From Stegostoma tigrinum (lineage: Eukaryota), in assembly GCF_030684315.1 (NCBI RefSeq), contig NC_081373.1, positions 52,686,864 to 52,750,863 of the forward strand: a stretch of 64,000 nucleotides of DNA. Reading direction: 5' to 3'. The translations under genes and the position numbers were made by a program. Positions 1 through 64,000 of this stretch are shown here, one piece after another. The notes under the pieces were generated by a model. The model saw only the letters and a list, made by a program, of their open reading frames with translations, did not search any database and had not been told where the DNA came from. The stretch's first letter is position 1, and each line of letters starts with the position of its first letter.

Positions 1-180
1 AAAACGTACAACATATATGATGAATCCACGGAATTTTCTGGTTAATACACAACGCTTGGACATTTGTTTCAAAAAAATTGTATTTTGTTTTTATCCTCCT
101 TGTTATTATTAAATATATGCTGGAGTTGCTCCATAAGCCCTCATCTAAAATCACGTCAGAGATACAAACTGTACATATCA

Positions 181-250
181 TTGAATCATAGAATAATAGA
201 ATCCCCACAGTGTGGAAGCAGGCCATTCAACCCATCAAGTCGACACCTAC
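181..250 (-). mobile_element. HE1-type SINE, 3' fragment
   Basis: Reverse complement of the tail GGCCTG(C/T)TTCCACACTGT...GATTCTA shared with the other HE1 copies in the window. Confidence 0.7.
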
Positions 251-599
251 ATCCAAATCCATGTTTTAAAACAAAAATATTTCCTTTTCTCTCAGGCCCT
301 TTTGTTTCTCCTACACTATTTTTTCATTATTTCACCTTTTCTTGTTTCTCTTTCTATCCCTCATTTGACTCTTCTACTGCTTCTTTGGTACTTTGCCAAT
401 CGCAAATCACAATGGTTGAGGAGAAAGGCTGTCAGTCCTCTTGTTCATTGAGGTTCCAGTTACCTTGCTGCTTCTAGTTATCAGCGTGTCCTGAGTTCAC
501 TGGGGCAAGTTTTGTTTTCATTGCCTCACGTGGGGGTGAATGCTTAACACTCAGAAAGACTTGTATCTCGATAGCAGTACTCACAACGTCCAGATGTTC

Positions 600-780
600 T
601 TACACAATTTAATGCCAGTGGTGCACTTTTGCAGTACAAGTGCTATTCTAATGTGGGCCAAACAGTAGCCAATCGCCCAGCAAGATTCCACAAGCAAAAA
701 TGTTGCAAGTTTGAGGAAGATTGGATGAGGATGATCCCTCTCCCGTAATGGATACTTACCATCCACTTTAACAAAACTAA
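600..780 (-). mobile_element. Deu-domain SINE (SacSINE1/AmnSINE-like) fragment
   Basis: Degenerate reverse match to the Deu core (...GCCAAT..CAGCAAGATTCCACAAGCA...). Confidence 0.5.
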
Positions 781-1264
781 ACTAGCAATCAGTCTGTGTC
801 ACATGTGCGTGATCCTCCCCCACTCAAATTTCCTCTGTTGAACACAAATAAAGAAAATATCACTTTTGTATTTTAGTAGATAGCTTACTTTCTCTGTATA
901 TTAAATCTTCTTTTGGATAACCTGGCACGTAATACATTGTCGGTAAAAATATTTGCATGTATATCATCTTAACGTTTTTTCTTGTTTATTGTTTGTGTTT
1001 ATAATATGCATTTGAAATTCAAATTGTACACATTGACTCTCATACAGGCTTCAGAAATTGCCTGCATACTCTTATTAAATATAATGAAGCTGAGTGACTA
1101 CAGCAAGTAATTACTGCACAATTCAGAAGGAAATCCAGCATCCAGCCCCTCTTTGTCTAATTTCAGGGAGTGGCATCATGGACTGTTTTGTATCTGTATT
1201 GTTGGCTTTGAGATCATGAGAAACAGGGACAAAGAAACAGCATTTACTATCCAAGAAATCTAAG

Positions 1265-1520
1265 AGAAGAACACAGTCTCAGGGCAAGGGGCCAATCATC
1301 CAGGACCGAGATGAATAATGATCCACCAGAATACTCCATCAATGAATACATTTAAGCCTGAATTGGACACATGTTGGTCCCTTGGGGAATCAAAGGATAG
1401 GCAGAACAGACAGGAAAGTGGAGTCAAAACCCAAAATGAGCCATGATCGTATTGAACAGCAGAGCAGGGCTCGATGGGCCAAATAGTCTATTGCCACTCC
1501 TATTCTCTTAGAGTTTCTAA
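1265..1520 (+). mobile_element. CR1 LINE 3' end, decayed
   Basis: HSLR-x-RG-x-x-RTEM-like codons followed by the CR1 3'UTR (AGCCATGATCGTATTGAA...GGCTCGATGGGCCAAAT). Confidence 0.75.
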
Positions 1521-3439
1521 CACATAGCTCAATTCTACATTATCAATCAAAATGGACCAATGAATATTTCAAATATCTTTTCCTTGCAACACTTAATGAT
1601 CCCCTTCAAAGCATTTTGCTATGATAAGCTTGGTGGTTTCATTTATCTTCGTGCTGTCTCCTCACAAAGATATGTGAAGCAGAGTGAGAACGCACAGGTT
1701 GATCAACAGTTTGATAGTTTGTGATGGAATACTGTAACAATCATAATATCTTGATGTAAGTCCTATACAGAGGGAGTGTATTGTGGGCTCACAACTCTTA
1801 CTATTAAAGTGGGATTTGGGGTCATGTGTTCTCCCACATTCACCAGCCAGGAATGACCTGCGATTCTAGAATTTAGGGACTAGACTCTGGTCTCTATTCA
1901 CTGAGACTATCCAGAGCAAAGTTCAAATCCTGCCTTTTCTAACCCAGTGCAAGGAAAGGTTCTGAAAACTAAAGACTTGATTCTCTTAATTAGGTTGCTA
2001 ACAGGAGAAGAAGAAGCTGATGACACATTTATCGTATATTCAAAATGTTGCATGTGTGCATGCAAAATCTTACTTCCTGCTGTCACATGTACCATGGAAA
2101 TTAACTACACAAATGTAACACGCCTATTGGAGCGAAATTTTAAAGAGGAGCCTGAGTCCTGTATTCAGCCACATCAATTGATCTTTATTCAGAGCTCCTT
2201 AACAACATGTGTGGGAGAGGCCAGGGACGGCTCCGAATCTGGCTTTCATATGGGGCCCAGTTTCCCTCTTCAATACAGCTCAGATTGGAGGTGCTATCAA
2301 TGACACTCTGCGTTTCCCAGTAAAGTACACGATATTTATATATACTGTGTTACAATTATTACATACAACAGTGACATCACTGCTTGCCTCATCCCCTCTG
2401 ACCTATACATCCAATCCTATGAATGCAAAATCAATGATGGACAATTTCCTGGTCCAGCCTTAGGTTCTCCCTAGGCATCTCATGGTGTTTGCCGGACCCT
2501 GTATCCCCCGTCCTTGGGCTCTGATGATTGTCGACCACATTCCAGCACTGACTGTTATGTCCCTTCCTAGACATTTGCTAGTCGCATCGTATACTTACTT
2601 ATTACTAATGACTGTTCAAATTCAGTCATGCAATTCATACTCCTTGCTGATCTTAGTACAGAAGATTAAAAAGGATGTTACTTGCTACCAATTTGCAGTA
2701 TTAGTAATTCCAGCTGTAATATAAAGTCAGTTATAAATGTATACACAGTTAAATCTAATGCTATGATTCTGTGACAGAGCTAACAATTATGGGAGCAGCT
2801 TCCTCCTTATCTGACTTTTGAAGTAGCAATTGTTTATTTTCTTGAATCATAGTGACCCTGTTTCAAAATTGTTTCTGCTCCCCTTTTTCTATGTTATTTG
2901 TGTCAAGGTAGCCTTCCAACATTATCTTGTTTGTATTGTTTTTGACGTCTTAATCTTCCTCCTGATAGACAAATAAGTTTCTTCAAGGGTGTCTCTGTGT
3001 TCAAGGTTTCAGAAACTTAATCCCCCAATATCTAATAAATTTAAACTTCTATTATTGTATGAATATGTGTCTAATATGTAACTATAATTTGTGAAAAAGC
3101 CTCATCTCAGGTAGGTCAAGCTTTCCATTCCTTACCAGAAATCTCAAATCAGATGGTTTTAATTGAAGCCGTCACATCAGAGTCTTATGGTTTGCACTCT
3201 AGTCCCATCTTACGAAAACTTACAGGCATTTTGTTGTCTGTCAGTAAAGGCCATGATTTAAGTGATAGGAAATGTTGCATCGGCTACAATTTTCTTCTTC
3301 TATTTTGTGTCAGTTTAAAAGAAGACCCCTAATAGGCATTTTGTCACATTCAGCCTTGGCCAGCACAACAATATCACAACCTCCCATCAATGGAAGGTTG
3401 AAGGTCCTTCTTTGGTCTCACCAAAATCAGAATTAAACT

Positions 3440-3645
3440 GAAAAGACTGATTTTTATTAGATTTTTAGTCAGTGAGGTTATCAATGGAGCTGAGGTGGTG
3501 ATCGTCCATGATCTAATTGAATGATAGAGCCGGCTCACAGAGATGTGCAGCATGGAAGAAGGCCTTTCAGCCCATCAAGTCTGCACTGGTCAAAAACCAG
3601 CACTTGACTATTCGAGGGACTGAATGGCCGACTTGTGCTCATGTG
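3440..3645 (+). mobile_element. CR1 3' end with a nested antisense CR1 tail fragment (~3537-3612)
   Basis: The 3'UTR sequence GATCTAATTGAATGATAGAGCCGGCTC|CGAGGGACTGAATGGCC is split by a reverse tail (CAGCATGGAAGAAGGCCTTTCAGCCCATC). Confidence 0.6.
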
Positions 3646-4930
3646 GTTGCATACAAAATGCAAAATCAAAATAGATGTCGTTGTCACAGAAATCTGCAAG
3701 AGAGGGCATGTTTATTTCTTCACATGAATTACCAGTGAAACACAAGCATATCAGTGTACAAAGCTAAAATGTAATCAAAATGACCATACCTGTCACAGTG
3801 TGATGTAGTGCTGCATTTTCAGTGTAAGGTTACTGTATGACAGCAGAAAAGCTGTCACGACTTTTTGGCTTTAGATTATGCCAAGCTTTTCTGGCTCTGA
3901 TGAAATGAATCTCTTGACATGCCAATGTTCAAATAATGTGACACATTAACAATGCATAAAACATAAAAATACAGACCATCAGTTAAGGGTTTTTCTTTCA
4001 TACTTAAAGACATAAGCAATAGCCTTCTTTCATTAAGTTCTCAATGCTTCCATAGTTAATTATTAGTGTGATTAATTTTATTTTAAATATTAATTTATAT
4101 GTACATTATAGACTAGCAATAATTATGCCTTCTAAAGAAAATAGATTAATGCCATTCCATACCAACTATTATAATAACATGTTGGTGTGTTTTAAACTAA
4201 TTAGTATTTAAAGGCTTCATAAATCTTCTTTGAATACAAACAATCCTCCAGAGAGACGTTTTCAATGGCAACTAAATAAATTCCTGGTGGAATTTTTCAA
4301 GAAATACTGCCAAACTCCATGATGATAGACACAATTTTGCTTTTGCTTATGATGGCAGTGGATTTTCATTTCTCCTCTTCCTTGCACATTGGGTAGTCCA
4401 ATGGAGAAGGGTAGAGTGGCTCTGATTTTAGGCTTGTTGAAAGGTACCCCCCAATCTGCTGTGCACATCCTTGCTAGCAAAAACGTGGGCATAACATTCC
4501 TCCTGTCCCTGCTCCTCCACTCAATCTGAGGGAAAGGCTTTCACCTGCACCACCTGAATGGCAGCCTGGTACAGTGAAGCCAATCGACCAGCCGCTGCAG
4601 AATCATCCTGGTTTTCAACTCACTGATTCTAGTTGGACACAAAGAAAGCCAAGTTCTGTGACCCAGCCAACCAGACGGCAGCTCCAGTCTGCTAATTCAT
4701 CAGCCCAGGGCCCTGCTGCTGCTGTATGGCACAACACCGGGAAGGGTTAAACAATATCATGAGATAAACCGTGTCTGTCGAGGTCTGTTCCTGTTTTGTA
4801 CCAGTTTCTAAGTTCTATGTAGCTGAACAGTAAGGTATACTTAGTCTTAAGTCTGGTCTGAGTTCTCACAAGAGACTATCATATAAGTGGCCATAAGGTT
4901 TTACACAATAAACCTTTGTGACCAAGCGTC

Positions 4931-5270
4931 ATTTCATAGCATCGTTACAGCGTGGAAAGAGACGATTCAGCCCATTGAGTCTCCACCAACTCTCTGAAGA
5001 GCATTCCAACCTAACCCGCGACCCTGCATTTAACATAGCTACTCTATCTAAACTGCACATCCTGGAAGATTATGGGCGATTTAGCACGGCCAAGCCACCT
5101 AATCCGCAAACCTTTGGACTGTGGGAGGAAACCAGAACATCCAGAGGAAACCCACACAGATACAGGGAGAATGCCCACACTGACAGTCACCCAAGACTGG
5201 GATCATACCCAGGTCCTTGGCACTGTGAGGCAGCAGTGCTTACATCTGAGCCAGTGTGCCATCCTTCTGC
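4931..5270 (-). mobile_element. HE1-type tRNA-derived SINE
   Basis: Reverse tRNA-like head, central TTTGGACTGTGGGAGGAAACC and the CR1-type tail. Confidence 0.9.
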
Positions 5271-6966
5271 CAGAGACATTTCTGTCAGAGAAATTGTGTG
5301 GCCATCCTATCCCAAATGCCATTGGTTCCTTAGACTGACACTAATGAGAAGGTTGTGGTGGTGATTAATGAAGAGAGAATGAAGAAGAAAGAGACTCTGT
5401 TAAGAACTCTGTAAGTGTATCCAAATATTCAGCAGCTTAGAAATGCAGAGAGGCAGCCAGCTTCTAAGGAAGCAGAGACCAGTAGTTATAAAGTCTGCAG
5501 AAGCAATAGAAGTGCTAACCCTCCTCATAAGTGTTCAAAACTGCTAGAAATTGGGAAAAGCACTGAAAAAGCTTGTGCTGACCCCAGAGAATCTTGCCAA
5601 AGCTGCAAAAGGGAAATCTCTAAGTCATCAACCTCAGCTAAAGCAGTTGACTTTGGACTATGACAGTAATTAAAATCCCCTGAAGGAAGAGTGAAAATTC
5701 TTGTTTTATTGAAAGATTCTAAACTGAGAAGCTAAAAGAAGGCACACAAAATTCGTGAACAAATATCACTACAATTGTTTAAAATTGAGAACAATTGCAA
5801 AAATAACTTTCAATTAAAGGATACTTCTCAAGAAAATCAAAAATTCAACCAATCAGAGTGACAAATTTGAAGTCAGAATGAATTGTTAAAAGCCCATTTT
5901 TAAGTAAAAACAAATTCTTGTTATGCAACTGAAAATAGTACTTTTTTCAGTTTTAAAAGATGTGAATCTCATGCACAGTATGTTGAATGGCACGTATTAT
6001 TCATATTGTTTAAAAGGCCACAAAGCCCACTGAGGAAGAGGGTAAACAGTAAGGATTTAGCCCTTCCCTCCATTGTCAGGAGCTCTCATGGAAGCAGCAC
6101 TCCAGAGGAAAACCTCCAGCCCACAGTTGCTAAGATACACTGAAAAAACTGTGTCAGCTGGAAAGAGAATAAAAGCTAGCCATATAGACAAGCTAGAGTC
6201 CTTACTGAAGAAGTATGTTCATGAGGAAAGTTAGAAAAGGGGGAAAACGTCACAATATCAGCTCAAAAGACATGCCTGGCAAGGGTAAAATTTCTTCAAA
6301 ATGTATGTCACGAGCAGGGTACACAAGGCACAGCCACAAGTAGACAGAACATATTCCAGAGCAGTAATTCATACTGTAGAATCAGAAAAACCACAGCGTA
6401 CCTCAAAGGTGACAAAAGGGCAATTTGCAGTATTCTGAGAAAAGATGATTGGAAGAGAAAATAAGAATTTAAAGATTGTGATAAAAGTAAGAGATCCATA
6501 AACTATAACGCTATTTTTGGCAGAAAGATTTATTATGGCCACCGCCAAAGATGTTCATCTAAAAACAAGTACAAGTGGTTGTCCAGTTGTTTTAAACTGT
6601 GATAGGCAGGAAAATGTCCATTTTTCCCTGTAGATGCAGGAAAATGGCCATCTTGACAGCAGAAAGCAGGAAAAACTCCAATGCTGAAGATTAAGCAGTA
6701 TCTCGATAAGAGTTACAGTATTGCTATGTAAAGAACTTGAACCTTAAAAGAAGGAAAGAATTGCATCATTGCCATAATATAGAATTTCAAGCTTTATTAG
6801 AAAATGTACTGCTGCTTAGCTATAATACAATTTAAAGCTTGCAGAGAAAGAAAATATTGTTGTCATCCAGAGTTTAAAAGCTTGAAGAGATTTGAAAATG
6901 AAAGAATTAAAATACTATTGACCTAGTACAAGATTACAAAGCTTAAAACCAGCTGCATTTATATAT

Positions 6967-7155
6967 TAACAAAGTGTGGAGCTGGATGAACACAGCAAGC
7001 CAAGCAACATCTTAGGAGCAGAAAAGCTGATCTAAGTTTCTAGGCCCGAAACATCAGCTTTTCTGCCCCTAAGATGCTGCTTGGCCTGCTGTGTTCATCC
7101 AGCTCCACACTTTGTTATCTTGGATTCTCCAGCATCTGCAATTCCTATTAACTCT
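6967..7155 (+). mobile_element. Penelope-derived palindromic mini-element
   Basis: Inverted arms ~6967-7031 and ~7053-7117 plus the tail GATTCTCCAGCATCTGCA; same family as the terminal repeat at 19490-19686. Confidence 0.85.
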
Positions 7156-7269
7156 GATACATTTATCTACTGTCCAAGCGGTATTTAGTATTGGAAAATA
7201 TATCAAACAGCATTAAGATGGAACAGCCTTAAACATAGAAGAAGTAATGGCAGGAGTAACAATATTACT

Positions 7270-7800
7270 AAAAAGATTCAATGTCTGAAGTGGGCCAAAC
7301 AGAACACAGGATTGGACAACTTCAAGAAAATAGTTCTTAATATACAGCATTTCTCCAAAATTAAACATTATATCTGCTGAACAAGTAAATACACTATTAC
7401 ATTCAATTCATGTTATAAATCACCAAAATATAAAAGAAGATACAAAGTTCTAACTTCTTTAAAATTTCTGACTCTAAGCTGACAAAGTAATAAAATTCTA
7501 AAAGGACAATATTTAACAGAAGAGTTCAGCATCAAGGAGAACGTGCATATAATTTCAATAATCACCCGTACAGACTAATGAAGAATTGTGACTATGGGGC
7601 TTTGAAATTAGAACCCCTAGAGAAAAAATCATTTTTGAATTATTGAGTAATCTCTTTCACATTTATTGTTGTGCAAAAGAAGGTTAGGATTTAAACAAAG
7701 CTGTTTAAATTATGCTGGAAACAGAAACCAGAAAGATCCATAGACATATCCTAAGAGGACAAAGACAGCCATATCACAAGAAAGCAACAGAACTTTATAA
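7270..7800 (+). pseudogene. Ty3/Gypsy gag relic
   Basis: Manual translation gives DWTTSRK*FLIYSI, EQVNTLLHSI and, from 7503, RTIFNRRVQHQGERAYNFNNHPYRLMKNCDYGALKLE. These resemble Gypsy gag motifs (QVNTLIY; FNRRxQxxGE...LYxLAxxCxYGxL). Frameshifted. Confidence 0.65.
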
Positions 7801-8043
7801 AGTATGAACACTTTACAGACAGACTAAACAAATCCAGCTTTTCCCAGGCTTAGGGCCTGGAGGGAGTGAGGAGATTATTGATGGAGGTTCAAGAACAGTG
7901 GAATGATGTTATCTTCTGAACAGAGATTTTAGAAGATGTTGTAGGTCTGTAACAATGAAGGCGAGATGTGGAAAGAATTCCAACTTACAATTATATAGCA
8001 ACTTGTAAGGAAAGGTTTCACGACTTTTGCTTTCATAAATAAA

Positions 8044-8395
8044 GGGGAGACAATGACCTAGTGGTATTATCTGAGTGGACTGTCAATCTGGAGGCCCAGA
8101 TAATGCTCTGGGGACCCAGGTTCGAATCCTGCCATGGCAGATGATGGGATTTGAATTCAATAAATATCTGCAATTAAGAGCCTAATAATGACCGTGAATC
8201 TATTGTCAATTGTTGGAAAAACCCATCTGGTTTACTAATGTCCTTTATGGAAGGAAGCTGCCCTCCTTTCCTGGTCTGGCCTACATGGGACCCACAGCAA
8301 TGTGGTTGACTTTTAATTGCCCTCTGGGCAATTAGGGATGGGCAATAAATGTTGCCTAGCCAGTGATGCCCTCATCCCATGAAAGATTTTTTTTA
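8044..8395 (+). mobile_element. tRNA-derived SINE with GGGCAATAAATG tail (second SINE family)
   Basis: A-box-like TGACCTAGTGG, B box GGTTCGAATCC, and 3' GGGCAATTAGGGATGGGCAATAAAT...CATCCCATGAA. Confidence 0.85.
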
Positions 8396-8654
8396 AATGG
8401 TCCTGTCTGAGAATCATAGCATCACAATACCAAAAATCATTCAACCCTTTATCTCCGACTCCCTGAAAGAATCAACCCTTTACATCCATGTTCCTGCCCT
8501 TTCCCTCAAGCTCTACAATACTCTGGCATTTCAAATATTCATCCATTTGCCTTTTCTGAGTTACCTATTAAACTGGTTCCTACTGCCCTTTCAGGAAGAT
8601 CAGTCTAGACTACAACTTGTTGGTTCATCTTCCTCCTGTCACATTCACCTTTCT

Positions 8655-8860
8655 TAATTCATTCACAGGATGTGTGTGTCACTGGCTGGGCAGCATTTAT
8701 TGCCCGTCTTTAATTTCCCAGACGGCAGGCAAGTGTGAGCCATATTGTTTTGGGTCTGGAGTCATAGGTAAGCCAGACCATGTGGGAAGACAACAATTTT
8801 GCTTAAATGGCTTTAGTGAACCAGGTGGGCTTTTCTCAGCGACAGTTTCATGATTACCAT
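8655..8860 (-). mobile_element. Second-family SINE, 3' half
   Basis: CAGCATTTATTGCCC...GGTCTGGAGTCA...TTAGTGAACCAG is the reverse of the 8044-8395 element. Confidence 0.8.
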
Positions 8861-9399
8861 TAACTCTTCCGTTTGCCACCTTCAAAAGCCAGTTGTACTC
8901 CTGGATAAGCGCTGTCATTCCAGGGCCACCCAGCAGCGTTCTTGATATTTGTCCGGGGCATGGCAGACAGCAGGAAATTGGCACCTTGCTTTTCAAGCAG
9001 GAAATTCCACTAGGACCACCAGAGGAGGCTACAATGCCAGGCAGTGCCCTTCCTGGGCCCAGATTGCCACTGTGGGTCAGTGCAGTCTCGGCCATCTAGA
9101 GAAATGCCCAGAACAGCAGGAGAAAGGTCAATGACCTTCTCCACTCCACCAGTGTAATCACCGCCATCTCCAATCCGATGCCTCACATTCACTCTCTCTC
9201 CATTCCTGTACTCAGCTCCCACTGATGCCCTTTTTTTCTCACTCTCACTATTGCCACCCTCAATCACTGTCACTCACCCCCAAACCGCAACAACTCTAAC
9301 CCTGGATGTCCTCTGTGCTGTCTATTCACTTGGTCCTTCTCACCTGTACATTGCTTTACTATGCCTGCACCCCCTGACTGATGGCTATCTCCCTTAGCT

Positions 9400-9900
9400 T
9401 GACTCGGCCCTGGTGACAACCATTGACATGTGTACTCCCTTGGAGTCTATGATAAATGGCAGAGCACAACAGTAGTACAATGAGCCTGGTGTCTCTGTCT
9501 GAGGAGCAAGGCATCCTAAGGCAGCAATTCTTGTGCATCCAGGAAGGCTCTGATGGAGTCACTGCATAAAAAGCACATGAACAGCCCAGACATTCAGCTG
9601 GTCCAGTCCACAAACTGAGAGTGCATCCCTAATTGCCAAACAGTGTTACAATGATAATCCCAGTTAGCTCTGAGAAGCAACAATTAACTACCGAAATATT
9701 CTGTAAATGGATTAGAAAAATGCCAGGAATGTTCTTCAAGACTTGCCCTTGTCAGATGCCAATGTCCATAGATGTGAATTGCATGGGGCCGCTGGACCGA
9801 AGGATTGTGCCCAGAGATGCTGATACATGGTAATTCACCTACAACTTTGCAGCCAGCGGTGAAATGAAATCGCCAGGTATCTACTCCGATTTCCATCTCA
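9400..9900 (-). pseudogene. PIF/Harbinger transposase relic
   Basis: In correct order: ISGHNPSVQRPHAIHI (~IAGFPxVQGAIDCTH), CLGCSCAF (~PGSCHDAF), SSDRDTRLIV-CCAL (~SPxRVSRIIVVCCALHN). Heavily degenerate. Confidence 0.45.
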
Positions 9901-10104
9901 AGAAGTTTTTGGATAGGAATCTGTATATTAACAAGGTGAGAGGTGCAGTTAATAATGTTGACAACAATCCATTCAGTGCCATCAGTTTCACAACCTCGAC
10001 CACTAACACAAGCAAGCTAGAAAATGTTGACAACAAGTTCACTTCTAAATTCCTCTCCTGAGTCCACATACCATCCTGACTTGGACATATCAAGCACTCT
10101 TTCA

Positions 10105-10310
10105 TCATAGAAACATAAAGTCATGCAGCATGGAAACAGGCCCTTCAGCCCAACTCATCCATGCTGGCCAGGTTTCCCAAACTGAACTATTGCCATTTGC
10201 CTGCCTTGAGCCTGTATCGCCTCCAAACTTTTCCTTTACCACATGTACCTGGCCAAACATCTTATAAATGGTGTAATTGTAACCACCTCTACCATTTCCT
10301 CTGACTGAGG
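10105..10310 (-). mobile_element. CR1 (HER1-like) 3' end
   Basis: CATAGAAACATAAAGTCATGCAGCATGGAAACAGGCCCTTCAGCCC is the reverse CR1 tail shared with HE1. Confidence 0.75.
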
Positions 10311-10363
10311 TCAATCTTTACTCAGTTTTAGATTTATTCATAGAGTAAAAATTTACAAGCATT

Positions 10364-10680
10364 GGGGCGACACGGTGGCTCAGTGGTTAGCACTGCAGCC
10401 TCACAGCGCCAGGGACCCGGGTTCAATTCCAGCCTCGGGTAACTGTGCGGAGTTTGCACATTCTCCCTGTGTCTGCGTGGGTTTCCTCCGGGTGCTCCGG
10501 TTTCCTCCCACAGTCCAAAGATGTGCAGGCTCGGTGGAATGGCCATGCTAAATTGCCGTAGTGTTCAGGGGTGTGTGGTTTATAAGGGGATGGGTCTGGG
10601 TGGGATACTTCAAAGGGTGATATGGACTTGTTGGGCTGAAGGGCCTGTTTCCACACTGTAGGGAATCTAATCCAAAATCT
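10364..10680 (+). mobile_element. HE1-type SINE, full length
   Basis: GGGGCGACACGGTGGCTCAGTGGTTAGCA (A box), GGTTCAATTCC (B box), and tail GGGCCTGTTTCCACACTGTAGGGAATCTAATC. Confidence 0.95.
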
Positions 10681-10691
10681 AAAAGCATTTA

Positions 10692-11185
10692 AGACCATAA
10701 GGCCATAAGACATAGGAGTGGAAGTAAGGCCATTTGGCCCATCGAGTCCACTCTGCCATTTAAATCATGGCTGATGGGCATTTCAACTCCACTTCCCTGC
10801 ACTCCCCCCGTAGCCCTTGATTCCTTCTGAGATCAAGAATTTATCAATCTCTGCCTGGAAGGCATCTAACGTCCCGGCCTCCACTGCACTCCGTGGCAAT
10901 GAATTCCACAGGCCCACCACTCTCTGGCTGAAGAAATGTCCCCTCATTTCCGTTTTAAATTTACCCCCTCTAATTCTCAGGCTGTGCCCATGGCTCCTAG
11001 TCTCCCCGCCTAACGGAAACAACTCCCCAGTGTCCACCCCTTCTAAGCCATACATTGTCTTGTAAGTTTCTATTGGATATCCCCTCAACCTTCTAAACTC
11101 TAATGAGTACAATCCCAGGATCCTTAGCCGTTCATCAAACATTAAACCTACCATTCCAGGGATCATCCGTGTGAATCTCCGTTGG
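10692..11185 (-). mobile_element. CR1 LINE, 5'-truncated (RT C-terminus and 3'UTR)
   Basis: ORF contains QRRFTRMIPG...LGLYSLEFRRLRG...FFSQRVVGLWNSLP; CCATAAGA-type tail repeats. Confidence 0.93.
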
Positions 11186-11329
11186 GCATGTATGTCCTTG
11201 GGCCTATGATCCATGGGCCAATTTTGACATATTCGCTCATACTTGGTTAAAACCAAACCCTCAGAAGTGGCTGAGTCAATATCCTATAGCATGGATGTGA
11301 GTTTGCTCACTGAGCTGGAAGGTTAGTTT

Positions 11330-11369
11330 TCAGACGTTTCGTCACCATTCTAGGTAACATCATCAGTGA
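11330..11369 (-). ncRNA. Minimal type I hammerhead ribozyme motif
   Basis: Minus strand reads TCA-CTGATGA-T-GTTACC-TAGAAT-GGTGAC-GAAAC-GTC-TGA. Confidence 0.75.
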
Positions 11370-11456
11370 GCCTCCGACGAAGCGCTGGTGTTATGTCCCG
11401 CTTTCTATTTATCTGGTTAGGTTTCCTTGACATAACACCAGCGCTTTGTCGGAGGC

Positions 11457-11496
11457 TCACTGATGATGTTACCTAGAATGGTGACGAAACGTCTGA
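11457..11496 (+). ncRNA. Minimal type I hammerhead ribozyme motif
   Basis: TCA-CTGATGA-T-GTTACC-TAGAAT-GGTGAC-GAAAC-GTC-TGA: both core boxes, 6-bp stem II, palindromic ACGT stem III, GUC site, 3-bp stem I. Confidence 0.75.
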
Positions 11497-12399
11497 AAAC
11501 TAACCTTCCAGCTCAGCAAGCAAACTCACATCCAGAACCTCAACCTGAGCTACAAATCTTCTCAAAACTCGCTATCCTATAGCATCATTCACTACTGTAC
11601 ACCATTATGATAACACGTCCACTACATGAAGTTCAGTGATATTCAAGGAAAAGGACAACCATCATCTCCTCAGGGAAACCGAGAAGAGGCAATAGGAATT
11701 GATAACATCACCCCCATCCCCAGAATAAATAAAAGAATAGAGTAGTGTTTTACAAGATGATGTGCAGTAAATACATAAGTTCATGTTTCCACTTAAGTGA
11801 GTCAAAAAGTAAATCAGTCATCAGAAGTGCCAGTTATAAGCAAAATCTGATTTGAAAAATGAGGACTATTGGCATGATAATGTTAAGATTCAAAAATTTA
11901 CTGCTCCAAAATGAAAGATTATAAACACAACATTATGACATGCTCAACGATTCGATCACAATTGAAGAAGTGTGATTTTTCAATGATAACTAATTTTTTT
12001 TATTATTGGAAGGGATAACATTTAATGGCAATTAATTTCTGTAGTGATTTATCATACTACTAAGTTTCATCCACATAACTGAGACCTCGTGGCTGTTAGT
12101 CTCAATTACAGGCACAACAATGGTTTCAGGCCTCACTGAAAACACATTTTTAATGGTTTGCTTTTGATTCATCTAGGCTGTTCTTCAAAGCTGCCAATCC
12201 TTCTTTCACAAATAAGTTCTGCATATCAGAAAGTCAAAAACAACACGCGCTATTTTTCTGGAATTGGCAGATGCTAACATTTTAATTAAAGTTGTTTTCA
12301 ATTTAATTCTGGTGAATTTCTGACTGCCTAAAAGCAGGGTTATGGACTGGGATACTTTTGTATTCTTGACATCTGGCACAAGTGTAACATGGCCAGATG

Positions 12400-12760
12400 T
12401 TTGAAGCTGGGTCAGCAGTGGCTCAGTGACAACACAATCCTCTGTAAAATTGTGAGTTTGATCCACTCTGGATTTGAAGATGTAATCCAAACGACTAATG
12501 CATAACTATGGGATGTAGTATCTTTTGGACAAGGTATGGAACTAAGGTCATGTTAGCTATCTCACATAGATTAAATAATTCCATAGTACTAGTTGAGAAA
12601 AAGTGTTGTTGTTTTGGTAACGTATATCCTTCAGCTATATTTTGCTTTAATCACTAATTTCACTGATATTAATAGAATCTTAAAATGCTTAGATTGGCTG
12701 CAGCAATCTCTAATATTCCAGCAGTGACTTTTCTTCCATATTAGGCCATTCCTTAATGTA
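12400..12760 (+). mobile_element. Deu-domain SINE, decayed
   Basis: tRNA-like head GTGGCTCAGTG and degenerate Deu core (...ATTGGCTGCAGC...CAGCAGTGACT). Confidence 0.5.
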
Positions 12761-13040
12761 TATGTCACAGATGTGTTATAAAGTGTAGCACATATAGAAC
12801 TTTAAAATATCTACAAGCAAACTTTTTATTAACTTGCACCTATGGAACCAGGAGTGTGACAGCTGATCAAATATTCAAGAAGTCCACATAATCAATGTGA
12901 AAACACACAGTAAATAATAGAAACGCAAAGCAGTGGGGTATACATATCACTGTTATACTTTATTTACAGCAAATATCACTTAAGTAAAACTTATCTCACT
13001 TCCACCCTCAACTGACTACTTGGACATCATGGAGATTGTG

Positions 13041-13128
13041 CTTCTAAGATGCTGCTTGGCCTGCTGTGTTCATCCTGCTCTATACTTTGTTATCTCAGAT
13101 TCTCCAGCATCTGCAGTTCCCATTATCT
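13041..13128 (+). mobile_element. Penelope terminal-repeat fragment
   Basis: GATGCTGCTTGGCCTGCTGTGTTCATCC...CAGTTCCCATTATCT; TSD CA(T/C)GGAGATTGTG (13028-13040, 13129-13141). Confidence 0.85.
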
Positions 13129-13152
13129 CACGGAGATTGTGATTGACGTGAT

Positions 13153-13234
13153 TGTAATGAAGTCAGCCAAGTAAACCTCATAGAATATGAGTTCCCTGAT
13201 TAGGGCTGTTACTGGTATCTATGGAATTATTTCA
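13153..13234 (+). mobile_element. Internally deleted solo LTR
   Basis: TGTAATGAAGTCAGCC...ATTATTTCA with TG..CA ends, flanked by a 5-bp direct repeat GTGAT. Confidence 0.6.
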
Positions 13235-13614
13235 GTGATAGCACAGTAAACATCCAGTATTTCAGGTATGTAATTTTTGCCAGTTTATTGAGAGTGCTGG
13301 TTGAAACAAAGTTTGTTCGACTCCAACTTTCAGCTCTGGCTTCCAGCTCTATCTAAAGGTATTTTTATTTTCTCAGATCTCACATCCAGACCTAGCGAAG
13401 CAAGCACAATGAGCATCAATTGTAAACACACTCAAACAATCAAACACACAACAATTCAACACGCTATAATTCAAAACACAGTCCAGCACCTGTAATAAGT
13501 TGTGGGTTCATTAGAAAGATGATGTACAGAGGTCAGTTCATTCTCCACTCAGGTGCAGCAATATTCATGAGTCTTATTTCAGTGGAATACCCCACGCTTG
13601 GGATGTTCTACTTC

Positions 13615-13960
13615 CCACAACAACTTGGATTTTTTTAGCACCTTTAAAATGCTCAAAGGTGCTTATCAAGAGGGTTATCAAAGACAGTCTGATTCTGATC
13701 TGCACAATGGAATGTCGGACAGGATTTTTAAGAGATATCTTAATGGGGAAGACAGAGATGGAAAGCTTTAGGGAGGGAATTCCATAGCTTTAGGCCCAGG
13801 CAGGTGAAGGCACAGCCAGCAATGGTGAAGGAGCGCAAATTGGGCATATGCAAAAGACAAGAATTAGAAGAGTGCAGAGAGAAAACACAATTGTATGATT
13901 GCAGGTTGCAGAGATAGAAAGGCAATGCCATGGAGGAATGAGTTCAACTTAAAGAGAATA
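13615..13960 (-). mobile_element. L2 LINE 3' end
   Basis: SFTIAGCAFTCLGLKLWNSLPK (L2 C-terminal AF...P.LWNSLP motif); tail GGTGCTAAAAAAATCCAAGTTGTTG. Confidence 0.75.
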
Positions 13961-14489
13961 AAAGATCAAAGGCCACCCAGGAGTAGATTGGAATAAAAGC
14001 GTGAGTGAGCAAACACGCTTGTAGCTGCTTATATTGTGGCACACAGCAGCTGAGCGGGGTAGTATCTGAATCATCTACAGTTTGATGCCAACCCATTTTT
14101 ATACTCCAGTTTTGCCTGGCTATCTTTGGTTCCAAGTTATTCAAGTTAAATATGTTCTCACCCCAAATATTAAAGATTTCTCATTGTTTCTCTCCAGATC
14201 TAATCCAAACATTATGATAATCGTTCCCTAAATTTTCTGACATTTGACCCCCTTCATTTCAAAATGCCAGATTCAGTAATTCCTTCTTTGTTGGGCTGGA
14301 AATGTACTGATGAAGAAAGTTGTCTTTGCCCATTACACTATTACTTCCACAGTCTGTGGATAGATTCCCACCGAGGCTCCTCATTAAAACCTCACTTTAG
14401 TTTTTTGCAAAACCCTGTGTGTAATTTTCCTGCAACGTAGCTCCTCTATATCTTTCCAACGAATTGGTATTCTAATCAATACACATAGT

Positions 14490-14765
14490 TCATTTTTAAG
14501 GTGAGAGGAGAGAGATTTAACAAACACATGAGGGACAGATGAGTTACAGAGAGGGTGGTTCGCATGTGGAATAAACTCCCGGAGGAAGTGGTGATTGTGG
14601 GCACAGTTACAACATTTAAAAGACACTTCGATAAGCACATGAATAGGAAAGGTTTGGAGGGATATGGGCCAAGGGTGAGCAGGTGGGTTTAGTTTAGTTT
14701 AGAATTATGTTGGCATGGACTGGTTGGACCGTAGGATCGGTTTCTGAGCTGTTTGACTCTATAAC
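14490..14765 (+). mobile_element. CR1 LINE 3' end
   Basis: FKVRGERF...QRVV...W...LPEEVV...TTFKRH-DKHMN, then 3'UTR. Confidence 0.85.
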
Positions 14766-14796
14766 TGTAATGGTAACTTGAACCAGTCTAGGACAT

Positions 14797-14875
14797 TCTC
14801 TCTCTCTCTCGCTCTCTCTCTCTCTGTCTTTTTTCCCTCTCTCTCTTTCCCTCTCTGCCTTTCTCTCTTTCTCTG
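14797..14875 (+). repeat. (CT)n-rich microsatellite
   Basis: Visible CT dinucleotide and polypyrimidine run. Confidence 0.85.
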
Positions 14876-15079
14876 AACACTTGGTGCCACTATCCATCCT
14901 CCATTTTCTTCCCTATCTTTCCTCAACACCTTAGCTTCAGGAAAATTTTGTGGCCAGCCCAACTATTTTCAAATAGGACTGCATTAACATCTACAGCTCA
15001 GCAACCTCATTTACCACATTGTGTTCACCGTGAACCCGATGGGGACTTTATTCAATTCATAATCTAGTTTTGGCCTAAA

Positions 15080-15345
15080 CGGAGACAGTGGCATCATGGT
15101 AATCACATTGGGCTAATGGTCCAGACTAATGCTTTGGGAACACAGGTCCAATTTAAATTTAATTAATTAATTAATTAAAATCTGGCATTCGATATTAGAT
15201 TCACTAACATCCTTTAGGGAAGTAAATGTGGTTTCCACACTTGGTGTGGCAAATATTTGAATGCAGACTGACACCAATGTAATTGACCCTTATATTCAAG
15301 GACTGTTAAACAACAATGCTGAGCTTGCCATTGATGCTCATACTG
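15080..15345 (+). mobile_element. Second-family SINE, decayed
   Basis: GGAGACAGTGGCATCATGGTAAT...TCACTAACATCCTTTAGGGAAG resembles the 8044 copy. Confidence 0.55.
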
Positions 15346-15825
15346 CATTCTGGTTCACAGTCAGTACTCCTTTGAGAGACGTGTTCTTGAAATCATCACT
15401 GCATTATAGCATGGTACCTGAGTGTTTAAAAGCCTCATTCTCCATTTTACCCAGGGATCACTTGAAGCATGACACACCACTGGAAGCCTGCAGCTTTATT
15501 GTAATGTAGCCTAATAGTTTCATATGTGCACAAACGCAGTAATGTAATGCGGTATATAATGAATATCTGATAGATTCTTCAATACTGCAATATGCATAGA
15601 CAGCCTCTGATGTTATGGGGGATAACATTAGCATTGCTGCATCAGGCAAACTATCCTGCTGGAGGTATGTTTACATCACATATCTCACAAACAAAAAAAA
15701 TTACCTTAATGGACCATGTACTACCTGTTTCTTCTGATCTTTTATGAGCTTCATTTGCCCTTCCTGTGGAGACACCCTTTTCACCATCAGCCTGGTAAAT
15801 TGGTTTAATCCCTTCCTAACAGCAT

Positions 15826-16180
15826 GAATCATGGAATCATAGAACCCCTATGTGTGGAAGCAGGCCATTCAGCCCATTGAGTCTACACCAACCATCTGAA
15901 GAGCATCGCACCCAAACCCACCCTATGCATGTAGCTTGGCATTTCCCATGGCTAATCCACACAGCCAGGACTTCTTTGGACAGTATGGACAATTTAGCAT
16001 GGCCAATCCACCTAAGCGAATCTTTGGACTGTGGGAGGAAACCGGAGCACCTGGAGGAAACCTACACAGACACAGGGAGAAGGTGCAAACTTAATACAGC
16101 CAGCCACCTGAGGGCAGAATCGAATCCAGGTCCCTGGTGCTGTGTGGCAGCAGTGTTAACCGCTGAGTCACTGTGCCACG
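15826..16180 (-). mobile_element. HE1-type SINE
   Basis: Reverse tail, TTTGGACTGTGGGAGGAAACCGGAGCACC, and reverse tRNA head. Confidence 0.9.
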
Positions 16181-17594
16181 TAAGCCAACCTTCTCAATAG
16201 GGTGCTGATTCCTCTTGGGTTTGGGAGCAATCTGTCTTGCTATTACAGGTCCCATCTCTCCCAGAACCAATGCCACATCCCAGGAGGAAGTTAAGTCCTC
16301 TTCCCCGTATGACCTCTTAGTCACAAATTTATCTGCTCTTTTAGGCTGGTGTCAGCAGCAGTGAGAATAATAACAGAGGTAGTGAACCGAAAGAAGTAAC
16401 TCGAGGTAGCAAATCCACCATACAGTTAAACAACAGAGAAAAATGGGCTCACTGCAGCTTTCCTTTTATAAGCATAGTCAGTGCAAAATTACAGAAGGTA
16501 TCAGTGCTTTCCATTGAATTTCCAACAGGTATTTACTCCAGATAAGCTTGGTAAAAAAAAAGTAATATTCAGAGCTATAAGGAAAAAGTCTGTCTTCTTT
16601 AGAAATGCATTAAAATTGTAACTGAAAAATGCATTCAGCATGTTGCTGACAAAATTGGTACTTATGCAAATCACCTCACAGCAGCATGTATCATAATGTG
16701 TGCAAATGACAGTTCTATAAAGCTAAAGATTCAGTTCTCTAAGTGTAGCATTCATCTTCTTCCCTGGCCTCAACAATGCGAGTCTCCATTCCATTATATC
16801 AACCTCTGCTTGAGGTCAAGACTTAACTAAAGAGTTATACATTTGACACTGAATTATTTTTGTTTTGTTTCTCAAAGGTTTATGGATACTAAAGATAATA
16901 CAGTTATTACTGAGCGGCTCTAATGAGCTAATTTGACATTTTTACACCTAAATGGTCATTGATGTAATTATAATTGTGATAGTGATAGATTTTATGGCAC
17001 TACATGATAAATAAAATGGGCACTGTTATATACTGGAGTAATTTTCCATCGTTCCAGAAGAGCTTCCTACTATTAACATTAACTCACTGCGCACTTTCTT
17101 TACACCTCTTTATTCAGAGTGGGATTGATGCTCTTGAACTTCTTGACTGATGAGTTTCCTGTCTGCAACTGTAGTTTGTGGGTAATGTTTCATAACAAGA
17201 AATGCAAACGTTCCCATTTTTCAGTGATTTTCTTTGTACCTTTCAACTCAATCAATTGTGAGCTATTGCTGAATGTCCATTGCACTGAATGACAGGGCTT
17301 GTAGGAGAGGAATAAGTGATTCATCAGGCTTACACAACTGCCCTGCCCTACACACTTCCATGTGACCTTTTGGTTTACTTGCAGGGATAAAATGTCCAAA
17401 GATTAAAATATCCATTTTTTTTTGATGACAGTGATACCCATCGCACAAACTAGAAAACCCATTGTAGGATGTGGTCATAGCACTTTTTATCAAATCTGAT
17501 GAAACTCAGATACTTGCAGGCCACCAAAGTGGCTGGAATTGTAAGTGCGCAGTGAGCAGTTACTAACACCTCATCAAAGATCCAATTATCTTAG

Positions 17595-17711
17595 AGATAA
17601 TGGGAACTGCAGATGCTGGAGAATTCTAAGATAATGAAATGTGAGGCTGGATGAACACAGCAGGCCAAGCAGCATCTCAGGAGCACAAAAGCTGACGTTT
17701 CGGGCCTAGAC
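17595..17711 (-). mobile_element. Penelope terminal-repeat fragment truncated inside the hammerhead
   Basis: Perfect 13-bp TSD CCAATTATCTTAG (17582-17594, 17712-17724); minus strand begins in GGTCTAGGCCCGAAACGTC. Confidence 0.9.
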
Positions 17712-18529
17712 CCAATTATCTTAGTCTTGGCAAGCTTGAAATCATTTGGAGGTTAGTTACATGCTTGCACCAAGATTTTAACAATTAAATGCTACATCCA
17801 AGCAGCATCTCATTTACTGGAAAGCAACTTAATCCATTTTAGAAATTGGGAAAGTGAGGGTTAAAAGAAGAGCAGGAAGAAAAGATAAAGAGAAATAGAG
17901 ATAACTATTGAGGAGATGCCCTATAGTCACACAGGGTGCTCCTTTTACATGGAATAACCAATCCTTAAATTCAACCCACTCCTTCAAATTAAATTAATGT
18001 GCTCAATGAATGCAGGGCATTTTAAGAAAGCACTGTTATTTATTAATCAGTGTGGCATGGATACAAAATACAATAAGCAATAATAGTGACTGGAAGTCTT
18101 TAGCAGAGGTTTTACCTAATTTAAAAACATTTTGTTGACAACAGCATAATTATATCCTTGTCCCATGGAGATGCAAGATGAAAATTTCACTGGATAAATG
18201 TTGGGAACTTGGCACTAAATAATAAGCACATATGTGCACAAACACACACAGACAGAGATATATGAGATTCCTCTACTGACACTGAGACAGGGCATTCTGC
18301 ATTTACATTGGGGGACTGTAATTTTCTTCAGTTTCAATGAAGCAAACCTACATCATAAAAGGAATCATCAACTGACAATGCAATGGACAGAGTATAGAAA
18401 ATATTGTTGACGCAAGCTATTAAACTTCACTTGAAAACAAGTGGAGCTTGTTAATAGATTCAGGTTTTCAAATCACTTTCATATTATGTTAATACTTACA
18501 ACTCCCAACATGTGCTTTAATTAAACACG

Positions 18530-18705
18530 AAAAACTACGGATGCTGGAGATCTGAAACAAAAGCAGAAATTGATGGAGAAATTGATGGAGAATAGGATGT
18601 CTGGTAGCATCCATGCAGAGAAAGCAAAGTTAACATTTTGGGTCCAGTGAGTTCTAAAGAAGGGTCAACCAAACTTAAAACATTGACTGTGTTCTGTCTC
18701 CACAG
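18530..18705 (-). mobile_element. Older Penelope-derived palindromic fragment
   Basis: GGATGCTGGAGATCTGAAACAAAAGCAGAAATTG... with a degenerate inverted arm TTCTAAAGAAGGGTCA...AAACATTGAC. Confidence 0.6.
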
Positions 18706-18834
18706 GGTGCTCCTTTTACATGGAGCACGGATTCTCCACGGAGTCTCTTTCAATCACAAACTCTGCTTTTTGTGTAATAAAATGTGAGGCTGGATGAACA
18801 CAGCAGGCCCAGCAGCATCTCAGGAGCACAAAAG

Positions 18835-18866
18835 CTGACGTTTCGGGCCTAGACCCTTCATCAGAG
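18835..18866 (-). ncRNA. Minimal hammerhead ribozyme motif
   Basis: Minus strand reads CT-CTGATGA-A-GGGT-CTAG-GCCC-GAAAC-GTC-AG. Confidence 0.7.
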
Positions 18867-19560
18867 AGGGGGATGGGGTGAGGGTTCTGAAATAAATAGG
18901 GAGAGGGGGGGAGGCGGACCGAAGATGGAGAGAAAAGAAGAAAAGAACATTGGGGAAACCAAGCGGAGGCTTGGGGACCGCTTTGCAGAACACCTCCGCA
19001 CGGTTCGCAATAAACAACTGCACCTTCCAGTCGCAAACCATTTCCACTCTCCCTCCCATTCTTTAGATGACATGTCCATCATGGGCCTCCTGCACTGCCA
19101 CAATGATGCCACCCGAAGGTTGCAGGAACAGCAACTCATATTCCACTTGGGAACCCTGCAGCCCAATGGTATCAATGTGGACTTCACCAGCTTCAAAATC
19201 TCCCCTTCCCCCACCGCATCCCAAAACCAGCCCAGTTCGTCCCCTCCCCCCACTGCACCACACAACCAGCCCAGCTCTTCCCCTCCAACCACTGCATCCC
19301 AAAACCAGTCCAACCTGTTTCTGCCTCCCTAACCTGTTCTTCCTCCTACCCATCCCTTCCTCCCACCCCAAGCCGCACCTCCATCTCCTACCTACTAACC
19401 TCATCCCACTTCCTTGACCTGTCCGTCTTCCCTGGATTGACCTATCCCCTCCCTACCTCCCCACCTATACTCTCCTCTCCACCTATCTTCTTTTCTCTCC
19501 ATCTTCGGTCCACCTCCCCCCCCCTCCCTATTTATTCCAGAACCCTCACCCCATCCCCCT

Positions 19561-19592
19561 CTCTGATGAAGGGTCTAGGCCCGAAACGTCAG
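19561..19592 (+). ncRNA. Minimal hammerhead ribozyme motif
   Basis: CT-CTGATGA-A-GGGT-CTAG-GCCC-GAAAC-GTC-AG; 4-bp stem II, ACGT palindromic stem III, only a 2-bp stem I. Confidence 0.7.
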
Positions 19593-20136
19593 CTTTTGTG
19601 CTCCTGAGATGCTGCTGGGCATGCTGTGTTCATCCAGCCTCACATTTTATTATCTTGGATTCTCCAGCATCTGCAGTTCCTATTATCTCTGCGTTTTGTG
19701 TGTTTGCTGCTCCCATATCTAACAGGTAACATGAGAATTTCACTTTGTTCTCTACTTCCACCAGGCTGCAACTGGAATTTTCACTGCCATATTTCACTCC
19801 CTCAATTTCACTGTTTGTAGGTAACTGTAGAGATTTCCTCGTGGTTACACAGATCGCAATGAATGTCCTTTGTTTAAGGCTTTAATGAATAGCATTATCA
19901 AAGCTTCAGTCAGCCAATCATAATGATGTATGCATTTTGAATTCCTAAGGTACATTGTGATTATGGGAGGTGAAAGACCAAAATCACAAAAGGAATCAGT
20001 CTCATTTTTTTTACATTCTTAGAATGTGGAGGTCACTACCAAGGCTAGCATTTATTATCTATTAAACAAGAAAAAAACAAAGAACCATGGATGCTGGGAA
20101 TCCAAAACAAAAACACAACTGAAGAAAGGTCACTAG

Positions 20137-21025
20137 ATTTTGATTTGATTTGATTTATTATTGTCACATGTACTGAGATACAGTGACAACCATAGTTTGT
20201 GAGTGCTATCCTGGTAAATCACATCTTACATAGGTACATCAGGGTAATGGAACAGAATGCAGAGTATAGTCTTACAACTACATGAAGGTGCAGTGACAAA
20301 TCAACGTGAATGTATGAGATCTCCATTCAAAAGTCAAATAGCAGTAGGGAAGAAGCTGTTCCTGCGCTTCAACCTGTTGGCACATGTTTTCAAACTTACG
20401 TATCTTCTGCCCGACGGAAGAGAGTGGAAGAGAGTATGAGCAGGTTGGAAGGGGACTTTGATTCTTTGATTCTGTTGGCAGCTTTCCCAAGGTAGCAGGA
20501 AGTGGAGAGGGAAATGGATGGGGATCTGGTTTTCACGATGGACTAGGCTGTGTTCACAATTCTCAGTAATTTCTTGCAGGCTTGGGGAGAGCAGTTGCCA
20601 TACTAAGTTGATATGATGTCTTCTATGATGCATTTGGAGTGGCACAATGGTTAGTACTGCTGCCTCACAGCGCCAGGGACCTGGGTCCAATTCCACCCTC
20701 AGGTGACTGTCTGTGTGCAGTTTGCACATTCTCCCCATGTCTGTGTGAGATTCCTCCCACAGTCCAAAGATGTGCAGGTTAGGTGGATTGGCCATGCTAA
20801 ATTGCCCATAGTGTGCAGGGATGTGAAGTTTAGGTGGGTTATGGGGGATGGGTCTGGGTGGGATGCTCTGAGGTTTGGAGTTGTTGGGCCAAAAGGCCTG
20901 TCTCCACACTGTAGGGGTTCTGAGAAATCTATGATGTATAAAAATTGCTCAGAGTCACTGTGGACATGCTGAATGTCCTTAGCCTTCTGACAAAGTAGAG
21001 GTGTTGGTGTGCTTTCTTGTTTGTG
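20137..21025 (-). mobile_element. Rex1/Babar-type LINE 3' end, interrupted by a HE1 SINE
   Basis: PAHTLFHSLPSGRRYVSLKTCANRL..NSFFPTAI (Rex1/Babar C-terminal motif); tail GTACATGTGACAATAATAAATCAAATCAAATC. Confidence 0.8.
20636..20927 (+). mobile_element. HE1-type SINE nested in the Rex1 LINE
   Basis: tRNA head and HE1 body; flanking repeat TCTATGATG(C/T)AT. Confidence 0.9.
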
Positions 21026-21233
21026 TCTAGATGCAAAACATTAAAGCTGGTTCCTCTCCTCAGATGCGGCCAGCGCTATCAAGCAATTCCTATTTTTGTT
21101 GTATTTATCATTCCATTACCTGGTTGACTTTGAGAAGGCAAGGTTTCTTCTTTAAACACAAATGTTCCCTCATTGCTATCAGTGAGGAATTTGAGGAGTT
21201 GGATCCTGTTATGATGACAAAATGGTTATATAT

Positions 21234-22413
21234 CTTCTGGTAATATGGCGGTACAGTAGACCCTTTGAGGCCGGGGCCCATCTGCTATTTATTTTTGTGA
21301 CCTTTTTTAATCTTAATTTCCAGTTTTATTTTGCTTAGATCTCGGTGAAGAGCTCAGACATGGTGATGGGATCGGCAGCAATGGGCCCTGGCAGCACAGA
21401 CTCGAGGGAGCCGAGCAGCACAGACTCGAAGGAGCCCCGGCAGCACAGACTCAAGGGAGCCCTGACAGCACAGACTCGAGGGAGCCCCGGCAACACGAGC
21501 TCAAGTGAAGCCAGCAGCACAGACTCAAGGGAGCCCAGCAGTGCAGACTTGAGGGAGCCCAGCAGCATGGACTTGAGCGAGCCCAGCAACATGGACTCGA
21601 GGGATCCCAGCAGCACAGACTCAAGGGAGCCCAGCAGCATGGACTTGAGCGAGCCCAGCAGCACAGACTCGAGGGAGTCCAGCAGCACAGACTCGAGTGA
21701 GCCCAGCAGCACAGACTCGAGTGAGCCCAACAGCACAGACTTGAGGGAGCCCAACAGCACAGACTTGAGGGAGCCCAGCAGTGCAGACTTGAGGGAGCCC
21801 AGCAGCACAGACTCGAGGGAGCCCAGCAGCATGGACTTGAGGAAGCCCAGCAGCACAGACTCGAGGGAGCCCAGCAGCACGGACTCGAGGGAGCCCAACA
21901 GCATGGACTTGAGGAAGCCCAGCAGCACAGACTCGAGGGAGCCCAGCAGCACGGACTCGAGTGAGCCCAGCAACACAGACTTACGGTGGTGGTGTGTTTG
22001 GGGTCCTGGCACCTTCTGTGTCATTGAAGCAGTCATAGAGCTGACTGATGGTTGCTTAAGCAGAGGAGAGTTTGAGCCCAGTACAAGACCCAGCAGCATC
22101 AGCAGCGGCTGCATCGTTCAGGTGTGCCTGAAGCAGACGCGTAGCGGTGGCAGAGCCCAGATTGGGCCCATGCGGCAATGTCCAGTGAGGACACATAGTG
22201 ACAAGGCCCATGGCAAAGCACTGAATGAGAAGGACTGTAAAGTAGAACAGTTTTTCTTTATTTCTTCATTTTTCTGCCTTTATATTCTACGTTTTGGTTT
22301 GTTTTTCTATGTTTTAAGATGGCACCGGAGAGTGGCAACTCTTTACAACACTTTTCAATGTAATTTGTAACAAGATACACATGACAACAAATAAATCAAA
22401 ACAAATGAAATCA
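21234..22413 (+). mobile_element. Non-autonomous VNTR-containing retroposon with Rex1-like tail
   Basis: Head CTTCTGGTAATATGGCGG, T-rich tract, 24-bp array, tail ACACTTTTCAATGT...CATGACAACAAATAAATCAAA; flanking ATATATCT (21228-21235, 22414-22421). Confidence 0.7.
21391..21981 (+). repeat. 24-bp minisatellite (AGCAGCACAGACTCGAGGGAGCCC)n, ~24 units
   Basis: Directly visible tandem units; explains the 341-aa and 259-aa repetitive ORFs. Confidence 0.95.
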
Positions 22414-23958
22414 ATATATCTACCCCTGGGTCAGGGCTGTGTATTTCTGCGAAGGAACTTAGAAGTAATGGTGATCCTATATGACGTGGCCATCTTGGTG
22501 GTACAGTTTATCAGGTTGAAGTTAACCTGAGCAAATTAACCAGGGGGCATAACCTGAGGTTTCTGATGCAGGATTGTACTGAATATGTTCATCATTTCAG
22601 CTTCATAAGTAAGAGAATTATTGATAAAACTGCTGTGCATTTCCCATATTTTTGGTTTTTTTTAAATGTCAGATTAAATCATTTGCAGTTTCTACCTTCA
22701 TGGTCATGGAAAGAATAGCAATCCAAATATATTTATCATATATTATCATTAATGCTGGAAATTTTCTGAGAATTTTGTCCAGAATCTTTAAATTTGCAAA
22801 TCAAGTAGTTTTCCATAGAAAATGTTGTTCTCCATGACTCATTACCATAAAAATGCCCTTCAGACATGAATCAATGCAATAAACTCATATTTTTATCACA
22901 TGACCAACGGGTAGCCAGTCAAATTAAATTGCCTTAGCCCCAGGTTGTAATAAATCCAAACATATTAGGCCATTCCAATTTTAAAATTTGAGATTACAAA
23001 GCTGTATACATCTTCAGTTGCATTTTCAAAATGCATTATCAACAATCCTGTATATCTTCATTATTAACTTGAATTTATTTCATGTCATATTTATGAAAAA
23101 TGCACAGTTTCTTTAGCAGCCTAAATGTAATATTGAAGTGTTCTTGCAAAATGGATTTGCAAAAAGTTTTTTCAAGCAAATATTGCCCCTATTTTGGTGT
23201 TTGATACAAAGAAAGGAGAAATCAACATGTGAAAGGTTGTTGCTTTTCTAAGAACAGGATTTGCTGCTTGCCGATGTGTTTTGATGAAATGCTATCAAAC
23301 TAAAAACTCTGCTCATTACTCAACTGCCTGACCCACTGAATGTTTTCCTGGAGTGTCTAGATTTGTTCTGAAGGCTTTCCAAAATGAAACATGAGTATTA
23401 ACAATGTCAGAAATTCCGTTTCTGCATACCCTTGTGTTTACCTTTATAACAGCACAACTTAATACCAGAATGAAGATGTTTAACTCGCTGCTTATGCCAG
23501 GTTCAGTCCAGGCTGGTGCTATGGACCGAGACTGAAAGAGTCCTGTACTGTTGAAGGTATCATTTTCAAGTGAGGTACTCAACCAATGCTCTTAAGTGGA
23601 TCATTTGGCATTATTTTGGAGAAGAGCCAGGGAGGTCCCCTGATAAATTTTGTGACTTTGCCAAGGTCATGTGACTAAACTATTTTGTCACTATCAAATT
23701 CCTGCTTTAGAACCTTGCAGTGGCTGTCGTATTTTCTTACAACATAGGCTGCTCTTTCTCTATGTGGTGTCTCAATGTCCAAGGATTGCTAACCATGGTT
23801 AATGCCATGGGGCAAGATAAGGAGCCAACCTCCAAAAATTGCCTTAATTGGTAGTGGAAAAACTATTGGCATTATTCTCAATCCAGCATTTAGCTAACTA
23901 ATCTAACAATTTCCCCATTAACAATAAAAATCCCTTCTTTGACAAGTCCTTCATCATC

Positions 23959-24252
23959 CAGCACTGCAGCCTCACAGCGCCATGGACCAGGGTTCAATTC
24001 CAGCCTCAGGTAACTGTCTGTGCAGAGTTCGCACATTCTCCCTGTGTCTGCGTGGGTTTCCTCCGGGTGCTTCAGTTTCCTCCCACAGTCCAAAGATGTG
24101 CAGGCTAGGTGAATCGGCCATGCTAAATTGCCTGTAGTGTTCAGGGGTGTGTGGGTTATAGGGGGATGGGTCTGGGTGGGATGATCCAAGGGGTGGTGTG
24201 GACTTAATGGGCCGACACTGTTTCCACACTGTAGGGAATCTAATCTAATCTA
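23959..24252 (+). mobile_element. HE1-type SINE (head slightly truncated)
   Basis: AGCACTGCAGCCTCACAGCGCC...GGTTCAATTCC...CACACTGTAGGGAATCTAATC. Confidence 0.92.
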
Positions 24253-24310
24253 TAATCCTTGAGACATCATAACATTCTGCACGTCTGTCTTCATATTGCT
24301 GTTGCATATG

Positions 24311-24645
24311 TAGAATCATAGATTCCCAAAAATGTGGAAGCAAACCATTTGGCCCATACCAACTCTCCAAACAGCATTACACCCAGACCCACCCCATCCC
24401 TGCACTTCCTGTGGGCTAACCCACCCATCCTGCTCAACCCTGGACACTATGGGGAATTTAGCATGGCTAATTCACCAAATCTACACATCTTTGGGCTGTG
24501 GGAGGAAACCAGAGCACTCAGAGGAAACCCATGCAGACATGGGGAGAATGTGCAAACTCCATGCAGAAAGCTGCCTGAGGCTGGAATTGACCCCAGGTCC
24601 CTGGCACTGTGAGGCAGCAGTGCCAACCACCTAAGCCATCTTTCA
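24311..24645 (-). mobile_element. HE1-type SINE
   Basis: Reverse copy lying tail-to-tail with 23959-24252. Confidence 0.9.
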
Positions 24646-25519
24646 TGCATAGCCATCTTCCTCAGCCCTCTTTTCTGCTAGACCTCTTTCATAGTCCACT
24701 TCAACTAACTTTGAACTCATTCCTTTGTTAAAAGATCTGTCGAATTAAATCAGCTTCCAAGGGCTGACGCTTCCCCAAATTGGCACAATTTCTTTTTCAG
24801 CTACGTCTATATAAATATATTTCTTGACTGTTTTCAACAAAATGACACTTAGCCATTTGGCTGCTTCTAAATGAAGGCTATTGGAAGGCACAAGATCAAA
24901 AATTCATGATACATTCCAGGATCACTACCATAGGCTCGATATACATCACATTAAGTAGTTGCAATAGGCTTGAAGATGTAACAAAATTGAAAATATTTCC
25001 ATTTGACATTCCAAAAAGAGCAGTGTTGTGACAGTAAACATAGTTCTCTAATAACTGGTCAGTATAGAAAAGCTCCACTCCCACCTTGTCTGTGTTACCA
25101 AGAGAATCCAGTAAAGAGAAACAAAGTCTAACAGCCAGCAAATAAAGAAAAATCGTGCTATTCTGCTCTGCATTGCCTCCCACAGGGCTGTACATGCATT
25201 CGGGCTCATTCACACAAGCCATACTCCAACAGCAGAATAAACAGTGAAGGATTACAGAAAGGAAGCTGAACAAACAGACTTGGATCTGTGAAAATGAACC
25301 ACAGCTTTACAGAAATCATTAATAAATTAAAGTTTCTGCCAACTTGTCACCTTTGAGTTGATATTGTTAGGGCTGTTGTGGGTGGTACCAGTTTTGTCGA
25401 GGCTTTCACTTGTGTTTCTGGTGGGGTTGTTTCGTTGAGTTGCTAACAAGGGCCTTTTAGCTGCTCAGGCATTGTCTGTGCGGAGAAACAGTATTAACTA
25501 CTCAGGATGGGAGGCAGGG

Positions 25520-25640
25520 TTCTGCTGGAAGGTCACTCGCCCTGAAATGCTAACTGTCCTTTTCTCCGCACATGCTGCCTGACCTTATTTTCAGCACTTA
25601 TACCTTTTCATTTCAGATTTCCAGCAGTATTTTTGCTTTT
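25520..25640 (+). mobile_element. Penelope terminal-repeat fragment with decayed hammerhead
   Basis: TTCTGCTGGAAGGTCACTCGCCCTGAAATGCTAAC...CAGATTTCCAGCA. Confidence 0.55.
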
Positions 25641-26157
25641 GTAATAGTGGGCGGAATATTCCCAGCTCCTGAATGATGCGGACAGCGACGAGACAGTCAG
25701 GAATATACAGGAGAATGAGATTCCTGACTTCAACAATACGAAGGTCTGATTTTATGCACAAGGTTTCAACAGCCAGATGAGAATCTCACTAGTGTTTAGC
25801 AAGGGACCTTTCCAGACACTTTAACATCTCATTATTACCAAATCTCACCTCATTTATGGCAGGTTGCTATTGGCCCAGGTAACAATGAGGAACTCGCTGG
25901 CACCAGCTCCTGGTCAGAGTGGGTCCCAGGCAGTGGCAGATCACGACAGTACATGCAGTCTCACTTCTCTGAACCTTCAGCCTGGCCAGCATTCTCCATC
26001 ATCACAAGGCATGGTCCATGGGCAGTGATCACCTACACTTTTATGCCCACAGAGGTTGGCATCAGCAAAGCAGCTGCCTCACCACATCATCAGGGCACAT
26101 CTTGGACTAACTGAGGATACAGTTCAGTGTTTTGGAACTCACCAGCATCTTACATTG

Positions 26158-26470
26158 TAGAACAAAAAACAAAGAACAAAGAAAATTACAACACAGGAAC
26201 AGGCCCTTCGGCCCTCCAAGCCTGCGCCGATCCAGACCCTCTATCTAAACCTGTCGCCTATTTTCCAAGGATCTATATCCCTCTGCTCCCCACCCATTCA
26301 TGTATCTGTCTAGGTACATCTTAGATGACGCTATCATGCCCACCTCTACCACTTCCGCTGGCATTGCGTTCCAGGCACCCACCACCCTCCGCGTAAAGAA
26401 CTTTCCACGTACATCTCCCTTCAACTTTTCCCCTCTCGCCTTGAAATCGTGACCCCTAGTAATGCTTCCT
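26158..26470 (-). mobile_element. CR1 LINE 3' end
   Basis: TRGHDFKARGEKLKGDVRGKFFTRRVVGAWNAMP; AAAGAAC-type tail repeats. Confidence 0.9.
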
Positions 26471-26732
26471 CCAGGGACACTTTGCGCAGGCATCCACCGA
26501 CCCGACTATATGTTCTATGATCATGCTCCGTGTTCATTTTCTTAGAGCTCAATCACTTTGCACTTACTGGGATGCTCACAGAATCACTGCATTGACTTGC
26601 TGTTGATCCATTGCCACTTCATTCAGAGCCTTAAGGTGCTTCCATCTTGCCTTGCCTTGCCTTTTAGTACAGGCACAAAACAAGCAGCCTGCCACATTTG
26701 CCAGCACAGATCAGTCCAAGGGATGGGCATGT

Positions 26733-26975
26733 TCATAGAATCTCTATAAGTAGAGCCCATTCAGCCAATCGAGTCTCCAGACAGCATCCCACCCCCCGAT
26801 CCTAACCCTACCTATATTTCCCATGATTAATCTACATAGACACTACGGACAATTTAGCACAGCCAATCCACCTAGCCTGCACAGGCTTGGTCTGTGGGAG
26901 GATGATGGTGCAATTGAACCCAGGTCCCTGGCACGGTGAGGCAGGAGTACTGACCACTGAGCTGCAATGCTGCCC
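26733..26975 (-). mobile_element. HE1-type SINE, internally deleted
   Basis: GGACAATTTAGCACAGCCAATCCACC...CCCAGGTCCCTGGCACGGTGAGGCAG. Confidence 0.75.
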
Positions 26976-27169
26976 AGTGAATATTACTGTACGGCACAGT
27001 GCTATGTCAATCTCACCCTGACAGCATGCGCCAGCAGCTTACGTGATGACACTAGGAATGCACTTCAACCAAGTGGCCACATCTCAAGGTCAAAGGGAAG
27101 TAGTCCACCGTTACAGTGTGGGAGTGGGAGGATCGTGGGGGGTACCAGCACAGTAAGTCATGGGAGTCC

Positions 27170-27850
27170 GAAAGAAAAACAGAAATTGCTGGAGAAATCC
27201 ATTAGGTTCGGGAACAGTTGGCAGTATGAGGGCTGGGGGTTTGAGATGGATAAAAAGGAAGCGATGGATGGAAGCAGAGCCAGAGGGAGAGAAGGACATT
27301 TAGGACATCAAAGGGATGGACAATGGGAAGCCAAGGAGAAATCAAAGTTGTTAATGGGGACCATTGGTGGGTGACAATGGCTTGGTTATGCTAAGAGCAG
27401 CCCATGTGATGACAGGACTGGGGTGTGGGGTGAGTAAAGGACATGGAAGATGGTATTCAGACCCTAAAGTTATTGAACTCAGTGTTGATTCATGAATGCT
27501 GCAGGATTCTCAAGTGGAAAGCTAGCACTGATCTTCACTGAAGCACTGTAGCATAACTGAGACAGAGATGTTGGCCAGAGTGTGCTGAGGTGGCAGGCAA
27601 GTGGAAGCTCGGGGTCATTTCTACGGACAGTACATAGATGTTCCAGAAAGCTGTTGTACAGCATGTGTTATGTCTCCCCAGTGTAGAGGAGACCACATTG
27701 TGAACAGCAACTGCTGCAGACTATATTAAGTAAAGTGCAAGTAAATTGCTGCTTTATCTGCAAGGGATGCCTGGGGCCTTGGCTAGTGAGGAAGGAGGAG
27801 GTAAATGGGCGGGTGTTACACATTCCGTAATTGCATAGGAAGGGAATCTG
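27170..27850 (-). mobile_element. Penelope-like element relic (GIY-YIG region)
   Basis: Minus translation FTCT...CSQCGLLYTGET...FLEHLCTVRRNDPELPLACH is homologous to ORF 18925-19332. Confidence 0.8.
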
Positions 27851-28469
27851 CCCAAGGGTTGGACATCATCTGCTGGCCACTTTGGTTGATCAGGGTGAGG
27901 GGTATTTCTCATTCCAGTCCGCAGGGTGGACTATGGTCAGTCCTGTTAGTTAAGCCCAATCAGTCTGGGGATTAGAGCTGCACAGATATCAGAAAGGGGT
28001 CTGATCAGCCAACAGCCAGGACAGTCATTCCAAACCATAGTCAGTCCTGGGCATCTGTTCACTGAAAGTCATGGGGGGTGTTTAACAGAAGTTAGGGAAA
28101 TCAGTCGTGTGAATTAGAAGCAGCGTGTAAAGATGCAGAGGGGATAATAATTCAGGGAGTAACCCAACATATCAGGGTGGAATATGATAGATCATTGGAG
28201 GGATTGGGATGCAACAGGATAGAATGTCCCCAATGGTCACTACCATGATGGTTTCCACTTGGGCACAATGCATTGCCAAATTTGGCAATAACTGGGCTGC
28301 AGGCCTAGAGCTCAGGGAGTAACGCACAGGGAGTAACGTAAGAATGAGTTGTATAAGAGGGATGTGTGGAAATATGGGTCGGCTCAAATATGATGAGATT
28401 GAAGATTTTGGTTGGGGGATGGTCACGTCTGAGCCTGCAGTTCACTTCATGAAATGCTACCATCCTTAT

Positions 28470-28700
28470 CCAAATCATAAAACCATGAAACAGCTTATAA
28501 AACAGCAATTACTACTCCTAGAATTCATGGAAATCAGCTCTAACACCAAAATTACCCCAAAAAAGGAGTGGCATTTACAACCACAGTTTTATCCTGTCCT
28601 CTGTCTCCTACTGAAGTGAAAATGGCTGCAGTGTTTCCCCTACCAACTCCTGTTCAAATGACTGGGAATCTGAGGCAAAAGCTGGGAATTCTTCCATGAA
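28470..28700 (-). mobile_element. CR1 5' UTR fragment
   Basis: Reverse complement of ~31405-31635, which leads into CR1 ORF1. Confidence 0.7.
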
Positions 28701-28705
28701 CAATT

Positions 28706-29470
28706 ACATATGTGGTGGAGTAGAATGCTTCAAATGGATCTCATCTGCTCCATTTGTTTTATTTTACTTTTGTTCCCTCCTTTTTCTTCTCTTTTTGTGT
28801 GTTTCTTTTCTGTACCTCTTCTTTCTTCTCCTAACCAAGGATTTCTCAGCCTCCAGCCTGGCAGAGCAACCTCCTAGCCTGGTGGGGCGGTCTTTCAGCA
28901 CAACATGGCAACCTTTTGACTCACATGGCGGACTCTCAGCCCAGTGTGGCAGACTCTCAGCCCAGCGTGGTGGACTCTCAGCCCAGCGTGGCAGATCTCA
29001 GCCCAGCATTTCGGACCCTCAGCCCAGCATTTCGGACTCTCAGCCCAGCATTTCGGACTCTCAGCCCAGTGTGGCAGACTCTCAGCCCAGTGTGGCGAAC
29101 TCTCAGCTCAGCGTGGTCCCAGCATGGCAGACTCTCAGCCCAGCATTTTGGACTCTCAGCCCAGTGTGGCAGACTCTCAGCCCAGTGTGGCGAACTCTCA
29201 GCTCAGCTTTGGTCCCAGCATGGCAGAATCTCAGCCCAGCATGGCGCGGACTCTCAGCCCAGCATTTCGAACTCTCAGCCCAGCAGCCCAGCATTTCGGA
29301 CTCTCAGCCCAGCATTTCAGACTCTCAGCCCAGCATGGCTGACTCTACCATGCTCGTAAGATTCTGTACCTAGGCACTTGTATCTAAGAGGATGCCTTTT
29401 TGCCACTTTTCACCGTACTCCTGTACTTGAGTATATGTGACAATAAAATCAAAATCAAAAAATCAAATAA
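28706..29470 (+). mobile_element. Non-autonomous VNTR-containing retroposon with Rex1-like tail
   Basis: Head ATGTGGTGGAGTAGAATGCTTCAAAT, pyrimidine tract, 21-22-bp array, tail CACTTTTCACCGTACTCCTGTACTTGAGTATATGTGACAATAAAATCAAAATC. Confidence 0.75.
28920..29346 (+). repeat. 21-22-bp minisatellite (GACTCTCAGCCCAGCATGGCA-like), ~20 units
   Basis: Directly visible tandem units. Confidence 0.93.
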
Positions 29471-29649
29471 AACCAGTTACATGAATCAGGAATTTACGCA
29501 TTGCAAAAACATTTATAAGTGTAGAGTCATAGAAGTTGACCTCATGCAGGGACCAGCTGTGTGGACTAAAATTCCTGGCCTCAAGCAATCTTGACCCTGC
29601 TATAAGAAATTATACCGTGATCCTATTAATGGCTATGAAGCAGCAGTAA

Positions 29650-30870
29650 TGTCAGACACAAAGTTTCACCCACACTCCACAACTCACAATCACATTCCAC
29701 GGTCTTATAACCTGCACAAAGTCCATGAACTGCCCTTACCTCGACTTTAAAATATCCACACTACTATGGAACTTGCAAATGCCACCTTTCTCGAATAACG
29801 TGACGGGTGGAATTAAGGAGAGTAGTTGTCATTCTTTCTATCATGTATGCAATCTCCTAATGGATGCATTCTACAGGGTTTATTCTACTGAATCAGGTCT
29901 ACTATGTAGACTTGCAATGTCCTCGTTGTTGAAAGCCTCCATGTCCAAATATTTGGATGACGGTGGTTACGTGTCTTTTGTGTGAGCTCCTGATCAGATT
30001 ATGGAGGAGCCGTTTTGTTACTGTTATTTCCCACACAGTCTCATCTGGACAGTCAACAATGGATCAGGCACGGAAGCTGTTACCAACTCAGTGACTACAC
30101 TATGCTGCAAGCATCCACAGAAATAGATGTGGAACATTACTGTTCTCATACCTTGGCAGTTTGTTATTTCCATCAGTCTCTGAGTCAGCATTACATACAT
30201 AGTCCTTTAACCATGATTGATGTCTTCATCTTGGCTGTTCATCTGAGTGACGTTTCGTCTGTGGGTGAGAGTCATTCCTGTATTATTTGTTGTTTATTGT
30301 GGTAGGTGTTCTATTTCTGTTGTTGGGTTTGCTGTGGACCCGTATGTCTGATAGTAGGTGTGCGATATGTGTCAGTGCCACATTCATCTCTTCTCAATCA
30401 GCCACAATCAGCTGAGGAACAGCTTTCTGCAGTCCACCATTTGTACCTGTGATTGCGATGATATATCTGTTGTTCAATCCCACCTTGTAAGATCGAGGTG
30501 ACAACTGCTCCAAGCAGATCCCAAATTGTCACTTGGGCTGACTTTTGCTGAGGTCATTGAACGTTTGCACCCTGAAGGGATCTCAATTCTTCGGCCGTCC
30601 TTTCGGAATTAAATTGGCTTTCTGCTGAACATTCACTCATACTTATTGTGACGTCAGTCTTCAGCAGCTTTGTCAGAATTGGAACAGTGTTTTGTGAACA
30701 GCACGACTTTGTACGAGACTAACTCCAAGTCTTCAGTACAAGTGCTTCTTCTACTCAAGGATTACCTTGTACAGGTCTGTGTTGGATTTGATCAATTTCC
30801 TTGTAATTCCTTCAATAATTTTCAATGCTGCATCAGCATTTCCATCCTTCTGCTCTTCAGACAGTGTTAA
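29650..30870. mobile_element. Old Penelope-like relic(s)
   Basis: PRSYNLHKVH at ~29697 resembles the Penelope RT motif PRFYGLPKVH; GACGTTTCG terminal-repeat signature at ~30249. Very decayed. Confidence 0.45.
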
Positions 30871-30964
30871 GGTGGAATATATTTTGACAAAATCTCAACA
30901 GTGATAAAAGTGTTGTGAATTGTTCTAGTTTGTTCAAAAATTTTGTTGTTATCACATAATTCTG

Positions 30965-31400
30965 GTTTGATTTGATTTTTTGATTTTGATTTTATTGTCA
31001 CATATACTCAAGTACAGGAGTATGGTGAAAAGTGGCATAAAGGCATCCTCTCAGGTACAAGCAACCAGGTACAGAATCTTGATAGCATTGTAGAAATAAA
31101 GAACAAAGTTAAAAGTTAAACATTGCAGTAATTATAGTATAGCACAAAACAGATGAAATAAGGTTAAAAGTTACACATTGCAGACATTCTTAGTAAGTAG
31201 AACATAAAGGAATAAAGTTGTAAGTTCAAACAAACTGTAATGTTTCCTGAGGGGGAACTGCACTTCGAAGAATCACCTCGAGACCGGAATTCTGTGCTGA
31301 AGTCATGCAAAAATGAGAAGTAGAAGGAGAGAAAAAAGAAAAGAAAACAGATAGAGCGGATGTGATCTATTTGAAGCATTCTACTCCACAGGCATCTGTC
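30965..31400 (-). mobile_element. Same retroposon family as 28706-29470, without the GC-rich VNTR
   Basis: Near-identical tail and head (GTGGAGTAGAATGCTTCAAATAGATC) on the minus strand. Confidence 0.75.
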
Positions 31401-31404
31401 GTTC

Positions 31405-34400
31405 TTCCTCATGGAAGAATTCACAGCCTTTACCTCAGATTCCCTGTCACTTCAGCAGGACTTGGTAGGGGATAAACTGCAGCCATTTTCACTTCAGTAG
31501 GAGACGGAGGACGAGATAAAATTGTGGCTACAAATGCTACTCCTTTTTTGAGGTATTTTCGGCGTTGGAGCAGATTTCCTTGAATTCTAGGAGCAGTAAT
31601 TAGTATTTTATAAGCTGTTGCATTGTTTTGGAACTTTGAGAAAATGAAAGATCAAGGTCATGGCGGTTAAAAAGGAGGAAGAGAGTCAAAGGTAGTGGCT
31701 ACATGGGAAGTGAAACAAATGGAGCAGTAAACCTGCACAGCTAACAGCCTCTGCTATTTGGTTTCAAGCTTCTCTGGGAATTGGAGTTTGTCTAAGAAAA
31801 ATTAATAAACAGCAAAATTTATAGTTTGCCTTGGAGAAACTTGTGTGGGGGAGCTCACAGCCAGGGAGCAGCTAAGTGGCTAGTTTTAAGTCTAACCTTA
31901 CTGTTTCTTTGTAAATCTGCAACAGTGAATAGAGTGGGTTCTTTTTGATTGTATGTTTTTATTGTGAGCTGTTTCTTGAATAAACTTTAAAAATATAAAA
32001 ACATAGGTACTAAGTTAGCCTGGAGCAGTGTTTTTAGAGCGATAAGACTGGGTTATCTCTGGTTCTATAGATTGTTAAGTTGCAAATATGGTCTTTAGTA
32101 GAGTGATGTGCTCTTCCTGTCAGATGTGGGAGATTAGGGAGAGGTTCTATGTTACTGATGATTATGTCTGCAGGAAGCATGCTTGGTTGCAAACCCTATC
32201 GGGCAGCATGGATTGGTTGGAGCTGCAGTTAGAGGCTACGAGGAATTTACAGGAGCCTGGGATCGCAGTTGCAAGGAGAAGAGATAAACTGAAGACGCAG
32301 TCAGGTAGATGGGTGACCTCAAGGAAAAGTAAGAGAAGGAGACAGGTAGTGCAAGAGCCTCCTGTGGCAATCCCCATCACAAACAAGTATGCTGTTTTAG
32401 AAAATATAGGGGGTGTTGGACTCATAGGGAAATATAGCACTGACTAACAGGTCTCTGGTACCAAGACTGGCCTAATGTAATGAGGGATATGCCAGGTTCC
32501 AAGCGATTAATTGTGATAGGGGACTCTCTAGTCAGAGGCACAGACAGATGTTTCTGTGGCCAACCACGAGACATCAGAATGGTTGCTGCCTCTCTCTTGT
32601 CAGGATATTTCAGAGAGGGGGCAGAATAGTCTCAAAGGGGAGTGGAACCAGTAGAAGGTCATTGTACATGTTGGAATTAATGACATAGGGCAAGAAAGGA
32701 ACAAGATTCTGAAGAGAGAATAGAGGAAATTAGGCAAGAATTTCAAAAGGCGGTTCACAAGTGTATTAGTATCTGGAATAAGCCCTGTGCCATGAGCTAG
32801 TGAGGGTAGGAATTGGAGAATAAATAAATGCATTACTGAGGAGGAGGTAGTGCAGGGGAAAAGGATTCACATTATTGGATCATTGGTATCTTTCGTGAGG
32901 CAGAAGTAACCTCCATAAGAAGGATGGATTCCACCTGAATTGAAAGGGGACTAATATACTGGTGGGGAGATTTGCTAGATCTGCTCAGGAGACTTTAAAC
33001 TAGTAAGGGTTATGGGGAACCCAGGGAGATAGTGAGGAAAGAGAGCAGTGCGAGACTGGTACATGTGGGAAAAGGATTAAATCAAACAGTCAGGGCAGGC
33101 AGGATCAAAGCAGAAAATGAGGTAGGACTGATAAATTAAACTGTATTTATTTCAATGTGAGAGGCCTAACAGGTTGGACGGGTGATCTCAGGGCATGGTT
33201 AGGAACATGGGACTGGGATATCATAGCAATTACAGAACACTGGCGCAGGGATGGACAGGACTGGCAGCTTAATGTTCCGGGGTATAAATGCTACAGGAAG
33301 GTTAGAAAGGTTGGGAAGAGAAGAGGGAAAGTGGCATTTTTCATTATGGATAAAATTATGGCTGTACCTAGGGATGATATTCCTGGAAGTACATCCAGAA
33401 AGGTCAGTTGGGTGGAACTGAGAAATAAGAAATGATTACCTTATTGGATTACCTTATTACCTAATAGACTGCAGGAAATTGAGAAACAAATTTGTAAGGA
33501 GATCTCCGTTATCTGTAAGGATAATAGGGTGGTTATGGTAGGGGGGTTTTAATTTTCCAAACATAGACTGAAACTGCCATAGTGTTCACAACTTGGATGG
33601 AGAGGAATTTGTTAAGTGTGTACAAGGAAATTCTCTGATTAAGCATGTGGATGTACCTACTAGAGAAGGTGCAAAATTTGACTTACTCTTGGGAAATAAG
33701 ACAGGGCAGGTGACTGAGGAGTCAGTGGGGGAGCATTTTGGGGCCAGTGACCATAATTTTATGGAAAAGGATAAGGTCTAAAAATTAAAGTTCTAAATTG
33801 GAGGAAGGCCAATTTTGATGATATGAGGCAAGAACTTTCAAAAGGCAGATGGGCAGTTATTTGCAGGTAAATGGATGGTTGGAAAGTGGGAAGCCTTCAA
33901 AACTGAAGTTACAGGAGTCCAGAGACAGCATGTTCCTGTTAGGCTGAAGGGCAACGCTGGTAGGTGTAGGGAATGCAGGATCACTCAAGGGGAAGCGCAT
34001 GTCAGGTACAGATGGCAGAGAGTGATTGAATCCCAGAACTGTAACAAGGCAGTGGGAGTATACTTAAGAAGGAAACCATGAGGGCAAAGAGGGGACACAA
34101 GATAGCTTTGGCAAATAAGGCTAAGGAGAATCCAAAGGGATTCTACAAATACATTAAACAAAAAGGGTAACTAGGGAGAGAATACAGCCCCTTAAAGATC
34201 AGCAAGGCCACTTATGTGTAGAACGGCAGGAAATGGGTGAGATACGAAATGAGTATTTTACATCAGTGTTTACTGTGGAGAAGCATATGGAAGATAGAAC
34301 ATAGAACATAGAACATAGAACATTACAGCACAGTACAGGCCCTTTGGCCCTCGATGTTGTGCCGACCTGTCATACCGATCTGAAGCCCATCTAACCTACA

Positions 34401-35970
34401 CTATTCCATGTACGTCCATATGCTTGTCCAATGACGACTTAAATGTACCTAAAGTTGGTGAATCTACTACCGTTGCAGGCAAAGCGTTCCATTCCCTTAC
34501 TACTCTCAGACTAAAGAAACTACCTCTGACATCCGTCCTATATCTTTCACCCCTCAATTTAAAGCTATGACCCCTCGTGCTCGCCGTCACCATCCTAGGA
34601 AAAAGGCTCTCCCTATCCACCCTATCTAACCCTCTGATTATTTTATATGTTTCAATTAAGTCACCTCTCAACCTTCTTCTCTCTAATGAAAATAGCCTCA
34701 AGTCCCTTAGCCTTTCCTCATAAGACCTTCCCTCCATACCAGGCAACATCCTAGTAAATCTCCTCTGCACCCTTTCCAAAGCTTCCACATCCTTCTTATA
34801 ATGCGGTGACCAGAACTGTACGCAATACTCCAAGTGCGGCCACACCAGAGTTTTGTACAGCTTCACTATAACCTCTTGGTTCCGGAACTCGATCCCTCTA
34901 TTAATAAAAGCTAAAACACTGTATGCCTTCTTAACAGCCCTGTCAACCTGGGTGGCAACTTTCAAGAATCTGTGTACATGGACACCGAGATCTCTCTGCT
35001 CATCTACACTGCTAAGAATCTTACCATTAGCCCTGTACTTTGCCTTCCAGTTACTCCTACCAAAGTGCATCACCTCACACTTGTCTGCATTAAACTCCAT
35101 TTGCCACCTCTCAGCCCAGCACTGCAGCTTATCTATGTCTCTCTGCAACCTACAGCATCCTTCGTCACTATCCACAACTCCACCAACCTTAGTGTCATCT
35201 GCAAATTTACTAACCCATCCTTCTACGCCCTCATCCAGGTCATTTCTAAAAATGACAAACAGCAGTGGACCCAACACCGACCCTTGCGGTACACCACTAG
35301 TAACTGGTCTCCAGGCTGAACATTTCCCATCAACTATCACCCTCTGTCTTCTTTCAGCAAGCCAATTTCCAATCCAAACTGCTATATCTCCCACAATTCC
35401 ATTCCTCCGCATTTTGTACAATAGTCTATTGTGGGGAACCTTATTGAACGCCTTGCTGAAATCCATATACACCACATCAACCGGTTTACTCTCATCTACC
35501 TGTTTGGTCACCTTCTCAAAGAACTCGATAAGATTTGTGAGACACGAACTTCCCTTCACAAAACCGTGCTGACTATCCCTAATAAATTTATTCTTTTCTA
35601 GATGATTATAAATCCTATCCCTTATAACCTTTTCCAACACTTTACCAACAACTGAGGTAAGAATTGTGGGGAAATAAACAGCAACACCTTGAAAACCGTC
35701 CATATTATTGAGGAGGAGGCACTGAATGTCTTAAAATGCATAAAGATGGATAAATCCAAGGACCTGATCAGGCGTACCCTAGAACTCAGTGGGCAGTGAG
35801 GGAAGGGATTACTGGGTCTCTTCCTGAGATATTTGTATCATCGATAGCCACGGGAGAGGTGCTGGGAGGCTGAAGGTTGGCTGACATGGTGCCACTATTT
35901 AAGAAAGGTGGTCAGGAAAAGCCAGGGAACTATAGGCTGGTGAGCCTGACATCGGTGATGGGCATGTTGT
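31405..35970 (+). mobile_element. Long decayed CR1 LINE (5'UTR, ORF1, ORF2 N-terminal half), interrupted at ~34297-35659
   Basis: ORF1 from 32088 (CSSCQMW...CRK zinc finger, then SGNH-esterase-like IVIGDSLVRG and DGFHLN). ORF2 endonuclease motifs WDIIAITE, PTREGAKFDLLLGN and SDHN. Resumes at 35660 through PLFKKGGQEKPGNYR. Many stops. Confidence 0.9.
34293..35659 (-). mobile_element. Young 5'-truncated CR1 LINE with open RT frame
   Basis: About 420 uninterrupted codons (QHGF, YMDFSKAF, GVPQGSVLGP, FADD, YCVQFWSP), stop at 34396, (ATAGAAC)n tail. Confidence 0.95.
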
Positions 35971-35974
35971 TGCC

Positions 35975-36760
35975 CACCATCACCATGTGACAATCTCCTT
36001 GCACTAGGGCAAGGATTACCTCCTGACCAGGGCATCCTCTCCTGTGCCTTGACCCTCTCTGCTCTGGTGTGGGCCATTTTCTCCTTGAATAAGGTGAAGG
36101 ATTGAGAGAGTCGAAAGTGGCCAGTAACAGGTGTGAGCATTGGTTCAGGGGGAAGAGGAAACCTGCTGTATGAGTGAATAGAGAGAGGGTAGGAAGGGTT
36201 AGAATCTGGGACATGGGATGGATGAGAGGAAGAGTACTTGAGGGAAGAAGATGTGTGCAATGATGGGAGAGGCAGATGGTGAGCCTTTGTGGGAGTGTGT
36301 GCACTGGCAAATAAGGAGTGCACAAGAGAGGGCAGAGAGGAGATGATCGGCATCCTTGCAGACTGCTGACATTCGTTCACTTTCTTCCTTGTATCACTGG
36401 GTATTCCTGGACACCATACTGACACAGGTGCCTGCTGTAGACCAGGCTGGCAAGCTTTGGCACTACGGGCTCCTCTGGCATTCCTCAGGAAAGAGGTTGG
36501 CTTTTCCGTCCACCAGCCCATCCACCCCTGTCAGAAAAACGAGGTGCCAACAAGCCATCTCGGCCACAATCTTTGCCAGCCTACAGCTGTGAATGGCTAT
36601 TCCTGGTTCATGCGTGTTTGATTGGTTCACCAGATGGGTTTCAAATATGGCACCAACAGCTGGAAACATGGCACGTCCCAGCAGCGGGGAGTGAGGGCAA
36701 GAATGGAGCTCCGGAGGCATGGTGCACAAGTTAAGTGTCATTAAATTGGATGGCAAAACC
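35975..36760 (-). pseudogene. Harbinger Myb/SANT-like DNA-binding gene relic
   Basis: GVDGLVDGKANLFPEE, then TRKKVNECQQSAR, then EKMAHTRAERVK, resembling Myb/SANT 'LV...R..VLF', 'CRKKVNDL..AR' and 'EKLAHNRRER' blocks. Confidence 0.65.
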
Positions 36761-37009
36761 AACTAGACTTTACAGAGAGCTACATTCCTTGAAACAGCAT
36801 AAAATTGACTACTCAGGTAAAATTTGGGAAAAACTCAGCCCAATCCACCAGCTGCCTCTGGAATGTAGATATTTGTAACCATTTCTAGGTTAGGGCATGT
36901 TAGCCGTCCCTTCCGACAAGGGTGTACAATTGTTTCTTGGATGTGGGGTTTTAGCTGTTTCTAGGATGCATTTTCTATTGCTGAGGTCTTCTTCACATAT
37001 TCATTTGTT

Positions 37010-37522
37010 CTGGATGTAAGTTTGCTCACTGAGCTGGAAGGTTAGTTTTCAGACGTTTCGTCACCATTCTAGGTAACGTCATCAGTGAGCCTCTGACGAA
37101 GCGCTGGTGTTATGTCCCGCTTTCTATTTATCTGGTTAGGTTTCCTTGGGTTGGTGATGTCATTTCCTGCATTGGTGATGTCATTTCCTGTTCTTTTTCG
37201 CAGAGGATGGTAGATGGGCTCCATATCAATGTGTTTGTTGATGAAGTTCCGGTTGGAATGCCATGCTTCTAGGAATTCTCATGCGTGTCTCCGTTTGGCT
37301 TGTCCTAGGATGGATGTGTTGTCCCAATCAAAGTGGTGTCCTTCCTCATCTGTATGTAGGGATACGAGTGATAGTGGGTCATGTCGTTTTGTGGCTAGTT
37401 GATGTTCATGTATCCTGGTGGCTAGCTTTCTGCCTGTTTGTCCAGTGTAGCGTTTGTCACAGTTCTTGCAAAGTATTTTGTAGATGACGTTCGTTTTGCT
37501 TGTTGTCTGTATAGGGTCTTTT
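37010..37522 (-). mobile_element. Penelope-like element 3' end (GIY-YIG and terminal repeat with intact hammerhead motif at 37049-37088)
   Basis: NVIYKILCKNCDKRYTGQTGRKLATRIHEH; minus strand TCA-CTGATGA-C-GTTACC-TAGAAT-GGTGAC-GAAAC-GTC-TGA. Confidence 0.93.
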
Positions 37523-39864
37523 ATTTGTTGGTGCTTCAAAGATAGGGGACTTTATTCCTTTTACATGTATATTCCCCCACTCAGAGCTCAGTGCATTAAT
37601 CTCATGCCAATGCTGCTGTCAGTGAGATGAAACAGTCACTGATATAATGGGCTTTAAATGGAAAACTGTTACGTTATAAATATGTTTCAAGGATCTGCAT
37701 ATGAAAGACTTCAGCAATCACTGATTGCAGCTGACTAATGAACAACAGATTGAAAATAGCCTGAGTGCAAGTTTCTCTACCTTACATTAATACAACAGCA
37801 TCAGCAAGGTATATTCTTAATAATTAAATGCTTTACATTAATTACACGGGGTGCTTTTTCCTGTTATAATTCACTGTAAATGTTGTGTAGGTGTGTCATA
37901 CATTGCAGTCTGATGCTTTGTATGATTGAAACTAAGCTAAAACATAACTTAGGGAAAATAAAATAAATCATATCAATGCAGGTAATGGATATTTGGTCTC
38001 TATACAATGACAAGGGAATTAAGAAAAATGATTGAACACAAAATATGATATTTGACACACTTATCTAAGCACGTCAATTACTGCAGCAATTGGCTAGTAC
38101 AAGAGTTTTGTGTGCTGATTTAGAATTCAATGAAGCATGGCACAAAGCACTTCAGAAATTTAATGCTGAACTAATTATTCCATCAACCAACTCAAACAAT
38201 CACTTATCACAATCATCAGTTTTATCTGGTTTGCCATTTCACCGGCACACAATCCCTAATGACTACTACCTGCAACATACAATGATTTGACAAGGAGTAA
38301 AATACCTAATGCAGAATCACGTAAGAAGTTAAAACACAAAATAAGTGCATTCTTAATGCTTCCACATTTTTCAAACGAGCATGATCTTCCCATTTGTATG
38401 GTTGGAATCAGAGATCTCAAAGCTGCACCACAAAGCACAAAAAGAGAAAGACATTAGTCTTAATGTGTGGGTGAAATACCTTAGAAATATAGATAGATGA
38501 ATGGTGGACTAATGGCTTTACATGTATAGTGGCAAGAAAGAAGCAATTGTCAAGCAGAGCAAATGTCACAGGCACCCCCTTTGTTTGAAAGTGCTGCTTC
38601 AAAGAGGATGGTATTCCTTTTCTGCCTTTGAGGAAGACCCTGTGTGGGAGGATATGTGGGTTTCACTATCATGCCACAACTGGTGGTGCCTTCAGCTACA
38701 GCATAACTCAATTGCACAAACTAGGCAGATCCTAAAACACAACACACAAAGGATAAATAAAAGCAACTAAGTGATAGGCAAAGAGTGGGTTGAAGAATGC
38801 TACCTCCTGTTGAGATGGCAGCTAAGAGAAACCAGCTCATCATAAGTCTTAAAGCAGGAAAAGACAGGTAGGTCACAATTAAACATTTCCCCTTCTCTTC
38901 AGCGTACCCACAGCGCAGCAGCACAAATTGCTGCCGTGATCTGCTTCTGTGATCAATATTTATTGGAGGCTTTGCACAAACAACGAAGTGGAACAGGCTG
39001 ACACAGTGAATTGCTATTTGTGGTGCATTACTGGGGCAGAATTAGCTATTGCATGGCCCACACACCAGTTACTGCACTGCAAAAGTCATTCATGGTTTGA
39101 AGAGCTTAGAGACATTTTGACTCAGTGCGGCACCTCCCAAATGCAAGTACATTTGTGCACAAAGCAAAGTAGCAACTAGCAAACACTGTAATGGAATTGT
39201 GCAATGTGTGGGAGAATAGTTTCCTTTCTGGGTAAATTTCCATAAAAGGGTAAAGTGTGTGAACAACAAGGAGAAAGGGTAGCAGGAAGAGTTGGTTTTA
39301 TTATTGTCCATTACTGTTAAGACCTTACTCATTGCTGCTCTCATTCACAAATGACTGAATGAAAATAAGTCAGAAAACTGAGTCACTTTTTATTTTTTAA
39401 TAACTGTTGACAACCATATTAAAGAAAAGTCCTGCAGAGATATACAGCATCAATAGGGGGACAAATATACACTGAATTAAAAATGTGATCTAAATTCATA
39501 CCAGGGCTAAGAGGTATCTTCATCTCGAATGTACTTGGACAGCACAAGAGGGAAAAAGGACATTGTACGCAAATAGCCCAGGTTGAAATTGTCCTTGGTG
39601 CCAGCACATAATCATAATCATGTTATCTGTCCTATTTCCATATTCCTTCATCTCTATCTTTTCAATCTAATCATGAATGTTGGCATAAGGTTGAACTTCA
39701 AGACACCTCGATGAGTGGGTACCAGACTAAAAGGCCAGAAACTGTAAATATGCCAGGGAACCAGTGGGAATCCCTCCACCTCCACATTTTGTGCTGTATT
39801 TAGAAGACAAGAAACTGCAATGAGAAAGGCGAATACAACACTTACCCATATTAAAAGGCAATCA

Positions 39865-39995
39865 TTTTATTCACTCACTAGATGTGGGTGTTGCTGGCTG
39901 GGCCAGCATTTATTGATACCCTTGAGAAGGTGGTGGTGAGCTGACTTCTTGAACCACTGCAGCCCACGTGCTATCGGCAGACCCATCGTGCCATT
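39865..39995 (-). mobile_element. LINE 3' end sharing the AATAAATGCTGG tail
   Basis: GLQWFKKSAHHHLLKG followed by AATAAATGCTGGCCCAGCCAGC; likely partner LINE of the second SINE family. Confidence 0.7.
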
Positions 39996-40510
39996 CACGG
40001 GGTTAAAGATCACATTCCTAGTGGTTGGCTCCGAGGCTTCCTGGCACTCACCAGGCTGAACAAGGCAAGAGCAGAATGCATACTGACAAGCTTGGGAGCC
40101 TGTAAGTACTGAGTTAAGGCACCTGTTTTCCTGCCGAAGTGAAAGGTAAGTGAAAGTGACAGAAGATGTCATTGTGCTCTCAAGCAACATTTGCACAACA
40201 TTATGTAAACACCACCAGCCTGTTTGAATTCCATCAGAGTCACTCAGCTCCTGATCTCATTGTAGGTTTGACCCAAACATGGACAAAAGAGTTCAACTCT
40301 ATTGGGTAGAGGTGCAACAGCATCTGTAGCCACTTATTGGAACTGGGTGAAATACCCGAAACTGAAAGGGACACTCAGCTTTAGATGTGGCTGAATTCAT
40401 AACACAAATTAGTGCCATAATCTATAATCCATTCTTCTCACTGATATTCAGTTCTGATCTAGTATTGCATCATACCACTTTCAAAAGGCAGAAAGCCACT
40501 TCGCAATAAT

Positions 40511-40770
40511 TGGGTGACGCGGTGGCTCAGTGGTTAACCCTGTTGCTTTGCAGCCAGGTGCAATCCAGGCTCAATTCCATCCTCAGGTGACTGTCTGTGT
40601 GGAGTTTGCACATTCTCTCCATTTCTGTGTGGGTTTCCTTAGGGTGCTCTAATTTCCTCCCTCAGTCCAAAGATGTGCACAGTAGGTGGAATGGCTATGC
40701 TAAATTGCCCATAGAGTACAGGCTAGGCTGGTTAGGCATGGGAAATGCAGGATTACAGAGATGGGGTGAG
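40511..40770 (+). mobile_element. HE1-type SINE
   Basis: GGTGGCTCAGTGGTTAA head and CAGTCCAAAGATGTGCA body. Confidence 0.85.
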
Positions 40771-41899
40771 ACATTGGAGATTTAAACTGAAATTTAGAAT
40801 GACAAACATTGAACAGAACAGGAATAGCATTACAATCTAAGTTTTTACCAATCAAGTGCTATGCAATACCAAGATAACTTCACTGTTTTTTGTAATCTAT
40901 TTCTTGATTGATAAAGGCAAGTGTCCCATCTGCCTTTTTCACCACCGGACTAACAAGGAGAAAAAAAATGGAAAAGAGGAATATACAAAAGGATTGGAGA
41001 AGCTCTGGTTGGAGGATCCTACTCCATTGCCATTTTGACCATTTGATGGTCCATTCCAGTGGGAGTTGAACAATCTAAATAAGAACTGACAAGCTGACAG
41101 AATTCTAAGTCGCCAGAGTGCAGACCATCATGCCTTACATGCTGAGGTCAGGTCACATAGAGTGTGTATTGTATGCCATATGGTTGTTAGATATTTCATT
41201 CAGTCCTCATGTCACTGGGAGAATCAATCTTCCCATCGCCAATGGCCAGACATTCAAGACACAGGCATGTCTCCAGCAGTCTAGCCTTCACTGATGTCAA
41301 TGTGGCAAAGACTGAAGGACCAGTGACCTTCTTCTTCCTGCGGCTCTGCAGACTCACCCTGGAAGGACTGAAGGTGAATGTTATCAGGGGATGGCATTTC
41401 ACGGAGGCTCACTGGGAAAGATAAGGATGACATTGTAAATAAGATGGGATGGAGTGACTGGTGGCTGTTTAGGTGGCATAGTGCAAAGCTGAGTGAAAGA
41501 CAAGGCTAGGTGTAGCTGCAAGGTTTGTTGCCCTGTGGACTGATGCTCAGGAGAAGGCTGGGGTGAAAGCATAATGCGGAGGGATGAATGTGGAGCATCG
41601 CTTATCTTTCCTGTCCTGATCAGAGTCACTGAGCCTCTTACAGCTACATATCAAGGAATGAGGTAGTCACTGGTCATGCCAACTTGATCTCTGCAGCTGA
41701 TTTCTTGCTCACATCTACATCCCGTTGTGAAAGGAATTGTTTAATAGCTCTTTACAGCCCACAACATGATGTTTGAGAAATGTGGTATAGCCTTTGAGAT
41801 TGCTTTGGTTTCGGTCCGACCGTTCCAGGCTACTTCTTTGCAAGGCCCAGGAGCAGAAGCAGAATGCTGCTAGTCATTAGTGCAGTACTGTGAGATAGG

Positions 41900-42540
41900 G
41901 TCACAGAGTCATACCATGCGGAAACAGGCCCTTCGGCCCAAATCATCCATGTCGATCACGTTTCCTAAACTGAACTAGTCCCATTTGCTGCTTTCCCAGT
42001 TCTGAGAAAAAGTCACTGGACCCGAAATGTTAACTCTGTTTTTTCCTTCACAGATTCTGCCAGACCTGCTGAGCTTTGCCAGCAACTTTGTTGTTGTTCC
42101 TGATTTACAGCATCCACAGTTCTTTCTGAATTTTTTTTAGTCCCATTTGCTTGTGTTTGGCCCATATCCCTCTAAACCTTTCCTATCCATGTACCCGTCC
42201 AAATGGGGCATTCTAAACTTTGTAACTGTGCCTGCCTCTACCACTTCTCTGACAGCTTGTTCCATATTCACACTAGACTATGTAAGAAAAAATTACTCCT
42301 CAGGTCCATTTTAAATCTTTCACCTCTCACCTTAGAGCCATGCCCTGTAACTATGAATTTCCTTACCCAGGGCAAAAGACCTTGGCTATCCACCTCATCA
42401 ATGCCGGCTTTGATTCTATAAACCTCAATAAGGTCACAGCTCAGCCTCCAACACTCCAGGGAAAAAATGTTCCAGCCTATCCAGCATCTCCTTATAACTC
42501 AAACCTTCCAGCCCAGGTAACATCCTTGAAATTCTTTCAC
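41900..42540 (-). mobile_element. CR1 3' end containing a Penelope fragment (41990-42137)
   Basis: Reverse CR1 tail GGAAACAGGCCCTTCGGCCC. The insert is flanked by a perfect 14-bp TSD TAGTCCCATTTGCT and has a decayed hammerhead (CTGAGAAAAAGTCACTGGACCCGAAATGTT). Confidence 0.85.
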
Positions 42541-43389
42541 CCAAACAGACTCATTGTACTCAGAAATATGTGATTTAGCTTGAGATGAACACTGGTTACG
42601 CTAAATTGTGCTCAAAAATAAACAGCAGAGAGGGAATGCTTTTCAACAGGAGAGTCGTTGGATTTTTCAAACACTGCTTGTTATTTCACATTCACTTAGA
42701 AACGAGAAAGTTGTTCTACACCCTTATGAGTGAGAGACAATAGCAACTAATTATCAGAATTATATGCTGAGGATGATTAGAGAGGGCAATCTTATCTAGA
42801 GCCTTATGGAGCCAGGCTCCAGTTCCATGTGATCTGATGGTACTGTGACGCAGCCCAACAGTTATCTCAGAATTAAAAGATTAGTAACCATTTCCTTTAC
42901 AGCCATCACCCATCGTTCTGAACTGGTTTGCAAACCCAGACGTCAGACGTGGCCGAATTAAAAAGCCACTGACGAACGAACTGCTGAAACCTCTGAGATC
43001 CTGACGCACTGTCAGTCTCTCCCACGACAAACGGGTCTGACAACTAAAATTCAACCTGTAATTTTCACCTCCACCACTGGAACTGAACTTCACTGCATCT
43101 CAACTCTCTGCCAATCTCAGGTGACAGGTCTAACCGAAATGAAGAGTAGAAATGTGTTTTCTTTTTGAGTGCTGATGCAGTCAGAACAGTTCGAAACATT
43201 CCCTAACACAACGGGCAGGGATAAGGACTGAAGCAGTCAGGTGACCCATAAAGAGTCATAGTGATCTGAAGATGAGGGACACCATGGGGGTCTTCGTGTG
43301 GCTCGGTGAGTCCAAAGGTTATGACCTTTGAGGCAATGCTTATTAAATTAGAATGCAGCTCCTCAAACTCCCTCCACATTCATTGTCCT

Positions 43390-43760
43390 CCAACATTGTT
43401 AGTTCCCACATGAGCTATGACAGCCAGATCCTAAACCATCTCTCCAGCTGCAAAAGCTGTCTCAGAACTTATCTTCTTCAGAGCTCCCCGCAAAGAAAGT
43501 CGATGCCTGTCACTGGCACTATCCTCGTATCACTAGCACATTCCTGTTTACTTAATCCTCAAGAATGATGCCAGTAAAGTTCCATGGTAAGATTTTCCCA
43601 TTCGCCCTGCAGGTCTTGTTATCTGCGCAGGCAGCATGTTGAGACTGGCCCATCACTGTTTAGAAGTTATCAGACTATGGAGGGCATCATAACTGAGCTC
43701 AGTTTTATCCTTCTGTGCTTCTGGGGATTGATGTGCACTAACCAAGGAGTTTCAGCCCTT
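43390..43760 (+). pseudogene. Possible Harbinger transposase N-terminal relic
   Basis: HLLQL...MPVTGTILVSLA weakly resembles CHLLQ...LPVAVKVTVAL. Confidence 0.3.
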
Positions 43761-43779
43761 CCATTGCAGCCTTAGCCAC

Positions 43780-44175
43780 TATCAGTCGTGGGTCAATGGT
43801 GGTACATTTGCCCCACGTCTAACAGTTGTGTGCTCAAACTCCCCCCAGGGCTCCCCACTGTAAGGAACAAAATTTAACACACCAGTGTTAGACACACCAG
43901 TGACAGTACTGTTGGATAAAGCATTAAATCAAGTTGTAGTCTACCCTTGCAAGTGGATTCAAACAATCGAAAAGGCCAATTAAAAGAAGCGCAGAGGAAT
44001 TCTCCAGGCAACCTTTTCAACAGTTATCTTTCAACCAGTGTCACACCAAAAAAATGTAAGAGCTTTCTGTGTGTAAATTGGCAGTGGATTTTCTTACCTT
44101 ATAGAACCCTAAGCATTTTACTGAGAGTACAGTACTTTAGCTCATTCTGAATCAGTAAAAGGTACTACACAAATG
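43780..44175 (+). mobile_element. Deu-domain SINE, decayed
   Basis: tRNA-like head and GAGCTTTCTGTGTGTAAATTGGCAG Deu core. Confidence 0.55.
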
Positions 44176-44288
44176 AAAATATCAACCAAGGTTCAAATAT
44201 TGAGACTAGCTAATCTGTATATATGGTCTCTATAGTGTAGATTTTACTAAATAAATGCAATGGTAAGAAAATGTTGATCAGAGCATTT

Positions 44289-44583
44289 AGGGGCGGCTTG
44301 ATGGTTAACACTGTAGCCTCACAGCTCCAGGGACCCGGGTTCAATTCCAGCCTCGGGCAACTGTCTGTGTGGAGTTTGCACATTCTCCCTGAGTCTGCGT
44401 GGGTTTCCTCCCACAGTCCAAAGATGTGCAGGCTAGGTGGATTGGCTGTGCTAAATTGCCCGTAGTGTTCAGGGGTGTGTGAATTATAGATGAACGGGTC
44501 TGGGTGGGATGCTTCAAGGGGCGGTGTGGACTTGTTGAGCCAAATGGCCTGTTTCCACACTGTAGGGAATCTAATCTAATCTA
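44289..44583 (+). mobile_element. HE1-type SINE
   Basis: GGGACCCGGGTTCAATTCC B box and tail CACACTGTAGGGAATCTAATCTAATC. Confidence 0.93.
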
Positions 44584-44899
44584 AAATATATTGGCCTTTT
44601 AAGCCAATGGGTAACTACAAATTGGCCCCTGTCAGCACCAATATTTTATTAACTCTGCTCAGATGTGCTATGAAACAACTCCAGGGCAGATGGAATATGA
44701 GCTTGAATCTACTTGGCCTAAGGCAGGGACACTACCACCATGTTGCGAGGTCTTGCTTCTCAGTATAGCTAGCCTTGGGATTAATTAAGCAAATGACTAA
44801 ACATAAAGGGGAACAGGGATAGTAGATCTGGATTCAAGTCCCACCTGTTTTAGAAGTGTGTCATAACATGACCGAAGAGGTTGATTAAAAAATAATTGT

Positions 44900-47640
44900 G
44901 AGAATACCCTGATTAGGCCACAGGCATCAATATAAAAGGGGAATTGTAACTAGAAAGATGGAGGGTAGTGATACATTTGACAATTATATAAAACTCAGGG
45001 ACTGTAACAGAATAAAAAATCCCAGGAATGTCAAGCAAATGTTTTATATGTGACTCAAAATACCACTATGAAATTAATTGTTCTAAGCAGAATAGTGAGG
45101 TTTTGTAATAATGCATGATATATATGGGTTCTCAGAAAGAGAAGATGGCAGTATTGATCAGGGAGATGAAATTAACAAGGAGCCTCAGCCCAGTAATGAA
45201 CAATTTAATTTTGGATTCATTCAATTGCACAATTATGAAATAGCTGGATCAAACTACGAGTTTTTTTCCTTCATTCATTCACAGGATGAGGGCATCGCTG
45301 ACCAGGCAGCATTTATTGCCCATCTCTAATTGCCCAGACGGCAGTTGAGAGTCAACCACATTGCTGTGGGTCTGGAGTCACATGTAGGCCCAGGCCAGGT
45401 AATGATGGGCAGTTTCCTTTCCTAAAGGACTTTAGTGAACCAGGTGGGTTTTTCCAGCAATCGACAATAGATTCATGGTCATCATCAGACTGTTAATTCC
45501 AGACATTTATCGAATTCGAATTCCATCATCTGCCATGGCAGGATTCAAGCCCGAGTCCCCGGAACTTTATCTGGGTCTCTGGGCTAACAGTCCAGCAATA
45601 ATACCACTGGGCCATTGCCTTCCCTTCACTATAGCAACATAGGCAGAGTTCAAGTGAAATACCTTCACTATGGAGCATCCTGTTTATGAAAAGGGCTCAA
45701 ATTAAACCTGACACGGAACACGACACGGCACTTGTTTTTGGAAAGTCAGTGGATTCACAGTTTATATAATCCAGAGATTATAATATTCCCTTCACAAAAT
45801 CTACCTCTCGAAATAAAAATATCCAAGCATCAGTTATTGGCATCAGAAGACAGGAGTTTAAAAGGAAAAAGAGGCGAATAATTTTAAATTACATTGGCAC
45901 TTTGCCCAGCCATCTTCTCACAAAAATCCTACCAAGGGACAATGAATGCACTAAACTTACAGAAGAGAGCAGCATTGAATGTAATATACATTAGAATGAT
46001 CGGAAGATGACGCTGCAGCTCAAAGAGAGTCTCCAATTAGCAAGAGACCTCAGTAAAGTTTTGGCAATGGACTTGAACATATGAGATTAAAAAAACTCAT
46101 AGACACAGCAACTAGAATCAGCCAGTCTACATTAATAAATAGTAAAGAGAAATGAATACTTGTGGACAAGATAATGGAGAAATGGATAGGGACGAGACCA
46201 GGAATGCCAGCTAAATTCCTCACTTATGATCAAAGGGTGAATTTACCACAAATGAATTTAGGGACATGTGTGAAAATAAGAACATTGTGCTAATGAACAC
46301 AGCAGCAGAAAAATCTCTTTAGTCATGGAGTGTGTAGACAAGATTTTGTGGTGATAGATGAGATGCTTCATAAAATCTTAACCAACCAATTTGTAAATTA
46401 TCATCCGCTCTGACATGGATAGTACATGTGAAGAAATGGCTGGAGGGCTATAGTCCATATCAATTTGTTTTGGACAGAAATCCAAAAATTCCTTTGTTAA
46501 TGAGTGATCATCATTTGGCTACAATTGGAACCAAGTGTTTTAAGTACTTGTATGTCCATTAAGGCTGAGGTTTCAGAATAAAAAATTAGTGAGGTTTACA
46601 ACATTATATAAGGCCATCAGAAGTGAATTTCATCCATGGGAAACGGTATATTACAGAAAAGAAAGGAAGAAAGAGTGAAAAGGACCAGGTAAGGCTAAAG
46701 GAAGAACAATAATTACCCATATGGCAATAAAATATTTAGAATGCATTCCTCAAGGTTAATTGTCACTTGCAGAATCTGAATTTGTCAGAGAAAATACTAA
46801 GACGACACACTCTCCATAGACACATATGCTGGATGGACAATTAGGAGAACCAGATTTCAAGGGATGAAGGACTGACTACATATGGACAAAATTATGAGAA
46901 GATGATTAATTGCCCCAGAGGGTAACAACCTAAAGTAGGCACCAATTCAAATGATTTCCCAGAAGAAATGGAATCATGCCACCATTACAGGGAGTGCAGG
47001 GAAAGACAGACAAACATTGGCTAAATGTACAAGAGGAGGGCAAGAGGTAAGGTCCATAGATTGGCAAAATGTGATAAGGATATGGAATACAACAAAATGC
47101 AGAAAATGTTCTGAAAAGGCACTTGGAGGTAAACTTGTCCCAAGGTAAAAATTTTAAAGTTATGAAAGGAATTCTGATCATAGACGTGGAAATCTTGTAA
47201 TAATTGGCCAGTATAGGATTGGAAGGATAACATAGGTGATAGTCTGACAAAAACAAGGGGTGTGGAACAGATTGGAAATACCACAAGAAGTCCCTACAAT
47301 TTCAGTGGCTACAAACAAAAGTAGAATGTTAATTGACAAAAACAGCTAAATGTAGAGATATGGACAGTTGGACAAAATTAGGTGTATTAACTGAGGAACC
47401 AGCCAAAAAACAGCTGGCCTTATCATACAGCTGCTTGTGTGTGAAACATATTCCCAGATTGGACAAACAATGTCAGAGTGGCTCAGAGTTTCAAAGGAAA
47501 GATTTGAGGATAAAACATTGTTGGGTTTTCTGTTGGCCAGACAATCATCCTTTCATTGTATTCAGATGGTTCCAATGAAATGAATTAGAATAATTATTCA
47601 GGAAAAATTAGACTATTAAGTACATAGCCTGACTACCAAG
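44900..47640 (+). mobile_element. Ty1/Copia (GalEa-like) LTR retrotransposon internal relic
   Basis: In order: gag knuckle KCFICDSKYHYEINC (45037), protease end MKRAQIKPDTEHDTALVFGKSVD, integrase KLHWHFAQPS / WIGTRPGMPAKFLT / GEFTTNEFRDMCENKNIVLMNTAAE / GYSPYQ, then RT start AKCRDMDSWTKLGVLTEEP. Integrase precedes RT. Confidence 0.75.
45265..45624 (-). mobile_element. Second-family SINE, full length, inserted in the Copia relic
   Basis: Reverse of 8044-8395, including head and tail. Confidence 0.88.
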
Positions 47641-47829
47641 TAACTATACAAACAATCCCACTTTTACCTTACACCCTCCCAGTTACATGTCCCTCAGGTC
47701 CCTATATATCACCCAAACACCACACCACCACCCCCACCACCATCTCTCCCCCCCCCCCACTCCATCCCAGGACCCAACTCCCAATTCCCGTCTTCTATCC
47801 CTGGCTGCCCTACTTGGATCTGACCAAAA

Positions 47830-48030
47830 AAGGTATGATTTACCTTAAGGGAAGAGACAGACCAGTTAAACAAGTTTAAGAAGTTTGATATAAATTATTT
47901 GGATGTGAATGTAGGAGGTATGGTTAAGTTTTTAAATGATACCAACATGGTGGTATCGTGGACAATGAAGAAGGTTACCTCAGAGTACAACAGGATCTTT
48001 GTAGATGGACCGATAGGCCGAGGAGTGGAG
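47830..48030 (+). mobile_element. CR1 RT fragment
   Basis: ...DTNM..IVDNEEGYLRVQQDL (region following FADD). Confidence 0.6.
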
Positions 48031-48421
48031 TAAGTACATTTAGGAATAAGAAGGTCTTGTGGCACTGGGTCATAAGGTCCACATTCAACTCTCCCTCTGC
48101 CTTGGATGTGTTGTCTAACATATGCAACAGGTTGTTTTTTTTAAGGGGTGAATGGGCTCTGGGCTACTGAGTGCATGTTATGAGCGGTGTGGCTGCTTAG
48201 TCAAATTTTATTTCTTGCAAGTATTATGGACCAGGCCAAAACCCACTAAAATATATTGAGAAGGTAGTGTAGACCCTAACTTTTTCTTATTTTACAGGCG
48301 AGTGCTAGGCGTTGCATTCTGGATGCAATTTGATTGGCCAGACTACCAGTCTTGAAGCAAATCACACTTTGTTCATACAGCATTGTTAAGATACTACAAA
48401 AGGAAGAAGAAATTGGAATAA

Positions 48422-49958
48422 GATTGGTAGCTGGGGTTGTGGATGTTGCGGTTGGTTCGCTCGCCGAGCTGGTTCGTCAGTTCATAGACATTTCATTACC
48501 CTGCTGGGTAACGTCATCAGTGCAGCCTCTGATGAAGCGCTGTCGTGTTTTCCCACCTTGCATTTAAATTCTGGAGTCCCTTGAGCTGAATTACCTCACT
48601 TCCAGTTTTCCTTTGGTCTAGCTCTATGTATTTATCGATGGCTTTCTTCACGGAGAACGAGGCTTCTTGAAATTCCTGTGCTTGTCTCTGCTTTGCCTGT
48701 CCCAAGCTCCTGGTGCTGTCCCAGTCGAATTGGTGGCTCTCCTTATCCATGTGGATGGAGGTGAGTGAGTATTGGTCATGTCTTTTTGTCGCCAATTGAT
48801 CGTGTGCCCTTGTGGTTAATTGCCTTCCTGTTTGTCCAATTTAGTATTAGTCACAGTCTTCGCAGGGAATCTTGTATATGACAATGGTCCTGTCCATAGT
48901 GGGTAGTGGGTCTGGGTGTGCAGTTGGTGTAGGGATGATGTGGGTTTGCGTGCTACTCTGATGCCCAGTGATTGTCGGAGTCTTGTGGTCAGTGCAGATG
49001 TGTTCCTGATGTAAGGTAGCGTGGTGAGTGTGTCGGGGCATGTAATATCTTCCTGTTGTTGTGTGTGTGATATGAATCTTTGTCATTATTAAACGGGCCA
49101 AACTAGTGGAGTCGCACAAACTAATAAACAACACCCTCACTGGGATCAGATTCACCAGAGATGAGGAAAGGAACAAACAGCTTCTATTCCTGGATGTCAT
49201 GGTGGAACAAAGGTACACAGGAAAGCCCCACACACTGACCAAGTACTGAATTTCAACAGCTTTCGCTCTCACACACACAAACGAAGTTGCATGAGAACAT
49301 TATTTCAAAGGGCAATAACGCACTTGAGCAGCACAGAGTTAGGCCCAAAGAAGAGTACCTCTTCCAAGTATTCAAAGACAATGGATACCCAAAAAACTGG
49401 GTCAGAAAATGCCTATCACATGCACAACAACAGGAAGATACTACACACCCCAATGCACGCATCACGCTACCTTACATCAGGAACACACCCAAACTGACCA
49501 CAAGACCCCTACGACCACTAGGTGTCGGAGTAGCACACAGGTCAAGCAGAGACAAGCACAGGAATTCCTAGAAGCCTGGTACTCCACTAAGAAAGCCATT
49601 AATAAACACATAGAGCTAGACCCCATATACACTCAATTGTGAAGGAAAACTGGAAGTGAGGTAAGAGAAATAATGGGAACTGCAGATGCTGGAGAATCCA
49701 AGATAATAAAGTGTGAAGCTGGATGAACACAGCAGGCCAAGCAGCATCTCAGGAGCACTGCTTGGCTTGCTGTGTTCATCCAGCTTCACACTTTATTATC
49801 CTGGAAGTGAGGTAATCCAGCTCAACGGACCCCAGAGTTTAAATACCTGGCAGGAAAACACAACAGAGCTTCATCAGAGGCTGCACTGATGATGTTACCT
49901 AGCAGGGTAAAGAAATGTATGCGGAAAAACAAACCAACTCGGCGAGCGAACCAACCAC
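48422..49958 (-). mobile_element. Penelope-like element with a long inverted segment
   Basis: Perfect 15-bp TSD AAGAAATTGGAATAA (48407-48421, 49959-49973). Minus arm has IVIYKIPCEDCD (GIY-YIG); plus arm has FLDVMVE, RTLFQRA and ITLPYI. Degenerate hammerheads at 48484-48523(-) and 49883-49922(+). Confidence 0.9.
49665..49800 (-). mobile_element. Penelope-derived palindromic mini-element nested in another Penelope
   Basis: Perfect 15-bp TSD CTGGAAGTGAGGTAA (49650-49664, 49801-49815); ~43-bp inverted arms. Confidence 0.9.
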
Positions 49959-51339
49959 AAGAAATTGGAATAATCAACTGTATTGGAAAACTGAACAGAA
50001 TAATAGATTATTTAAGGACTAAATAGTAACTATTCTAATACAATAACATCTTGTAAACATACCCTTGGCAAAGGCAAATTCATTAAAACAATTTGTCTCG
50101 TGCAATTCTAGCATCTGGAAGAGAACCCCCAGCCTTTAGCTGCAACAGAGAGGAATAAACACTTTCACAACCAGCTTAAGGCCCCAGCAGCAGCTGAAAA
50201 ACTAAAACTAAAAATCCTGGTCTATGAGAGTTTGTCTCCACCCATTCGGGCTGATTCTATTGTTCCAACCTGAAAACTAAACCCATGACCTCACAAGCTG
50301 TTTGCTTTATCATATTGAAACATACAGCCTGGTACCTTTATCTTAAAACCTGTTTTCATCAAAAAAGGACAAAATATACATTTAAAGCCACAGTATCGTT
50401 ACACAAGGCAAAATTGCCTTGAGTTCTAATTCACCTGCAAGCTGAGGCTTTACAGTCCTCTGGGAGATCCTTCTAACCATTGTCACATCTTCATTCATGT
50501 TTTCAACAAGCATAGCTTATAGTCCTTGTTTGCATGGCCAAAAATAATCTATTTTACCGTAGTGCAATCAATGCATTGGATGATGAGATGCTCACTGAAA
50601 TGTGACCTCTGATCATGGGGTCACATTACACTTAGTCTCATGCAATTGACAGATTGGTTTAAATAAATTATGATTTATTTCCATTCAGTAACACACAAAA
50701 TATTTGTAAATTGTGAATACAACACCAAAGTTATGCTAATATCGATTAAATTTGCCAGAAGTAAGTGTTCAGCTTTAGTTCATACACTCACCGAATTCCA
50801 CATATTACATGACTTACATTGGCTGTACAAGCTGCGAACAAGAAAGTTAATGACATTCACACTAAACTCACTGATCATCCTGCGAGCCCAGAGTCACTAA
50901 CTGTCCAATTCACACTGTAGCTCCGACACCATGTTGGGTCCCATCCTGCAGATAGCTCCTCCCGAGCTGATGAGAATCTGTGGCTCACAGTCAACCCATC
51001 CTAGAGCACTTATATATCTCCTCAAGAACATGTGCCCCTCAGAAGGCTGAGCCTCTGAGGTCACTTCACGTAGCAACACTTCCCAAAACCTCTTCCCTAT
51101 GTCAGCCCCCTCTTTGATCTCTTCATTATGCCAGAAATTCCCTCCTCCTCTTCCTCAGATCTTCCCCGAAACCTCACTCACAACCTCCTGAGAACTTCAC
51201 CTTAAACTTCACCCAAAGATACTATCCTCTGAGATAACTTCCATACCGACAAGATCTCCTCAGCTCATATCCCTCAGAATCACCTCCCACAGACCTCATC
51301 TCCAATGTCTTGCCTCCCCGAATCTTAATCTGGTGGCAG

Positions 51340-51815
51340 AGAAGCAATAGTATTATACATCCATTTTGGGAGAGAGGATGGCCTGGACGGAAACTTGGAA
51401 GTAGAGGCATTCTCATGGACATGTTGCCCTTGTCCTTCTAGACAACAGAATTTGTGAGTTTAGGATGAATTTTAGCAGACCGCTCGGTAAGTTGCTGCAT
51501 TACATGTTGCACATGGTAAATAGTGTACTAGTGATGGAAGGAATGAATGTTAAAAGTGGTGGATGTGGTGCCAATCAAGCAGGTTACTTTGCCATGGATA
51601 GCATTAAACTTCTTGAATGTTACTGGGGCAGCACCCATCCCAGCAAATGATGAGCGTTCTATTACACTCCTGACTTGTACCTCGTAGGTAATGCACAGGC
51701 TTTGGGGAGTCAGGTGGTATGTTACTTTCTGCAGGAGTTCTAGCCTGTGGCCAGTATTTATGTAGCTAGTCCCATTCAGTTTCTGGTCACTAGCAGCCTC
51801 CAGGATGTTGAGTCC
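51340..51815 (-). mobile_element. LINE RT fragment, decayed
   Basis: Reverse reading resembles the C-terminal part of a CR1-like RT (YEVQVRSVIERS...). Confidence 0.55.
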
Positions 51816-52838
51816 ATGAGACCAGTCAGAACCACCACTGACATTTGAGGAAATTTAACAAGGCAATATTTTACAGTTTCCACCCATCTCTATGTTTACA
51901 ATGTGTAGACTCTTTTAATACACACAGCAACTCTGGTCATTCACAAAGCTTGCTGAAGAGGACCCTCTTGTTTACACTTCTGCACCAATGAAATAATTTT
52001 GATGTCAATCATTCTTATGAAACAGGAAAATGTAACGGGATATTCTGAGAAACTTTTTGTGCATAAAAAAAACAAAAGAAACTAAACAAATTAACTTTTC
52101 ATTTTTTTCTGAGGTATCTTTCCAAAGCAAAATTTAAAATCGCGAATCTTCGTTCCACTTATGAGATTTATAAAATTGCTATGTTTCAGGACAATGTTGT
52201 TAGTTGAAGATAAATGAATAGTGCCAGGTGACCAAGAAAGCAGGCCTAGAAAGCTTAAAGATAGAAAAAAGGACTAAGGCTGTCTTCTAAAGTGGTGTTT
52301 ACATTTGAGAGAAAATGGCAGCAACCTGTTTGCTCACAATGGATGGACTTTCGAATCTTAAAAGTTCCAGGGAAATGTTGGATTGGAAACTTTAAACTTT
52401 GCTGCTTTAAATTTGAAAGAGAATTGTCTCTCAAGGATAGTAATCAGCATCTGCACCTGGATGCAGATCCCATGTGATTCATGTAGGCGTGAAGTTTAGC
52501 TTCAAGATGAGACAAGTCCAGGCACCTGGAATAGCAATACCTGGTTAGAGGATTTCCTAAAATATGATTAAACATCAGATGGCAGAGGTGGGGGAGCTCA
52601 TCTGACAGGATCCAGTGTGAAGGTCAGAAATCCTTATGGTGGACCACACTACAATGCAAGCGGAAAATCATATTTCAACTGAGAAGACCAAATTCATGTG
52701 AAGTTAAAACAAAATTTGAAGATTAGCATAGATTACCCAAATATAGGGTGAATATCACTATTGTAATGCTCTCACTGTGAAGGACCGTTCTGGTGTTAAA
52801 AAAAAGGGAAAACAGAAGTCAACCCTTGGGAGCTAAGA

Positions 52839-52882
52839 TAACAAAGTGTGAAGCTGGATGAACACAGCAGGTCAAGCAGCAT
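52839..52882 (-). mobile_element. 44-bp Penelope terminal-repeat piece
   Basis: TAACAAAGTGTGAAGCTGGATGAACACAGCAGG; flanking CT(T/C)GGGAGCTAAGA. Confidence 0.75.
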
Positions 52883-53852
52883 CTCGGGAGCTAAGAATCA
52901 CTTTAAACTGATTCTGGGAGAATGTAATATTTGCTCACAGAATAGTGGAACATGTTCCTGTGAAATGTGTTTTTTCAGTTGTGCTAAAAATAGGATGAGT
53001 TATTTATTCTGTAATTTATAATACAAGATGCTTACAAAGATAGTGTTAAGTCAATGGTACTTTTCAGACTGCCTAGTGGTTTTTGTGGGTAATTAATAGC
53101 ACTTAAAATAAATTATAACCTGTATTTAAAGTACTACACACTTAGATTTGTTACAATAAACACTTCTAAAATATTAAATTTCATCTTTCCAGTCTTTCAA
53201 CTATTCAGCAGACATTAACATTTATTTTAAACTGCTATCTGGTTTGAAGGAGATTGTAGCATTTTGAAATTTGGCATTCTTTTCATATTTTGCAATCTAT
53301 TCTCAGTAGTTACTAATCGCTTTTCAGTTTATGACAGACTTCAGGAGGCCTCAGACAAGCAAAAGTTAGAATAATTAACAAACATAATGGAAATATTTGA
53401 AGGAACATTGCCATTATTCAAATGTGAAATAAAGTTCTAAAATTTAAAACTTTTGATTTGTGTAGAAGTTTTATTATGTAAAGATCCAGGGATATTTTTA
53501 TAAGGGGAAAAGATACAAACTAGTTTCAGAAGAAATAAAGGATTTGTGTAGAAACATTCACAAACTCGCGACACTACAGCAAAGGATTTTCACACCCAAT
53601 GAAATACTATTGATGTGTACTCACTTTAATGAAGAAACACAGTTGAATCGAGAAGAGTATAGAAGATTCATATAGGATTTGAAAGTTAACTCTGTTTCTT
53701 TCTTTCTTTCTCCACAAATGCTACCAGAGCTACTGGGGATTTCTAGCATTTCTTTTATTTTATTCCAGATTTCCAGCAGTATTCAGTTTTAATAACATAG
53801 TTTAATCACGTCCATATTTTCATGGGGTCAGAAACACCATTTTTGAGGGATT

Positions 53853-56800
53853 AAGATGGCAGGTGGGTGAGATGGTTAAGGTGCCTGGAGGGTGATGAGG
53901 CTAGGGTGACAGATGGGTGAGATGGGTAGGGTGACAGATGGGTGAGGGGGGGTAGGGTGACAGATGGGTGATGTGGGTAGTGTGACAGGTGGGTGAGATG
54001 GGTAGGGTGACAGATGGGTGAGGGGGGGTAGGGTGACAGATGGGTGAGGTGGGTAGTGTGACAGGTGGGTGAGATGGGTAGGGTGACAGATGGGTGAGGG
54101 GGGGTAGGGTGACAGATGGGTGAGGTGGGTAGTGTGACAGGTGGGTGAGATGGGTAGGATGCCTGGTAGATGACATGGGTAAGGTGACAGGTGGGTGAGG
54201 TGGGTAGGATGTCTGGTACATGACATGGGTAGGGTGACAGTTGGGTGGGGTCGGTAGGGTGACAGGTGGGTGAGGTGGGTAAGGTGACAGGTGGGTGAAG
54301 TGGGTAAGGTGACAGGTGGGTGAGGTGGGTAGGGTGATAGATGGGTGAGGTGGGTAGTGTGAAAGGTGGGTGAGGTGGGTAGGGTGACAGGTAAGTGAGG
54401 TGGGTAAGGTGACAGGTGGGTGAGGTGGGTAGTGTGAAAGGTGGGTGAGGTGGGTAGGGTGACAGGTGGGTGAGGTGGGTAGGGTGACAGATGGGTGAGG
54501 TGGGTAATGTGACAGGTGTGTGAGGTGGGTAGGGTGACAGGTGGGTGAGATGGGTAAGGTGACAGGTGGGTGAGGTGGGTAGGGTGACAGGTGGGTGAGG
54601 TGGGTAGGGTGACAGGTGGGTGAGATGGGTAGGGTGCCTGGTAGATGTCATGGGTAGGGTGACAGATGGGTGAGGTGGGTAGTGTGACAGGTGGGTGAGA
54701 TGGGTAGGGTGACAGATGGGTGAGGGGGGTAGGGTGACAGATGGGTGAGGTGGGTAGTGTGACAGGTGGGTGAGATGGGTAGGATGCCTGGTAGATGACA
54801 TGGGTAAGGTGACAGGTGGGTGAGGTGGGTAAGGTGACAGGGGGGTGAGGTGGGTAGGGTGACAGGTGGGTGAGATGGGTAAGGTGACAGGTGGGTGAGG
54901 TGGGTAGGGTGACAGGTGGGTGAGGTGGGTAGGGTGACAGGTGGGTGAGATGGGTAGGGTGCCTGGTAGATGTCATGGGTAGGGTGACAGATGGGTGAGG
55001 TCAGTAGGGTGACAGGTGGGTGAGGTGGGTAAGGTGACAGGTGGGTGAGGTGGGTAAGGTGACAGGTGGGTGAGGTGGGTAGGGTGACAGGTGGGTGAGG
55101 TGGGTAGGGTGACAAGTGGGTGAGGGGGGTAGGGTGACAGATGGGTGAGGTGGGTAGTGTGACAGGTGGGTGAGGTAGGTAAGGTGGGTAGGATGCCTGG
55201 TAGATGACATGGGTAAGGTGACAGATGGGTGAGGTGGGTAAGGTGACAGGGGGGTGAGGTGGGTAGGGTGACAGGTGGGTGAGATGGGTAAGGTGACAGG
55301 TGGGTGAGGTGGGTAGGGTGACAGGTGGGTGAGGTGGGTAGGGTGACAGGTGGGTGAGATGGGTAGGGTGCCTGGTAGATGTCATGGGTAGGGTGACAGA
55401 TGGGTGAGGTGGGTAGTGTGACAGGTGGGTGAGATGGGTAGGGTGACAGATGGGTGAGGGGGGTAGGGTGACAGATGGGTGAGGTGGGTAGTGTGACAGG
55501 TGGGTGAGATGGGTAGGATGCCTGGTAGATGACATGGGTAAGGTGACAGGTGGGTGAGGTGGGTAGGATGTCTGGTACATGACATGGGTAGGGTGACAGT
55601 TGGGTGAGGTCAGTAGGGTGACAGGTGGGTGAGGTGGGTAAGGTGACAGGTGGGTGAGGTGGGTAAGGTGACAGGTGGGTGAGGTGGGTAGGGTGACAGG
55701 TGGGTGAGGTGGGTAGGGTGACAAGTGGGTGAGGTGGGTAGGGTGACAGATGGGTGAGGTGGGTAATGTGACAGGTGTGTGAGGTGGGTAGGGTGACAGG
55801 TGGGTGAGATGGGTAAGGTGACAGGTGGGTGAGGGGGGTAGGGTGACAGATGGGTGAGGTGGGTAGTGTGACAGGTGTGTGAGGTGGGTAGGATGCCTGG
55901 TAGATGACATGGGTAAGGTGACAGATGGGTGAGGTGGGTAAGGTGACAGGTGGGTGAGGTGGGTACGGTGACAGGTGGGTGGGGTGGGTAGGGTGACAGA
56001 TGGGTGAGGTGGGTAGGGTGACAGTTGGGTGAGGTGGGTAGGGTGACAGGTGGGTGAGGTGGGTAAGGTGACAGGTGGGTGAGGTGGGTAAATGACAGGT
56101 GAGTGAGGTCGGTAAGGTGACAGGTGGGTGAGATGGGTAAGGTGACAGGTGGGTGAGGTGGGTAGGGTGATAGGTGGGTGAGGTGGGTAGGGTGACAGGT
56201 GGGTGAGATGGGTAGGGTACCTGGTAGATGTCATGGGTAGGGTGACAGTGGATGAGGTGGGTAGCGGGACAGGTGGGTGAGGTGGGTAAGGTGACAGGTG
56301 GGTGAGGTGGGTAGGGTGACAGGTGGGTGAGGTGGGTAGGGTGACAGTGAGCGAGGTGGGTAGGGTGACAGGTGGGTGAGGTGGGTAGGGTGACAGGTGG
56401 GTGTGGTGGTTAAGGTGACAGTTGGTGAGGTGGGTAGGGTGACAGTGGATGAGGTGGGTAGCGGGACAGGTGGGTGAGGTGGGTAGGGTGACAGGTGGGT
56501 GAGATGGGTAGGGTGACAGGTGGGTGAGATGGGTAGTGTGACATGTGGGTGAGGTGGGTAGTGTGACAGGTGGGTGAGGTGGGTGGGGTGACAGGTGGGT
56601 GAGGTGGGTAATGTGACAGGTGTGTGAGGTGGGTAGGGTGACAGGTGGGTGAGATGGGTAAGGTGACAGGTGGGTGAGGTGGGTAAGGTGACAGTGGGTG
56701 AGGTGGGTAGGATGCCTGCTAGATGACATGGGTAAGCTGACAGGTGGGTGAGGTGGGTAATGTGACAGGTGTGTGAGGTGGGTAGGGTGACTGGTGGGTG

Positions 56801-56913
56801 AGATGGGTAGAGTGACAGATGGGTGAGGTAGGTAGGATGCCTGGTAGATGACATGGGTAAGGTGACAGGTGGGTGAGGTGGGTAAGGTGACAGGTGGATG
56901 AGGTGGGTAAGGT
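53853..56913 (+). repeat. G-rich 24-bp minisatellite (GGTGACAGGTGGGTGAGGTGGGTA)n, ~127 units
   Basis: Directly visible; recurrent variant unit GATGCCTGGTAGATGACATGGGTA; extreme G/C strand skew. Confidence 0.97.
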
Positions 56914-57593
56914 TCTAGGCAAGTTGATGGATGCGGTAGGTTTGGGTTGACACGCCAGATGGAGTAGGAGTGTTGGATCCATGATGGGGTGCAGTGTTTG
57001 GCATCTCCAGCCGGGTGTAAGATTGGTGGTGTTGATGTTGCTTCGAGTGGGGGTCAGGGGGTTTTAGATTGTGGGCAGTGGCTGGGCTGGGCTTGGGGAT
57101 GGCAGCTGACAATCTGGGTGTCCCCAGGCAAGCTGGGCAGAGGTGTCTAATTGGCTGGTTGTTGTCAGGGATCCTGTGCTGTTGGAGGTCAAAAAGAGAT
57201 AGTTTGGGGGTGGGTGACTTTAGTGATGAGTTGGGAGTTTTCCAGGAGTTACAGTTGTTTTTTTAATCATTTAACTTTTCCAGAACAACCATTGAGCTTA
57301 AGTGAAAACTTCCAACTTTCAGTGGCTTTTTCAGAGGGTTCCAGGCACAGGGTAATTGATCATCAAAATTTTCATTTTCCCAGGTAATTGCTATGGGGTC
57401 ACCTACATTTCCATACAGCCTGGTACACAACTCCAATCTATGCTGCTGGAACAAATATCTTGCCGTTGGACCATTTCTCAATCCTTGCCATGAAACTTAT
57501 GTAATAAACAAGTAAAATATTCCATCTATTCAATATTGAGAGTGTTTAATTGCTTTAGAAAGAAGTCACAAGCTGTATTTAAAGTATTGCTTT

Positions 57594-57993
57594 GATACAT
57601 GAACATCAACTAGCCACAAAACGACATGACCCACTATCACTCGTATCCTTACATACAGATAAGGAAGGACACCACTTTGATTGGGACAACACATCCATCC
57701 TAGGACAAACCAAACAGAGACATGCACGAGAATTCCTAGAAGCATGGCATTCCAACCGGAACTCCATCAACAAACACATTGATTTGGAGCCAATCTACCA
57801 TCCTCTGAGAAAAAGAACAGGAAATGACATCAACACAGGAAATGACATCACCGACCCAAGGAAACCTAACCAGATAAATAGAAAGCGGGACATAACACCA
57901 GCGCTTCGTCGGAGGCTCACTGTTGATGTTACCTAGAATGGTGGCGAAACGTCTGAAAACGAATGTTCCAGCTCAGCGAGCAAACTCACATCC
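57594..57993 (+). mobile_element. Penelope-like element 3' end
   Basis: IHEHQLATKRHDPLSLVSLH...REFLEAWHS..SINKH (GIY-YIG end). Terminal repeat has a mutated hammerhead (CTGTTGA). Flanking AAAGTATTG. Confidence 0.9.
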
Positions 57994-58149
57994 AAAGTAT
58001 TGTATGTTTATATGTGAATGTGTAGGAATAATATTAAAAAATTAGAAGATGGGATTGGAAGAAAAGTACTACGCATTGTGATTTGTGTAACATGGATTGT
58101 TATTCACTTTAATCCTTGTTGCGATATGGGTACCATAACCAATGCGTGC

Positions 58150-58450
58150 AATTATTGTCCATTCCCACTTACCCATGAATTCAATAGCTTGCTGGAACCA
58201 TTTCAGAGAACAGTAAAGAATCAACCACATTGCTGTGGGTCTGGAGTCACGTGTAAGTCCAGGCTGGGTAAGGATGACACACTGCCTTCCCTAAAGGATG
58301 TTGTGAACCAGCTGGGATTTTCCTACATTCTATGGTCACCTTTGCTGCACCTGGCTTACATTTCCAGATTTCATTGAAATCACTCCAACAGCTGCAACAA
58401 TGCAATGTGAACCATTAGTCTGGACTTCTGGATCATTAGCCCGGTGAAAA
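58150..58450 (-). mobile_element. Second-family SINE, decayed
   Basis: TCAACCACATTGCTGTGGGTCTGGAGTCAC...TTCCCTAAAGGA. Confidence 0.7.
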
Positions 58451-59479
58451 TATTTATATTCTTAAAATTCTGATGGCTTTTTAACCTTGCTGGCAGTCAG
58501 CAGGACCACCACCATCTGCAAAGGTGATGATCGCATGTCTGTGGTGGCCTTCCCTTGTGGTAATCTCCTGCATCAAATTTCAGGAAAAGGAGATGGATAC
58601 AGGCAGGAAGTCGGGAGAACTAGCATCCACTGAACAAGTTTAACAGGCAGCCTTCTGAGACAGGATGCAACCCTTGAATTTTCTGCTGTTGCGGTTGGCA
58701 CGGATTCCAGATGAAAGTTTTGGATAAAAATGCTGAAAAGTCATGGGGGTGTAGCTATAGGTATATGAGTGGGGGATCAAGGCTGAGACAATCAGCTGGG
58801 CAATATTAGGGAAATGTAACATTTTGGGCTGGGAAAGGATCATTGGAGTACAGGGTTTGGACCAGAGGGTAAAAGAAAGATGGAATGATGGGATAGTAGG
58901 AAGAGAAAGACCTGAGTAGACCATGGGGAAACAAAAGGCGTGGAACTAATGCATTGGGTTCAGAATGACAGTTAAAATGCAGGTATTAATGGGCATAGAT
59001 AATCCAAGGATTGGAAAAATTGTTCTGGTTGCCTTCCAGTCCAAAGTTGGAGCTTTGTGATGAGAAGATGTTGATCTGCAGAAGATTTTTTAAAAATTAA
59101 TCATTTCCTGCTGTTCTTTTTTCAGATCCTGGGGAGAAACCAGAAACTCACTGAATGCTCAGCAATTCAAAGATAAACATCTGACCTAGTAAATGGTACC
59201 ATGGGAGTTCCAGCTCTGGAGTAAATATGGGAAATCTGCAATTATCAGAAAACTTCTACATCTTTTCTAAAAGGAAGATAAAATAAATAAAAGATGGTCA
59301 AAGAGCCAGTGCGAGTCAGATTCCCAAAATACCTCAAGAGAAATCTCTCTGCAGGATTCTCTGGAACTTTGGTGGAAGTTGGCAAACCCACTGGTGAAAC
59401 AATGCCAGGGCAGATTTATTCTGTAGTTCTTCCAATTTCTTAGCAGAATGAATAGTAATCAGGAGAAACACCAGGAAAA

Positions 59480-61710
59480 TTCAGGAGCCAAAGGAACAAT
59501 GAAAAATGGCATTATGAGAGTTCAGAAGCAGTATATATCCTGTTAGTATGAAGGAGAAAATTAGTAGGTGTAGGGAATGACTAAAGAAATTCAGGCCCTG
59601 TTCAAAAAAACAGGAGGAGGCATATCATTGAATCCCTACAGTGTGGAAGCAGGCCATTCAGCCCATTGAGTCCACACCAACCCTCTGAAGAGCATCACAC
59701 TCAGACCCACCCCCTACGCTATCTGTGCATCTCCCACTATAGACACTATGGGTAATTTAGCTTGGCCAATCCACCAAACCCAGGTCTTTGGTGCTGTGAG
59801 GCAGCTGTGCTAACCGCTGATCCACCATCACAGGTAGAGACAGCTGGCATCAAATTAATCCCTTGAGGAGAATAAGGACTGTAAGAGTATATTCAAAATG
59901 GAAATCAGGAGGGGAAAAGGGGAGAAATAGGATTAAGCAGAATCCAAAGAGATTCTGCAGATACATTAAGGGCAAAGAGTAACTATGGAGGAAAGAGTAC
60001 CCCTTAAAGATCAACAAGGCCACTTAGATGTGGAACTGTAGGAGATGGATGAGAAAATAAATGAGTATTTCACATCAGTATTTACTACAGACAAGGATAT
60101 GGAAGTGAGAGAATCTGGAGAAATAAATAGTGATACTTTGAAAAGTAACTATCTTACAGAGGAGGATGTGCATCTTAAAACACATACAGGTAGATAAAAC
60201 CCCAGGACCTAATCAGGTATATCCCAGAACTGTGTGGGAAACTCAGAGGGTCATTGCTGGGTCCCTTGCTGAGAACTTTGCATCAGTGATAGCCATGGGG
60301 ATGTACCAGAAGACTGAAAAGTGGCTAATATGGTGCCATTATTTAAGAAAGCTGATAAGGAAAAGCCAGGGAATTATTGACCAGTGAACCTGATATCGGT
60401 GGTAGGCAAGTTGTTGGAGGGAATCCCGAGGGACAGGATTTACATGCATTTGGAAAAGCAAGGGCTGATTAGGGATAGTCAACATGGCTATGTATTTGGG
60501 AAATCATGCCCTCACTAACTTGATTGAGTTTTTTGAAGAAGTGACAAAGAAAATTGATGATGGCAGAGCAGTGGACGTTGTCTACATGGACTTCAGTCAG
60601 GCTTTCATCAAGGTTCTGCATGGTACACATGGAATCCATAAAGAGCTAGCCACTTGGATACAAAATTGACTTGAAGGCAGGAGACAGAGGGTGATGTTGG
60701 GGAGTTGTTTTTGGACTGGAAGCCTGCGTCTAGTGGTATGTTGCAAGGATCAGTGCTGAATCCATTGCTTTGTGTCATTTATATAAATGATTTATATGTG
60801 AATATAGGATGAATGTTCTGTAAGTTTGCAAAATTGGCAGTCTAGTGGACAGTGAAGAAGGTCATCTCAGAGTACAATGGGACTTTGATAAGATGGGCTG
60901 ATGGGCCAAGAAGTGGCAGATGAAAATAATTTACATAAATGTGAGGTGTTGCATTTTGATAAAGCAAATCAGGGCAGGACTTATGCATTTAATGGTAGGG
61001 TCCTGGGGAATGTTACTGAACAAAGGGACCTTGGGGTGCAGGTTCACAGTTCCTTGAAGATGGAGTCACAGGTAGATAGGGTAATGAAGAAGGCATTTGG
61101 TATGCTTGCCTTTATTGGTCAGGGCATTGAGTGTAGGAGGTAGGGGTCATGTTGCAACTGTACAGAACACCAGTTAGGCCACTTTTGGAATACTGCATTC
61201 AGGTCTGTTCTCCCTGATACAGGAAAGATGTTATAAAACTTGAAAGGGTCCAGAAAATATTTACCAGGATGGTGCCAGGGTTGGAAGGCTTGAGCTATCA
61301 GCAGAGGCTGAAAAGGCTGAGGTTATTTTCCCTTGAGTGTTGCAGGCTGAGGGATGACCTTATTGAGGTTTACAAAATCATGGATAGGGTAAAGGCATTC
61401 TACCTCAAGGCAGGGGAGTCCAAAACTCGAGGGCATAGGTTTAAGGTGAGAGGGGAAAGATATAAAAGGGGCTTAAGGGGCAGCTCTTTCACCCAGAAGG
61501 TGGCCTGTGTCTGGAATGAACTGCCAGACTAAGTGATGGTGGTTGGTGCAATTACTATATTTACAAGGCATCTAGATGGGTATATGAATAGGAACAGCTT
61601 AGAGGGATATAGGGCAAATACTGGCAAACAGAACTAGATTAATTTAGGATATCTGGTTGGCATGGATGAGTTTGATTGAGGGGTCTGTTTCCATACTATA
61701 CAGCTCTAAA
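59480..61710 (+). mobile_element. Decayed CR1 LINE (ORF2 and 3'UTR)
   Basis: DKTPGP..YPR, LTNLIEFFEEVTK..D...VDVVYMDFS.AF, KCEVLHF, QRDLGVQV, WNELP; 3'UTR GAGGGGTCTGTTTCCATACTATA. Confidence 0.9.
59626..59830 (-). mobile_element. HE1-type SINE nested in CR1
   Basis: GAATCCCTACAGTGTGGAAGCAGGCCATTCAGCCC...CTGTGAGGCAGCTGTGCTAACC. Confidence 0.85.
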
Positions 61711-62922
61711 CAATGAACATATTTTCCCAAATATGTGGCTGGCTCTTTACTGCCTTCTGGGCAATTAGAGATGGGCAATAAATTCTGCCTGGCCAGCGAT
61801 GCCCTCAACCCATGAATGAATAAAGATGCATGCAGCAAATAGAAGGGGTTAGGATTATTTCAAATAGTATTGTATAAACAAGCTGAGTTGGTACTTTGTA
61901 CGTACTCAGAAGCAGAGAATAAGTCAATAATGTTTCCTAGCAAATTTCTAAAGAGTACCACAAAGGTGAAAGACCATCAATAGCTAGTTTTAGATTCTGT
62001 CAGAAATGTGTTGCATTTAAGAAAATGCTCTCTTAATTTTTATGGCTTGTACACATCAATGGTAAATTGCTAGTTAAGTGTTTGCGTGGCTTGGAAAAAA
62101 TTAAACATTGCATTGGACCAGAAGCTGGGTCCCAGGCAAGGACTTGTTGCCCATGGAAGATGTGTTTATAATGTGGCCACATGGATTGATTATCAGCCTG
62201 TATAATCTTCTAGTTCCCCACGTGGCAAGTAGTAAGAGTGGGAGCCATTCTGCATAAGACAGTGCCAAACCACTGCAGTACTTCTCCTGCAAACTTGGAC
62301 TAATCAACGGTCCAAAGTTGGTGACTCAACCCTTGGAGACAAGGGGAGTAGAAAAACAGGCAGAATCAATGGATGAAGGATTTCTTTCCCAACGGCATTG
62401 TTCACTGACAAATTATATTATCCTTTAGCATTTTCATCTTTCAGAGGGACGTTCTGGCAAATCTTTTAGTTTTTTTTGCAATTACAGTATCTTGCATCGA
62501 AATACTTGCAGCATTTCAAAAACAACGTCTGACCTTAATGGTTCTTTTCTCTTTCCAGACCAGAAAAAGATTATCACTTGAGCACTTTTGCTCCTTGTAG
62601 CAAATATGATAAGAAGTAATTTGAGATTAATTTGATTTTCTCATTCGTGGGAACAGCACTCTGATTCATTTTGAAGACTTTGAAGCCATCTAGAGAATTA
62701 AAATTGGAACTGCAGATTTTGTTAAATGGAACGATTTCAGGAAGGAGTCTGGTACTATGGTTTGCTGTGGGCTCTGAAATTCGGTGGCTCCCTAAAGTCA
62801 CCTTCTGTGAGAATCACAAACAAATTAAGCAGTGTGCCCAAGTAGACTCCATTCACGTTTGTTGAGAATTCTGGGATGTAGCAACATTATAAGGTTGTTA
62901 AAACAACTCTGAATTGGTGGTA

Positions 62923-63082
62923 ACGCAGCTTGGAGCTGGAGGAACACAGCAGGCCAGGCAGCATCAGAGGAGCAAGAAAGCTAACATTTTGGGTCGGGAC
63001 CCTTCTTCAGAAATCAGAAATCTCCCAACCCCACGCTTTGTTACCTCAGACTCCAACATCAGCAGTTCTTACTATCTCTGTA
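62923..63082 (+). mobile_element. Penelope-derived mini-element
   Basis: Perfect 13-bp TSD TGAATTGGTGGTA (62910-62922, 63083-63095); inverted arm carries a decayed hammerhead. Confidence 0.8.
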
Positions 63083-63579
63083 TGAATTGGTGGTATTTGT
63101 TTTAAACAATTACATTTAAAACTATGTCACTATTCAGGCTAGATTTCAAAAATAAGTGCTAAATAATTTAAAAATAGGTCTTGTGGCCATGAAAGGTACC
63201 ATCTAATTGCAGGTCATTTTTCTTTCTTTTGTTCCAATTATTGTTCTAGTTAAGGGATTGGCTGTGTGGTAAGACAGAGAGGACAGATAATTGGCAGGAT
63301 GTGACTGGAGGTGGCCCACCAGAAGCTGTGATGGGACCTCAACTGTGCACCATTGTTTCACTGTTAGATTCGGTTCATGAATGTTCACTTCGTCTTTAAT
63401 GGCATTCAGAATACAGGCTGAAGTTTCTTTCCACAGTCAAGAGACCTCAGAGTCAATCCATTGCAGCCCTTTCTAGGAGCAAGGCTCAAAGCTAAAGGGT
63501 AATTTTACAAGCCCATGCTTTCAGAAGGAAACATTTAATTGGTGTCACAATTTTATAACCGCTATCACGCGTACCTTAG

Positions 63580-63802
63580 GTAACACGGTGTGAAGCTGGA
63601 TGAACACAGCAGGCCAAGCAGCATCACGGGAGCAGGAAAGTTGACATTTCGGGTCGAGACCCTTCTTCAGAAAATCCAACTTCTTCTGAAGAAGGGTCTT
63701 GACCTGAAACGTCAACTTTCCTGCTCCTCTGATACTGCTTGGCCTGGTGTGTTCATCCAGCTTCACACCATGTTATCTCAGATTCTCCAGCATCAGTTCC
63801 TA
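63580..63802 (+). mobile_element. Penelope-derived palindromic element with two hammerhead motifs
   Basis: ~93-bp inverted arms. CTGAAGA-A-GGGTC-TT-GACCT-GAAAC-GTC at 63686-63713 (+) with a mirror copy at ~63640-63672 (-). TSD CTATCACG(C/T)GTACC. Confidence 0.88.
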
Positions 63803-63883
63803 CTATCACGTGTACCATGCTAGGTTTTGCAGCTCAGTAGCACACCAGTAAATAGTGCATAATTCATTTTCAAGATATAAGCT

Positions 63884-64000
63884 TAGACCGTAAGACCATG
63901 AGACATAGGAGTAGAAGTAAGGCCCTTCGGCCCATCAAGTCCACTCTGCCATTTAAATCATGGCTGATGGGCATTTCAACTCCACTTCCCTGCACTCTCC
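63884..64000 (-). mobile_element. CR1 3' end (runs off the window)
   Basis: Nearly identical to 10692-10810. Confidence 0.88.

Follow-up and report, generated by a model that had tools for sequence, protein, structure and literature searches.

Architecture of the locus

The window, that is, the whole 64,000-nucleotide stretch of Stegostoma tigrinum DNA analysed here, contains a 280-base palindromic insertion, and all positions without a contig name refer to this window. A preliminary description had reported a palindrome with arms of about 106 bp, a 38-nt unpaired tail, a perfect 13-bp target-site duplication (TSD) and an intact hammerhead ribozyme core on each strand. The observation is real, and every one of these parts could be located, the cores at 11460-11493 on the plus strand and 11366-11333 on the minus strand. 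The features are as follows.

11280..11292, no strand: target-site duplication, left, 13 bp, exact direct repeat
11293..11429, minus strand: Penelope end, tail-less 5'-truncated copy of 137 nt, apparent loop included
11333..11366, minus strand: minimal type I hammerhead core
11416..11440, no strand: inversion junction with shared base 11429, unique in the genome
11429..11572, plus strand: Penelope end, tailed 5'-truncated copy of 144 nt
11460..11493, plus strand: minimal type I hammerhead core
11478..11572, plus strand: start of the parent ORF, with ATG within the hammerhead and the frame open through the tail
11535..11572, plus strand: 38-nt 'tail' of a Penelope-like element (PLE), cf. PMC11167929
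11573..11585, no strand: target-site duplication, right, 13 bp, exact direct repeat

The inverted arms (11292-11397 and 11429-11534) are 106 nt long and 97% complementary, with 31 nt in between, and they differ from each other at three positions, none of which lies within the hammerhead core. The unpaired tail occupies the 38 nt from 11535 to 11572, and the flanking direct repeats (11280-11292 and 11573-11585) are identical over 13 nt. The 31 nt that appear as a loop continue the element sequence of the minus-strand arm, as other copies match the query over positions 1-137 at 96-98%; judged by this alignment, they are no spacer but a part of that arm. The insert is composed of a minus arm of 137 nt (11293-11429), which terminates at the tail-less terminus of the family, and a plus arm of 144 nt (11429-11572), with one base, 11429, in common. 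Measured from the tail end, the arms stop at 144 and 176 nt, and the cut site lies at 79 nt. The earlier statement that the insertion holds no coding sequence is nearly right; the exception is the right arm, where the parent ORF is kept over its first ~31 codons, along with the last codons of the preceding unit. The contigs of four sequencing runs consist mostly of other copies of the family; those of three runs span 11550-12000 and showed no differences at the locus, and no empty-site joint was found for it among 15 of 77 joints listed.

Taken together with the evidence given below, the insert is best read as the hammerhead-bearing end (pLTR) of a Penelope/Poseidon element present in two 5'-truncated, head-to-head copies within a 13-bp target duplication, likely produced here in one event and predicted to be inert, for which a probability of about 0.88 is given.

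Parent element and comparison with known elements

The identity of the parent was obtained from longer copies of the family, two of them in the window (37012-37520 and 57594-57993) and 30 at fetched loci. These copies extend upstream of the hammerhead into an ORF for reverse transcriptase (RT) and GIY-YIG endonuclease, which ends in the hammerhead. The RVT_1 domain was detected above the Pfam cut-off (E 1e-8 to 1e-11), and GIY-YIG fell below it (E 0.002-0.009), though in the expected place and with a VIY..YIG motif present. The order of RT followed by a C-terminal GIY-YIG, the latter below cut-off, is that of an EN+ PLE. The copies at 37012-37520 (minus strand) and 57594-57993 (plus strand) are tail-less; both end at the tail-less terminus and carry the endonuclease end of the ORF, and no inverted arm was seen at either.

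A near-complete but frame-broken element, L101, consists of a pLTR, about 2.5 kb with the ORF, a second pLTR, a short 5' inversion and a single tail, and it lies within a 12-bp target duplication. Its pLTRs (2444-2661 and 4949-5156 in the numbering of L101) result from a partial tandem arrangement and hold the hammerhead and the ORF start, as in EN+ PLEs. The ORF begins at an ATG inside the hammerhead and continues through the tail, and the right arm in the window does likewise. Within the linker that joins RT to the endonuclease, most translated copies had no cysteine from the KNGYP motif region to the VIYKIPC motif, and L101 had one. By the criterion stated in PMC8557442, this lack of a cysteine cluster points to Penelope/Poseidon rather than Neptune.

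Typical PLE insertions are described as having an inverted 5'-truncated pLTR, a one-sided tail of 30-40 bp and a TSD (PMC8557442, PMC3846280), and the present insert contains an inverted 5'-truncated copy, a tail of such length at one end and a TSD. EN+ PLE units such as Adineta Pen2a/Pen2 (PMC3846280; PMC8557442) are alike in the head-to-head inverted pLTR, in the tail on one arm with a TSD, and in the first ORF codons contained in pLTR and tail. Compared with Pen2a/Pen2, the arms at the locus are cut to ~140 nt without an ORF between them, and the TSD measures 12-17 bp in the Stegostoma family against 8-10 in the Adineta elements. The Poseidon element of Anolis carolinensis (PAc, PMC11167929) also encodes RT and then a C-terminal GIY-YIG, starts its ORF within the hammerhead and has two termini that bound a tail. 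The spacing differs: here the tail lies 57-95 nt past the ATG, and in PAc the RT starts are found 111-118 nt into the ORF. Counted from the first base of the ATG, the cut follows after 16 nt here and after 26 nt in PAc.

The link to the minimal hammerheads of PLEs, which the preliminary description had drawn, is right. Like the metazoan minimal hammerheads of PMC4209133, those of the locus have a type I core, an extra base before stem II, a G-C closing pair and a palindromic stem III; stem II is 6 bp at the locus, or 7 with a U-G pair, and differs in this from that set. The same source describes dual minimal hammerheads that lie on opposite strands at a distance of ~100-700 bp, and connects motifs of this kind with truncated PLEs. 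The architecture, comprising an inverted pLTR, tail and TSD with hammerhead pairs on opposite strands, is already in print in these sources. Among the listings of an open-literature search, no paper dealt with the Stegostoma family or with PLE arms truncated in pairs. The single locus carries little weight, as insertion scars of this kind form a large class, and the hint of a family-level mechanism is the only part that may interest specialists.

Abundance of the family and census of palindromes

Family counts were obtained by genome-wide pattern searches. Exact matches number 6,988 for the 34-nt hammerhead core and 5,322 for the 29-nt tail, with none for the control pattern in either case; the difference between 6,988 and 0 excludes chance as the source of the cores. 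Among the first 100 cores on contig C1, neighbours within 5 kb formed 18 head-to-head pairs, 1 tandem pair and 0 tail-to-tail pairs. The core-to-core gaps in neighbour pairs range from 16 to 2,802 nt, and the gap is 93 nt at the locus.

The palindromes were sampled from the first 100 consecutive tail matches on contig C1 (its first ~58 Mb), a sample that favours young copies, as it demands an exact 29-nt tail. An inverted arm adjoins the tailed end at 67 of these matches, 29 are simple, 3 adjoin other pieces in the same sense and 1 runs off. Eight of the 67, in which the inverted arm stops outside the range of 28-47 nt before the tail end, were set aside, and the 59 kept palindromes (59 of 100 tailed ends) have a fixed tail-less outer end. 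The two fixed outer ends of the family are 38 nt apart. A TSD of 12-17 bp, with one mismatch allowed, flanks 50 of the 59. Their sizes run from 91 to 1,763 bp with a median of 409, and the core is present in both arms of 44. Small palindromes of at most 330 bp with both cores number 16 per 100 tailed ends; if that rate held genome-wide, several hundred would be expected by extrapolation from the 5,322 exact tails.

One-off scar or propagating unit

The junction between the arms bears directly on whether the palindrome moves as such. The 25-mer across the junction of the locus occurs a single time in the 3.2-Gb genome, and 58 distinct pairs of junction coordinates were counted among the 59 sampled palindromes. 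One junction does recur, with seven matches at six sites, and it carries the tail on one arm at two sites and on the other arm at four; a junction with the tail on either arm must have arisen at least twice. Owing to the varied junctions, the unique junction of the locus and the recurrence in either polarity, the palindrome is, on these sequence comparisons, rebuilt at every insertion and there is no travelling unit. The palindrome in the window was likely built once, at this site, in one insertion event.

The preliminary description had also considered a retrozyme-like non-autonomous unit that would propagate as such in the genome, and had named differing junctions as the observation that would speak against it; this is what was found. 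Non-LTR retrozymes (PMC7229834; bioRxiv 10.64898/2026.07.22.740005) resemble the locus in being short, non-coding, equipped with a type I hammerhead and derived from or mobilised by PLEs. Moreover, the best 40 genome hits share overall size and layout in 40 of 40 cases, a few junction coordinates recur, and one junction has seven matches. Yet these 40 hits, although selected for their similarity to the query, fall into 32 different coordinate pairs, the unselected sample forms a continuum of sizes, and one pair of sites of the recurring junction is a segmental duplication. Retrozymes are further described as head-to-tail repeats with canonical hammerheads and a circular RNA (PMC7229834; bioRxiv 10.64898/2026.07.22.740005), whereas the locus has a head-to-head pair, the prevailing arrangement of neighbours among the first 100 cores on contig C1, and a private junction. 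A propagating palindromic unit is accordingly the least credible of the readings considered and can be set at close to nil.

One pair of fetched loci, L091 and L092 (C19:4987500-5000500), consists of near-identical palindromic insertions with arms of about 600 and 1,830 nt, in opposite orientation and a few kb apart, and is probably a local inverted duplication.

Hammerhead motif and predicted folding

Each strand of the insert presents the order CTGATGA-N-stem II-GAAAC-GTC. On the plus strand, CTGATGA lies at 11460-66 and stem II at 11468-73/11480-85, followed by GAAAC-GTC, and the cut is predicted after 11493. The conserved core, stem II and palindromic stem III together are those of a minimal type I hammerhead of PLEs. 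In computed folds of either isolated arm, stem II is sound, with a pair probability of 0.98-1.0, and the 43-nt core folds better than all 200 of 200 shuffles. Of the Rfam hammerhead models that had been proposed as a check, none matched in a local search at the insert at E<=10, and zero Rfam families reached gathering score across the window. The only matches at the locus, all below gathering, were to miRNA-precursor and snoRNA models; an identity of this kind was rejected, as these scores are produced by the hairpin.

The full insert folds very differently from its parts. Its computed energy is -208 kcal/mol, against -26 for the tailed arm alone, and the probability of stem II in it is 0 on both strands. 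The same value of 0 was obtained for plus-strand nascent prefixes ending at 11494-11510, and whichever side transcription comes from, the RNA contains the antisense copy ahead of the sense ribozyme. The ribozyme in a read-through RNA is thus predicted to be locked within a long hairpin, co-transcriptionally too, and the folding models predict an inert insert. The earlier expectation that such an RNA would pair with its own antisense holds as a computation. Furthermore, metazoan minimal hammerheads are described as inactive as monomers and weak as dimers (PMC4209133), and the Anolis Poseidon hammerhead as needing protein for activity (PMC11167929). The two hammerheads would be passengers of the pLTR. 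Only 4 of 158 sampled arm ends fall within 3 nt of the cut site, where this small sample has no peak.

These folds also bear on regulatory co-option, in which the insertion would act as a self-silencing ribozyme switch or as a source of dsRNA or small RNA directed at the Penelope family. The ~106-bp hairpin would arise in any read-through RNA, and the locus is a possible dsRNA source according to the model. As the core stands in both arms of 44 of the 59 palindromes, such hairpins are numerous and could jointly feed small-RNA silencing of the family. A switch is unlikely because no second fold state is predicted, stem II being absent from the whole insert and its prefixes alike, and the self-silencing switch of the preliminary description was given up for that reason. 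Additionally, nothing sets the copy at the locus apart from other copies of the family, and the published inactivity of monomers and need for protein count against it as well. Co-option in either form is very improbable, if slightly less so than a propagating unit.

Proposed mechanism of insertion

The preferred reading of the locus as paired Penelope ends can be extended to a route of formation. The protein of the element would nick both target strands about 13 bp apart, and each 3'-OH would prime one cDNA, one from the tail end and the other from an internal start 38 nt upstream. Both cDNAs would halt early, after 144 and about 137 nt had been copied, and their 3' ends would be joined across the 1-base overlap and then filled in. 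This two-nick priming is inferred from the end positions and by analogy with the Anolis element. According to PMC11167929, both target strands are cut and extended in vitro by the Poseidon protein of Anolis, a predicted dimer, reverse transcription starts at two nearby internal sites bounding the tail, and hammerhead cleavage is dispensable for insertion in vitro. These two start sites agree with the two fixed outer ends of the Stegostoma family.

An alternative accepts the same Penelope origin and derives the inverted arm from self-priming or fold-back copying of one strand, a hypothesis found in PMC3846280. Several features of the 59 palindromes agree with it. In 35 of 59, the two arms stop no more than 30 nt apart, compared with a permutation mean of 7.7 and a maximum of 17 in 10,000, and when both arms are at least 250 nt long, paired stops occur in 12 of 20 against 2.7 expected; fold-back or a shared template predicts paired stopping too. 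Rare variants are shared between the arms of one insertion in 20%, against 2.4% across loci. At one common variant site, 72 nt from the tail end, both arms carry the same state in 43 of 45 pairs, which is partly an age effect, as T-type arms are younger (1.6% against 3.0% from the majority). Both the rare-variant sharing and this agreement fit a fold-back or single-template model equally well. The junctions comprise 22 overlaps of 1-8 nt, which also suit fold-back, 9 blunt joints and 28 inserts.

Against fold-back stands the length of the arms, since the tail-less arm is the longer one in 37 of 59 palindromes (shorter in 18, equal in 4) and also at the locus (176 against 144 nt from the tail end), and a longer tail-less arm is not obtainable by fold-back from a tailed cDNA. 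Moreover, the outer end of the tail-less arm is fixed at the second start site. Common transversion variants also differ between the arms, in 5 of 26 pairs at one site and 4 of 13 at another, which exceeds the 4% allowed for post-insertion mutation, and at a third variant site in 10 of 94, with decayed states pooled. Fold-back is therefore judged improbable, and the paired stopping points together with the longer tail-less arms favour double priming over simple fold-back.

Under double priming, the palindromes may be a fossil record in which a dimeric protein primes one cDNA per nick and the two stop in step, with a minority of insertions having arms from two element RNAs. This extended account is tentative and stands somewhat below even odds. 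If the reading of a dimer with two cDNAs is true, it would explain the inverted-pLTR structure that is listed as unexplained in the field. The family is a useful test set for how inverted pLTRs form, a question named as open in PMC8557442.

Two further candidates were tried and abandoned. A template switch at the hammerhead cut was rejected, as the arms share rare variants to the same degree whatever the distance from the end. In 6 of 21 long palindromes the arms differ in an 11-nt block, which was considered as a subfamily marker proving two templates; it was dropped, since it is a micro-inversion with no significant linkage to any of 120 other sites in 165 copies. This micro-inversion lies in the endonuclease coding end, ~255 nt upstream of the tail end and between short inverted repeats, is present in 24 of 165 copies, and may form again and again in the course of copying. 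In addition, the region ~185-245 nt upstream of the tail end holds a 21-nt unit in one or two copies, and the arms of one insertion frequently differ in it, by slippage or different templates. Arm ends peak at 130 and 197 nt, which may reflect extension of the alignment over a local palindrome and over a 21-nt repeat.

Other elements in the window and in sampled copies

A second hammerhead family is represented in the window at 18774-18940 and 19485-19651, with a shorter minimal hammerhead in head-to-head arrangement, arms of 167 nt that are 97.6% identical, and cores at 18864 (minus strand) and 19563 (plus strand); a related core lies at 63686 (plus strand). Pieces of a related family, with 74-79% identity and an altered hammerhead region, occupy 48420-48566 and 49860-49935. 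The minus-strand frame at 34399-35730 encodes 444 aa with an RT domain (RVT_1, E 2e-29) and is probably a LINE fragment. Among the 100 sampled tail matches, 11 have a common A-rich-ended sequence resembling a LINE 3' end joined inside the hammerhead loop or stem II, 92-96 nt from the tail end (L185, L193, L203, L205, L211, L218, L219, L223, L224, L226 and L242, all on contig C1), which suggests that a second element targets the hammerhead ribozyme.
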